Assembly (NCBI GenBank): GCA_013265495.1
Contig: MU058065.1
Coordinates: 3,389,003-3,453,002 of the forward strand
Direction: 5' to 3'
DNA length: 64,000 bases
DNA from: Vicugna vicugna
Taxonomy: Eukaryota
In this document: piece by piece, positions 1 to 64,000 of the stretch
How positions within the stretch are numbered: position 1 is the stretch's first letter
How the letters are laid out: each line of letters starts with the position of its first letter
Position numbers and translations under genes: made by a program
The notes under the pieces: model-generated
The model's input: the letters and a program-made list of their open reading frames with translations, nothing else
What the model was told of the DNA's origin: nothing
Database searches by the model: none

Positions 1-3000
1 GGAGGAAAAAAGGCAGCCCCATGACACAGGACGCTACATGCAGGCTCCTGTAGGTCTGGATTTCTGTTTTGTTTTACACAAAGTCTGAGGTCCTTGAGTC
101 CTCGGCGAATTCAGAGAATAAGTTAAATGTGTTTGGCAAATATTCGTTCTGTGCCGAGGATGACTCAGTCCATGCTGGGTGCCAAGAATATTCAGATGAG
201 CGAGGCCTGATGCCTGGAGGTGGTAAGTGGGTACCAAAAAGTATAAATTGAGGGAATTCATTTTTAAAGGACCAACATTGTCTTGGAAGCCTTGAAAAAG
301 GCCAAGTGCTTTTTATACTTAAGCGGAAAAAAAAATGACCTTGGAAATTGCAGGAATATTAACTGTATTTGACACTGCTGGCTGCCTACCAAGTACACAT
401 TGCTTTCTTTCTCTTCTGTAAGGGGTTCCCGATTTTATGATTTTATTCCAGCATCTCCACCTCCCCTACAAGGCCTGTGACCCAGGGGAGGCTGACACTG
501 CCCTTGGCTCCAGAGTAACATCTGGATTCATGGGTGAGCTAGAAGTTCATCTCTCTTCCAGGATAAACTTTACTTCTGAGTGAATTCAGAGGAGAGAGAA
601 TGGCAATAGATCTGTCCTAAAAAGACAATGTTGCACAAAATGAATTAAATAAGGAATGTGTACTTCCACCTCTCTGCCAAGGTATTATACTATGGTTGGA
701 TTTGCAAAACAAGGTCAAGGCACTGTGATGAATGAATTAGTGACCAACCCCTCCCTCCCTCCTTCTCCCTGTCTCTCATAATCGAACCCGAGGACTAATC
801 TCTGCACGTTCTGTTTTACAAATGTACATCCAACAGGCCCGACCTTGGGGCAAACCCTGTGAAGACACCTTTTTTATGTAAAGATGGGTTATTATAATAC
901 ACCAGTTACCAGGAACACCTGGTAATCTCTCCTGCTTTGAAGCTTTATGAGAAATACTTTTGCCAAACTTTGACAAGGCTCAGCCCCTCCCTCATGTCAT
1001 TTCATGGTACTCAAGTGTTATATGACATTATAAAGCCTCAGTGACAACCATTTCCCTACCCTAGAGATCTAACTGAAACCAAGTTCAATATCTTCATCCT
1101 AGTAAATAATTGAAAAGACTGTTAAAGATGACAGCAAACTGCTTTAGTGTTACTTATTGCTAATTAATATCTTTAGACATGCTTTTTATAATCTTTTTTT
1201 TTGAGTGGAGAGCTAAATATTCTCTAAATCTTCTTAGAGACAAAAAGCAAAGATGAAATTAAAAATATCAGCACATATATAGGCTTGCCAAAGGATTTTT
1301 TTTAAGATAACATGTCTGTATATGTAATTAAATAGCTTGAGAGCCAATACTTCTGCCAAATCCTTAGGAATTATATGTACCCAAATAAAGCAGTTAAGTA
1401 CTTGTCTTTTCAGAATAAGAATCTAGGTTTCCCTTTAGGAAATCTCAGTGTGTATTATTTCAATATATTTTTGGCAATAACAAGAATTTCAGCTCCAGTG
1501 CAAGTATTGGTCCCACCGGGAATAATTCGAGGGAGAAGAAACTGGGGTTAAAAATAGCAATGGTAGGTAAAGTGAATGGCAGATAAGTGATAAAGCTGAA
1601 AGACAGGGAATCAAGACCCAGAACAAAGCACCTACGTTCTATAGAATCGGCCACTCACAAGGGGTCGAGAGCCCAGGCAGTGGGGCTGTGTTTCTGGGGC
1701 ATGGACTCAGAAGGCAGTGGTTAGCAGCTGATTTTTTTCAACAAAGGACCAGGAAAGCACTGAATATTCAGATGGGTGGAGCGCTCGTTTTAGAATTAAA
1801 ATACTTCTTAGTAAGTCAGTCATCTGTCGCAAAGCCAAACAGGATGTTTCCAGTAAACGAGATGATAAGATGGAAATTACCCACAGAACCCATAGAGTTA
1901 ATACTAACTGCAAAGTGTCACTGATACCCTCATTTGTATATTTTATTTACTGGTTTATTTTCCTGAAAGTTGAAAACAAAATGTTCTCCCAAGTAGGGGG
2001 AAAAAAACCAAACAAAACTCATGATCTCAGTCTCCCAGTGCCATCTTTCCCTTTTGGTTATAAATTTCTCAAGTGCACATTCTCCTAAAATGGGGATTTT
2101 GGTAACTAAACCTTTGCGTGGGGGAAGAGCTGCTCTATTTTGCTGGTGCCGGAATATTCCACGTTCTCTGCAAGGCTGCCTTCAATGCATAACTAAATCA
2201 GGACAGAGAGGGAGCCATGCAGACTGACTGTGGGATGAAGACGAAAAGGCTGTGAATGTGACTTCTTGACTCAGCCCCGCCCCATAACAGCTGAACTGTG
2301 TTTTGTTTTCTAAACACACAAGGAGTCCTAAACGCAAAGGAAATTTGGCCAGGTCAGCGCCACTGGCCGTAATGAGGGCTGACCCAGACAGCAGAGGAAA
2401 GAATGCCCAGCAGACTTGGCATCTGGCCCGGCTTTTGAGCTTTCAAAGGGAGAATACAAGAAACAGCTTTTAGCCAAAACAATGTGTGCCCTTGGGGAAG
2501 TCAGTTCGCCTCTCTCAACCTCAATGGCCTCAGGTGCAAAGGGTGGAGTAGGATTCGTTCAGCTGCTTTTCAATATACCAAGCCAAAATTTAAGGAGGGA
2601 AGGCCCATTACATAGAGTGTTACTCCAGGACCTATTAGATAAAAGAAGATTGAAAGTCTGTGCTAATTGTTTGAAAGTGATGAGGGGCCCAGGGAACCCC
2701 TATTTCAGGCCAGGCCAACCCCCAAGCCCCAAGTTTTTCTCTGGAATATCCCCTCAGAGCAGTTCAGTAATCAGTTTGAAAACCACTGACTTGAATCTCT
2801 ACCAGACCTCACATACCACCTTCAGCCTTGAGCACACAGGCTAGAGGCATTCTCACCTCTAAGGGCTTTAAAGGACTTGATACACTCTAGGCCAAATGTC
2901 ATTGCAAGGTCATATTACGTATCTCCATTTTTTTTTTTTTTCTGATTAGAGTGGTAAGTATTCTTCCAAAGGTCAAGTTTGAGATCTGCGCTATCTCAGC

Positions 3001-3261
3001 AGAGCCAGAAGGAGTTCTGTCTGGGAGGGTGATGTCTGTAGCTCCAAGCAGTGCACTTTAATTAGAAGCAAGTAGAAGGAACTCATTCTCTAGGACTGAG
3101 AGAGATCAAATCTACGCACAGGACAGCCCAGTCTCACTTAAACATAATTTTAAGGCTCAAGGCTCTTTTATAGAACACAACAAACAGCAGCACTGCCTTC
3201 ACCCTGGCTTTGCTTCGGGGAAGTTTTACAGCTGGATGAAACAGAAGCAGGTGAGCCCAGC

Positions 3262-3385
3262 GGGGGAGGGCATAGCTCAGGGGTAGAGTTCTTGCCTGGC
3301 ATGCGCAAGGTCCTGGGTTCGATCCCTAGTACCTCTATTTAGATAAATAAGTAAATAAACCTGGTTCCCGCCCCCTAATAAAATA
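3262..3385 (+). mobile_element. Camelid-type tRNA-derived SINE (Vic-1-like)
   Basis: GGGGGAGGGCATAGCTCAGGGGTAGAG (A box) ... GGTTCGATCCC (B box), followed by an A-rich tail. Similar to the copies at 46224 and 54092. Confidence 0.85.
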
Positions 3386-3529
3386 GATTTTACAGAAGTG
3401 AACAGATCCAGAGAGAAGAGCCCGGGAAGAGGGGCAGAGCCGGTGGTAGGAAAACGGACTCTGGAGGGAGTGTGTTGGACTGACGTCATGCTGCTCCAAC
3501 ACTCACTATCTCACACCAATGACACAACT

Positions 3530-3660
3530 TCCCCGGGCCTCAGTTTCCCCTTCTGCAAATGGGAATAATAATAGTACATACCCCATAGGGATGCTGGGAT
3601 GATTAAATCAGAGGTTCTTGGTGGTGTGTGCAAAGCCCTCAGGTCAGAGGCTGGCAGAGG
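3530..3660 (+). mobile_element. MIR SINE fragment
   Basis: Core motif CCTCAGTTTCCCCTTCTGCAAATGGGAATAATAATAGTAC. Confidence 0.75.
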
Positions 3661-5923
3661 AACATTGGACTAAGACCTAGCTGGTGGCCACGAATGTCCT
3701 GAAAGGCAGTAGACTCGGGACTGAGACTCTACATTGCCTTGCTCTCTGACTCTCTTGCTCTGCATATATTCATCCAGAATTTCTAATCTAGAGCCTAGAG
3801 ATTACGAAGGGCAAATCTAAGCAACGTGATGCCTCTTTCAACAGAGCCTACACTTCACAAGGTTCTGGTCCTGCTACCTCTCTCTGAGAGACTAGGATTT
3901 GGTTGGCATGCCATTACACACAGAGAGATGGAATATTTGTAAAATAAACACCGTAAGCTGTTGTACGACACCAACTAGCATGTTAACACACCAATTACAA
4001 ACCAAGCGATGCCCAATGTTTTTAAAAAGATTTTTAAACAGCAAATCTCTTCTAGACAGTGGCCATGTCTACATAGACCATTTTCACTGTTTACACTTTA
4101 ATGATGGAAGACTGACAATAAACAAGACGATTTCATTTCTCACCAAATGCTATGATGAGATTAAAACAGGATCAAGTGATAATCAAGTGACATGTGTGTG
4201 TTGGGGGATGCTCTCCAAGGAAGAGTCATTTGAGCCAAGCCCGGGATGGGGAGATGAGTTGGTTCCTTTGGGGTCTGTGGGTTCGCAGGAACCAGGATTG
4301 TGTGCTGAGACACGGTGGGTGAAAAAGAGAGGTACATGGGAGATGAAGTTAAGAGCAGGCGCTAGATCAAGCCACGGTTTGGGATCTAGGCTGGAAGTAA
4401 ATCCCTGGAAGATTTCAATTAAGAGCATAATTTTGAACTCTGGCAAGACTAAAACAAATTTTGGCTCAGAAACAGTGGGCAGAAGCCCTTCTTTAATTCC
4501 TTTGTCTTTTAATTTCTTCAGCTTAGGGGAGAAAAAGCATTAACCAGCAGGGCTGAACTTAAAAGCCACTGCGGGGGGAGCCCCGTTGTTTGCCCGCTGA
4601 TACAGACACATGTTTTCTTGAATTTACGTCTCTTTACTAATATGCTTCCTTCACTTTTAATTACTCTTACTTATTTAGTTTTTAAGTTTAGGAAATCAAA
4701 ACTTTCCAACGTGTAAAGAAAATTAAATGATGATAACTTAGGACACCTAAGGAAGACTGACAGTGTCCCTTGAAGGGGAGATTAGAAGGACTGAGAATGT
4801 ACAAGGGCATCCCCTTTCATCTTGCAGTCCAGATAGGATTACGAGCTGGGTGATCTGAGATGTCTGCTCAGAGCTCGGGTGATTAAAATTTCAGGATGGT
4901 GAGACTGAAAGTCAATAAAATGGAAGGACAACTTCTTCGAATAAAAGAGCTTGAAAGGGAATTGCACGCTAATCACTTTCATCTGCTTAGTTGGCATTTG
5001 CTGAGATCCCTCAGTCTGGGTCCAAGACCAAGAGGGAGGCTGGGAAGGGCTGAACCGAATGTGGCTTTTATTTACAGCGGAGTTTTCATTGTAGCCTTTT
5101 CTGCAATTAGAGCTTTGTTTTCCTACTGATCATCCATCGGGTTGCAGCTCCTCCTCTCAAAGTCTGACACCTTCTTTTCCTTTTCATCAAGGACCAGCTC
5201 TCACATTGGGCACCACCAGAAAGGGTGAACCAGGATGAGGACTGCAAAATTCTTTGCTCTAGGGCAGCAGCGATGCCTGACCTGAATCTAGAAACGGAAC
5301 TTACAACTCGATATAACCCAGCCTCATCATCACTGTTAGAGCTCTGTGCCCAAACACACAATATCTGCTGAGGAAGAAATCTAGGGATGGGGTGGTGGGT
5401 AGGACAGCGATTTACAGAGACTAGGGACGTGGCCTCTGCTGGGAGAATTCCCTCCACGGGCAATAAATGTGACAGGAGTCGAACAGAAAGAACTGTTCCC
5501 ATTTTTAGAGGGGGTGGGAGAACCAGCTGCCTTCTAAATTCTCAAAATGTCTTAAGAACTTGAATGTTTTTCAAAACATTTTGGATCCACTAAAACCTGA
5601 AACACATTGTGTCAAACATTCTTCCACTTAATCGTTAAGCCCTTGTGTGTTCAGGCGGATTTTTGGTGCAGATGTTTCTGATTCATTTATATTAACTTAT
5701 CAAAATGACATTTGGAAGAGCCAGAGGATGTTCAAGAAGGAGTCTTGTAAACTTGGGTTCATTCGTTTTAATCCAGGAATTCCACCCCCTGCCCCAAAGC
5801 ACATACACAGAATTCAGAACTTGGAAGAGTTCATTCAGTTCTACTGTAACCTGGCAGCGTGAACTCTCAGCCATTCCTACTGCCCTTCAAAAGGCATGAT
5901 CTAAAGCCTTAAAAGGCACCACC

Positions 5924-6229
5924 CAAAAATGGGCAAACAGGGTAAAAGGTATAAACTTCTTTCTAGTAATAAAATAAATAAGTCATGGGGACGCACCACA
6001 TGGCGACTATAGTTAATAATACCATAACTGCATATTTGAAAGTTGCTAAGAGAGTAAAACAACACAAGAAAAAAATTCTGTAACTATGTATGGCGACGGG
6101 TATTAACCAGATTTATTGTGGTAATCACTTTGCAATACAGACAAATATCCAAACACTACGTTGTACACCTGAAGTTAATATAATGTTCTCTGTCCCTTAT
6201 ACCTCAATTAATTTTTTTCTTCCTTTTTA
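5924..6229 (+). mobile_element. 5'-truncated L1 (L1MA-like) 3' end with TSD
   Basis: L1MA 3'UTR motifs (GACTATAGTTAATAATAC...TTGAAAGTTGCTAAGAGAGTA...TTGTACACCTGAA). Identical 13-bp TSD AAAAGGCACCACC at 5911-5923 and 6230-6242. Confidence 0.85.
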
Positions 6230-7739
6230 AAAAGGCACCACCAAAATGTAAGAAAGCTATTCAGGTACATAGAAGTTTTCTCCTTGGTGACCTTTTACAT
6301 ACAAAGATTTAAAGACAAGCATCTAAATCAAAGACAAAGCTGAAGTCTGACTAGTTTGCCAACTAAAGTCAAGGAGATTTTATCCAAAGGCTGTCCTGCT
6401 TCCATCCTATGTGTTAATCTGGGCTCTACATGGACACAAAAGCTTTAGCTTGGAGTTTTCTTTATCCAGGGTCATTGTGTTAGTAGACGTGCATGTACAT
6501 GGAGAAGAAGGAGGAAGCAGAAAGCTATCTTTGTGCCACTCCATCCTCACTTCTTAAATCCAGCCTCTGCTTTTCAGAGGTCTCAAGGAATCCAAGATGG
6601 TAAAGGTACTTCAGAAAGATTTCCCTTTCTTGATCCCTCTCCCCCTCTCCCCTGGGCACTGTCATGGGGCGTGGCGGTGGGCATCAGAGGCAAAGCAGGG
6701 AGGGGACAGATCAGGGTGGGGGGGGGACAGACAGAAGGGGGAGGACATTCTGCTGAGAGGGTCTCCCTCCCTCCACACTTCTAAGCCTTGTCTACTCAGC
6801 ACACTCTTGGGAGGTTTCATCAATTTCCGTCACGTTTTCAGACCATAGTTCCCTTTGGAAGGCTAGCTCTGAGCAAGTTTAAAGCCACTGGTCACAAAAA
6901 CAAACTTAGGAAAAGCTTTGAAAATTGTGTGCACACACATAAAAGAAGATTAAGAAGAAAGCCATGCTGGGTCAGAACAATGGTCCTTCCCACCCAGCCT
7001 ACCTCTGGCCCCTGATTTCCTTGTGCCCTGTGGATGCTGCTCTTGCTTTAGTTTGTTCCCACTTTTAATGTTTTTAGTTAAATGTTTGGGCATTTTTATA
7101 TTGCTTTTTTTCCCCGGATTATCTGATTGTCATGTGTTATTTTTCTGTTGAACACAGTTCACTCCAGAACACGTGGGGGTTTGAATACTATGTAAAAGCA
7201 AAGTAAATTACCCATTATTCCAACCCTGACTCAGCCCCTCTGAATATCTACAATGGTCTCTCTCCGCTCCTATGCCCAAGTGTGATGGCCTGTATTTTCA
7301 CAAGACTGAGATTCCACTGAATCTTAAAATTTTGTGTTATTTATTATATTCTGAGCATTTCCTGAGGGCCTTAAACATTATTTTAGATCATGATTTTGGT
7401 CAAGCTTGAGCATTTAATTTTTCGTTCCACCTTTATGCACTCTGTCACTTTCTCACTCACCCATTCTCGTGGCAGATCCCAGCGCAGACCAGGACCACAA
7501 ACACGTCCGCAGGTCAGGTGAGCAGGAGCCTTATCACCCAAGAAACCTCTTTTCACAGTTCCCGCCCATTCCCGCTGGAGCTCCCAGAGGTACCAGTCCA
7601 CGGATGCTGTCGCACCTGAAGTCACTTATGTAAGCCGCACCATACCACGCCTGACCCACAGTATGTGCTCAATAAACGGTAGTTGTATTTGCATGGTTTT
7701 TGTTAACAGTGTAAGTAATAAAGTGTCAGGAGTGTCTAG

Positions 7740-8130
7740 TTACAGTAGAGCACAGAGGAGGGAAAGAAGATTTAAAAAACAAGGACATCACAGAGGGAGA
7801 AAAGCAAGCTGTCCTGGAAGAAGACTGGAACTGTGACAAAAAGAGAAAGTGAAGAGGGACATCCCAGCTGAAGGGAACAGCATGCGGAGAGGTATGGAAG
7901 CAGCAAGGCACAGTGTTCCGAGAACAGGACACAGTCCAGTACGGCTAAGTGTAAGGTACATAACAGGGGGGTTGTACGTAGCAAGCCTAGAAGGGAAAAC
8001 CAGAGCCAGAGACGGGAGTCCTGAAGGCGGTAATGCCGAGGTTGCATTCACCACGTGGGTAATGGGGAGCCACTGAGTGTCTGAGCTGGGAAGGGACGTA
8101 ATCAGAGACGTGCTCTAAGCTTGCATTCTT
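7740..8130 (-). mobile_element. L2 LINE fragment
   Basis: Degenerate L2-like sequence (CATCCCAGCTGAAGGGAACAGCATGCGGAGAGG...AATGGGGAGCCACTGAG). Confidence 0.55.
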
Positions 8131-8973
8131 GTCATTTCTCTGCGATTTCCCATCTTTTTCAGATTGAAGTGTATCTAAGGAGAGGTCACAGACATGCTGC
8201 AACACCTCTGTGAAACCACTTCTCGTGCTGAGCGCTTAGAGGGTCTTGCACACAACCTGCCTCAGCCTTACACAGCCTCGCAGCCCGGATGAGCCTCCTA
8301 CGCTCCATTTTACATCCGTAATAAAAGCCGGGTGCTCCCATGGCCTCCGTGGGCCATCATGGAAGATGAGGGAAGCTTGGTTTCTGTTCTTGGCCTCGGC
8401 TTTGCCATGTGGGATCTGATGATACAGCTATTTAGCAAGAAACCACAGGAACAAAAACAATTTGATGAAACCCAGAAAAAGTGAGTTCTTTCATGGAAGG
8501 CAAGGCAATGCCGCAGGCTGTGCTGAGACCCATCCTGAACAAACCCTCGCGCTCCGGGCTTCAGCTCTGTCACCAAGCGGCGCATGTGTCAGATGCCTCC
8601 TCCGCAAATGGGGACCACGGTTCCTGCACCGAAGGACACAGAGCTCACTGCAAATACCCAAGTGGGGAAAATGTGGTTCTCATTTCTTTTCATGGAACAC
8701 AACTTCCAGAAAGCGCTATGTGACCAGAACTGATGACCCTGATGTGTCAGAGATGGTCAGAGAGAGATGGGTTTGCAGCCCTGATAAGGAAGGGAACCAG
8801 ACCAAGTTACACAATGAGGTGTCTCTGCCTGCTTCCAGGAGGTGCTGATGAAGCAGGGAGAGCACGGACCGGAAGGTCGAGGAGAGGAAAAGAAAGTTTG
8901 GGGTCCTCACAGCCCTCATTTCAGAATGGTAGACAGAGGTCCACATATGCAAAGCCTTGCCCAGTGCTACATG

Positions 8974-9011
8974 CACACACACACACACACACACACCCCC
9001 ACGCACACACA
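8974..9011 (+). repeat. (CA)n microsatellite
   Basis: CACACACACACACACACACACAC followed by interrupted CA units. Confidence 0.95.
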
Positions 9012-9159
9012 TGCTTCCTTCTCCCATCCCCCCCTTCTATGCTGGGATGGAAACCTGCCATACTAAACCACACGAGTGGAAATCACAAGTCCTTGACTCA
9101 TTGTCTGAAGTGGAGGCTACTCTGGTTAAAATAATTTCATCATCACCCATGTCCTGATC

Positions 9160-9308
9160 CTTTAGAGTGTGGTCCCCTGACCCAAAGCATGGGCATCACT
9201 TGTTAGAAGTTTAGAAACCCAAGCCCACCCCAGACCTGGGGAGTCACTGGGAATTTTAAGCAAATTCCCCAGGTGATTTGCAGGCATATTAAAGTTTGAG
9301 AAGCACTA
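9160..9308. mobile_element. MER5-like hAT-Charlie MITE
   Basis: GTGTGGTCCCCTGACC...CCCCAGGTGATT...AAAGTTTGAGAAGCACT. Confidence 0.7.
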
Positions 9309-9419
9309 ATCCACATCTCACGAGAACCATAAAATGGGTGGATGTACTAAGATTTGATTATGCTCTCTGGGCCTATGTCTGCCTGAAAGCAGAAACTAAA
9401 CATGCAAAGTCACTCAGTA

Positions 9420-9655
9420 AAGACTAGGCAAATCCAGAGAGAGGGACAGCAAGTGGACTGGTGGTTGCCTAGGGCTGGAGCTGAGGTGGGGAGAAAGGGG
9501 GAGGGGCTGCTAGTGGGTATGAGCTTCTTTTTAGGATGATAAAAAAATGCTCTAAAATTGACTGTGGTGATAGTTGCACAACTCTGTGAATATACTAAAA
9601 ACCATTTAAATAGGTGATTTGCATGGCATGTGAATTATATCTCAAGAAAGCCTTA
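9420..9655 (+). mobile_element. Old L1 (L1MB/ME-like) 3'UTR fragment
   Basis: GTGGTTGCCTAGGGCTGG...GTGGTGATAGTTGCACAACTCTGTGAATATACTAAAA...GTGAATTATATCTCAA. Confidence 0.8.
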
Positions 9656-11407
9656 AGAGCCTTAGAAATACCAAACTGAACGTTTCTGACTTCTGACTGC
9701 AAACCAGACCACCTACAGAACCAGGTCTTGAAGGCTACCTCCGATGAGAGACTGTTCTATCGTCCCAGGGTGGTGGGACTTAAGGGGCATAATAAGGAAC
9801 AGTTTCTTCCAACAGAGAGGTGATGAAATGGTCACTGGCTCTTAAAACATACAAGATTCCATGATGCCTTTAGCCCCAGGCCACCAGGGTCCATGCCCTG
9901 GACTTTGTGATTCAGACACCCCTCTCTGACCCTCCTCTAGCTGTGTCCTTCCTCACAGAGCAAGGGAAGATGTTCAGTCTTCTAGATCATTCTCCAGGCA
10001 CCTAGTACCCCAGCATTCCCCACCCAAATGCCAGAGCCTGCACACAGGGTCTGAGCGGGTCTCTCCCCCAGGTCTGTCCTCCTTGCGGCAGACGAGAGCC
10101 CCGGTGTGCTCTCCCCCGACCTGAGGGCTGGCCATCGGAGAGGAAGGCAGAAGGAACCAGGGCACATGGAGAGTCCACTGTGCAGTCCCAGGCGGGTGAC
10201 AGGATGGCTTCCTGACTTCACTGCACGCCAGCGTGGAACTCTGTGAGTCTGAGAATTTCAACTAGGAACCTAGCTTTCCAGATCACATGAAGATTTATAT
10301 GTTAAGTAGGAGGTCAAAACGTAATATATGTAATGCTTTGTTAGCTTCATAAATATCTTTAAAATAGTTCAACCAATAAAATCTGTCTCCGTTTGTGCAC
10401 TGGCCCTAAAACCCTGCAATTTTAAAGATCGATTTTTTTTTCCTTCTAAGTTTGTGAAGAAATGAGTGAGTATTTTTGATCTTCTCTCCATCATGTCATA
10501 GTTAATGAATATTATTCATTAAAGACCAGCCCATCTTTTCATAACTTTATACATAATAAATACTGAGGATTTATTTTTGCTCCAAAAGAGTACAGGAAGT
10601 TTGGGATAAAAAGCATCTTAAATGTGTTTAATGTATGCTTCATATTTGCTTCATGTATGCCTCATATTTGCAAAACATGGTAGTTAAAAAAAAAACAGGA
10701 GATAAAGAACGATGGAAAAAAAACACTGAATATTTTACAACATTAAGAAAGTTTAGATCCTCCTGGGCTACTTCTAAAAGATGGAAAAGCAAATCCTCAA
10801 GAAAAGAAAAGAGGCAAGCTGCTGGAGAGTTTTTGTTTGTTTGTTAGTGTTAATAACAGAAATACAGTTGAAATGGAACTTCAGGGAGGGAATGAACTTA
10901 ATGAGCTTAACTATGAGAGTTTAAAGCCACTATCATGGCTGTTTGATTCTTCTGGACAAATTGGTGACAGAATCCTAGGAGTGGCAATTCTGTTCTTGTC
11001 ACATGTGACCCACAATTTGAGCAGGAGAAGCAACCTTATTTACTCGCATAATATTCTGCTTTTGGAATTATTTTTATTCCCTGTGCACTGTGAAGCCGAG
11101 GCCAAGCTCACGACTTTCCTTTGCCCTCCTGTGAGCATACAGATGTCACCCAAGCCAGGGGCCAACCAAATGGACTCCCGCTCAGACATATTTCCAGAAC
11201 AGGCTCCTCTATCCCTTATGCCTTCCCCCATCATCTGGATTCCTTGTGGGAACGCTGCGGCTTTTTCTTTGTAGTGAGGATTAAGTTTAAAATGCAACAA
11301 TTTGTATAGCATATGCTTCAAAATTTCAATCATTTTTGGAAACCAGGGTGGTAGGGGAGATGGGGAAAAGGATCTCAGATAAGACTGTGAATTTGTAACT
11401 TGCCATA

Positions 11408-11595
11408 CAGCTGCACTGCCCAATATGGTAGCCATATGTGGCTGTTTAAATTTAAATTTAATTAGACAAAAATTCCAGTTCCTCAGTTGTACCAGTCACA
11501 TTTCAAGTGCTCAACAGCCCCATGTGACTAATGGCTACCAACTGAGACGAGCACAGAGACAGAAACCTTCCTGTCTTTGTAGAAAGTTCTACGGG
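11408..11595. mobile_element. MER3-like hAT-Charlie MITE
   Basis: CTGCCCAATATGGTAGCCATATGTGGCT...CACATTTCAAGTGCTCAACAGCC...GGCTACC. Confidence 0.75.
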
Positions 11596-11989
11596 CTGAG
11601 CTGAACCGGGAGAGCTTTCATGTTTTCTCCGCGGTCCCATCAAGCCTTCCTTCACTGACTCTCGTTGGTACTATGGTTTCTTTCATTGCCACATTTTTGC
11701 AAGTTAAAGCAATTTATTCTTAAAAGTAGACAGTACGATACACAATCTACACAGCTTCGCACTTGCAGGGCTTTGTGAATGTACTAAACACCACCGAACT
11801 GTGCATTAAAAGGGTGAATTCTGTGACATGGGAATTACATCTCCATTTAAAAAAAAGAAAGCTTAATTGATAAATCTCAAGTAATAATTTCATAAATCCA
11901 TCTTGTCAAGTATCACAGAACAATCAAAATGATCTCATTCAAATACCAAACAGAACCAATTCACTTCTAAAAACAAGTGGACAACATTT

Positions 11990-12485
11990 GCCCTCCAACG
12001 GATCCTCCTTGCACTCAGAATAAAGTCCAGATGCATGACCACAACCAAGGGCCTGAGATCCAAGAGCCATTCCTCTTTCCTACGTCTCTGCCCACCTCCC
12101 TTGTGTGCACCCAGCCACCTGGCCTTCGTTTACGACCTGTTCCTCTCTAGTGTGCTGGGAAGGCTCTATCCTCTGTATGGAGCATATCTTTGCCTGGCTG
12201 GCTCCTTCTAGTCTCTGAGATGCTGGCCCCTCAGAGTCTACCCTAAGAGATGCTTTCTCTGGCCACCTTCTCTGTGGCTGCACTGCACAACTCTGTGCCA
12301 TCTTCTTCATGGCTTGAGAGTCTCTTACTCTTGGACCTGTTTGCTTGCCTGCACTGGACCGCAAGCTCCTTGAAGGCAGGAAGTCTGATCCCCACCTTCC
12401 TGTGGAAACCCTTGCATCCAGCACAGTGGCCATGTTCCGCCCACCACGTAGCAAGCACCCAATAAACACTTGTTGAGTGAGCAGA
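11990..12485 (+). mobile_element. L2 LINE 3' end
   Basis: CTCAGAATAAAGTCCAG...AAGCTCCTTGAAGGCAGG...CAATAAACACTTGTTGAGTGA. Confidence 0.75.
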
Positions 12486-13383
12486 CAGAGAAACAAAGAG
12501 CCTTCAACACACACTCTGGATGGAAGGGGCCTTAAAACCACCCAGAAGTTCATGATGAGCCCTGAAGGAGCTGTACAATATGTACACATCTGGATCCCAC
12601 TTCTAGAGTCTGATTTACTAAGTCTGGAGGGAGGCTGAAATTAGCTTATTTTTTAAAAAGCTCCACTGCTTAGTTTGATCACCTCACTTCCAGAGGCGGT
12701 AACTGGGGCTCAGACATGCCTGAGTTTCTGGTTAGTCCAGCAAAAAGTCTTGTCAAATCTAAGGGGCTCAATTCTCCAGGAACAGATCCCACTACACGGT
12801 CCCTGTGAAACCTCTGTGGTTCACACTAAGGAGAAATCTAGGCTGAATCACAGATGGTAACAGACCAGCTCAAAGTTTATCGCAAAATCATGTTAGCCCT
12901 GAGCTCCCTCCTTCCTCTCCCAAGCTCCCCTCGTGTCACGGCTCCCGTCTGGGCAGAGAGCTGTAGGCCCTTTCACCTTGGCTGTCTTCTCCAGGGTTCA
13001 ACCCCAACAGAAAGATACAAAACACTGAATATCCGAACACCAGCATCAGGAGCAGCCTCCACCCAGGTCTCCCTGGGGTGTCTGTTCTCTTATCTCTGTT
13101 AGAAAGATAAAAACCACCCGGTTCTTCTCTCTTTATCTCTAGACACTGGCAGGTTAGGGAGAACACATCCTGATTTGCATTGGCAAAGAGACAGATGTGA
13201 AGAAGAAAAGGTCTCATTTCTGGAAGTCCCAAAGGGACTTCCTCATGACCGATGAAGGTTAAATGGTAGTGTTAGAAGAAGATGATTGCAAAATGCATGC
13301 ACTTAAAAAAAAAAAAAGACGAAAAGCCTCTGGCAATCTCATCAAAAGAGGGAGGACAGTACCGTGATAAAGAACTTGGATTT

Positions 13384-13751
13384 CTGTGGTTGCGGGGTTG
13401 GGGGACAGATTAGGAGTTTGGGATTAGCAGGTACACATTACTATATATAAAACAGATAAACAACATGGACCTACTGTATAGAGCAGGGAACTATAGTCAG
13501 TTTGTTATAATGAGCTGTAATGGAAAAGAAACTGAAAAAAATATATATACATGTATGCATGTCTATGTATAACTGAATTGCTTTGCTGTACACCAGAAAC
13601 TAACATTGTAAATCGACTACACTTCAATACAAAAATAAGAATAAAAAAATCTTAAGCATTCTCACCACGAAACAAATAAAGTAACTAAGTGAGGTGACAG
13701 CAGTTAATTAGTGTGATTGTGGTAATAATTTCCCAAAATGAAAAAAAAAAA
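13384..13751 (+). mobile_element. Cetartiodactyl-type L1 3' end plus extra ~90-bp tail and second poly(A), inserted in a MIR
   Basis: GGGATTAGCAGGTACACATTACTATATATAAAACAGATAAACAAC...GCTGTACACCAGAAACTAAC. TSD-like AAAGAACTTGGATTT (13369-13383) / AAAGAACTTGGGTTT (13752-13766). Confidence 0.8.
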
Positions 13752-16609
13752 AAAGAACTTGGGTTTAAATCCCAGCTCCGCCACCCTCTCTGTGCCTCTC
13801 CTCAACTACAGAAATCAGAACGCCCACCTTACAGAGTTGTGGAAATGAAATGCATCAGTGCACGTGGAGCATGTGGAGCATTCGGAACAGAGTCTGGCAC
13901 ATGGAGAGGGAATGAAGTTGCTGACGGTGAGAAGAGTGATGACTGTTGCACCTTATCGGGCACTAAGCCACCACCGCTAGGCAGAAGCTTCCACGCATAC
14001 CTGCTCCCACGCTCAATGAACATGAGAACATATTCTTAAACCAATGTACTGTTATTCTTTTCGTTCTTTTCCTTTTAGGGGCTTTGTAGCGCCGTGAGAC
14101 TAAAACCTGAGGCATAAAGCTGCTGAGACAGCAGTCAGCGAAAAACAAAGCAGCACTGGATCCTTTCCCCTCTGATAAGAGAAGGAAGAACTGTGGCATC
14201 TAGAGGGGCTGCGCTTCACGGGCAGCCCAGGGCTCAGCCGCTCAGATATCTGTTCTGCAGGTTTCGAGCCAGCCACAGATAATGCAGAGGGCGGAGGCAG
14301 TTCAGACGCATCAGCATACTTTTTTACATACTTATTAGACTAGACAAGGAGGCAGCTGGATGGTGCCATGCGTGGTCATAGGTGTTCTCTATTAATACGA
14401 CTTTCAAAATATGCACCACCAGTAGGGTGAGGAACAGATTATCCTTTCTGTGTAAGCCGCATGAAGAAAATACACCAAGCATTTTATAGGATATGTTTCC
14501 TCCTTCAAAGCATCCCCCAGATGATTGATTTCATAGGTATTCTGAAAATTGCTCCTGGGGTGTCGTTGAAGTGGGGAGTTTTGGTTTGTTAAGTCTCTGA
14601 TTCCAGCTTCTTTTTTCTCCCCGCTCTTCTCTTAAATACGGTTTTTATTCATTTGCTACTTTTTACTAAAAGAGAAGAAATTGAGGCAGAGGTGAAATTC
14701 CAATTCATTAAGAGAACAAGAATGCATTATGCATTTGGCATTTTCTATGTTAGGAAAGAAATTGGCAAAAAAGGTTGATAATTATAAATCAATACAGAGT
14801 AAACCTTACATGGTTTTAAAAAAATAGAAAGTGTCACCCTGTTTACCCAGAGAGCTCTCAGCACTGACTGGAGAAATCCTTCCGTCAGAGTTTGAGTTCC
14901 AGGAGACGCTGGGAGGCCAGAGAGAAAGGAAAGGTTCTTCCTGTGTCTGTCTTTCTCCTCTAACACGACCAAGGCTTGGCACCCCACCCCCAGCTTCCCA
15001 GAAGTCAGGCTTGGGGGGTCAGGGGGCATGGCATCGGAGGTGGAACCTCGCCTTCTGGTTCCAGCGAGGTGGTCTGCCAGCCACGTCTCCCTCAATACAC
15101 CTTTTGTTTAAGAGAATGACAGCATCAATAAGCAATTTCATTTCCACCTGAATCATTATGGACCCTGGCTGAAACAGAACTCTTCCTGTTTCGGGAATCC
15201 GTCTGCCTGTCTGTGGATAACAATTGTTTTATCCCCAGTTACGCCCAGTTGGCTTCAAACTGATGCTATTGGTAGAAAATGGCAGCCTAGATGACTATGC
15301 GGAAAACAGAACGAGAAAAGAAGGATGGCTGAGAGGAGGCAGCAATTTTTGATGCTGCAGGAGACAACACTGTTTACATTTAATATTATTTTTCTTGAGT
15401 GGTGAATGATCACTTTCAGACTGAAGCATGTGAAACTGACAATATTCTATCATTTTTTGATCTACAAAATAGCAATGTCTAATGGTTTCACACATGCATA
15501 CGGAGGTTCTCATTTTAAAAGAGGAATTCTGTGGCCTTCAGTCCGTGTTTGAACTTGGAGAGAAGCTCAGCCTTCTCCTTGCTGGCAGGGCTGAGGATAG
15601 GAAGAGTGCCCTGCATCCTGAGTTATGACCCACAGAGATACACTTACTATGACCCACAGGTAACTGGCTTTTTAAAAGTTAGTTGCCAGAATTTTCAGAC
15701 TCCCTAGAATTCATACTTCTTTTGAGACTCAAAGTCTGGCAGGAGTGCAAGTTCCCACAGGCCCAGTGAAAAGAATCAGCTGGTTCTCCTGAGGGGCTGC
15801 CTCTTCAGGGCTGGCGTGTGTCTTCGACACTCATCCAAGTCCCAGATCTGACCATCTCTGCATTTCACCTGGCCCAGGCGGGCTTTTCGGTCCAAGGTTG
15901 TTAGTGTTCATGTGTCCTCACCCAGAATCCCACAGACACGTTAACCAGGAGCCCTCTTCCCTTCTCTGCAGACCAGCCTCCCTTGTCTTTCAGAGAAAGT
16001 CCATTTGGTTAGAAGCACCAGAGGGGCAGAAAGGAAGAGAGACAAGACAGAGAGCGTTGTTGGAAGGCAGCATCTGCAGGAATCGCAGAAACAAGAACAT
16101 GTTTACAAAATGTCCACAGACGGGAATTCCATAACCTGTCTCTCTAATCCAGTCCTAATGTTCAGCAGCGTTCACCGTCAGGAAATTCTACCACAAATAA
16201 CCCAAATCCTTCATGCAGCTTAAATCCATTTCCTCTTACTCTCTGTTCACTGGAGATGGGGAACAGCTGGTCACCATTCTCTGTACTAAGTTCTTTGTCA
16301 ACTAGAAGATTGGATTCTGGCTCTGGATCACTGTCATCACTAGGATCTGACCAGTTTCATATTGTGCCGTCTGCAAAAGCATGTCAAATGGGAAGATAAA
16401 ATTTTGTGCATGCTGTGCTTCAGAAACGTGCATCAGGGGAACACAATCCCTTGCCATGCCACCAGGCTGCTCACAGTTTATAAACGTGTGAACGTGAGGT
16501 TTCTGCGTGGAAAAAAAATTACATTTTTCTGAGGCTAGTTCTGCAATGTGAGCATAACATCAAATCATGCAAAGGTTCTCTAAAAGCCACCAAAAGAAAC
16601 AATACACAG

Positions 16610-16850
16610 AGCAAGCATTTATTAAGGGCTTTCCGTGCTCCCATCACCTGTATTATCTCAGATGCTCTTCACAATGAGACACTAAGGCAGGAATTAGGAA
16701 TAGTCTTGCTCTGCAGGTAAGGACACTTAGACACACAGAGGCTACCTTGTCCAACTTTATACACCTGTGAGTGAGAGAGTCAGCATTCACACCCAAGCCA
16801 CTGGAGCCCAGAGACTTTGACCCCTCCACCATCTCTCCATCCTGCACATA
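16610..16850 (-). mobile_element. MIR SINE
   Basis: GCATTTATTAAG...TAAGGACACTTAGACACACAGAGG...ATTCACACCCAAG resembles the reverse MIR consensus. Confidence 0.6.
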
Positions 16851-17689
16851 AAGCTGGTGCTGGTGAGCCCAGGCAGCTCACGACATGGAATGTAGTCCCT
16901 GTGTTTCAGTAACCCATGGCGAGCGGAGCCTAAGAAGCCACGGCAAAAAATCAGGTGGCCGGTCTCTGATATGAGACACAGGCAAAATTCAAAGGAGTTT
17001 GATGCTACTGAGATTGAATTCTTCTCATCTACCGAGATCCTGGGTCTCAACTTAGATGCAGACATCAAGTGGTCCCCCAGTTCCCAGCTGGATGACTTCC
17101 CATGTATGTGCTCTGGAGCCTGCCTTGGATCAGACGACCTGGCCACTTCGGATTCTGGCCGGCTGGCCTCAGTGTCCCTGGCAATAAAGAGGTGAAGATG
17201 AAGTTGCTTCCTGGTATGTTTCCTCACCACACTTATTTCTACCTGACATTATTTGTTTCTCTGGTTACCATTTTGCCTCCTTCACTAGCCTGTAAGCTCA
17301 ACAGTGAAGGGGCTTGTCTGCCTCATTCGCCATTGTACCCCAGTGCCGAGTTCAGCACATGGTAAGCACTGGTTAATATTTGGAGAATGACTAAGTTATC
17401 ATTAGGAGGATTAGATGAAAACAACTGTATAAAATTTAATAAGTATTAGTTCTCCCCACTTACAGTTTTCTCCTTCAAGCTCAATAATCTGTGGTTAAAC
17501 TTGGTCTTATGCGTCTGATTTATCATCTTTCATTCCCTCTATGGTTATGCAGTGATCATTCCAACTTTCTCTTCTATTATGCAGCCTTGGCCTGGATACC
17601 AGGGTTCCTTGCAGCCCAGAGAAATACATCCCAAATGTCCCAGTAACTCAGTTTTTCAAAGCATAGCATTCGAGAAGTCATGAATTGCT

Positions 17690-18180
17690 TTCTAGATACC
17701 AACCATCCCCTTTTGGCTTGTTAGCAAAACCCAGACTCAGATCTGACTTTGGGCAATAGGGCAAATCAATCTGGACAATTCTACTTTTTCCTTTCCCAGA
17801 TTTGCAATTAGAGGTGGACATGTGACATAGTCTAGCCAGTGAGAAGTAAGGAGGTGAGGGGGAGCTGATGGGTAAGTTTTTGTTTTCTTTGCAAATAGGA
17901 TAGGGCCAGCTGTCATTATTTCCACCTTCTTTCTAACTTGAGCATGGCTATGATGCCAGGAGCAACAGCAGCCATCTTAGCATCATGGGACAATAAGCCA
18001 ACAAGCTAAGGATGGAGGAGCAAAAAGATATAAGCAGCATGAGTCCTTGATGATATTGTGAAGCCACTGAATAAATATCAGCATTCACCAACTCCAGACC
18101 TCTTATTACAGGAGAAAAATAAAACTCTCAAGCAACTATTAACAGGATTTCCTGTTACCTATAACAAAAGATATTTACCT
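17690..18180. mobile_element. MLT1-type (ERVL-MaLR) solo LTR
   Basis: GCAATTAGAGGTGGACATGTGACATAGTCTAGCCAGTGAGA...GGAGCAACAGCAGCCATCTT...GATGGAGGAGCAAAAAGAT. Confidence 0.7.
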
Positions 18181-21100
18181 GATCTACTATCTTCCTTCAA
18201 AACTATAACTCTTCCTTTTTCCATATCTTCTCATTTATGTCAGTAACATAATCATCATGCCCCAAATTTTTAGGGTCAAAATGCTGAGTTATCTTTGGAT
18301 ACAAGAGGCAAAGAAGGTGTCCATCTTCAAGTCTTGCCCATCTTCAAAATGTCTCCATGAAGTCAACAAGGATATGCACACAGATAGTCATTATAGTGGT
18401 TACATGAACAGAAAAAATGGAAATGACCTTCGTTGACTGGCAAAAATAAATCATGGCAAATAATGAATAGAAAATAGAAATTATGTAGTCATTAAAATAT
18501 TATAAACAAATATTTGTTGACATGGGACGAAGCTCAAGATATGTTAAATTGGAAAAATCAGGTTGGAAAACAGTAATTTTGCTAAAGATGCGTCTAACAT
18601 AGGCTAGAAAAGGTGTCAAGAAAGGTATACCTTGAAATGGTAACAACGAATATGCCACCACCTCCAATGGCTCCCCCACTTCATCTCTCACCATTTCAAC
18701 CTATTCTGTACTCAGCCCCCAAATTAACTTTTCTCATCACCTGCATTCTTCATGCCATCCTCCTGTTTAAAAGGAACAGTGACTAGTTCTTGAGAATTAG
18801 GCCTCCTGAATCCTCAGCCTAGCATTTGAGAACAGAGTGAGTAACCAAATAACCACCTTTAGTTTTCACTTTTGCCTCTGCTTTTGTCAGTCTGGTTTCC
18901 TAAGTGTTCCTTCCACATGGGACATTCATTCCCACCACCAGTCCTTTACTCTGTGGTTCCCTCCTTCTGGAACATTCTCTCCATCTCCTCTGACAACAAT
19001 AATCCTCTTCATTCTTCAAAACCCACGACAGCTTTCCTCTCCAGTCTTGTTCAGGGAGGAAGCTCATGGGCTGGTGAGGGGATGAGGCAGGTGGTGAATT
19101 CACCTAAGCCTGGTGTTAGGAGGAGTCAGAGAGGGCAATGCTCAAGGCTCCCTCTGATCAGCAGTCATCAGCCTTTTCCATGCATACTCCCACCAACAGC
19201 AGGGTCTCTCCCCTGGGGACCACTACCTACATCAGAGTATCGAGCAGGGCATCCCAGTCTCCAGGGCAGCACCCAGGAGAGGTGGCTCCTACCATTTCTG
19301 AGGATGTCCTGAGGATTTCTACCCTGGGAGCCCTGGCCATTCTCCTTTTCCCTGGAATTTTCTAGACCAGGAGCAGCAAATTCCAAGGCCTACATGGATC
19401 AAGCAAGTGATGTAAGCCAACAAAGCAATTGCAGGTATGGGATAAGATGGGGTGGGAGCCTGCTGTGGTTCAGGGAGGCAACTACAACTAACTGGGAGCC
19501 AGCCTCTTATGGTTGTGCACGAATGCAAGCAGGTGCTGCTCTGTCTCCCATTTTCTTAGAAAACAGAAACCAGAAAATCCAGAAAGATCTGACTAGCAAA
19601 ATCATCTGTGAACAAAGCATGTGTGTGTGGCCAGCATTCATTCCTTCTGCTTTGCAGTTAAAGGAGAGCCACCACCCCAGGCAAGGCCAGGTCCCAGCAG
19701 TGGTGGTTAGTTACCATCTTCACTCTACATGGGATGACTATGACCCATGTAGGGCCCTAAAGGGGTGGTTATTCTCAAAATCCCGCACATAGTCAATGGA
19801 AAAGAGGATCACAGAGGCCCTCCTTTTTCCCATTACTGAATAGTTAATACTCTCCTGGGGTGCGGCTCGGCCAGAGATAGACAAGAGTCTTAATACCCAC
19901 ATGCTCAAAGCTTTATCTTATTACTCATGTGTACAATTTCTTTTCCCACTTTTAAATTCTCTTAAACAATATTCTAGTCTTAAGCATGAAATCTGTATGT
20001 CACGTGTGTAATAAAAAAAACTCTTAAGAATTTTTTCCCCATATGATGTCCACATTTACAGTTTTCTAAAACCTGAGAATGTCAGCTGTTCTAATTCTTT
20101 ATTTGGTAAGTTTCAAATCCCCTTAGTGGTTCCAACAGAAATCTTAGAAGCATCCTCTTTCAAAATGTTCTTTTAGAGTTTTCTTATGGGGAATGAGGGA
20201 ATCCGAGAAAGAAAGTCCTTGTTGAATTGAACTTTGATGATCTTTGAGAATTTGTCCTTTCCCCTCAGGTGATGCTCATCTGTTTCCCTGTCTCCCCTGA
20301 CAGCTGGGATCTCTTCCAGGGCAGGACCTGCAGGCACATCCTTTGTTGAGAGCTCAGGGTGTGACCTAGAGTCTGACTCACTGTTAGGTGCTTCAGATAT
20401 GTTGACTGGACGTCAACATATATGAGGGGAAGCAGGACCTGGGAAAGGATTTTTACGGCATATGATTAGGTGCCACAAACCATGAGAAGAAAGGAATGCA
20501 AAATTTAATATGTTTCCATGCAATTATTGAAAGCATAAGATTGCCCCAGATTTTACAGTAGAAGCCATTCCAAAGTGGCATAGAAAGATTTGCACTACGT
20601 GTGCCAACACTCCTCCTCCCCTACCACCCACCCATGCCCTGCCATAACAGGTGAGATTCATTCCAGCAGATACCCACTGGATTAAAAATAGCAATAGGAG
20701 GAGCCGGGGGAGCAGCACTGTTGGTGGCCAGATGACAGAAACGATGGTAAAAATAGTTAGCGTTCAAGGGCTTACTAGGTGCCAGACACAGTGTGATCCA
20801 CGTTCCCACTATTTTATTTACTCAGAACTCTAGGAGGTACGTGTGCCCTGATTATTCTCTCCATCCCTCAATGTTTCACAGATAAGGAAACCAAGGCGGT
20901 ACAGCTTATGTGATACGTCCAAGGTGACCCACTTTGCAAGTGTACGAAGTAAAGCACCATCCTAGCCCCCTCCTTACGCAGCCTCCCCACACAGACACGG
21001 AACATACAGGCCTTCTGCCGGGGCATGGGCGGCCGTGAACTGCACAATAAGGTTGTCCAATATTTTTTCTGTGTTTAGGAAAATGAAGAATATTATTTTG

Positions 21101-23324
21101 AAAAAAAATGTATCATTCGTTTAGGTTTTGAAATTAATGATTATGTTTTGTTTTAAAATAAAATTAGGTACTTACTCAGTTAAGAACCACATCAAACATT
21201 TGGTAATGGTAGTTGTGATGCTCTAAATCCAGTCCTAACTTAGGATCCTTTAACTTTAATCACGGTCCTCAGATAAAGAGGAACCAAGATTCAACATAAA
21301 ATATGCCCGAGATATTGTCATCAGGTAACCGAAGAGCTAAAAACCACTTACAATTGTTTGGATCTACAACGATAAAAAGAGATCTTCCAAAACATCTTGT
21401 CAAGAAACAACAAAAAGGGTAGAGGGATAGCACACAACATCTGCTTTTCTTAAGACTTCCCTGAGCGCTCCAAAGAATACATTTTTGGCCAAGGTAAAAA
21501 GAGATCTTTTTGAGGCCAAAATCTTTCAATGCATTGATAAATTTCCACTAGTTTAGAAGAACGTTATGTATTTTAAGCTCTTGGCATCTCACATGGTTGT
21601 TTGGACAGAGCAGGAAAAGGTGTCCTGTAATTTCACACGGGGTCCTTACATGGACACGTGGAGGAAGCCATACTGTAGTATTTAAGAAGGCTTTGGAGTA
21701 CTTCACATACTTTAATGAATATTCCCTAAGGTAAGGATCATGACCAATACAGCTGATCTTTGGGACCTTGTTACAAACATGCCAATGGTAATTATTAAAA
21801 AAAAATTCTTACATGGAACAATGTTAGTAATCTTAGTAATTAATATTCCTCAAAAGAACAGAATATCCTCCTAGGAGAATTTTTTTCTATAAAATAGTAA
21901 TGGTTTAATTTTCTCTAAACATAAAACTACTACCTTCTCTTGTAAACAAAACCATGCAGAAAATACAGAAAAGCATAAGAAAAATTTTAAATGTCCAGAG
22001 AGAACCACTGGTAAGATTGGGTTCATCACGCCGGATCCTTTAAGCATGTTTTTTCACAATTAACTAACTGGAGCTACAATTTGTGTATTTAATAAAAATG
22101 TTCAAGACCAAAAAAAAATTGTTCAAATATATGCATATACAGTTTTTAAAACTGATTATAAGTATCATTTTTTATATTTCCCTTTTTTTCGGTTGAACAA
22201 TATATCATGGATGTGTCTCCATGTCTAGAAATATATGGAATTTTAATAACTCTGAAGATACCCTTTGGATATTATGATTAAGTTTTTCCCTGTGTAGAAC
22301 ACAGTTGAAAAAAAACTTTTACAACTAGATATTTGACAAATACTCTCTGGTGATGAAAACTACCTGTGGGGGACAAGCATAAATCTAGTATATAGGTGCA
22401 GAGGGTCCACCACTAGGGGAGTGGATACTGTTGATCTTGAGACTAGGAAAAGCAGCTATTAAAACATGAGTTTGTGAGTTTCTACCGAGCTTCCCTTGCC
22501 ACAGCCTTGGCCTTTGCCACTTGGAGTCCAATTGAAACAAAGAGGGCTCTTCTTTACTTTTTATGTATATCAGAGACCACGCTCTCTTTTATCATTTTGA
22601 ATTTTACAATGTTCAGCTATTCTCAGTGAAATTACACACAGGCAAAGTAAACCTCAAAAATTATATTTTAAGCTAAATAATCTCTTCGTTTTGGTTTACA
22701 CTGTTCCAGCTAAAGCCATGCTGCAGGGAACAAAAATAAATGAAACAGTAGAAACGGGAGTGTAGACCTCAGATGGCTCTTTCAAGATGTCTCGTGGTTC
22801 AAGAAAGACAAGAATGTCTGACTCCAGGAGCCCTAGGGCTGAATGCAGATGCTCCGTGCTGGGTAAGGAGGAGGTTGAAGATTTTAAGCGTGTTTGTAGA
22901 CAGAGAAAAAATGACAGCTGAAAGGGGACTGAAGACTTGATGTGTGAATTTGACCTACTTTGCAACACCAACCTGAAGTCACTTAACAGAAAACAACAAA
23001 AATATGTTTTAATGCAAAAATCCTGCAGTTATAAAACAAGTCAGATGAACTAAAGTTAAGGGCAAACTTTTTCTGACCCTCCAACATTTCTCTGTGTTCT
23101 CCCTGGGCAGGTAGCCGGGGCCAGTGAGCAGGGGGTGTACAATCAACCGCTGTAGCTCTGGAAGAAGACACAGCAGCATGGCTGGCTCAAGAGGCGCCTC
23201 AGAGGAAAATCTTCCAAAGGGTGTTTTGCATTTCCTGGGTTTCCTGCAGTGTGCTGACTGCTGTCAGTGTAAGCTGTGAGAAGGATGACAGGACCAATTT
23301 TTATAAGGCAGTGTTGCTTTTTTA

Positions 23325-24015
23325 AAAAGCTTTTTTATTTTGAAATAACCGTAGATTCACAAGAAATTGCAAAGCTAGTTAAGAGAGGTCCTGTAGACCC
23401 TTCACCCATTTCCTTCCACTGGTTATTTATGTCTCACATAACTACACCTCATAATTACATACCCAAACCAGCAATCTGACGTTGGCACGGTGTGTGTGCA
23501 TAGTTTTATGACAATTTACCACATGTGCAGACTCACTAACCACTACTGTCACTGGGTTATAAATCTTACCTTACCTCAGAGATATCCCTTGTTATAACCC
23601 CCTTAGAGTCATGCCCCCCTTCTTAACCCCTGGCAATCACTAACCTGTTTCCCTAGTTACCATTGTGTCATTTCAGCAATGTTAGATAAATGAAATTAGA
23701 CAGTATGTGATCATTTGAGATCAGCTTTTTCACTCTGCCTAACGCCCTTGGGATCCATCCAAGTTGCTGGGTGCATCAGTGGGTCATTCCTTTTGATTGC
23801 TGGGTAGTGTTCCACAGTATGGATGTATCACAGCTCACAGAGCCATCCATCTAGTGAAGGACTTTTTTGGAGGTTTCTGGTTTGGGGGCTGTGACAAATA
23901 TAGGAGCCATGAAAAATCACGTATGGGCTTTTGTGTGAATAAGTTCTCATATCTCTGGGATAAATGCCCTGGAGTGCAAATGTGGGTGGGTTGCATGGTA
24001 AATGGAGGTTTAGTA
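23325..24015 (-). mobile_element. Old L1 (L1MC/MD-like) 3' region
   Basis: TTTATTTTGAAATAACCGTAGATTCACAAGAAATTGCAAA...CCCTGGCAATCACTAACCTGTT...CATCCAAGTTGCTG...TCTCTGGGATAAATGCCC. Confidence 0.8.
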
Positions 24016-25606
24016 CTAACTTCTTTTTTTTTTTTTTAATATTTATTTTATTTTATTACATACATATATTCATTGTCACATTTAAAGAGTAAATGAATTT
24101 CTCTTTTCAAAAGTGATTTTCCCATCATAGAGGATTTCTCTGGTGAATCAACTGGGCTTCGGGTCAGGAGGGGTGGGCGGGGGGTGGGGGGAAGAAGCAC
24201 TGATCACCAAATAAATTGTTCTAAACCTAAGAGAGAGCATGGGCCTCATTATGACACATGGGCAGCATAATCTATGCAAAGACACCTGTCTATACAGGAA
24301 AATACTCAGGATAAATGTGGTAAGTCCCATTTCCACTTTGCCAATGATACTTGAACAGTAAGCACAAAGAATGCAGGATTAGACCATTTATAGCCAAACA
24401 TGCAAGGAAATTTCAGATTAGGTCCTTCAGGGCCAAAATTTTTGGACAATAAAATATCACCATGGCATCAGATGGATTGAGATCAAAGCAAAGTTAAGTT
24501 ATCAGTGGATGTTAGTCTCTCCTCTCCAAGAGTAATTATTTACACAGGAATATACCACTGAGTAAATATTGGGACTGTTCATTCCAGTCCTTCTATTTGA
24601 GGACCACGGCAAGAAGGCAGTCCTGAAGCCTCCTCAGGAACCCTGCAGCCAGGGAAGACCCAAGGCAGAGAGGATTCAGGGAGGACTCCAAAGTTGTCCG
24701 CCACCCTCGGCAACGTACAACAGAACTAATCCATTTTCCTGTTTCACTGCCATAATATCATAAAGCGGGGAGGTCACACCCTCTAAGAATATATTGCCTT
24801 TCTGGCTCAGAGTTGCCGGGATTATTTGCTTTCCTTAACTCTTTCAGAACCCCCAGCCCCTGCCCAAGGCTACTGAAGGATCACAAGCATTTCACAGGCT
24901 ACAGATTTTGAACCTGACCTGAAAGGAGCAGGCAGAAGGACAAGGGGACGAGGCACGACTTATCTAAACCCACAGATGCTTCCAAGGAATTATCACTCCC
25001 TTTTCTCGCCCTTCTCTCCCTCAGACTCCAAATATTTTCTCTATTTTCTCTTTACAAGGAAAAATCAGAAATACATTGGTTGTCAGCTTATGTTGATGGA
25101 TGTATAATGGAAGATTCAGGTGCACAACGAATAAACTGAGAAAACCATCAAATGTCACTAAGAAAAACACCCCCCACTAAAATCACAGTGGAAAAGTGGG
25201 TACAGTATATGACCAGATCATTCATGAAAAGAATAATACAAGTATCTGCTAAGCATAAGGTAATGACTCAACCTCATTAAAGATAAAAGAAATACAAAAC
25301 TAATAATGAGATGCTTTCATTCCGCTATCAATTTGGCAGATCACTTTAAAAAATGGATGACAAAAAAAAGGGTTAAAAAAATGGATGACAAAATTGGTGA
25401 AAATGTGCAGAGAAACAAGATATTTATGATGCCTCAGAACATCAGCCTACAAGACACTTATTAATTAGAAAGAGAAAAACATTTACCTGGAGGACACCAC
25501 TTCAACACTTCTAAAGGTATGTCAAGTTAAAATTACTGGGAATGGAGTGAGTCAACATTGTGTGCCTCCTGGTATGATGCACTAAAATAGATACAATATC
25601 TTTCTT

Positions 25607-25626
25607 GGGTTAGGGTTAGGGTTAGG
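25607..25626 (+). repeat. Short interstitial telomeric sequence GGG(TTAGGG)2TTAGG
   Basis: Exact GGGTTAGGGTTAGGGTTAGG read directly from the sequence. Confidence 0.9.
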
Positions 25627-26114
25627 TTTTTTTTTTTCCTTTTTGTTTAATATTTAGGAGATTTATTAAAGCATCTTATCACAAAGATGGAAACAAGTAC
25701 ATATCAGAAACATGCAGCCATCATCTTCCACAATCCAGTTAAAATGTTATATATTTTTCCTGTTTTCATAGCTGTAAACTGCAGAACTTACACCCAACTG
25801 GCTCACTCTAAATATTTAATTCATTCTTCCTGAAAGTATCCAGGGCAGCAGATAACCAAAATGCAAACTATTATTTAAAGAAAGTACAAAGCTAAGAAAG
25901 AAAATATGCTGAGAGAAGTCCCTCCCACCCCGCCTCCTCAAAGGCAAACAACAGCACTTTGCTCTGGCTTAACCTGGACTATCTTCAAAAACTATTCAAA
26001 CGTAATATACTGAACAAAACAAAAAATATCCCCAAACCTGACTTTTAATCGATGCCCAGAAAAGTTGTTAGTGTTTGGAAGTAAATCCTTAAACAAAGGA
26101 AAATGTACTAAAAA
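25627..26114 (-). pseudogene. Processed-pseudogene fragment (mRNA 3'UTR retrocopy; parent gene not identified)
   Basis: Poly(T) at 25627-25645, with TTTATT (AATAAA on minus) at 25662-25667 at canonical spacing. ~470 bp of AU-rich, non-repeat-like sequence that splits an old L1. Confidence 0.7.
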
Positions 26115-26661
26115 TCCTGCTAAAAATACAAAACCTGAATGTAACTGTGAGGAAACATCAAACAAATCCCTACTGAGGAATATTATACAGAAAAACTGGC
26201 CTGGACCCTTCAAGAGTCAAAGTCAGGAGAGGCAAAGAAAGGCTGAAGAATTTCCAAATTGTACTGAAGAGACATATCAACTAAATTCAATTAATGACTC
26301 TGAGTTAGACCTAGACTAGCGAAAAGAGATTCATAGAGCAATTCATGAAAATTGAATAAGGCCCGTAGATGACATACTATTTCCTCGTTTTGATAATTGC
26401 ACTGTGATTATATACGATGCTAACATTAGGAGAACATTGGTCAATGGTTCATAGGAATTTTTTGTACTACTTCTGCAAATTTTTCAGAGTCTAAAATGAT
26501 TTCAAAATGAAAGTTAAAAGTAAAAACTTTTTACAGTCAATACTCGATGCTCCCTTTATTAGTAAAAATCAAAGTGTCCATCAACAGGAGAATCAATAAA
26601 CAGTCGTATATTCATGCAATGGATGCTACATGGCATGAAAAGTGTACATCTTACACGATTC

Positions 26662-27169
26662 TGATACCGAGCAAGATCCTGTGGCCCCCCTCCCCCAACT
26701 CCTGCTTCTTGTTTCTAGAAAAGCTGAAATCTCCCTGTTCGCATGCTAAGTGACACACCCACGGTGCTATGACAGTTACGAAGCTGCCCACAAAAGGCCA
26801 AAAAGTGGGTGAGGCCCAATTCTTAGAAATCCCTGCCCTTTCCCCAAAATAGTTGGAATAATTCTCCTACCTGTTAGCATATGAAACTACCCAGCCCACA
26901 AAAATTAACTGCCCCCACACCTTGTGGCAGATCTCACTCTCCTAGACGATCATGCACTCTGGGGCCACCTCTTGCCCTCTGAGATGGCCCGCACTCTGTC
27001 TATGGAGTGTGCATCTCCCTAAATAAATTTGCTTTCACTTTACTATGGCTTGCTCTTGAATTCTTTCCTGCACGAAGCCAAGGACCCTCACTTGGTGGGG
27101 CACGTCCCAGGGACTCACTGGAGTCCCTGGGACGTGACCATCCTCACGTGCCCCCATCTTCCTGCAACA
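26662..27169 (+). mobile_element. ERV1 solo LTR (MER41-like)
   Basis: TG...CA ends, AATAAA at ~27022, and U5 motif GAATTCTTTCCTGCACGAAGCCAAGGACCC. Homologous to the LTR at 27374. No clear TSD. Confidence 0.75.
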
Positions 27170-27373
27170 CTCTGAAATAAGCTTCTCATACGGTTCTCGG
27201 GAAATAATTTAATATTTAAACTCCAGTTGAAGTACAAAGATAAACAATAAAATGATCTAAATACATACTTAAGGAAGTGGTTAAAAATTTTAAGTTACAT
27301 AATAAACTATAATACAACTATTAAATCACATAATTAAAGAATATTCAGTGACGTGAAGAAATGCTCATGATAT

Positions 27374-28038
27374 TGAGACAGGAGGGAAGGAGACAGGGCA
27401 GAGCCATTCAAAGAATGACAGCAATTAACACCAAATTGGTGGAAGATTTAACTCCCAGTAGGCCTTGAGGATCAAGACTGGCAGGATATTTGATTTCCAG
27501 TAGACCTTGAGCCTCATTATATGCCCATTGTAATATATTAGCATGACAAATAACATGCCCACAGGCCTCATGACAGTTCCAAGGCTGACCATAAAAGTTC
27601 AAAGAGTGGGTTGTGGCCCAATTCCTGGGACTCTCAGCCCCTTCCCCAGGGTAGTTGAAATGGTCCCCTACTTGGTGTGGCCTGTAAAGCTACCGAGCCC
27701 ATAAAAACTGGCAACACCATGCCCTGTGGCCTCACTTGCTCTCTTCTGAGAGGTCTCCAGAGACGGCCCGCACTCCGTCCATGAAGTGTGTATCTACTGC
27801 TCAAACCTGAGCACCCAACCCATACACCTCTTGGCCTTTCTCTTGCCTCCTGAAACAGCCTCACTCTATGAAGTATGTATCTCTCTAAATAAATCTATCT
27901 TTACTCAACTGTGGCATGATCTTGAGTTCTTTCCTGCATGAAGCCAAGGATCCACACTTGGTAGGACACGTCCCAGGGGCTCAACTAAGACCTGAGACAC
28001 GGCTCTCCTCTTGCCCCACGTTCATTTCCCTTCTATCA
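27374..28038 (+). mobile_element. ERV1 solo LTR (MER41-like) with 4-bp TSD
   Basis: TGAGACAGG...CTATCA ends, TSD ATAT at 27370-27373 and 28039-28042, AATAAA at ~27888, and TTCTTTCCTGCATGAAGCCAAGGA. Confidence 0.85.
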
Positions 28039-30589
28039 ATATAAGTGGAAAAAGCTGATCCCAATATTATATGTACATGTTGATAACTTAAATATTCTAT
28101 ATTTTCATAGAAATAAAAGGAAGTGATACTCTAAAACATTAGTATTTTCCTCTGGGTTGCAAAATTATGACAGGATTTTGTTTTCTTCTTTACACTTTTG
28201 GCCCCTTCCACTTTTTCTAACATAACTATGTATTCCTTTAATAGTTAAAAAGCATAAAAATTAAATTTCAAAATATTTGATACATTCCTAGTCGAAAAAA
28301 AAAATCAAAAGATCAAAACTCAGAAAGGAGAAGAAAACCAACCGACTTCTAACAGAGCCTTTCACTGGTCGTGCTTGTAACAAAATCTTCGATGTTCTAT
28401 TTCAGGGCCACATTTTAAGTCACCTTTCAGGAGGGAGTGATTTTTTTTTGAACTGCAAAAAAAAAAAAGCTCACCTCCACCCTCTCACCACCAATTAAGC
28501 CCTGGCCTCTCAACGGCCAACATTTCACCCCCAGGAGCCTTCTTGCTCACCATCAACCCCTCTTCCTCCTACCCAGAAGGAGTCCCTGCTTTGATGGGCT
28601 GTTTCCCATAAAATTCTATGAGAACAAAAGTTTTTTGCCACTTGGGAAAATCAAAACATACCCGGAGATGACACTGAGGACATTTCTCTTGCAGGCATGA
28701 TGACCAAATACAGGGCATGAACAAAAGCAAGAATTAATCCGGGGTTTTGTATTGTTTCATTTTGTTTTATTTAAACAGTAAATTTCTGCCAGTAAATTTC
28801 TGGAGGACTTCAGGGAATATTCAAAATTGCTCAAGGAAACCATTGCTCCCCTTCCCAAGATTCCCAGCCCCGCCCTCAAGATCACAAGTCATTAACTCCT
28901 TTCCCTTCCTTCCACCCTGGCCCACGCCTGAGGGTTTTTTCTTTGTTTTAAAAACACTTTGCTAATTAGTCCACACAGTGTCTGAAGCAAGAGTGAGGGG
29001 AAAAAATATGAATCACAGTCTTGACTGGATTTTTCAATACCTCATTTTCTTAGTATGCAGAAAGTAGCTCACCACACAAGCAGAATTATAAAGACCAGTG
29101 GATGCTCCAATTTTAGCATTTCTATAGATTTCTAACACAGATAGGAGCATTCTAAATGTGTTGCCAGGAAACAGTGACAGCATTTTCTTCCAGGAAAATT
29201 GTGTGCCAAGTAAAATGCAAGAAGAATGACTTTGCTCAAGACATAATTCTTACCAGGGCAACAGAGAATTTAATCATTAACTGTAACAGAAGTGAAAGTG
29301 CATTTATTAAAATTTCAAAGTTTTAACATCTTAATTCTAAGTCAAAAAAAGTTAAAATTAGATTAGGCTTGCTGTCAACAGCTTTTTTAAAACAGTGATT
29401 TAATCACATTTAAAAAGTTGACGGCTGTTTCACTATCACCAGCTTTTCTCAAAACCTGAATTTCCTTCACGGCGTCCAACAGAAAAAAGGAAACCAAAAA
29501 AAAAAAAAGTTATTCATTAATCAAAACCATCATCAGTTTCCTGGATAAAAAAGGAAGGAGCAAACACTGAAAAAAACATTAAGTTAAAAGAAGACACAGC
29601 CAGACAAAGTGGTCAGGGATAAAATGATCTCCGTTGTGACAGGAGAGAGCAAGTGATGACATTTCTGCCAAGATAGGAAAGGTTGAGTTTAGCACACCCT
29701 TACATGCTCCATCCAACACGGAGTGTTAAGTACCTGTCATGTTCCAGGCACATGTTAGACCCTGGGATGCACAGGTGTGGAAGAGAAATCTGTTCCTGCT
29801 CCCCAGCCCTGCTATTCCCAACTACAAGAAAATGCTAGAAATAAAGATCTAATTGCAATTTGATGCAAGACTTCAGAGCAGTAGAGACCAGCACATTCTG
29901 GCTGCAAGGGACAGCCACTCAGTTTGTTGCATAATTTATTAGAGGTAAAGAAATATGCCAGCAGCCACAGAGCCTGTCCCCCTTCCTGAGTGTCACCCTG
30001 AACCATCCTGAGAGTCCACAGTCCCTCCAGCACCGCCACCCTTTGCAGTGGAGTCTGTCGCTCAAGACTTGGCTTCTTTCTCCACTCAGAGTTTTTCCTT
30101 CTGCTTTTGCCCATCGCTGTGGACTTTCTGCCCTCCTCCCTACTGTAGGCATCTGCTTTCTCTTTCTCAGGGGTTCTGTTTAGGACCTCTGCTTTCTCTC
30201 TGAAGTCCATCACCACTCTACCATTCGGTTCCTATGCCGGGGTCTTCCATTCAGACTCCTTAAGGGAGAAACCTGGGTGGCTTTGTTAGTCACCCTGTGT
30301 TATGCAGCATCCCAATTAGCTGAAGTGCCCACATGGGGACATTTCACAAGATGTTGACCAGGCTGCCTTTGATTCAAGGGCTGATCTGCAATCCAACCAG
30401 CTTCTAGGCACAACAGTGGGGTCCCATGATTCAAAACGTGGCAACCTATGTTAAGAAACCACTTGTGGTCTTTCCTCCTAAGGCACTGTGGGTGAAGGAG
30501 ACACTCTAAGTATCACCAAAACCCAAAAATAGATACTGAGGTTTGATTTCATGTTAGTCCCATGCCTGCTACTGTTTAAACATAACATC

Positions 30590-30765
30590 ACCATTTCTTA
30601 AATACTTCAGCACCAGGCTCCCTCAGGACCCAAACACGGGCATGGCCATTCAATCCCACATTCTTTCCCATTAAGCACAGTGACGCCCCCAGAACCTTTC
30701 TGATCACCATGTCCGAGTTGAAAATTCTACTTTGGCACATGGGATGAAACCAATTTGCCATCCCA
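30590..30765 (-). mobile_element. MER102-like hAT element fragment
   Basis: Ends TTGGCACATGGGATGAAACCAATTTGCCATCCC, resembling the reverse MER102 terminus. Confidence 0.5.
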
Positions 30766-31274
30766 CGTCTATAGGATGAAGTCCAGATTCTGCAGAAAGC
30801 CTGAAGCTCAACCCTCCCAGCCAGTGAAATCACACCCATTTCTTCACACAGCAAGGGCTGGATATTCTCCATTTGTTCTTCCAGGCCTACCCTCTGTATT
30901 TCTCCAGGGAGGCTAACCTTCACAGACTGCATCAACCAGGCTTCCAAGCCCCCTGGCTCCTGACTGTATTTGGCCGAAGTGAGGCATGTACAGAATAAGC
31001 CTGAGATCTATTTCCCCTTCTCCTCCTGTCTGACTGTGACTGTTTCTCTATTAAAGGCCTCAGCTCCTGTCAGGGGCCTCTGTCTGACAGCCAAGCTCTC
31101 ATAGGGCCCGGGGTTACTGGAACGCTATCCCCTCCCATTGCTTTTTTAGGCTGAAGTTGTTACTCCAAGATGCTTCATCCTCCCGTGCTGATTCCCGACC
31201 CCCACCACCACCCGTCTATACCTTTGTAAATGATCCTATCTTTGAACTTCCTTCAATGACCCATCTCCCCTTTA

Positions 31275-31630
31275 AATTTTTTTTTTACTATAGACTTTAT
31301 TTTTTAGATAACTTTTCAACTTACAGAAAAATTTAGAACATAGTACAAAGAGCTCTCCTATATTCCCCATCCTTCCTGTACACGCTGCAGCCTGTTTCCT
31401 CGTCTTTAACATCTTACTAGTTTGAAACATTAGTTACAATACTCATGCATAACTTTTAACTAAGGTCTACACTTTATTCAGACCTTCTTAGTTTTTGCTG
31501 AATGTCCTCTTGTCCGTTCTAGGGCCCCATGCAAGACACCACAATTACATTTAGCCATCATCTCCCCTTAGGCGCCTCTTGGCTATGACAGTTTCTCAGA
31601 CTTGTGATTGATGACCTTGACAGATTTTAA
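31275..31630 (-). mobile_element. Old L1 (L1MC/MD-like) 3' end
   Basis: TAGACTTTATTTTTTAGATAAC...TTACAGAAAAATT...CAGTTTCTCAGACTT...GATGACCTTGACAG. Confidence 0.75.
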
Positions 31631-32849
31631 CTTGTTCTTATTCCTCCCTTCTGCCTCATTTTAAAAACAAGTCAAGAGGGAAGGAGAGTGGTCTCAAACT
31701 CATCTAAAAGTTACTGGATGTCATGTGGGATACTGAAGGAGCAACAAAGGGAGAAAAAAAAATATTATAGAGGAAGATTTCTCTGGAGTGGAACCCACCA
31801 CCCACCCCCATCCTCAAATAAATCCAACAATTGAATGCCCATAATATTCCATTCCACATGGAAGTCAAGTTTTTTTTTTAATTTCTCACTTACTAGACCT
31901 AGAAATCTACACATAAATAAATCCCCACTTCCTGTCACCAAAACTTCTAGGAAGAAATAAACATGGTTTCCTCTATGCCCCCTCCCCTCCAAAGAGCTGG
32001 AATTAATCCATTGCTTTGGTTTTCATTTGCCACACTTTCTACCTCCCCTGAGGAAAGGGCAGGTTCTGTGGGGGCCCAGGCTATATCTGCTGTAGAGAGC
32101 CTTCCCTCCCAGGGGGGACCCCTGCGCCCTGGCAGACAGCATCTCTGGCAAGTTAGCATCTGCAGCCCGTGTGGTCCCTCCCGCCTGGAGTCCCTGTGCA
32201 CTGCGACAACAATCTGGCTGCTCCCAGGCCGCAGTGGGTTGTATAACCACGCTCTGAACGCCTAGAGGAGAGCGCGGTGAACTTCCCTCCTCACAGCATG
32301 TTAAAAGTCACTGATGCCAGTTAACAAGAGACCCACCAGGCAAGAAGGACCCAAGACTCTGGGGGAGGGAGAGAGCGAAACGCTGCCTGGACATCATCAG
32401 CGGTAGGGGGTGGAGTTTGTCAATTTCTCCAGCAGCAATATTTAAACCCGAAGTCCTGTCCTTAGAGCTGGCATTGCAGGACGGTACAGAGCACGCTGAG
32501 TCCTGCTGCGCTCCTTTGGTGAGAATCAAAGAAAGGGGGATGGGGCTGAAGCTCAGAATCCTGGAGGGTGAAGGGGTTCTCAGAATCTCTCTCCAGCGAA
32601 GCCTCTCGTGAAAATGCCAAGGACATTTCCGCTCGTCTTTTCAATTATGTAACTCCTACACATTTGGGAGAATCTACATCAACATGAATTTAATTACTTA
32701 TGAAGGTAGACAGTCTCTCAATCTACCGCATTCAAAGCTCTGGGTGCAGCTGAAGTCTTAATAGACCTGAATGCCACCTGGCAACGTTCGAGGATGTCAT
32801 CTTAGGGATTGGACCCCCAGCCCCCTCCCTGGTACACACAGCACTGGGA

Positions 32850-33680
32850 GCTGTGTTGCCCCCGGGGGTGGGGCCACCCGCCCCCGCCGTCTCGGGGGGA
32901 TCCGCGCACGCCCATCCCCGCGCGGCAGACTCGCCTGGACCCGCAAGTCCGCAGGCTGCACCCTCCCCCCACCCCTGAGAACACCTGGCCCACGGTTGGT
33001 TACCTGTGGGGCCGCGACTCTCCGCAGCCCATTGGCCGGCCCCCCGGTGCCCTTGTGGTTGGCTGCGAGATGCTCGAGCCCCAGCGTCCGCGCCGAGCCC
33101 TCCGCGGGGCCCAAGGCGTTCTCGCCGGGGCCTTCATCCGGCGCCGGGAAAAGCCCGCAACGACGCTGGAAGCGGGCAACGAGCTGAGAATCCTGCAGGC
33201 TCCGCAGCAGCTCGGCCATGGTGCACCCGGGGCTGTGCGCAGCCGCTGCCGCCGCCACCTGGTGCACTCTGCTCGGCCGTCCCTCCTGCCCTAGCCTCAC
33301 CGGGCCCGGCGCTCGGGGTGGAGGGCGGGCGGGCGGGGCCCGGGGCGCCAGCCAACAGGTGCGCCGCTCGGGTCCTAGCGCCCGCCCTCCGTGCGCGGGC
33401 GCCCAGGTGTTTGCCTCCACCTTGAGCCCGGCACGCCCGCCCTCCTTTCCTTCCCAGCGGGCCTAGGCGGGCTCGGGTGGTTGCTGGCGTCCGGCCCGCT
33501 TGGAACTGAGCGAAAGAGTACAGGTATCTACACTGCGCCTCCCTACGCCTGATCGCGCCTCCACCTCTCCCGGCTGGTGCAGAAATGCCACCTAATGGGG
33601 AGCGGCCAAGCTCGTGTGGACCTGCGCGAGTCCATCCTGGCGTGCGCCGGCTGATCCCGTTTCTTTTAACTCTTCAGCCC
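32850..33680. promoter_or_regulatory. CpG island / GC-rich promoter and 5'UTR of SGPP2
   Basis: Dense CpG and very high GC against an AT-rich, CpG-depleted background. Overlapping GC boxes (GGGCGG) at ~33323-33338 and no obvious TATA box. Confidence 0.85.
33004..33219 (-). CDS. SGPP2: SGPP2 coding exon 1 (sphingosine-1-phosphate phosphatase 2, N-terminal 72 aa, phase-0 intron follows)
   Basis: Translation MAELLRSLQDSQLVARFQRRCGLFPAPDEGPGENALGPAEGSARTLGLEHLAANHKGTGGPANGLRRVAAPQ matches the recalled mammalian SGPP2 N-terminus. ATG at 33219 is in a strong Kozak context (GCACCATGG), and the exon ends at the donor CAG|GTAACC (33004/33003). Confidence 0.95.
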
Positions 33681-33770
33681 AAAGTGAGGTCGGATTTCTC
33701 CTCCAGCTCCCCGCACCCAGCCTGTAGTCCTGCCTTAGCCCACTTCTGGCAGGTAGAGTGAGCTCCCTAA

Positions 33771-33781
33771 GGAAAATTCCC
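33771..33781 (-). promoter_or_regulatory. NF-kB-like site GGGAATTTTCC upstream of SGPP2
   Basis: Plus strand reads GGAAAATTCCC, ~550 bp upstream of the ATG. Motif match only. Confidence 0.35.
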
Positions 33782-36700
33782 AAGTTATTGCCAAGTCTGA
33801 GTGATGCAACGTCCCTACACAGGCCCGAACTTCCCCGCCCTTGCTCAAGAATCGAGCACGTTCGAAGTGGACCCTGAGTCATCCTGCGCGTCCCTGCCCT
33901 GCCCTTGTGATTTGGCACCTGGGGAACACTTTGGGTGGAGAGGAAAAGAGATTCTTTTCTTGGTTTTCCGCGTTAAGGAAGGTGGTGCTTGCCCCTCCCT
34001 CCTACTTTTTTCCCCCGCTCTGCCTCTAGACCTTTAGACCGGAAGGGAATAAGGTATTAAAGGACTGGGAAGAGGAGTTAACTTCTCATCTCCCCTGCTC
34101 CCGCTTTAGGGATCTCAGCGGAACAGCAGAGAAACCATCCTGCTGGTCGCCATCGGTTTTCCCTCCTCCCTTCTGAATCTTCTAAGGCACGGAGATAGGA
34201 GATCGGAGACTGGAGTGAGGGTCTCTGCACTTCCTCACGGGGAGTGAAAGGCAACAGTCAAATTAGGCCCAGCCGAGCACCTGCAATGAAAGTGCAATTC
34301 AGTCCTTCTGTCTTCAGTTTGCTGCCAAAGGCTGAGCTTTTCCTGGTAGCCAGTGCAAAGCCTGCTAAGTATTCTGTTGCACAAAGGCTATGGAGGAACA
34401 CCTGCCACAATCTTGGTTATCCAGTTGTTAGTTTAGGCCAGGAAGTTGTTGGGGTGTAACGCTCAAGGATGACTTGGTTTCCCCCATGCCTGAGTTTCCA
34501 CTGTCCCTCTCAGTCCTGTCTGGGGAGCAAGATCAAGGTGGCTGAGAGAGTAAAGAAATTCTTGGGAAATACCATTTTCTACTTAACTTACAGAAGAAGC
34601 ACAGAGCTGCTGTCACAATTAAGTGGTAGTCCTGGAATTAGAAGGCTCAACTCACCAATGCTGCTGTCATTTACAGCCACTGGCACCAAACACTATAATT
34701 TGGTTTTAAAAGCTTGAATTGTAGTGGTTTAGGATCTAGTCTTTTAATGTGTCGAAGAAATATGTTCTCCCATGAAGATACTTGACTGACGTATCTCCCA
34801 AATTCGATGCTTCAATTTTCCGTTCTCCCAATTAGGAAAAAGACGCAAAGACAAACAGGGCATGTGGAGCATAAGACCTAAAAAAGTGCATATTCAGACA
34901 ATGTGTTTTATTGCCTTGGAAGATCAGGTACTGTCTCCAGCTTCCAGTGGCTTGTGATATCACTGTGTGCCTCAGTTTCCTCCTGCGATGAAAGAGATTG
35001 GAGTGATACTGCCACAAGCCAAGGACCGCCACACAACAGCCTTATAAGAAAGACAAGAAGTGAGGATTATCGTTTCATCACCGAGAAACCATTAGGAGGC
35101 CAGCCTGCCTGGAGAGGCTTGAGTGCAGGGATTGACTTAGGAGAGGTAGACAAAGCAAGATCAGGTTGGGCCATGTGGGCTGTAATAAGGAGTAATGCTC
35201 TCACTTTAGAGATAAGAAAACTGAGACTCAGAGATAGGAAACTTGCCCAAAGCCATACGACTAAGTGGCAGGAGGATTAAACCAGGGCTATGTGATTCCA
35301 AAGCTTATTCTAATACTAAATTGCATTGTATTCCTGGAATTCATCTTTACTCTTCACTTTTGTATTGAAAAGTATTCCCAGAGGGTAGCAAGTGCTCAAT
35401 AAATACTTACTCAGTGACCGTTGTTCTAGGCTAAGAGTAAAACCTCAGGGTTTTTAGAACCCCTGGAGTTTATGACTTATTTGCAAATTGTTGCATGTGA
35501 ATTCTACAACCTTCGGAGGCAAGTGGTTTTATTTCCATTTTATGGAGGAGAAAACTACGGCTCAGAGGTGTAAAGTGATTTTTCCCAAAGTTTCAAAATA
35601 TATTAGATACTCTTTCCAGGGTCTGCCATCTCACACTGCTCTTAAGAGAGAATTTTCTTCCTCTTCCTCCACTGTCCACCCAGGGGATGGGAAAGGGATG
35701 GGAGAGGAGACTGGCAGCCCCGTTTGAGAAATATGACCCGGCTCCTTGGCCAGAGCTTATTGGCCCTGGGCTGGACACCACTTGACCAAGTTTGGGTTCA
35801 TCAAATGCTTTCTCTTTGGGAATTTGGATTCATAAACCCCAGTCAGTATCTGTTGAACTAGAGAGAAGAACATTCAAAAACTGAAAACCACATTGTGGGG
35901 CAGACAACTCTGCTGGGTGCCAGGAAGAAGGCAATAAAGCAGATGTAAAGAGAACTCAGGTGAGGCAAGCGGCTGACCCCTGAGAGACAGCTCCACAAGG
36001 CCTGGCCCCGGTCATTGTGAGGGTCCTCCTGCCCTGGGTTCCTGAACTCCTCCCAAATCCTTGGTAACAAATCCCCCATTTCTGTTCCTTGTTGCCTGAA
36101 GAGGCCTAAATCAGGCCTCAGGAATTGGCAGAACATAGAAGCTGAGCAGCTTCCCGCCTTCATGTCCCAGTCAAGGGTTTACCAAAGCCCTGCCCACCTC
36201 GATGCTGGGGGCTGCTTCTTGCTGCCATGGGAACTACCAGTTCCTACCCTCTACCCCAGCCCCTTAGGTTGGAGAGCGCTGCAGAGTCCCAGCTCCCTAA
36301 GAGATTCTGGAACACAATGAATCTATTGATAATATTTCACCTCATGGTGAATCAAATTGCTTCCTGGGCTTTGCTGGAAATCTAGTCACTTTATGTGGGT
36401 AAGGCATTCTGGGATACGAGCAAACGTTTGGCACACAACCTTTTCAGAATTTGGAAACGATACAAGAATTTGGTTACTGGCAGTCTTTTTAACTGTTAAT
36501 TTATATCTTTACATATATGTTACGTAAAGTACCTGAAGATTAATAGCTTTAGCAGATTAGAGACATATTTGCTGACAAATTGATCAGTCCTAGGCTCCAC
36601 AGACTATTCAGACCACTGAGATTTTGAAATGTAAAGCATAGAATGCATCTTGTATTTTTCAGGGTGCAAACCCTTTCTTCTCTTACACTAATGAAAAACA

Positions 36701-39700
36701 TTTTTTTTTCTATTTAGACATTTTCAATAAATGATCAAACATAAATTCTTTTCCTGGGGAGGGGCACCTTTCAAACTGGGAGAAATTTCAGCTTAAAACC
36801 TTGCTTTAAAAGAAAACAGTTACAGGTGCTGTTCCTACACATGGGGGGGGATAGAAAGAGGGAAAGCAGTACGAAGAAAGACTAGGAGCCTTGAACTTCC
36901 CCTGCAGCAAGATCAGGGAATGGTCCAGTTTGCATGCTCTCACAACCATGAATATTGTTTAAGAGCTGATTTCAGCTAGGACTTAACCTAGTTGAATCAA
37001 ACCATATGAGACAAAATTGTTTTCTCCCGTGAGTTTTGATGGATTTTGGCCACTTTATGGGGAACATTGCGGAGTTCAGCATGCTCTACCTAACTGAATA
37101 ACTTACGGGAAGGGAGATATCTTATGCCAACCAATTTTAAGTCAGTCTTCTTTGTTTGGCTTATGCTTTGATAGAACATCAAACATCTAATAGGGAAAAG
37201 GGAACAATTTCTTCTAATTCCATCAAGCTTGCATTGGGTTAGACAAGCTCATATGCAGAGTGCCCCAATTTAAGACAAAGAAAATATATTTGACTGTTCA
37301 CAAGTGGTCTATTAGGGATGGTCATTTTTATTCTCAAAGAATATTCTCTATTAATATCACTCATTTTTGAGTCCTTTCCAATAATCAGTCTCCTGGACAC
37401 TTTTATAATATGATTCAACTTACAAATTCAGCCAACATAGCACTTTCCAAGACCAGGTTTATTTATGGAGATCTGGGTAAAACTTCACCACTTAGTTATC
37501 AAAATTTTAAAACTTCATTTGCTTCAGAATCAGCTTCCAAATCTAAGTGAAACATTTTTGGTTATGCTTCATGCATATATTAAATTCATGAATCAGCTAC
37601 AAGCTAAAGGTAGTTATTCATCTCCAATACGTGTTCTCATAAACAAAGCAAGTCCCAGAATAATGTGGTGCAATAGGTGTAACATGTTGCTACTTATGTT
37701 CAAGATGTTAAAATACACATTTGTACGTGTGTGTGCACACATGCAAAAGAATAGAAAAAGATTTGGGGTAAAACCACCAATTTGCTAACAGTAGCTCCCT
37801 CCTGGTGTGGGATGGTAGCCAAGGGGAACTTTCGGTTTTTACTCTGTATCCTGGGATTTGTTTGAATTTTTCCCAGATGTATTACTTTTTGCAATTTTAA
37901 AAGATTTATTGTTCTTTTAAAACTCTTCTAACTGGTCAGGCTTGGTTAGTGGGAGAAGCAGGTTTTTAAAATGCTTATATAAAAAGGATTACTGTGAGTA
38001 ATTACACCAAGAGACCACAACCATCAAAATTTGGCCATGAGCCACCAGATATTACAAGCATGTCTCTCTCACAAAGTTAACAATACCCTTGTTAAACTCA
38101 CCTGATATAAATTAAAAGAAAAACTTAAGCATCTGGTCTAGGGGCTTTTGAGGTTTCCATTCAGTGATTTAATAAGTTATCTTGTTATAGTGAGAAGGTC
38201 AGTGGTCTGTGAGGGGTGCAGCTTGGAGGCTGCTGGACAAGGGCTGGAGCCCCATGGGGTCTTGGGGTTTTTTCATTATTGAGGGCAGGTTAATAAAGGT
38301 CCTTTCAGCTGAAGCCTCTGTATCTCTCACTGCTATTTACAGTGGGAAGATGATGAATCTGTAACTGGCCCGAGCACACACTATACTTCCTATCCATCAG
38401 GGCTGCCAATACAGGTTCTCTGAATCAGTGCTACCCCATGGCTTCAGCTGAGCCATCAGCATCCCTTCAGTAGAGAAGCTCCCTGAGCACAGTCTACAGG
38501 CTAAAGTCAAAGCTATTGATACATAGGAACTGACATCCAGAGCAGAAGCTTCAGAGTCTGGTTCACTCCACAATCTTAAAAATGGAATGAATTGCCAACC
38601 TTCAAACATCAGATCATTTTATGTAAAATATAGATTTCTATCTTCCCTTTAAAAACTGGAAACTCTGATATCACTGGGCCAAGATTCACTGTAGCCCTGC
38701 TTACCTGGGCTGAATATTTCCTGCTCTCTCTAGGCAGGGCATTATTCTGGGGTTTTTCCCCAGTTCACCCCACTCTGGATTATTTTATATCCTTCCTCCA
38801 TTGCTCGTTTCATTGCCAGCTTGGTCCCTGAAGCATGTGGGATTACTTCCACTGCATTTAAAACAAGGAAGGCCAACGCAGTTCGTTAGCAATGCTGTCC
38901 ACTGGAATCCCATCTCGCAATGTTAGACACAGTAAGAAGTCACAGTCCCTCACCTCGAGGAGTCCAGGATGCAGTGGAGGAGACAGGATAGGTATTCGCA
39001 ACATTAAATCTAGTCGTAAGTTTGGCTTGCAAGTCTTCTTGCCTTCCTTAGCATAGTTAGCGACTGTCCATAAATGATCCTGTGTTTTAATTTCCTTGAA
39101 TATGTTTAATTTTCAACCATCCTGACATTTGTAGCAATTCTCTCAAGGGTATGTTTACACGTTGGCGATTTTAATAGGGATATGTTGTCTTGCTTAAGTA
39201 ACAAATACGTATCTCCCCAGAAGAATAATTAACAAAATGTTAATTTATAATTTTGCTCATGGTGCTTTCTCATTGCTAATTACCTCCTCTCTCACCAATA
39301 CTGCCTTTTTCTATTACCAGTACTGTTGGAGGCAGAATGATCTGGTAGTGTGGATTTCAGAGTCAGGAATGCCAGGTTCAGTTCCAGGTCTCTTTAAGTC
39401 CTTAGACAATTCTTTTTTCTTCTTTGAGCCCAATACCATCTGTGAAATGGGGATAATATCATTCCACACCCTGCTTTTCTTGAAGAGTCATTTCATGAAG
39501 TTAATGAGATGCTTGTTTCTTCCTTGTTTTAATTGTAATAAAATTTCCTCCAGACCCCTTAATGTTTTTTACATCATCAGACATAGCTTACCCTACATCA
39601 TTTGGTTAATTCATTCTATGAAGTGAGATTAAAAAGCTCTTTTGGAATACCACAAGACTCTGCTTAATGCTAACATTTGTGGTCAGTGTGTAGCGAGCAG

Positions 39701-41789
39701 CTCTCCTGACCATCAGCTGAAGTGATAACAGAAGACGAACAGGATAATCAAACACACTTTAATTTCTGAACTGCCCGTGTTACCTCTAAGTTCTAGAGTC
39801 TTAAATGCTATAGCTTTTATAATTTTTTTAATTGTTGATGTTATGCCCCATTAAAATACCAGTGTATTACTTGGTTAATAAATACTTGTGGAGCCTTCTT
39901 AATCCACATTCTAGTCACGAACTGAGTTGATTAACCATGGTAAATACCATTTGTATAAATGAGGAAATTGGTATTTGTGAATTTGCTGAACACTAGAAAG
40001 AATGCTAGAGAATCCTTTTAGTTGTTTTACAGACTGCTTCCACACAAGTGAGCTTTTAATTCATAAAAGCCAGGAACTTGTCCTTTTTTTTTTTTTTAAG
40101 TGACTACAAACTCTCCTAACCCGGCTTGAAATTTCAACTTCTTTTTCTATCCTTGGTTAACGTTCACCTTGGTGGTTAGCATCAAGGAATAGCGCAGCTG
40201 GGCCTGTTTCGATGTTACTCACCTATGAACAATATACATCACCTACGTCTCGTGGACTTCCACAAGAAAGTGGCTTTGCCACTGAATCAGGTGCTGGGTT
40301 CCTGGAATCACGGCCACGTCACAGAGTCAGCAGGCAGGAGCCCCACGCCACCTGCTAGTGCATCACAGCTAAAGCTCTAGTCTTTTGCGGTGTGAAACGA
40401 AGATATTTTGTTGTTGTTGTTATTCAAGTCAACAAAATTTTACCTTACAAATTCATTTATTTTCTTTGACTTGAAAAGAAAATACTTCTAAGCTCTCTCT
40501 TTATCACGGGCTGGAGGCCTAAAACCTACATTTCCCCGACTCACTCTTCCTGGCAGAGTCAAGGTTTAGATTCCTCCCACGACAGAGGCTGGCGTGATGT
40601 TTGAAGGTGAGAGAAGAGCGGAAGCCATTTCCCTCCCGCAGCAGCAGCAGCCGGACATGTGGTTTGGCATTGGCTTCTGGGCATCTTGCTGTGAATCACC
40701 CACTTCCTGTGACCCCCCACAGGATCCTCTGATTCCTGTATTTCCTGATTACCTAAATGCCACTAGTGGGTTCCCTCTGTCCCCATTCTTTTTTTTTTGA
40801 CTCATCAGGGTTTATTGCATCTAGACCTAGGGCCAGCCAAACTGAAAATCAAACCCCCGCAAAATCAAACTCCAAATGTCATTGGGAACCAGGTGTTTCA
40901 GAGTCCCCACGATACCCAGCAGGCCACAGGGGGGCTCCTCTGTGAGACCAGCTCCCTGGGGTGCCCTGACACTTTGCACTTCCTGCTCCCAGGCCAGGTG
41001 CTGTCTCGGTGGCTGTCACTTTGAGAATCAAGACTGCCAGCCACCTCCGTGTAGTTGATTCATGGGAAAACAGACAATGCCATTGGACCTCAAACTGTCC
41101 CATGTCCCAGCCAAGTAACTGCTCAGGTGGGGATCCAAGGATGTGCCAGTTGCCATGGGCCTCCCCCAGGGGCCATTGTGCCTATGGGCAGAGGATCAGG
41201 GCCGGAGGCCCGGCCTCCATTAGTGCAGTCTATGGGGCAAGGACAGGAGGTCCCGGGCTCAGAGCAGGCAACCCAGGCAGATGCCCCAGGTTGGGACTCA
41301 GACCTAAACCAATGGCGATTCCTCAAACCCTGTTGCCTGAAGGAGGCATGACCCTCCTGGGAAAGTTAAAAACTGGGTGGGGGGCAACAGAGGGGAAGAC
41401 TCCATCCTAGACAGAGTCTGGAACAGGGATAACACTCTTGGGAGAAGGATCCTCCCCAGCGGGTGGCCCTGGGGCCAGAGTCATATCACCTGGGAAGTGA
41501 CAGTGAGGGCAGGAAAGGCGGTGTGGGCAGGGCAGGGCGAGGCTGTATTTGTAGCCACAGCTCAGCAGGAGGCTGGTCTCACTGGGGACAGGGCGGGAGG
41601 CCAGGCCTCTTTCCAACAGCGGCTGGAGCTTCCCCGACCCTGAGCAGAGACTTGGAACAGCAAGGGGTGGGCTGGGTCTGGCTCTGAGACCAGTGGGGAC
41701 TGGATCAATAGACCGATGTTCCCCATTCTTTCAATGGATAATGAACTTCTAATCTCTCTTTCTTTCTACTTCAGATAATACTTAGAGTA

Positions 41790-42110
41790 GTATATTAGTC
41801 AGTGTTCTCCAAGGAAACAGAACCTATGGGATGGATAGATAGATAGGTAGATAGACAGACAGGTATTCCAGTGCTGTCCAAGGCCATTTGGCCATTCATA
41901 TTATTTATAAACAGCCAGATATAGATATAAATCTATATCCCTGTATCTATATCACAAGATTTATTGTAAGGAATTGGCGTGATTATGGAGGTTGGAGAGT
42001 CCCCAGATCTACAGGGTGAGTCACCAAGCTGGTGACCCAGGAGAGCCAGTGCTACAGTTCCAGTCTGAGTCACAAGGCCTAAGAACCAGAAGCAGAAATG
42101 ATGTAAACTG
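41790..42110. mobile_element. MLT2-type (ERVL) LTR fragment with (GATA)n tract
   Basis: TATTAGTCAGTGTTCTCCAAGGAAACAGAACC...GATTTATTGTAAGGAATTGGC...CCCAGGAGAGCC...TCCAGTCTGAGTC. Confidence 0.75.
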
Positions 42111-44629
42111 GCACTTTGCAAACATTATCGCTAATCATCACAGCAACTGAAAAGTTTGGAAAAGTTACTTTTACCCTCTTTGACAGATGAGAAAACTGGG
42201 ATTTGGAAAGGCTCAATCACTTGTTATAAAATATAACTTTAATCCATTATTAACTAGCATTGTCAGCTCACTAGTGGTCTGACCATAGAAGAACAATCAT
42301 GTAATTTAGGACATTAAACAGCTTTTTTTTTTCCCATTAAGCTCCTGTTGGGGAGAAATCTCATTTGATCTCCTTACCCAGTAGTCCCCTATGGAATTAC
42401 TGGGAAGACCAACATTATATGCTGAACTGGCAAACAGCTTTTAGCACAGAGTGAAGAAGGCAGAATGGAACTAGTCTCTTCGGAAGGGATGTCAGGCTGG
42501 ATGGTCTGCTCTCCTCCCCAGCTCGTTTCCAACTCCATCTGGGATGCGGGGCTCTTTGTACATTTAGTGACCCTGCCCCTGGTCTGTTAACACATTCTCT
42601 CTGTGTTCTTCAAGGCCATTCTGATTCTAAGGTCTACAAAAACCATATGACAGAATTCTGAGTCCTTGTTGTTCAGAGCAGACAAAGAAAACAACAGCAA
42701 CAAAACAGGATGCAATTCAAGGCTGAATTGTTCGGCACCAGCTAAATGAACGCTGTTTTAATGCTTTAAGGATAGAAAGTTGAAAAGAGACATCAACATA
42801 GCCCTTGTCCTCCGTGAATAGTGTGTGAGAGGATACGGGCAGATAAGGTAATGATGGTATAGACAAGGTGTGGTCTAAGGTGAGGCAATGGGGGAGTAAG
42901 GCAGGTGAAAATTAATGATGGCTAGGGGACAAAAGAAAGCGTGAGGGAGGAGGCTGGATTTGAGAAGACCTGTCTGTGGTGGGAAAGACCCTGATGAACA
43001 GAGATGACAGAAGAATATAATGGACAAACAACAGAAAACATTGCTCAAAGTATGGGTTGTAGTCAGGGAGCCATGTGATGTCAGAGATTGAGGGACGAGA
43101 TGATAACAAAACGACCAGACCACAGTCCGGTCTGCAAAGGGAGCCACTGCCAGGCTGTATGTGGATGAAACTGAACCAACAAATTATTTTGTTCCAGCTA
43201 ATTGTCCATTATTTTTCTAGTTAGTAAATTTAATTATGAAGATAGACTGATAAAATTTTGCCAAGTACTAATTGACAACAAAAGATGTTATTCAGCCCTA
43301 GTGCAGTTACTAAACTGTAGTTATTGGGTTAAAAATCATGAAAGCAGGACCAATTATTTTAAGAGCGAGGGTATATCTTCATGTACTGATTAAATATTTT
43401 GAAGAAGAAGAATTCTATTATGTTCAGCAACCAGTGTCACTGGATATTGGTCACATAAATGGAGTATTTTTATTTTAATACAAGTAATTGTGAGCTTGGT
43501 TCAATCACAGCTAAGAACACCCTGAAGAATATCTGTGGCCATGGTTGTAATAACAGACCACTTTATCTTGGCTACCAGGCCAAGTATTCCCCCATTTGAA
43601 GAATATACGCAAAGTTTCAATGTGGCAGGGGAAGGAAAAGCTAGTGGAAATGTGAGATCTGATAATCAAGTGGAGCAGATGATATTAGAGACATAGCACG
43701 GATTTATATCCTCAAAATAGCTCCTGGCCACAGGGACCGTTGGTTTAACACAGTAAGACCAGATTCACCTTACGGCGTCTATAATTCAGGATAAGACAAC
43801 ACCGGGTGAACACGGCTCAGTCTTGCTGCTCCAACCATTGGCAGGTATTCTCCCCTCTGAAGATAGAGTCTTTCTTTAAATGAGCCATCGACATCAACAA
43901 GACTCTTGTGGGGCTCGCTGCTACTACTGTTGACTTGAGAGTTTCCTTGTAGGTATTATTGTGAATGTAGAAAGCAGACAGAATAGTGTGATGAGTCTCC
44001 CATGTGCCTATTATCTCACCGCATCAGCACTGCTGCATGGCCCGTGCTGTCCCATCGTACCCCCATCTGCTTCCCTCCATCCCATGTTATTTTAAAGCAC
44101 ATCCCAGACATCATATCACCTGTACATATTTCAGGATATCTTTCAGAGATAAAGGAATTAAAAATAACCGCAGTCCTATCATCACAAATAATAATTCCTG
44201 AGAGATTAAGGTAATTCAGTGAAAGGCATCATATCCAGGAGAATATAATCCTCTTAGACCAAAGTACCAATTTGTATTTAAAAAAATAAAGTATTCATTT
44301 ACAGTGAAAAACGAAATTATAAATCTCATGGTTCCAGAAACCCAAGGGCTACACCTCGACCCTCTTTTCGTGCCTGCCTCTTGCCAAAGATGTTTACTAT
44401 CCCAGCTTCCCGTGAGGCTGCAGGACCCGTATGTCCCAATCCTGAGCAATGAGATGTAACAGGAAGCCTGCCAAGCTTCTCCTGGAAATGCGTTTGCTCC
44501 CTGGTCAAAGGAGAGATGGCGGAGGGGCCAGCTTCCTCTTAGCTGCACTGAAGGCAGGTGTGTGAGAATGTGATGCCAGGAACCTGTTTATCCACCCTGC
44601 TACCAACAGGGGAAAGTCAAGAGAGCCAC

Positions 44630-45080
44630 TGACGTGGATAGACCACATGTGGTGTCTCCATACATGGAATATTATTCAGCATTAAAAAGGGATGAAGGAC
44701 TGATTCGTGTACAACATGGCTGAACCTTGAAAACCTTACGAAAGGTGAAAGCAGCCAGACTAAAACCCTCACATATTATATGATTCCATTTATATGAAAT
44801 GTACAGAATAGGCACATCTATAGAGACAGAATGTAGCTTGGTGGTTGTCTAGGACTGTAGGAGGAAAGGAGACGTTGGGGTATGACTGCCAGTGGGTACC
44901 CGGCTTCTTTGGGGGGATGATGAAGATGTTCCAAAATTAGATTATGGTGATATTGCAAGACTCTGTGAATATATTATAAACCAATGAGCTGTACACTTTA
45001 AACAGGTGAACTTTATGGTGTGTATATTATATTTCAATACAGCTGTGAAAAAAAAAAACTAAAAAAAAAAAGAAAAAAAG
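44630..45080 (+). mobile_element. L1MB-like 3' end with poly(A), nested in an MLT1-like LTR (~44320-45245)
   Basis: ATGGAATATTATTCAGCATTAAAAAGG...GATTCCATTTATATGAAATG...TATATTTCAATACAGCTG followed by an A-rich tail. Confidence 0.8.
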
Positions 45081-45754
45081 AAACAGAATCACGAAACACC
45101 AGCCCAGGTCCCTGGGCTGCTGAGCTGGTGTCTACAACAGTTCACCTACAAACAGCTTGTTTGTGGGGGGAAAAAAATCCTGGCTTTTAAAAACCACTGT
45201 TAGTCAGATTTTCTGTCTTACACTCAAAAGTATTCATAACTAACATACCGTAATTTTTCATTCTACTAATATTTATCTAATGCATATTATATGGCAGATA
45301 CAGTGCTAGATATTGGAGAAACCAAAGGGTCAACATTCATTGCATTCCCACAAGGTGCCAGGCGATTTATATACTTTATCATTGATGCCTGGAGAGAATG
45401 ACCTTTCCCTTCAAAGCACATCCAGCCTTGGAGGATTGTTTCTCCGCAGTGGCTCACGGCCCACACACCTCCTAGTCCTCACATGGTCCTGTTTAAAAAG
45501 GCAAATTGCTGGCTTCATCGTAGACTTGCTAAATCAGACCCACTGGGAATAAATCATTGGCTAATACTCTACAAAGGTAGTCATAAACATACTGCACCTC
45601 ATGAAGTTTTCAGTGTAAATCAAAAATGACTGAAATACACAAATATGAATGGAACTTCTGACAGCAGAGCAAAAACATCACAAGGACCCTGTGGTAGGAA
45701 AATCAGGGAGTTTAAAAACAATGTGTGAGGCTCAGTGTCTGCACTCAAGAAGAT

Positions 45755-46465
45755 GCAGGAGGCAGAATTCTCAGACAGCCCCCAGGGTTCCTAGCCATGT
45801 CCCCTTCTCCCACGTACACACACCTTCTCCCAACTTTTCAACCAAATGCTAGTCTAGATACTACTGGGAAGGGATTTTGCAGATGTAGTTAAGTTTGCAA
45901 ATCAGTTCACCTTAAGATGGGAGATTAACCTAGTAGGCCTGACCTAATCACATAAACCCTTCAAATCAGGATCTAAGGGAGAGAGACACAGGAAGTCAGC
46001 GATTTGAAAGACAGGGGGGATCTGGTGTGAGAGAAGTCCTCCACTGCTGGGTTGAAGGTGAAGGAGGCAAGGAATGTGGGTGGTCTCTGGGAGCTGAAAG
46101 CAGCTTCTGGTTTATGACCAACAAGTGAATGGGGACCTCAGTCCTACAACTGCGTTCTGCTACAACCACCTGAGCTTGAAAGAGGACTCTGAGGTGCAGA
46201 AAGGAATGCAGACCACATGACATTTTTTTTTTTTTAAATGAGGGTACTGGGGATTGAACTCAGGACCCCATGCATGCTAAGCACATGCTCTACCACTGAG
46301 CTATACCTTCTCCTACCCAGATGACATCTTGATCTCAACCCTTAGCAGAGTATTTAGTTCAGCACTGTCCAGACTCCTGACCCTTAGGAACTATGAGATA
46401 ACAAATTCATGTTCTTTTGAACTAAGTTTGCAGTAATTTGTGTGCAGTAATAGAAAACTAACAGA
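45755..46465 (+). mobile_element. MLT1 (MLT1E-like) solo LTR interrupted by a SINE
   Basis: GGGATTTTGCAGATGTAGTTAAG...GGGGACCTCAGTCCTACAAC...CTAAGTTTGCAGTAATTTGTGTGCAGTAATAGAAAACTAA. Confidence 0.8.
46224..46316 (-). mobile_element. Camelid-type tRNA-derived SINE inserted into an MLT1 LTR
   Basis: Reverse-complement A/B boxes with poly(T) at the left. TSD-like CCACATGACAT (46213-46223) / CCAGATGACAT (46317-46327). Confidence 0.85.
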
Positions 46466-47240
46466 GACGGGAACTTGGGTAATAAGATATATTATATAAA
46501 GAGAGTTGGCAAAGCAAGCAATTAATGAAATAGAGAAAAGGAAGAGCCAGGAAGGATCTTCCCTATAGCAAAGTACTCGCTTCCTTTAATTAAATACATT
46601 TAAGGGTGGTGCCAGGAAGGCATGCTTTTGGCTGCAAATAGTGGAACACTAAGAACTAGTATTGAGTTTTGAGTAGCACAAGCAATTTTTCTCTCAGAGC
46701 TAGTGTGATTACTCAGTGACGCTGGCATAAATCCTTTCTATCTTTTTGAATCCCTGCCATTTAAAATTGGTTGGCTTTTTGTCCTCAGGTGTCGCAGTCA
46801 TAAGATGGCTGCTGCACCTCCAGGCACCACATGCTTTCAGGTCAGGAAGAAAGGGTTAGGCAAAGGGTTTTGCAAGCTGAGTCTGATGTTTTACATGGAG
46901 GAAGCAAAATATTTTCTGAAAGCCCCACTCAGAAGATTCACTTACATTTTCATAGCCAGATCTGGATTGAGATGCGCGGCCACTCCTAGAGCCATACTGG
47001 CCAAGGTCAATGAGATTAGCACCACTGCTTTAGACCAACCACAGTCCTTCTCTTTGCATTGGGGTAGAGATCCTGGTCACCACCTGAAGACATCCATCAG
47101 ATGCCCCTTCACAAGAGGGGGCAGAGGCAAGAAAGCTATCAGGAGGCAACAGTTGGTGTCTCCCACAGTTGGAAAGGGACTTTCATTATTCAAATATTTA
47201 TTGAGCTCCTATTAGAGCACGGCCCAGGGTTTACAAAGAT

Positions 47241-47312
47241 GGTGTGTGAGCGTGTGTGTGTGCACGCATGTGCATGTGCATGCACGTGTACATGTGGGTG
47301 TGTGTTTGGTGT
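47241..47312 (+). repeat. (TG)n/(TGCA)n alternating purine-pyrimidine tract
   Basis: GTGTGTGAGCGTGTGTGTGTGCACGCATGTGCATGTGCATGCACGTGTACATGTG. Confidence 0.8.
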
Positions 47313-47501
47313 GGGAGAAGGACACAGGCATGCAAACCATAATTATAGCGGGAAGTGCTTTATTTTCAAAACGTAAAGTCCCTCCTTGTTTTGATTTTTT
47401 TTTTTTTTGGACTGGTGTACTCCTTATCATAGATACATTGGGTGAATCACTAAAACAACAATAACAGGCCCTAAGAAAGCATATATTGATTTGTGCTTTT
47501 A

Positions 47502-49444
47502 TTTTTTAATTTTTTAATTTAATTTAATTTTGTTTTACTTTTTTTTATTAAGTGATAGTCATTTTACAATGTTATGTCAAATTCTAGCATAGAGCACAAT
47601 TTTTCAGTTACACATGAACATATATATATTCATTGTCACATTTTTTTTCACTGTGAGCTACCACAAGATCTTGTATATATTTCCCTGTGCTATACACTAT
47701 AATCTTATTTATCTATTCTGCATTTTAAAATCCCAGTCTGTCCCTTCCCACCCCCCATCCCCTTGGCAACCACAAGTTTGTATCCTATGTCTATGAGTCT
47801 GTTTCTGTTTTGTATTTATTTATTTATTTTTAGATTCCTCATATAAGCCATCTCATATGGTATTTTTCTTTCTCTTTCTGGCTTACTTCACTTAGAATGA
47901 CATTCTCCAGGAGCATCCATGTTGCTGCAAATGGCATTATGTTGTTGGTTTTTATGGCTGAATAGTATTCCATTGTATAAGTATACCACTTCTTCTTTAT
48001 CCAGGCATCTGTTAATGGACATTTAGGCTGCTTCCATGTCTTGGCTATTGTAAATAGTGCTGCTATGAACATTGGGGTGCAGGTGTCATTTTGAAGTAGG
48101 GTTCCTTCTGGATATATGCCCGGGAGCAGGATTCCTGGGTCATATGGTAAGTCTATTCCTAGTCTTTTGAGGAATCTCCACACTGTTTTCCACAGTGGCT
48201 TTCCTTGCTTCCCTCTCCCACTTTTAATGATTTAGATGTCTTCTTTTACAATTTTGTGTTTATTCTTTTTGTAATTCATGGCAGTTATCTCCTTTCCAGT
48301 TATAAGTTTCTCATTTTTGTAGCATCCTGCTTCTTTTCTATTTAGAGTAGACCTGTCAATATTTCTTTCAGCATGGGTTTAGTGTCGCTAAATTCTTTTA
48401 GTTTTTGCTTGTCTGTGAAGTTCTTTATCTCTCTTTCTATTTTAAAGGCTAGCCTTGCTGGATAGAGTATCCTAGGCAGCAACTTTTTTTCATGCAGGAC
48501 TTTGAATATATCTTGCCACTCCCTTCTGGCCTGTAGTGTTTGTGTAGAAAAATCAGCTAAGAGCCTTATGGGGGTTCCCTTGTAACTCACTCTTTACTTT
48601 TCTCTTGCTGCCTTTAGGATTATTTCTTTATCCTTGACTCTGGCCATCTTGATTATGATATGTCTTGGTGTGGGTCTGTTTGGGTTCTCCCTGTTTGGGG
48701 CCCTCTGAGCCTCCTGTACTTGGATATCTGATTCCATTAGGTTTGGGAAGTTTTCAGTCATGATTTCTTCAAAAACCTTTTCAATCCCCTTTGTTTTTTC
48801 TTTCCCTTTCTGGAACCCCTATTATGCATAGATTGGCACGCTTTATATTATCCCATAGGTCCCTTATATTGTTTTCATTGTTTTTTATGTGTTTTTCTCT
48901 CAGCTGTTCTGATTGAGTGCTTTCTGTTGTCCTGTCCTCTAGGTCACCTATTCATTCCTCTGCATTGTCTAGCCTGCTTTGTACAGCCTGCAGGTCAGCT
49001 CTCATCTCAGCAAATGAGTTTGCTAATTCTACTTGGTTCTTATTTATAGCTTCTATTTCATTTTTGACATTTTATATCTCTAAACACTATTTCTTTTAGT
49101 TCCTTCAGTACTTTGATCACTCCTTTTTTGAAATCTTGATCTAGTAGGCCATCAATGTCTATTTCCTTGATCAGGCTTTCAGGGGATTTCTCTTGATCTT
49201 TTGATTGGGAGTGGTTCCTCTGCTTCTTCATATTGCTTGTATCTCTCTGGCACTGTGGCTTAAGGAGTATCAGTTATCTAGTTCTCCTGGAGACGGTGTG
49301 CTCTTAATGATTTTATCGAGAGGTCTTTGTGTCTTCGCCCTGTTTTGCAAACTCAGCTTGCTGTTTCCAGAGGCCCTCTGTTGGCGCCCTCGTCTGTGCT
49401 GCTCCCAGTGGCTGCCAGCTAGCAGATAGTACCCCCTCCTAACA
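47502..49444 (-). mobile_element. L1 insertion: partial 5'UTR, disrupted ORF1 (49231-48342), inter-ORF, then ORF2 C-terminus and 3'UTR (most of ORF2 missing)
   Basis: ORF track gives the ORF1p C-terminus (YKGTPIRLLADFS...ARREWQDIF...RILYPARL) and the ORF2p C-terminus (LPYDPGI...TCTPMFIAALFTIAKTWKQPKCP) only ~160 bp apart. TSD TGTGCTTTTA at 47492-47501 and 49445-49454. Confidence 0.92.
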
Positions 49445-50559
49445 TGTGCTTTTAAAAAGGAGAAAATGTTTTAATTGGTAGAAGACATATTCAAAGTAAA
49501 CTTCTAAGAACCACTGAACTAAATATCGATCAATACCTTGGACTAAATCTAGATGAGAGATGTAGTTCTCACTTACAGTGCAAAAATGATGGACCCATAA
49601 ATGTGCAATCCTTTCCAAATGAGGTGTTGCAATCTGTCTCTGTTTTGGGGGAATGGAAACTCTGAATTTTAATACAGTTTACACGTGATTCTCAGGTGTT
49701 CTACTCATTTAAATGTGCTCCACTTATTTTGAAATACTTGGGATACATACATATCTTTTTCAGATATTTAGCCTTTGTTCACCAACTTCATTCTTGTGAA
49801 GTGCCTTTATGGGAACAAATCTTTTTTCTCCAACTATAATTTGATAATATGGAATCTGACAGGAGTTTATTGATATTAGAGAAATTAATTTAGGAATAAA
49901 TTGTCCTGATGTAAACTTGACTTTAAGCATCATGATAACCAGTTTTGCACAGCATAATTAACCACATGGGCTTGGACTTTTCAAGCACCATGGTCACTAG
50001 AGATGTAGTATAAGAGTCCTGCTAATGTGCTTTTGTACCCTATGATTTATTTTTAAAGGTTTTGGACAAATAGAACTCTTTATTACAATAGCTGAGCATA
50101 AGCACTGGGTGGTACTGTGAAGGTACCTAGCTTCGCTAACTGCATCATTTTGCCTTCTCTCCACTGTGCTGAGCCCTGCCTTACTCTCTAGGCCAAGCCC
50201 TGGTCCCAAAGAGAGGAATCAGCATCAAGACTGACACAGTTTTGATGCTGGTTCACATATGCCTTTAAAGACTACATCACATCAGTGCCGTGCTTAGTTC
50301 TGCTGGCCCCATCTCCCAAGGACTGGGCTTCCAGCCTAGCCCTGTCTGCAGCTCTGATCTCACCAGATGCAGATTCATCTGTGCATTTGAATTTTCTCTT
50401 TTGTAAAAGTAATAACCTATTTTTTTTTAAAGCTGGGGTTTTGTCCTGAGTAATTCATGCACAGAGGTAAAAAATATCCCACAACTTATATAACTAGCCC
50501 ACAACTGGGCGCTTAGGCTTGTTTCTAGTGTTTTCTCTCAGAAACCAGTCTGCAGTGAG

Positions 50560-51270
50560 CATCCTACTGATTCATTCTGGTACAGAGCTTCTCTTAATGT
50601 CTCTGGGAAAAGCTCTTGGGAGTGGACTAGATGGGCCAAAGGTAGTGCATTTTTACTTTTGAAAGATGTTCCAAAAGTATCCTGCAGAGAGATGTCACCA
50701 ATTTCAAGTCCTTCTAAGATATGAAACTCGTTTCCCACTTGATCATTGATACTGAGCATTTCAATATGTTAACTATTTGCCTGTGTGGTAGGTGAAAAAG
50801 GCATCTCATTACTTTAATTTGCTTCTTTATAATCATAAATGTTTATTGCCCCCCCCCCATTCTAGCTCGTTTGCCATCAACTGCCTTATTATTTTCCTTT
50901 GCTCAACTTTTAATTTTTTCCAAACATTTTTCTTATTTGCTTATGGATTCTTTGTATAGTCACAAAAATGACTTTATCCATCATTACATATGGCAATTTT
51001 TTTCCAGTTGTCATTTAACTTTTTATTGTGATGAGGTCACTTTTGCTATGCAGAATTTTAAAATTTGAAACAATTGTGTTTAGCAATTTTTTCTTCAGGG
51101 AATTAATTTGGATTTTGCAATATGCTCCGAAAGGTCTTCTATATGCCCATATTATTTTTAAAAACGTATCCACATTTTCTTCCAATACTTTGATTATTTC
51201 AATTTTTGAATTTAATATTGATCCATCTGGAATTTATTTTAGTGAAGGGAATGAGATGGGGATTTAACTC
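50560..51270 (-). mobile_element. Very old L1 (L1ME-like) ORF2 remnant
   Basis: GAGTGGACTAGATGGGCCAAAGGTA...GGTGAAAAAGGCATCTCATT...GATCCATCTGGAATTTATTTT. Confidence 0.6.
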
Positions 51271-51685
51271 CCTCTCCCCAGTTTGAACTTATCTATCATC
51301 TTTCTCTATTTTTTGTTATCTGTCAAGAGTGGGGTTTCCATATATTAACTACTAAGGGCAGAAGTTGAGGCCACTAGATGTCAATAAAATGATGTGTTCA
51401 ATTTCTCCTTTCTCTTTCTCCATTTCTTTCCCCTCCTCCCTCTTCCTCTCTGACCCTTTCCTTCTTATTTCCCTTTTCCCTTCCCAACCCCCCTCCTCCA
51501 CTTCCTCCTTTTCTCCACCTCATTAGTCATTGTAAGTAAGAACTGATTTTTGCCTTTATGTTGCAAATTAATGATTCTCAAACTGGAGTGGGATTGGAAG
51601 AAGCACTTCACCCCTGAGAGACTGAGATCTGGGAGAGGGATGGTCATACGTAGATTAAAAATAATGTAAGCAAACAACAACATGC

Positions 51686-53080
51686 TAATAAAATGGACAA
51701 CAGAAGAAATAGACAAATTCCTAGAAATGTACAATCTCACTAGACTAAAGCAGGAAGAAATAGAAAATATGAACAGACCAATTACCAGTAATGAAACTGA
51801 ATCTGTAATTAAAAACTCCCAACAAACAAAAGCCTAGGACCAGATGACTTCACAGGTGAATTCTACCAAGCATTTAGAGAAGGATTAACAACCATCCTTC
51901 TCAAACTATTCCAAAAAATTGCAGAGGAAAGAAAGATGCTTCCAAATTCATTCCACAAGGCCAGCATCACACTGATATCAAAACCAGACAAAGATATCAC
52001 ACACACACGAAAGAGAAATTACAGGCCAAAATCACTGATGAATACAGATGCAAAAATCCTCAACAAAATATTAGCAAGCCAAATCCAACAATACATTAGA
52101 AGTATCATATACAATGATCAAGTGGGATTTATCCCAAGGATAAGTGGATTTTTCAATATCCACAAAATAATCAATGTGATACATCACAGTAACAAACTGA
52201 AGGATAAAAACTACATGATCATCTCAATAGATGTAGGAAAAGCTTTTGACAAAGTTCAACATCCATTTATGATAAAAACTCTCCAGAAAGTGGGCATAGA
52301 GGGAACATACCTCAGCATAATAAAGGCCACATATGACAAGCACACAAGTAATATTCTCAATGGTGAAAAGTTGAGAGCATTTCCTCTAAGATCAGGAACA
52401 AGACAAGGATGGTACTTCTATTTAACATGGTATTGGAAGTCATGGCCACAGCAATCAAACAAGAAAAGGAAATAAAAGGAGTCCAAATTGGAAAGGATGA
52501 AGGAAAACTGTCACTATTTGCAAATGACATGATAGTCTATGTAGAAAATCCTAAAGATGCCACCAGAAAACTACTAGAGCTCATCAATGAATTTGGTACA
52601 GTTGGAGGATAAATTGTATTCTGAAAATCATAAGAAACTGATGAAAGAAATTGAAGATGACATAACAGATAGAAAGATATACCATGTTCTTAGATTGTAA
52701 GACTTAATATTGTTAAAATGGCTGTGGTACCCAAGGTAATCTATAGATTCAATGTAATCCTATAAAAATACCAATGGCATTTTTCACAGAACTACAACAA
52801 ATAATTTAAAATTTATATGGAAACACAAAGAGCCCAAATAGCCAAAATAATCTTGAGAAAGAAGAACAGAGATGGAGGAATCACGCTCCTTAACTCCAGA
52901 CTTTATTACAAAGCTACAGTTATCAAAACAGTATGACAATGACACAAAAACATACACATAGATCTACTGAACAAAACAGAGTCCAGAAATAAACTCACAT
53001 ACTTATGGTCAATTAATCTATGATAAAAGATGCAAGAGTATACAGTGGAGAAAAGACAATCTTTCAATTAGTGGTACTGA
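51686..53080 (+). mobile_element. L1 ORF2 fragment (reverse-transcriptase region), frameshifted
   Basis: ORFs 51936-52475 (LPNSF..ASITLI.KPDKD...[19 protein letters not shown]...DQVGFIP...[10 protein letters not shown]) and 52409-52612 ([11 protein letters not shown], a mutated FADD motif). Confidence 0.95.
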
Positions 53081-53351
53081 CACATGAAATGAACTATTAC
53101 ACCACCTTAGACACTAGGCAGTGCATCTTGTGTATTCAACATCATCAGCTCTGATACTAGATGCTACCTTTGGAAACTCTGTATAGTTGTTTCTACTACC
53201 TCTCATTGCTAGAGTGGATGTAGAACAGTACTAATTTATTCATGCAACAAATATTTAATGAGCATCTACTGTATGCCATGCCCTTTTCTAGGGGCTGTAG
53301 AAATACCATAAGGAAACAAGACTCCTGCCATTGGAGACATATATTCTAATG

Positions 53352-53435
53352 GGGTAACCAACTTGTCCAGTTTTCCTGGACTTCCTCAGTTTTAGCACTG
53401 AAAGTCCCACATCCCACAAAACCCTTTGGTTCAAT
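53352..53435. mobile_element. MER94-like MITE fragment within L2
   Basis: GGGTAACCAACTTGTCCAGTTTTCCTGGACT...TTTTAGCACTGAAAGTCCCACATCCC. Confidence 0.55.
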
Positions 53436-53609
53436 CGACATCTGAAGGAAGAGTGTTTTAGGCAAAGGGAACAACAATGACCTTAAGATGAATGATGCTT
53501 CATCATTAGAGGAATAACAAGGACCATTGTGTGGCTATGATGGATTGAGAGAGATTTAGGCAAGTTAAGAGCATCTCAAAGCATCTTCAAGCATCTTCAT
53601 GGCTTCATT

Positions 53610-54040
53610 AGTAATTTGGAGAAAATAGACCTTTTGCTAGTGCCTGGGAAGGACCAAATGATCAGTGTATTCAGTCACACAAACAACTCTCTGAAGAGGT
53701 TAGACATATGACTCAGGGATTCCCTTAGCCATCTCACCAGAAGCCCAGAATATATTTGGAATTATCCAGGAAAGCTCTGTGGAGAAATTTCTTATCTAAT
53801 GGACTGCATCTCTGACAAAAGAGACCCACAATGTTGTTGAGAAGATTATACCATCAGAAACACTGCCAACCTAGACTGTAAGGGGCAGAGAGGACAAAGT
53901 GAGAGAAAGCTGTCTCTCCTCCAGGTCTACAATCAGGAAACTGACTGATAAAACTTTTATCCTAAAAATATATACTACCCTTCATGAAATTGAAGGATGA
54001 CTCTGAGTGCAGGACACTCAGCCAAGAGGGTAGAGTCATT
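53610..54040 (+). mobile_element. MaLR internal-region fragment (MLT1-int-like)
   Basis: GCCATCTCACCAGAAGCCCAGAAT...TTATCCAGGAAAG...CAGAAACACTGCCAACCTAGACTG resembles the recalled MLT1 internal sequence. Confidence 0.5.
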
Positions 54041-54091
54041 TTTCAGAACACTGGGGAAATACCCAAGTTGTAATAGTGTTTTAAAAAATGA

Positions 54092-54237
54092 GGGGGAGGG
54101 TATAGCTCAGTGGTAGAGTGGGTGCTTAGCATGCATGAGGTCCTGGGTTCAATCCCCAGTACCTCCACTAAAAATAAATAGATAAATAAACCTAATTACC
54201 CACCTAAAAGCAAACAAAACCAAAAACAAAAAAAATG
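54092..54237 (+). mobile_element. Camelid-type tRNA-derived SINE with TSD
   Basis: GGGGGAGGGTATAGCTCAGTGGTAGAG...GGTTCAATCCCCAG and an A-rich tail. TSD TTTAAAAAATGA at 54080-54091 and 54238-54249. Confidence 0.9.
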
Positions 54238-57200
54238 TTTAAAAAATGAAAACAAGATATAGCTACAACTTTAAGACAGAAAAACACTTTCAGCTTTAAC
54301 TAGAATAGATAAATTAGATTTTATATCATAAAATTTGCAAACCAAAGTTCTCAATTTCAATGATATAATAATAAAATATACTTCGTCAAAAACATTTCTT
54401 TCTTTATAGTTCAATGTTTAAAATATTTTATCTAAGTATAAAAAGCTTCTAGTTAATATTCTATTTTTATTTAATAAGCAAAACTTATTTATTCCTTTAT
54501 TTAATTAAAAGAACACACACTTTACAGGTTTCAATGGGGGACTGGTCTTTTGCCATCTTTAGTTTAACTGGGTAGGATATAAACCTTGCTTGTAGGAATG
54601 AATACTTCCTGAAACTAGGAAAGTGACCCTAGGAGCGAGAGAACTAACAAGAAGGCTTGTCTACTTTTGGTTATAACCTTGGGCTAAATGATTTTAAAGT
54701 AGCTTTAAAATGGCTCCCATGAAATGTTCTGTGGAAAAAGACAGCTCAAGGTCTGTCAGAGAGAAGCAAGTAAGAAAACTCTAACTTTAAATATAGTTTT
54801 TGGCAACTGGATCTTTTATCAGTCGGCTTTTTTTAGTTATTATTATGGACCTCAAAAGCCAACCTAAATAAAAGATGCTGAATTAATTTGAAATGATTCA
54901 TGTTTATAATACAAATGGATATAAAGAAACCTGATTTTCCAAGACTGGCAGGAACTACAAGGCTGCTTCTCATCCTAGGGAAAATGAAACCAACATCCTC
55001 ACAAAGAAACTTGGAATACGCTACTTAGCTCCTCTGTAACAGGAAAGCATCCCAATCATTGATAACCTTTGAAATACCTGAAACAGTGTGCTATTCCAGC
55101 TCATAACATTACCAGCCAAAGGGAAGAGGCTTAGGCCTTATGCTCTACAAAATATGTTAACGAGAGAGAGCAGTACAATGAAAACAAAATAAAAATCCAA
55201 GTATACGTTCCAAGGTTTAAAATAGAACCTCTTCAAAAGATGGAAAGGATTTCTTCACCTCATGAAAAGGCAGTGGTCCGTGGCATTGCCTACTTTGTGG
55301 GATTGAGGAAATAACTCTAGTTTATTTTAATGTACCGTGTAATCTGGCTCCCTTCCCATATTGTTCTGTGATCATAACTGTGCAATTCAAAAGAAAAGTT
55401 GGGCCAGCGCTTCAAATGTCATCTTGATACAACCTTTCCCATTTTTAAGCTCACTTCAGTAATTTACTTTTCTTTTCTCCCCCTCCTCTTATTGCTTTTA
55501 TAAAGTCAAGCCAATGATAATAAAATCAGAAGAGAATGGCAGTATAAGAAACAAGTTACCACTGTCCACAAAGAGTTCCTTAGAGTTAGAAGGCAAGATT
55601 CCTGGTCCTTAAAAGCATGCTCTCCAGTATGCTTACATGAATGATGTTTTACTTGGATTATATTTTGTTAGTAAATGCTTCACTTTTAATTATGTCTGCT
55701 TTCATTCTGTTTCACCCCAAATTATTCAGAAATTTTGCATCCCTCCCGTATTTGGTTGGGGTTCGTTCTGTGTCCCCCCACCACCCAGTTCCCACCGTGG
55801 CTTCTATTTCAAAGTCCCTTGTATCAAGGTTACAGTTGACACTGTTCTGGCTTTAACAGAAGGTCATTTTCAACAAAGGAATTCTGGCTTGTTTGTGTGT
55901 AATAGCGCGCTGCTTAGCTACATGCCAGGTTCATGAGAGTCACGTGACGCCTCCTGGCTGCACTGTGCTCTGTTCCCGTGCTTAGCGGAAGGACACTCTA
56001 CAGCCAAAAGTCACCTCTAGGAATGGCGTTTATCTCCGACTTTATCCAGGAAGAACTGAGATGATTTCTAAAGTCCTCTACTGGGTGTTTCTATCTGTTC
56101 TAAAGATATCCCCTCAGGTAGGTAAATACCCTTCCTCAGACATAAAGTATGGTTTGAAGGTAATACGGTAGTAGCTTCCTGTCCTCCATTCCCAAATGTT
56201 TCTATGAATACTTGCTACAATTAAGTCAAAGACTTTTCAGCATCTATGATTTGTCTGCCCTTAATATCAGGTGATTTGACAGAATGTCCCACCTCACTTT
56301 TAGTGGTCTAGAAAATAATTCCCTTCTAAGTTCTCGACCAGAGAGGCACAGGATCTAATCTTTTAGACAGAAAAAAAAAATGGATGTTCCTGTAAGTTTT
56401 ACTGGAAAAGTGTGTTATTAAGTGACCATTTTTTAATCATTTCACGGCCTTAGGAGGACCTGCTATACCAAGACTGAAACATTGTGTGTGTGTATTTGAA
56501 TCAAATGCCAAATAACCTGCATTTTAAAGAAAGAGCCTATATCACATATTGTTTCTTTATCAACATAAACTGAAGCCCCAAATCACTTCCCATATTCAAT
56601 TACCAGAGTCAGGACTTGGTCCAGCTCTAATTGACTCCAGGAATATTTTTTTTCATAAAAGATAATTTAATTCACTGCCATATGTTTGCTGGAGTGATTC
56701 TCTGATCTTGGCCCAGATGACGACTCTGCCCTCACTACCAGGTGTGGTTTCCAAGGACCTCCAGTACTCACTCTGCTCTCTTCTCTTCCATTTTCACTGG
56801 CTTCATCTTCTCTTCTGAATGGCATTTATTCTTCTGCGGTTTTTTCCCCCTCCAACGTCTTCCTCTTTTTTTAATCACAGAAGTATTCACGCTTGAATTG
56901 AAATAGTGAAGTCAGCTTCAAATGCTAGATCAAAAATATCAGAGAGGAGCTACCAATTTCATGGTTCAAAAACTAATGGTATCAATCTGTACTGTTTAAG
57001 AGATACCAGAATCTTCTGACCCACATGCAAACTCCATTGGCCTTGAAATAATTTTACTCATAACTGATGACTGAGGAGTCATATTAAGGTTTTGCTTTAA
57101 ATTTTCCAGGTCAGGGACTGTCATCTTTGACTTTCATCCTTAAAGGGGTAGAATTTGGGGGGTTTAACATAATACTCACTTGAATGTCAGAGAGTCAAAA

Positions 57201-57470
57201 TTCTATTTCCTGAGAAAAGAAAATGGACTCACCCAATTTATAATTTATGAAGCTCACTTTTGTAAAGAAAGAGGGTGGCTCTCCATTAATTTCAATGTAA
57301 GATTCATCTTTCCCCCACATCAGTCAACTATTGCTTGTGTAATAAACTATCCCAAAACTTAATGGCTTAAAATAACAACTATTTACTGCTTTTAAGTCAG
57401 TGGGTTGGCTAGGCAGTTCTGCTGATCTGGCCTGGGCTCGTTTGTAAATCTGTGGTCAACTGGCTGATTG

Positions 57471-57830
57471 TGTTATTGAACCCAAGTCCGTGTGCCTGAC
57501 ATACAGTGAGGCCAAACAAACTGAAAGTTTGGAGTTTGGAGCAGAGAAAGGTTTATTGCAAGGGTCAAGCAAGGAAAATGAGCAGTTTGTGCTCAAAAGA
57601 CCCAAACTCCCCAGTGGTCTTCAGGGAAGAGTTTTTAAAAGCAAAATTTAGGGTGGAGGCTGCAGAGTATGTGACTTTCTTCTGACTGGTTGGTGGTGAG
57701 GTAACAGGGCAACGCTCCAGGAATCTTGTGCTATGTCTGAAATTACCATCCTTCGCCTGGGTGGGGGCCTTATTTCCTATAGAAGAACTCAAAGATATAT
57801 TGTTATGGATATCCCTTCAGGAGGAAATAA
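57471..57830 (-). mobile_element. ERV1-type LTR fragment nested in an MLT1 LTR (~57325-58160)
   Basis: TGTTATTGAACCCAAGTCCGTGTGCC...AGAGAAAGGTTTATTGCAAGG (AATAAA on minus)...GACTGGTTGGTGGTGAGGTAACAGG. Confidence 0.7.
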
Positions 57831-58802
57831 AGGACTGGCTGGTTTAGAATGACCTCAGCCAATGATGGTTCCCTTGTACATATCACTCACTTTCCTCCAG
57901 CAGGCTAGCTCAGGCATCTTCTCAAGGTGGTGGCCCAAGTTTAAGAAAGAGGGCCCAGTTGTGCAAGAGGGTGAGCAGAAATAGGCATAACTTTAAAAGT
58001 CAAATTAGCTCTTGTCAAATTTTAAGTCAAGGTGCTCTTGTCCCTTAGGCCGAAGAAAGTCACATGGCCAAGCCTAGAGATATGGTGGGAAGGTACTACT
58101 ACAGGGTGTGGCTACAGGGAGGCAGGGATACTTGGGCTGTTAATCAACCCATCACCCTTACCCTTAATGTGCTTGATCTCCAGTACAAATTTCCTTCAGA
58201 ACTAAAGGCCGAGAAAACCATTTACTTCAACACAAACTAAAAAACTTTCTGTTGCTAGCTTAGCCACACGGTTCTGTAACCCACTGCCTTTCTTCTTTGC
58301 CTTGACTGCTAGGATGTTCAAAATTAAGTTTTATAGTCCACTGATGGGACTTTGTAAGACAGGATCCTTGGACACAATTTTTCTGCTTCTCTTATTTTCT
58401 TCTTTGTCTCCTGTCTTATATTTTGTGATATGTCCAGGCTTACTGTGTCTCTGGTGTTTACAGAGGGCTTTGTGGATCTTACAGGGGGATCCCAGCCCCC
58501 ATTTTCATTCCAGAATGTCTTGTGACTCTGGCTTCTGTGACTCCTGTTTCTCAGAGAGAAAAGACTGTCACTTTGTACACTGCTTCAGCAGGTCCCAAAG
58601 AGAATCTCAGCTGAGGGAGCTTTTGTGCAGAAATAAGAAACCAGGCTTCCCACGCAACCAGCTGGAGGGTACCAGAGACTTGTGACTGTTCCCCTATTTC
58701 AGAAGTGGGGTCAAGAGGGAGACAATGTCCCCATAAGATATTCTCCACCATTACAGCTCCTCCTTCCGTCTTCTCCACCCCACTGTAACAGAGAGTTTGT
58801 CC

Positions 58803-58995
58803 ACAGGTCGTCAGATTTAGCAAATTAAAATACAGGATGCCCAGTTAAAAATGAATTTCAGATAGACAATAAATAATATTTAGTATTAGTATGTCCCAGA
58901 CATTGTGTGGGATATACTTGTGCTTAAAACCTTATTCTTTGTTATCTGAGATTTAAATTTAGCTGGGCATCTTGTATTTTTTCTGGAAATCCAAA
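58803..58995. mobile_element. MER53-like palindromic MITE
   Basis: Inverted arms AAAATACAGGATGCCCAGTTAAA / TTTAGCTGGGCATCTTGTATTTT. Confidence 0.8.
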
Positions 58996-61900
58996 CACAG
59001 CAAATAAATGGAAATAGAGTCAAAGCATCCATATTCTCACATTTTGAAGGCTGTTTTTACTCTTTGCTGACTTCCCTAGAGTCAGTTTTCAATTCACACA
59101 ATGGTGTTCATTTACAAGGCTCACAGTGGAGAATACTTTTCTTAATTGCATGCCTTAAAGCACTGTTTCAAATGTTCTTCAAAAAAACAAATATTCTATA
59201 AATTTAATTTCTTTTTTATCACAAACAACACTTATTCAAGAAAGGGAATGAAATTTATTATATCCTTTTAATGTGCTGTTCATGAAATCAGTTTTTCCCA
59301 AAGAATCCATCTTTGGATTTTTGCTCACATTTATCATTGAAGGGGATTTCACATTTTGGAAATGTTTAGGCGGGCCAATATTATAGACTCACAACTTTAA
59401 TGCTTTTTATTTTTAAAATATGTATTCATCCAAATTCACAATGTGGACTTTTCTATAGGACATTTGACCAGGTTTCTTTACAAAGTTAATGGCCTAGAAC
59501 AAACAAATAGCAGAAGAGACTGTTCCAGCCTGAGAGTTAAGACAGGTGTAAGATTATAAACAGCTAACTACAGTGAATGGACCTTGTTTGGATATTGATA
59601 TATACAAAATAATTTTTAAGATTTTTTTAGCAAGTAGGGGAAATTTGATTATGGCTTGGGTATTAGATGGCGTTATGAATTATTGTCAGTTTTATCATGT
59701 GTGGCCATGCAATGCAGTTAGGTAAGAAAATGTGCCCCTTTTTTAATATTCATGCTAGGTTATTTAGGGCTAAGATAACATGATGTCTGGAATTTGCTTT
59801 AAAAAGTTTAAACAGAGAGAGAGAGAAAAGACAGAGGAAATGAGTGTGGCAGATTAATGATGGCCAAGGAAGTCCTGTGATGAATTCATGAGGGTTTGTG
59901 ATATTCTCTACTTCTGTGCATTTTTTGGAAGTTTCTGTAACACAATACAAAATTCAATCTAATTTTGAAAAGTTACATAGAATACATACAAAAAGTTCTT
60001 AAGGATACCACACTTTTTTCAACTTCTAAATGTTCTTATTCACTTTATTTACTATTTTATTTCTAATTATAAAAATAGTATATACTCAATATTAAGAATA
60101 AGTAAATAAATAACACAGCAAAGAGCAGTGAGAAGATGAAAGTACATGAAATCATAAATAGAGGATCTGAGCAGGAAGGAAAGATCACTTGAAGAAATAA
60201 TTATACAATTTTTTCTGGTCCTTTAAATTATTATTACATATATTTGCTTAAAGAAATAGTTTTGGGGTCAGCTATTTGGCCAACAACTTTTTTTTTTAAC
60301 TCCAGGATAGGTTCTAGTCAATGACAAACAAATGGAGTTTGGTAGGAATTCCAAGTGTTGGCTCATTTAAGTAATGTTGCTACCCGACTGTAGCAACTGA
60401 AAACGTTTCCAACAAGGGGCCCAGAGCACTAGAGATGATCAATAAAAATGCTCATTTCTTTTTTCTTTTCTCTCCTTTTTAACTTTTCTTACTCAATTTT
60501 AGCTTCTGAGCAAACAGTACCATAATTAAGTAAAGTTTTTTTGTTTGTTTTTTGGGGTTTTTTTTTGCATTTCTGGTAGTATTGAGTGGAAGTTCTCCTT
60601 TTAGTCTTGCATTTGGTAACTACTTGCTTATTTTAAAAATGCAAGAATGGGATAGTTATCCAGTTGGTTACTTAAGGAAGATATTAGCTTGTTTCTGTCT
60701 GTATAGAAGGTTATCTGTATAGCTCCAAAATTAGGTGGGGCTAAATCCTTAGAAATATACAAGTCAGCACTACTTTGGAACAATGTCATATGTGGCTATA
60801 ACCTGGTGAGACTGTTCCCTCCCCAAGACGAATGCTGGTGCCACCTCTGGGCTTTGGTCAATCTGAATATGGGGGAGCAGAATCATTCGTCACCATTAGT
60901 GTCCTACAAACCCTGATGACTGAGGGGTGACCTGATACTAAAATCCAGGGGAGACGCTACATTGAGGAGTGATAGAAGCAGGTATCTGCCTTCCTTAATC
61001 CACATTTAACCAGGTTCAAAAGTCAGCCTTCTGCTGGTGTAATGAACTTCCTGATGTAATATAATTGAAGTACACGGCATCACCTATGAAGTACTCCTGC
61101 CGAAACATTTAACCTGAATTCAGTCAAGCCTCTGTATCTGCACCAATTGCTTTTGCTGCAGAACAGATCACCCCAAAACTTACTGGTTTAGAACAATAAC
61201 TATTTATTATTTTTATGTTATTCTGTGAATCAGAGAGACAACCATTCTGGTCTGAGCCAGCTGGATGACTGAGGATGGCTTCACTCCTGATGTCAGCCAG
61301 GGGGATGGAGATGTGGCTACACATTCCTCCTCAGCCAGCAGTCACAGGGTCCCCACGAGCAGCAAAGATGGGCAAAACCCTGGTGCACAAGCACATTTCA
61401 AGCCTCTGCTTGTGTCATATTTACTAATGTCCAATTGGCCAAAGCAGGTCTTATCGCTGAGCCCAGAGCCAAGGGGAGGAGAAATAAACTCCACCACTTA
61501 ATAAACAAAATTATCAGTTTTATAGTCTAAACACAACATATAATTTCTAATTTATATAAACACAGTATGGAGAAGAACAGGTTAAATGATATCACAAGGA
61601 AATAATTAGTCATATCTAGAATGTGAAACATTCTAAATATAACCTGTCTAATGTTTCTAAAAAGTCTATGCTCTTGAAACAAAAACAAAGATCAAAGACA
61701 TGATGGCGGAGTAGGGGAGACTATAAAAGACTAAAAAGATGTAACAACCAAATTCAAGTATGAACCTTATTAGATAATTACTCAGAAAAATAAAAACAGC
61801 CATTAAAAGTTCTTTGGGCAGTCAGGGAAAATCAAATATGGATTAAATACACGGACTATTTTAAGTTTCTTAAATGTGATGGAGGCATTAAGGTTGTATA

Positions 61901-62020
61901 AGAAAACATTCTTATTCTCGAGAGATGCTAATTGACTTACTTAGGAGTGAGAATAATGTCTGCAATATATTTTCAAATCTATATGTTCATATATGACAGA
62001 AAGAAAGCAAGCCAACATGG

Positions 62021-62403
62021 TGTTATAGACTGAATTGTGCCCTCCCCTTTCATATGTTGAAGTTCTTACCCTCAGTGCCTCAGAATGTGACTGTATTTAG
62101 AAATAGAGCCTTTAAAGGTGAGTAAGCTAAACGAAGGCTTATAGGGTGGGTGCTAATCCAATCTACCTGGTGTCCTTATAAGAAGAGATTAGGACATAGG
62201 CAACACAGACAGACAACAGTGTGAAGACACAGGGGAAGATGATGATCTCCGAGTTAAGGAGGGACACCTCAGAAGAAACCTTCCCTGCTCACACCTTCAT
62301 CTTGTTCTTCCAGCCCCCAGAACTATTTGTTGTCCAGAATTTCTACTGCTTAAGCCCTCCAGTCTATGGAACTTTGTTATGGCAGCCCTAGCAAAGTAAT
62401 ACA
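62021..62403 (+). mobile_element. MLT1A/B-like solo LTR with 5-bp TSD, nested in an old L1
   Basis: TGTTATAGACTGAATTGTG...TTTGTTATGGCAGCCCTAGCAAAGTAATACA. TSD CATGG at 62016-62020 and 62404-62408. Confidence 0.9.
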
Positions 62404-63221
62404 CATGGCCAAATGTTGCCAACCGTTGAATCTCAGTGGGGGATGTACAAACGTTCATTGTCCAATTTTTTTTCAACCTTTCTGCACATGGGACAATTTA
62501 TGTAATAAAAAGTTGGAAGGACAAAACCTTCCAGGACATCTTCTATAGTCAACTGGCTCTGAAGAAAATATATTCAATCAATTATAATTGAATTCTGAAT
62601 TACAGAGATTTGGCTGCAACCTTGTTTAAAGAACAGATGAGTAGTTGGAAGTTTGACAAACTAAATGAGGAAGCCATTTCTCACACCAGCAGTTCCATTG
62701 TTTCAGATTTCAGGCCATTCCATCCAGAAAGACACTTAGCGACACCATCGGTTTGGTAGATAATTTTGTGCAACAGATTAAGAGGACAGTGCAGCAGTTG
62801 CCTTGAGTTCCAGCTCTAAGTAATTTCAAAACAGCAGCCATGGCAGTTGGCAAACTTTGGGACACGATGACACGGATAAGGGACATCAATGCTGGAATCT
62901 CCAAATAGTGCATTAACTCTGTCAGTCTGCCAATAGCTCAAACAAATACTTCCTGATAGTGTTTTATTGCTTCTTTAGCAAACAATTTAGGGGCCATGAT
63001 CACTGGATTTGATCCAAGCAAAAAAGCAAGTTCATTTAGTACATTTTGCTTGTCTTTTTTTCTTCTCTTCTGGTCTTTCCGACAATTATCCAGACACCCA
63101 AGTGTCCTGGCTGTGTCTCTTCTTCCTGGCATCAATGAGTTGTAAAAAGAAGTGATCACACAATTTACGTGTTAATATTCTTAGGGAGTGCTTGCATTTC
63201 TAAATGGCATCAAGATCCTAA

Positions 63222-63420
63222 GAGTGGTTCTCAACCCTCATAGCATGTTAATCACCTGGGAAGATTTAAACAAAACAAAATAACAAACTAAGACAAATGA
63301 TGCTGGGACATAAACTCCCTAAAACACTCTGATTTAATACGTTCTTAGGTAGGACCTTGGTATAAATATTTTTTAGAAGCTTCCGAGGTGGTATCAGTGA
63401 GTAGCCGGGTAAGAACAGTT
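63222..63420. mobile_element. MER5-like MITE
   Basis: AGTGGTTCTCAACCCT...AATCACCTGGGAAG...CTCTGATTTAAT. Confidence 0.6.
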
Positions 63421-63733
63421 GCCTTCTCCTAACGTGGATTCCTAACCACAAGTCCAGGCGCTTCTGGGGGGGTCTCTGAAGAGCATTTCAAGGTTCTTTA
63501 AATCATCTCCAAAGTGATCTTTTTCTGATTTTAAAATTCATTTGAAAAACAATTATTTCTAAGTATACTATTAAAGCATCATTTCACTCAAAAAATGTTT
63601 AAAGTGTTTGCCAGCATGCGACGCTATTGTGCAAAAAGGGTAAATTATAATTATTGTAGTTGCCATGATATGACACCTAAAATATTTCCCCCCATTCACA
63701 ACCCCATAACATGAATTTCCACTAGAGCCCAGG

Positions 63734-64000
63734 TTTTTTTTTTTTAATTGAAGTATAGTCAGTTTACAATGTTGTGTCCATGTCTGGTGTACAGCATAAT
63801 GTTTCAGTCATACATATACATACATATATTCATTTTCATGTTCTTTTTCATTAGAGGTTACTATAAGATATTGAATATAGTTCCCTGTGCTATACAGAAG
63901 GAACTCGTTTATCTGTTGTATATATAGTTGTTAGTATCTGCAAATCTTAAACTCCCAATTTATCCCTTTCCAATCCCTCCCCGCCCTGGTAACCATAAGT
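63734..64000 (-). mobile_element. Camelid/cetartiodactyl L1 3' end (runs off the window)
   Basis: Poly(T) then AATTGAAGTATAGTCAGTTTACAATGTTGTG...GATATTGAATATAGTTCCCTGTGCTATACAG...TGGTAACCATAAGT. Confidence 0.9.

Follow-up and report, generated by a model that had tools for sequence, protein, structure and literature searches.

Within the window, by which the whole 64-kb stretch of analysed mammalian DNA is meant, the plus strand reads, in order, old repeat, a telomeric array of composition (GGGTTA)3.3, a run of eleven T residues (T11), about 476 AT-rich bases, and old repeat again from approximately position 26114. A minus-strand exon (33005..33219), which starts at 33219, encodes an N-terminus resembling that of SGPP2 and is taken to be the first coding exon of an SGPP2-like gene; a Pfam search with this exon returned no match. 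The insert lies about 7 kb downstream of the exon, in sense orientation with the gene, and array and insert are probably located in an intron of this camelid gene. As the insert runs in the sense direction of its host gene, its AATAAA could serve as a weak, putative intronic polyadenylation signal. The signal and A tract of the insert (25627-26113) were also noted as a possible intronic polyadenylation or internal-priming site of the SGPP2-like gene. Most likely the junction is a neutral fossil within the intron, and taken by itself the locus is probably without function, save for the possible intronic polyadenylation signal.

Several other elements were recorded in the window. Two related elements in the same orientation (26738-27183 and 27538-28056; 332 of 437 aligned bases identical) are presumably LTR-like, and a near-perfect 19-base hairpin is present at 27098-27139. 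Younger L1 ORF2 pieces lie in opposite orientations at 47839-48700 (minus strand) and 51813-52472 (plus strand), the second matching Pfam RVT_1. Three tRNA-type Rfam matches (3266-3337, 46239-46310 and 54096-54167) are possibly the heads of tRNA-derived SINEs; the one at 46239 adjoins a T13 run.

The telomeric array occupies 25607..25626 with its G-strand on the plus strand. It comprises 20 perfect bases (100% matches and zero mismatches in TRF) and ends at its 3' side in AGG, directly before the T run. The first few G/T bases of the array may be host bases in register with the repeat, the presumed host consensus suggesting 3-4 such bases at the break. A perfect telomeric stretch of 20 bases is expected 5.8 × 10−7 times per 64 kb under independent bases and 1.4 × 10−7 times under an order-4 Markov model, both expectations leaving slippage out. 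The site is internal: no subtelomeric degenerate array surrounds it (no other telomeric row among the 64 TRF rows for the window), and single TTAGGG words are depleted in the window (23 observed, 43.4 expected). To the right of the array, no telomere-register run of at least 7 bases occurs between 25627 and 27000. Microsatellites derived from poly(A) are A- or purine-rich, and an origin of the array from such a microsatellite was rejected on this ground.

Local slippage was considered as a further source of the hexamers. By this account a GGGTTA-like unit of the host, either carried along or arisen by mutation, was multiplied by slippage beside a retrocopy that never had a target-site duplication or has lost it. 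The array is only 3.3 units long, and it is the longest of four perfect primitive hexamer arrays of at least 14 bases in the window, the other three measuring 14-17 bases. The left flank moreover ends in a pyrimidine run followed by G, which resembles a degenerate L1 endonuclease site. Against this, the multiplied unit is one out of 350 possible hexamer classes, stands in the orientation predicted by the chemistry and sits exactly at the junction, and priming at the pyrimidine run would have placed the poly(T) directly after it instead of 20 bases later, where it is seen. Slippage of a host unit is accordingly regarded as quite unlikely.

The T11 run (25627..25637; an A tract on the minus strand) directly abuts the telomeric array. 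It is followed by an AATAAA polyadenylation signal at 25662..25667, minus strand, 24 bases before the A tract, and by a 3' UTR-like insert of about 476 AT-rich bases on the minus strand (25638 to about 26113), the 5' boundary of which is approximate (26102-26114) and was drawn from what is presumed to be the host repeat. The insert has a G+C content of 34%, and its longest open stretch in six frames is 60 codons. The original prediction had placed a telomeric run at 25607-25626, followed by poly(T) and by about 470 bp of minus-strand 3' UTR-like sequence with AATAAA, in the polarity G-strand then poly(T), and each of these elements was recovered at the locus. Retrocopies are recognised by a poly(A) tail with a signal 10-30 bases upstream, and both are present (A11, with AATAAA 24 bases upstream). 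Since the AATAAA stands 24 bases before the A tract and no open frame exceeds 60 codons, the insert resembles the 3' terminus of an RNA that had been polyadenylated. A coding insert was rejected, as no frame of the six is open for more than 60 codons. Telomerase RNA was rejected as well, for at the Rfam gathering threshold only the three tRNA-type matches are obtained in the window, none of them at the insert. Comparison of the insert with a young L1 3' piece in the window gave no match.

It was also considered that the repeats stem from the donor: a source locus or RNA that already read an A tract followed by CCCTAA repeats, in the form of a genomic A tract next to a small interstitial telomeric run, could have been copied whole by templated insertion or 3' transduction, with the same outcome in sequence. 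At 11 bases the A tract is short, and it is preceded by A-rich sequence, like many genomic A tracts. However, an AATAAA lies 10-30 bases upstream of only 2.0% of window positions (and of 3 of the 21 A/T runs of at least 10 bases), and its canonical distance here favours a truly added tail; in addition, the donor would have needed a rare telomeric run right behind its poly(A) site. We hold such a donor to be improbable.

With 21 long A/T runs in the window, the chance that the array adjoins a T run in this polarity was calculated, after the fact, at about 6.6 × 10−4, and a link between repeats and insert is therefore likely. The adjacency statistics are post hoc, and a scan over many genomes will gather some coincidences. 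In sum, the telomeric repeats and the insert are probably linked.

Both flanks were assigned to old L1 sequence on the plus strand. The left flank (25200..25606, start approximate) is an old L1M 3' region, recognised by a weak in-window match at 25329-25417 and otherwise presumed, and the right flank (26114..26526) continues as an old L1M 3' end, its distal part assigned by alignment and its proximal part presumed in the same way. Two other old L1 3' ends of the window, at 23333-23421 and 31282-31349, could be aligned with the distal right flank (about 26424-26526); one of the two lies downstream of an ORF2 C-terminus match. We take the two flanks to be one interrupted L1MC-type element that has lost few bases. 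When the five old or young L1 pieces of the window were compared with the flanks, matches fell in the distal part of the right flank or in the ORF2 piece that follows it; none of the five matched the left flank near the junction or covered the insertion point. The proximal right flank gave a single long alignment with gaps (z 6.3 against 30 shuffles), which was judged unreliable. A motif search with the left flank gave one match in metagenome contigs (L001), none in prokaryote genomes and one in viral contigs (L002); as copies of the host repeat both were rejected as chance, L001 matching little past the motif and L002 nothing. Another old L1 3' end with a remnant of the ORF2 C-terminus was seen at 23319-24037 (minus strand), where an A14 tract interrupts or precedes it and an AATAAA lies upstream.

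At up to 20% mismatch, no target-site duplication abutting both junctions was detected, and the absence of a target-site duplication put forward in the original prediction thus holds for abutting duplications at this level. An 8/11 match present at the junctions was rejected as a decayed duplication, since so much divergence does not fit with an array free of mismatches. Segments 25577-25587 and 26103-26113 form a 10/11 match, but 19 bases separate its end from the left junction; among up to 3000 random pairs of boxes, 23 gave a comparable match (about 1%), as did 32 of 3000 shuffles, the boxes having been chosen after the match was seen. It may mark a templated joint at the 5' end of the insert, or may be due to chance. 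A TTTT/A-type endonuclease site was not found at the tail junction, where the T run is preceded by the AGG of the array.

The explanation to which we tentatively give first place is that one end of a break in the germ line was lengthened by telomerase, and that the resulting G-strand end then served an L1 reverse transcriptase as the starting point for copying a polyadenylated RNA. A double-strand break would have arisen in the old L1 3' end in the germ line and been closed in one repair event by two reverse transcriptases. The 3' strand of the left end, which probably offered the telomerase template a few in-register G/T bases, would have gained about three repeats, too few for a stable telomere. 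An L1 ORF2p particle with a cellular polyadenylated RNA in trans could then have primed on the single-stranded G-strand end and, by endonuclease-free priming, reverse-transcribed its tail together with about 476 bases of its 3' end. End-joining, at the cost of few bases, would finally have connected the cDNA with the right end of the break, and a target-site duplication would be missing for this reason. Among single readings this is the most likely one, and we infer the order of events.

Several observations argue for telomerase followed by L1. Target-primed cDNA has poly(T) as its first bases, attached to a free 3'-OH, and what precedes the T run on its 5' side here is the telomeric G-strand, the product of telomerase. 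The same polarity, which follows from priming chemistry, is reported for the poly(A)-telomere junctions of endonuclease-independent L1 insertions at telomeres. The array has zero mismatches, as do young interstitial telomeric inserts (PMC2246262; here and below, articles are cited for the available parts of their text). Human telomerase adds repeats at Cas9 breaks, and its unprotected products there are expected by the authors to lead to interstitial insertions (bioRxiv 2022.10.31.514589). Endonuclease-independent L1 inserts at uncapped telomeres can retain the poly(A) tail (review PMC4700185), and a 3' overhang is required for L1 priming, as for telomerase (PMC3649969).

Other points speak against the same reading. 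The array has only 3.3 units, some of them possibly host-derived. Primer ends are preferred by L1 in the order T>C>A>G, a terminal G being worst, and a primer with three terminal Gs was not used efficiently (Monot et al., PMC3649969). The AGG end, which the original prediction does not mention, is thus a poor L1 primer: either priming would have been inefficient, or a GGGTT end would have lost one of its Gs afterwards. According to the available text of PMC3649969, endonuclease-independent L1 insertion has been seen only in cell lines deficient in end-joining; natural human endonuclease-independent cases are defined by an absent poly(A) tail in the available text of PMC1920257; and among about 350,000 I-SceI junctions in cultured cells, the part of PMC7215372 at hand reports zero telomeric insertions.

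The sequence would be identical if the pieces had been captured. In this alternative, the cDNA was either primed on a real telomere, on a free telomeric fragment or on DNA derived from telomeric RNA, or synthesised apart and ligated to an end that telomerase had extended, and the break was then patched with the piece. This would still be one event, but with the enzymes not acting in turn on the site, and it dispenses with an AGG end as primer. Telomeric-fragment capture and telomeric-RNA copying have both been proposed for interstitial telomeric inserts (PMC2246262, PMC7215372), and RNA-templated patches free of duplications are known as class 2 templated insertions (PMC5110952). Such patches, however, typically lack a poly(A) tail and signal in the available description of the class (PMC5110952). 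Plain end-joining, moreover, would give the observed polarity only half the time. If the in-register G/T bases presumed at the break are genuine, synthesis on site would be favoured over a patch. Capture in either form is on balance considered unlikely. When telomerase followed by L1 is taken together with capture, one linked event with a true telomeric origin is the outcome towards which we lean. Of the original proposal of telomerase and then L1, the part concerning one linked event is thus favoured by the anatomy, the polarity, the lack of an abutting duplication and the chance calculation, while the order of the two enzymes is inferred only.

A second candidate scar was found 240 bases upstream of the main array. 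It is a perfect 18-base direct duplication on the plus strand (25348-25365 and 25376-25393), which starts at a TT/AAAA site, i.e. at an L1-endonuclease-like site. Between the copies lies a 10-base filler of four A residues and a single unit in telomere register (25369-25375), oriented like the main array. No other near-tandem perfect duplication of at least 14 bases with filler occurs in the 64 kb; the window contains 11 telomere-register runs of at least 7 bases, and the chance of a filler holding such a run was put, after the fact, at about 0.0025. The segment 25348-25393 resembles the 'duplication' class of telomeric inserts (PMC2246262) and germ-line cases with 14- and 19-base duplications (PMC11293586). 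A telomere-register filler of the same polarity at this distance counts in favour of telomerase followed by L1. One telomeric unit in a filler nevertheless proves little, and 25348-25393 could just as well be a tiny insertion that L1 made from the end of any RNA. The fullest version, namely a fixed germ-line fossil of telomerase followed by L1, with an mRNA primed on the G-strand overhang, the chromosome rejoined rather than capped by a new telomere, and the 18-base duplication as a second mark of telomerase, left at an L1-endonuclease cut within the same 300 bases, is put forward with a little more reserve than telomerase followed by L1 as such, as a possibility only.

The neighbouring duplication also bears on whether two separate events struck one fragile spot, that is, whether a retrocopy was inserted and a short telomeric insertion occurred earlier or later at its junction. 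The duplication suggests that the region was cut more than once, the L1 endonuclease cuts TTAGGG repeats in vitro (PMC10887698), T tracts may break, and rare coincidences are picked up when many genomes are scanned. Insertion into an existing array should, on the other hand, have left repeats on the right side or a duplication, and no run of at least 7 bases is present between 25627 and 27000; array and insert furthermore look equally undecayed. Two independent events are rated as very unlikely.

Sequencing runs were screened with 93 sampled words from 25450-26300. Twenty-four runs were listed, of which 20 hold part of the words and 4 next to none; 14 of the 24 listed runs, which carry six organism labels and come from six studies, contain at least half of the words (0.81-0.91). 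The 821 31-mers of this stretch divide into 0.35 that lie in the flank only, 0.54 in the insert only and 0.11 that touch a junction. The highest share, 0.91 of the sampled words, belongs to a run that may be the window's own sample. As 0.89 can be reached without any junction word, the shares show that flank and insert exist in the samples, not that they are joined, and for the same reason they show neither fixation nor polymorphism. No RNA run is listed as a holder; six runs guessed to be RNA contain 0.13-0.26 of the words and carry no weight as evidence. The small difference between the best share and the share reachable without junction words leaves room for an assembly artefact, in which a mis-join placed a 3' UTR and telomeric words inside a repeat. 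Such an artefact would require two mis-joins that left the host in order on both sides, together with a correctly placed signal and tail, and is deemed highly improbable.

The junction is treated as real and unusual, and the two-enzyme explanation as plausible. That telomerase acts at internal breaks and that L1 can prime on telomeric ends independently of its endonuclease, the latter in repair-deficient cell lines only, are known separately; if the linked origin holds, the novelty lies in the joining of both known processes at one natural locus. It would follow that L1 priming on telomeric ends occurs in the normal germ line, that cellular RNAs can serve as its templates, that it can save a new telomere whose formation was aborted, and that G-strand-poly(T) junctions form a findable class of scars in mammalian genomes. 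Telomerase followed by L1 predicts that, genome-wide, short telomeric runs beside retroposed tails will be strongly biased towards G-strand-then-poly(T) and will lack duplications. In a literature search that covered mostly titles and abstract openings, and few subscription journals, no interstitial telomere-to-mRNA-retrocopy junction was found.

Short interstitial telomeric sequences (Nergadze et al. 2007, PMC2246262; Santagostino et al. 2020, PMC7215372) resemble the locus in their short, perfect and internal TTAGGG run. Within this group, the class 'with sequence addition' is alike in that foreign sequence was added at an old-repeat site with little apparent loss. Additions account for 22 of 130 rodent telomeric loci, plus 6 with addition and deletion (PMC2246262), and 13 of 66 horse telomeric loci carry added sequence (PMC7215372). 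With 3.3 units the present array falls below the four-unit cut-off of these catalogues (PMC2246262, PMC7215372). Pure additions in the rodent tables range from 1 to 226 bases (PMC2246262), whereas the insert of about 476 bases is about twice as long as the largest of them. The additions are called random or derived from telomerase RNA in the available parts of the catalogues, while the addition described here has its own tail and signal; the sources of the rodent additions are not given in the available text of PMC2246262, and both the rodent and the horse sets could include retroposed pieces.

Rodent and horse TERC-ITS share with the locus the combination of telomeric repeats and a reverse-transcribed RNA piece at one break, and their arrays go down to 13-27 bases (PMC2246262). 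In TERC-ITS the TERC piece precedes the repeats, whereas here the RNA piece follows them and starts with poly(T). The sequence added in TERC-ITS is telomerase RNA; the present insert has no Rfam match and a G+C content of 34%.

Endonuclease-independent L1 insertions at dysfunctional telomeres (Morrish et al. 2007 and Kopera et al. 2011, as cited in PMC4700185 and PMC3649969) are likewise joined by a poly(A) end to telomeric repeats and likewise show neither an endonuclease site nor a duplication. A poly(A) end on telomeric repeats, the G-strand as primer strand and the lack of a duplication are all found at the present locus. In the available texts, however, the insertions concern L1 reporters at real chromosome ends in repair-deficient lines, while here a non-L1 RNA is found at an internal and apparently inherited site.

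Among RNA-templated insertions, the locus shares tail and signal with class 1 templated insertions and processed pseudogenes (PMC5110952), and the absent duplication with class 2 and non-classical L1 insertions (PMC5110952; Sen et al. 2007, PMC1920257). It is not a classical retrocopy, having neither duplication nor endonuclease site, and it differs from the non-classical L1 and class 2 insertions, which are defined in the available text by an absent tail (PMC1920257, PMC5110952), in that a tail is present. The term 'telomer' is absent from the available text of Sen et al. 2007 (PMC1920257), and according to the available part of Onozawa and Aplan 2016 (PMC5110952) none of the polymorphic templated insertions contained telomere sequence. 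The locus thus mixes features of class 1 and class 2 and adds telomeric repeats to them.
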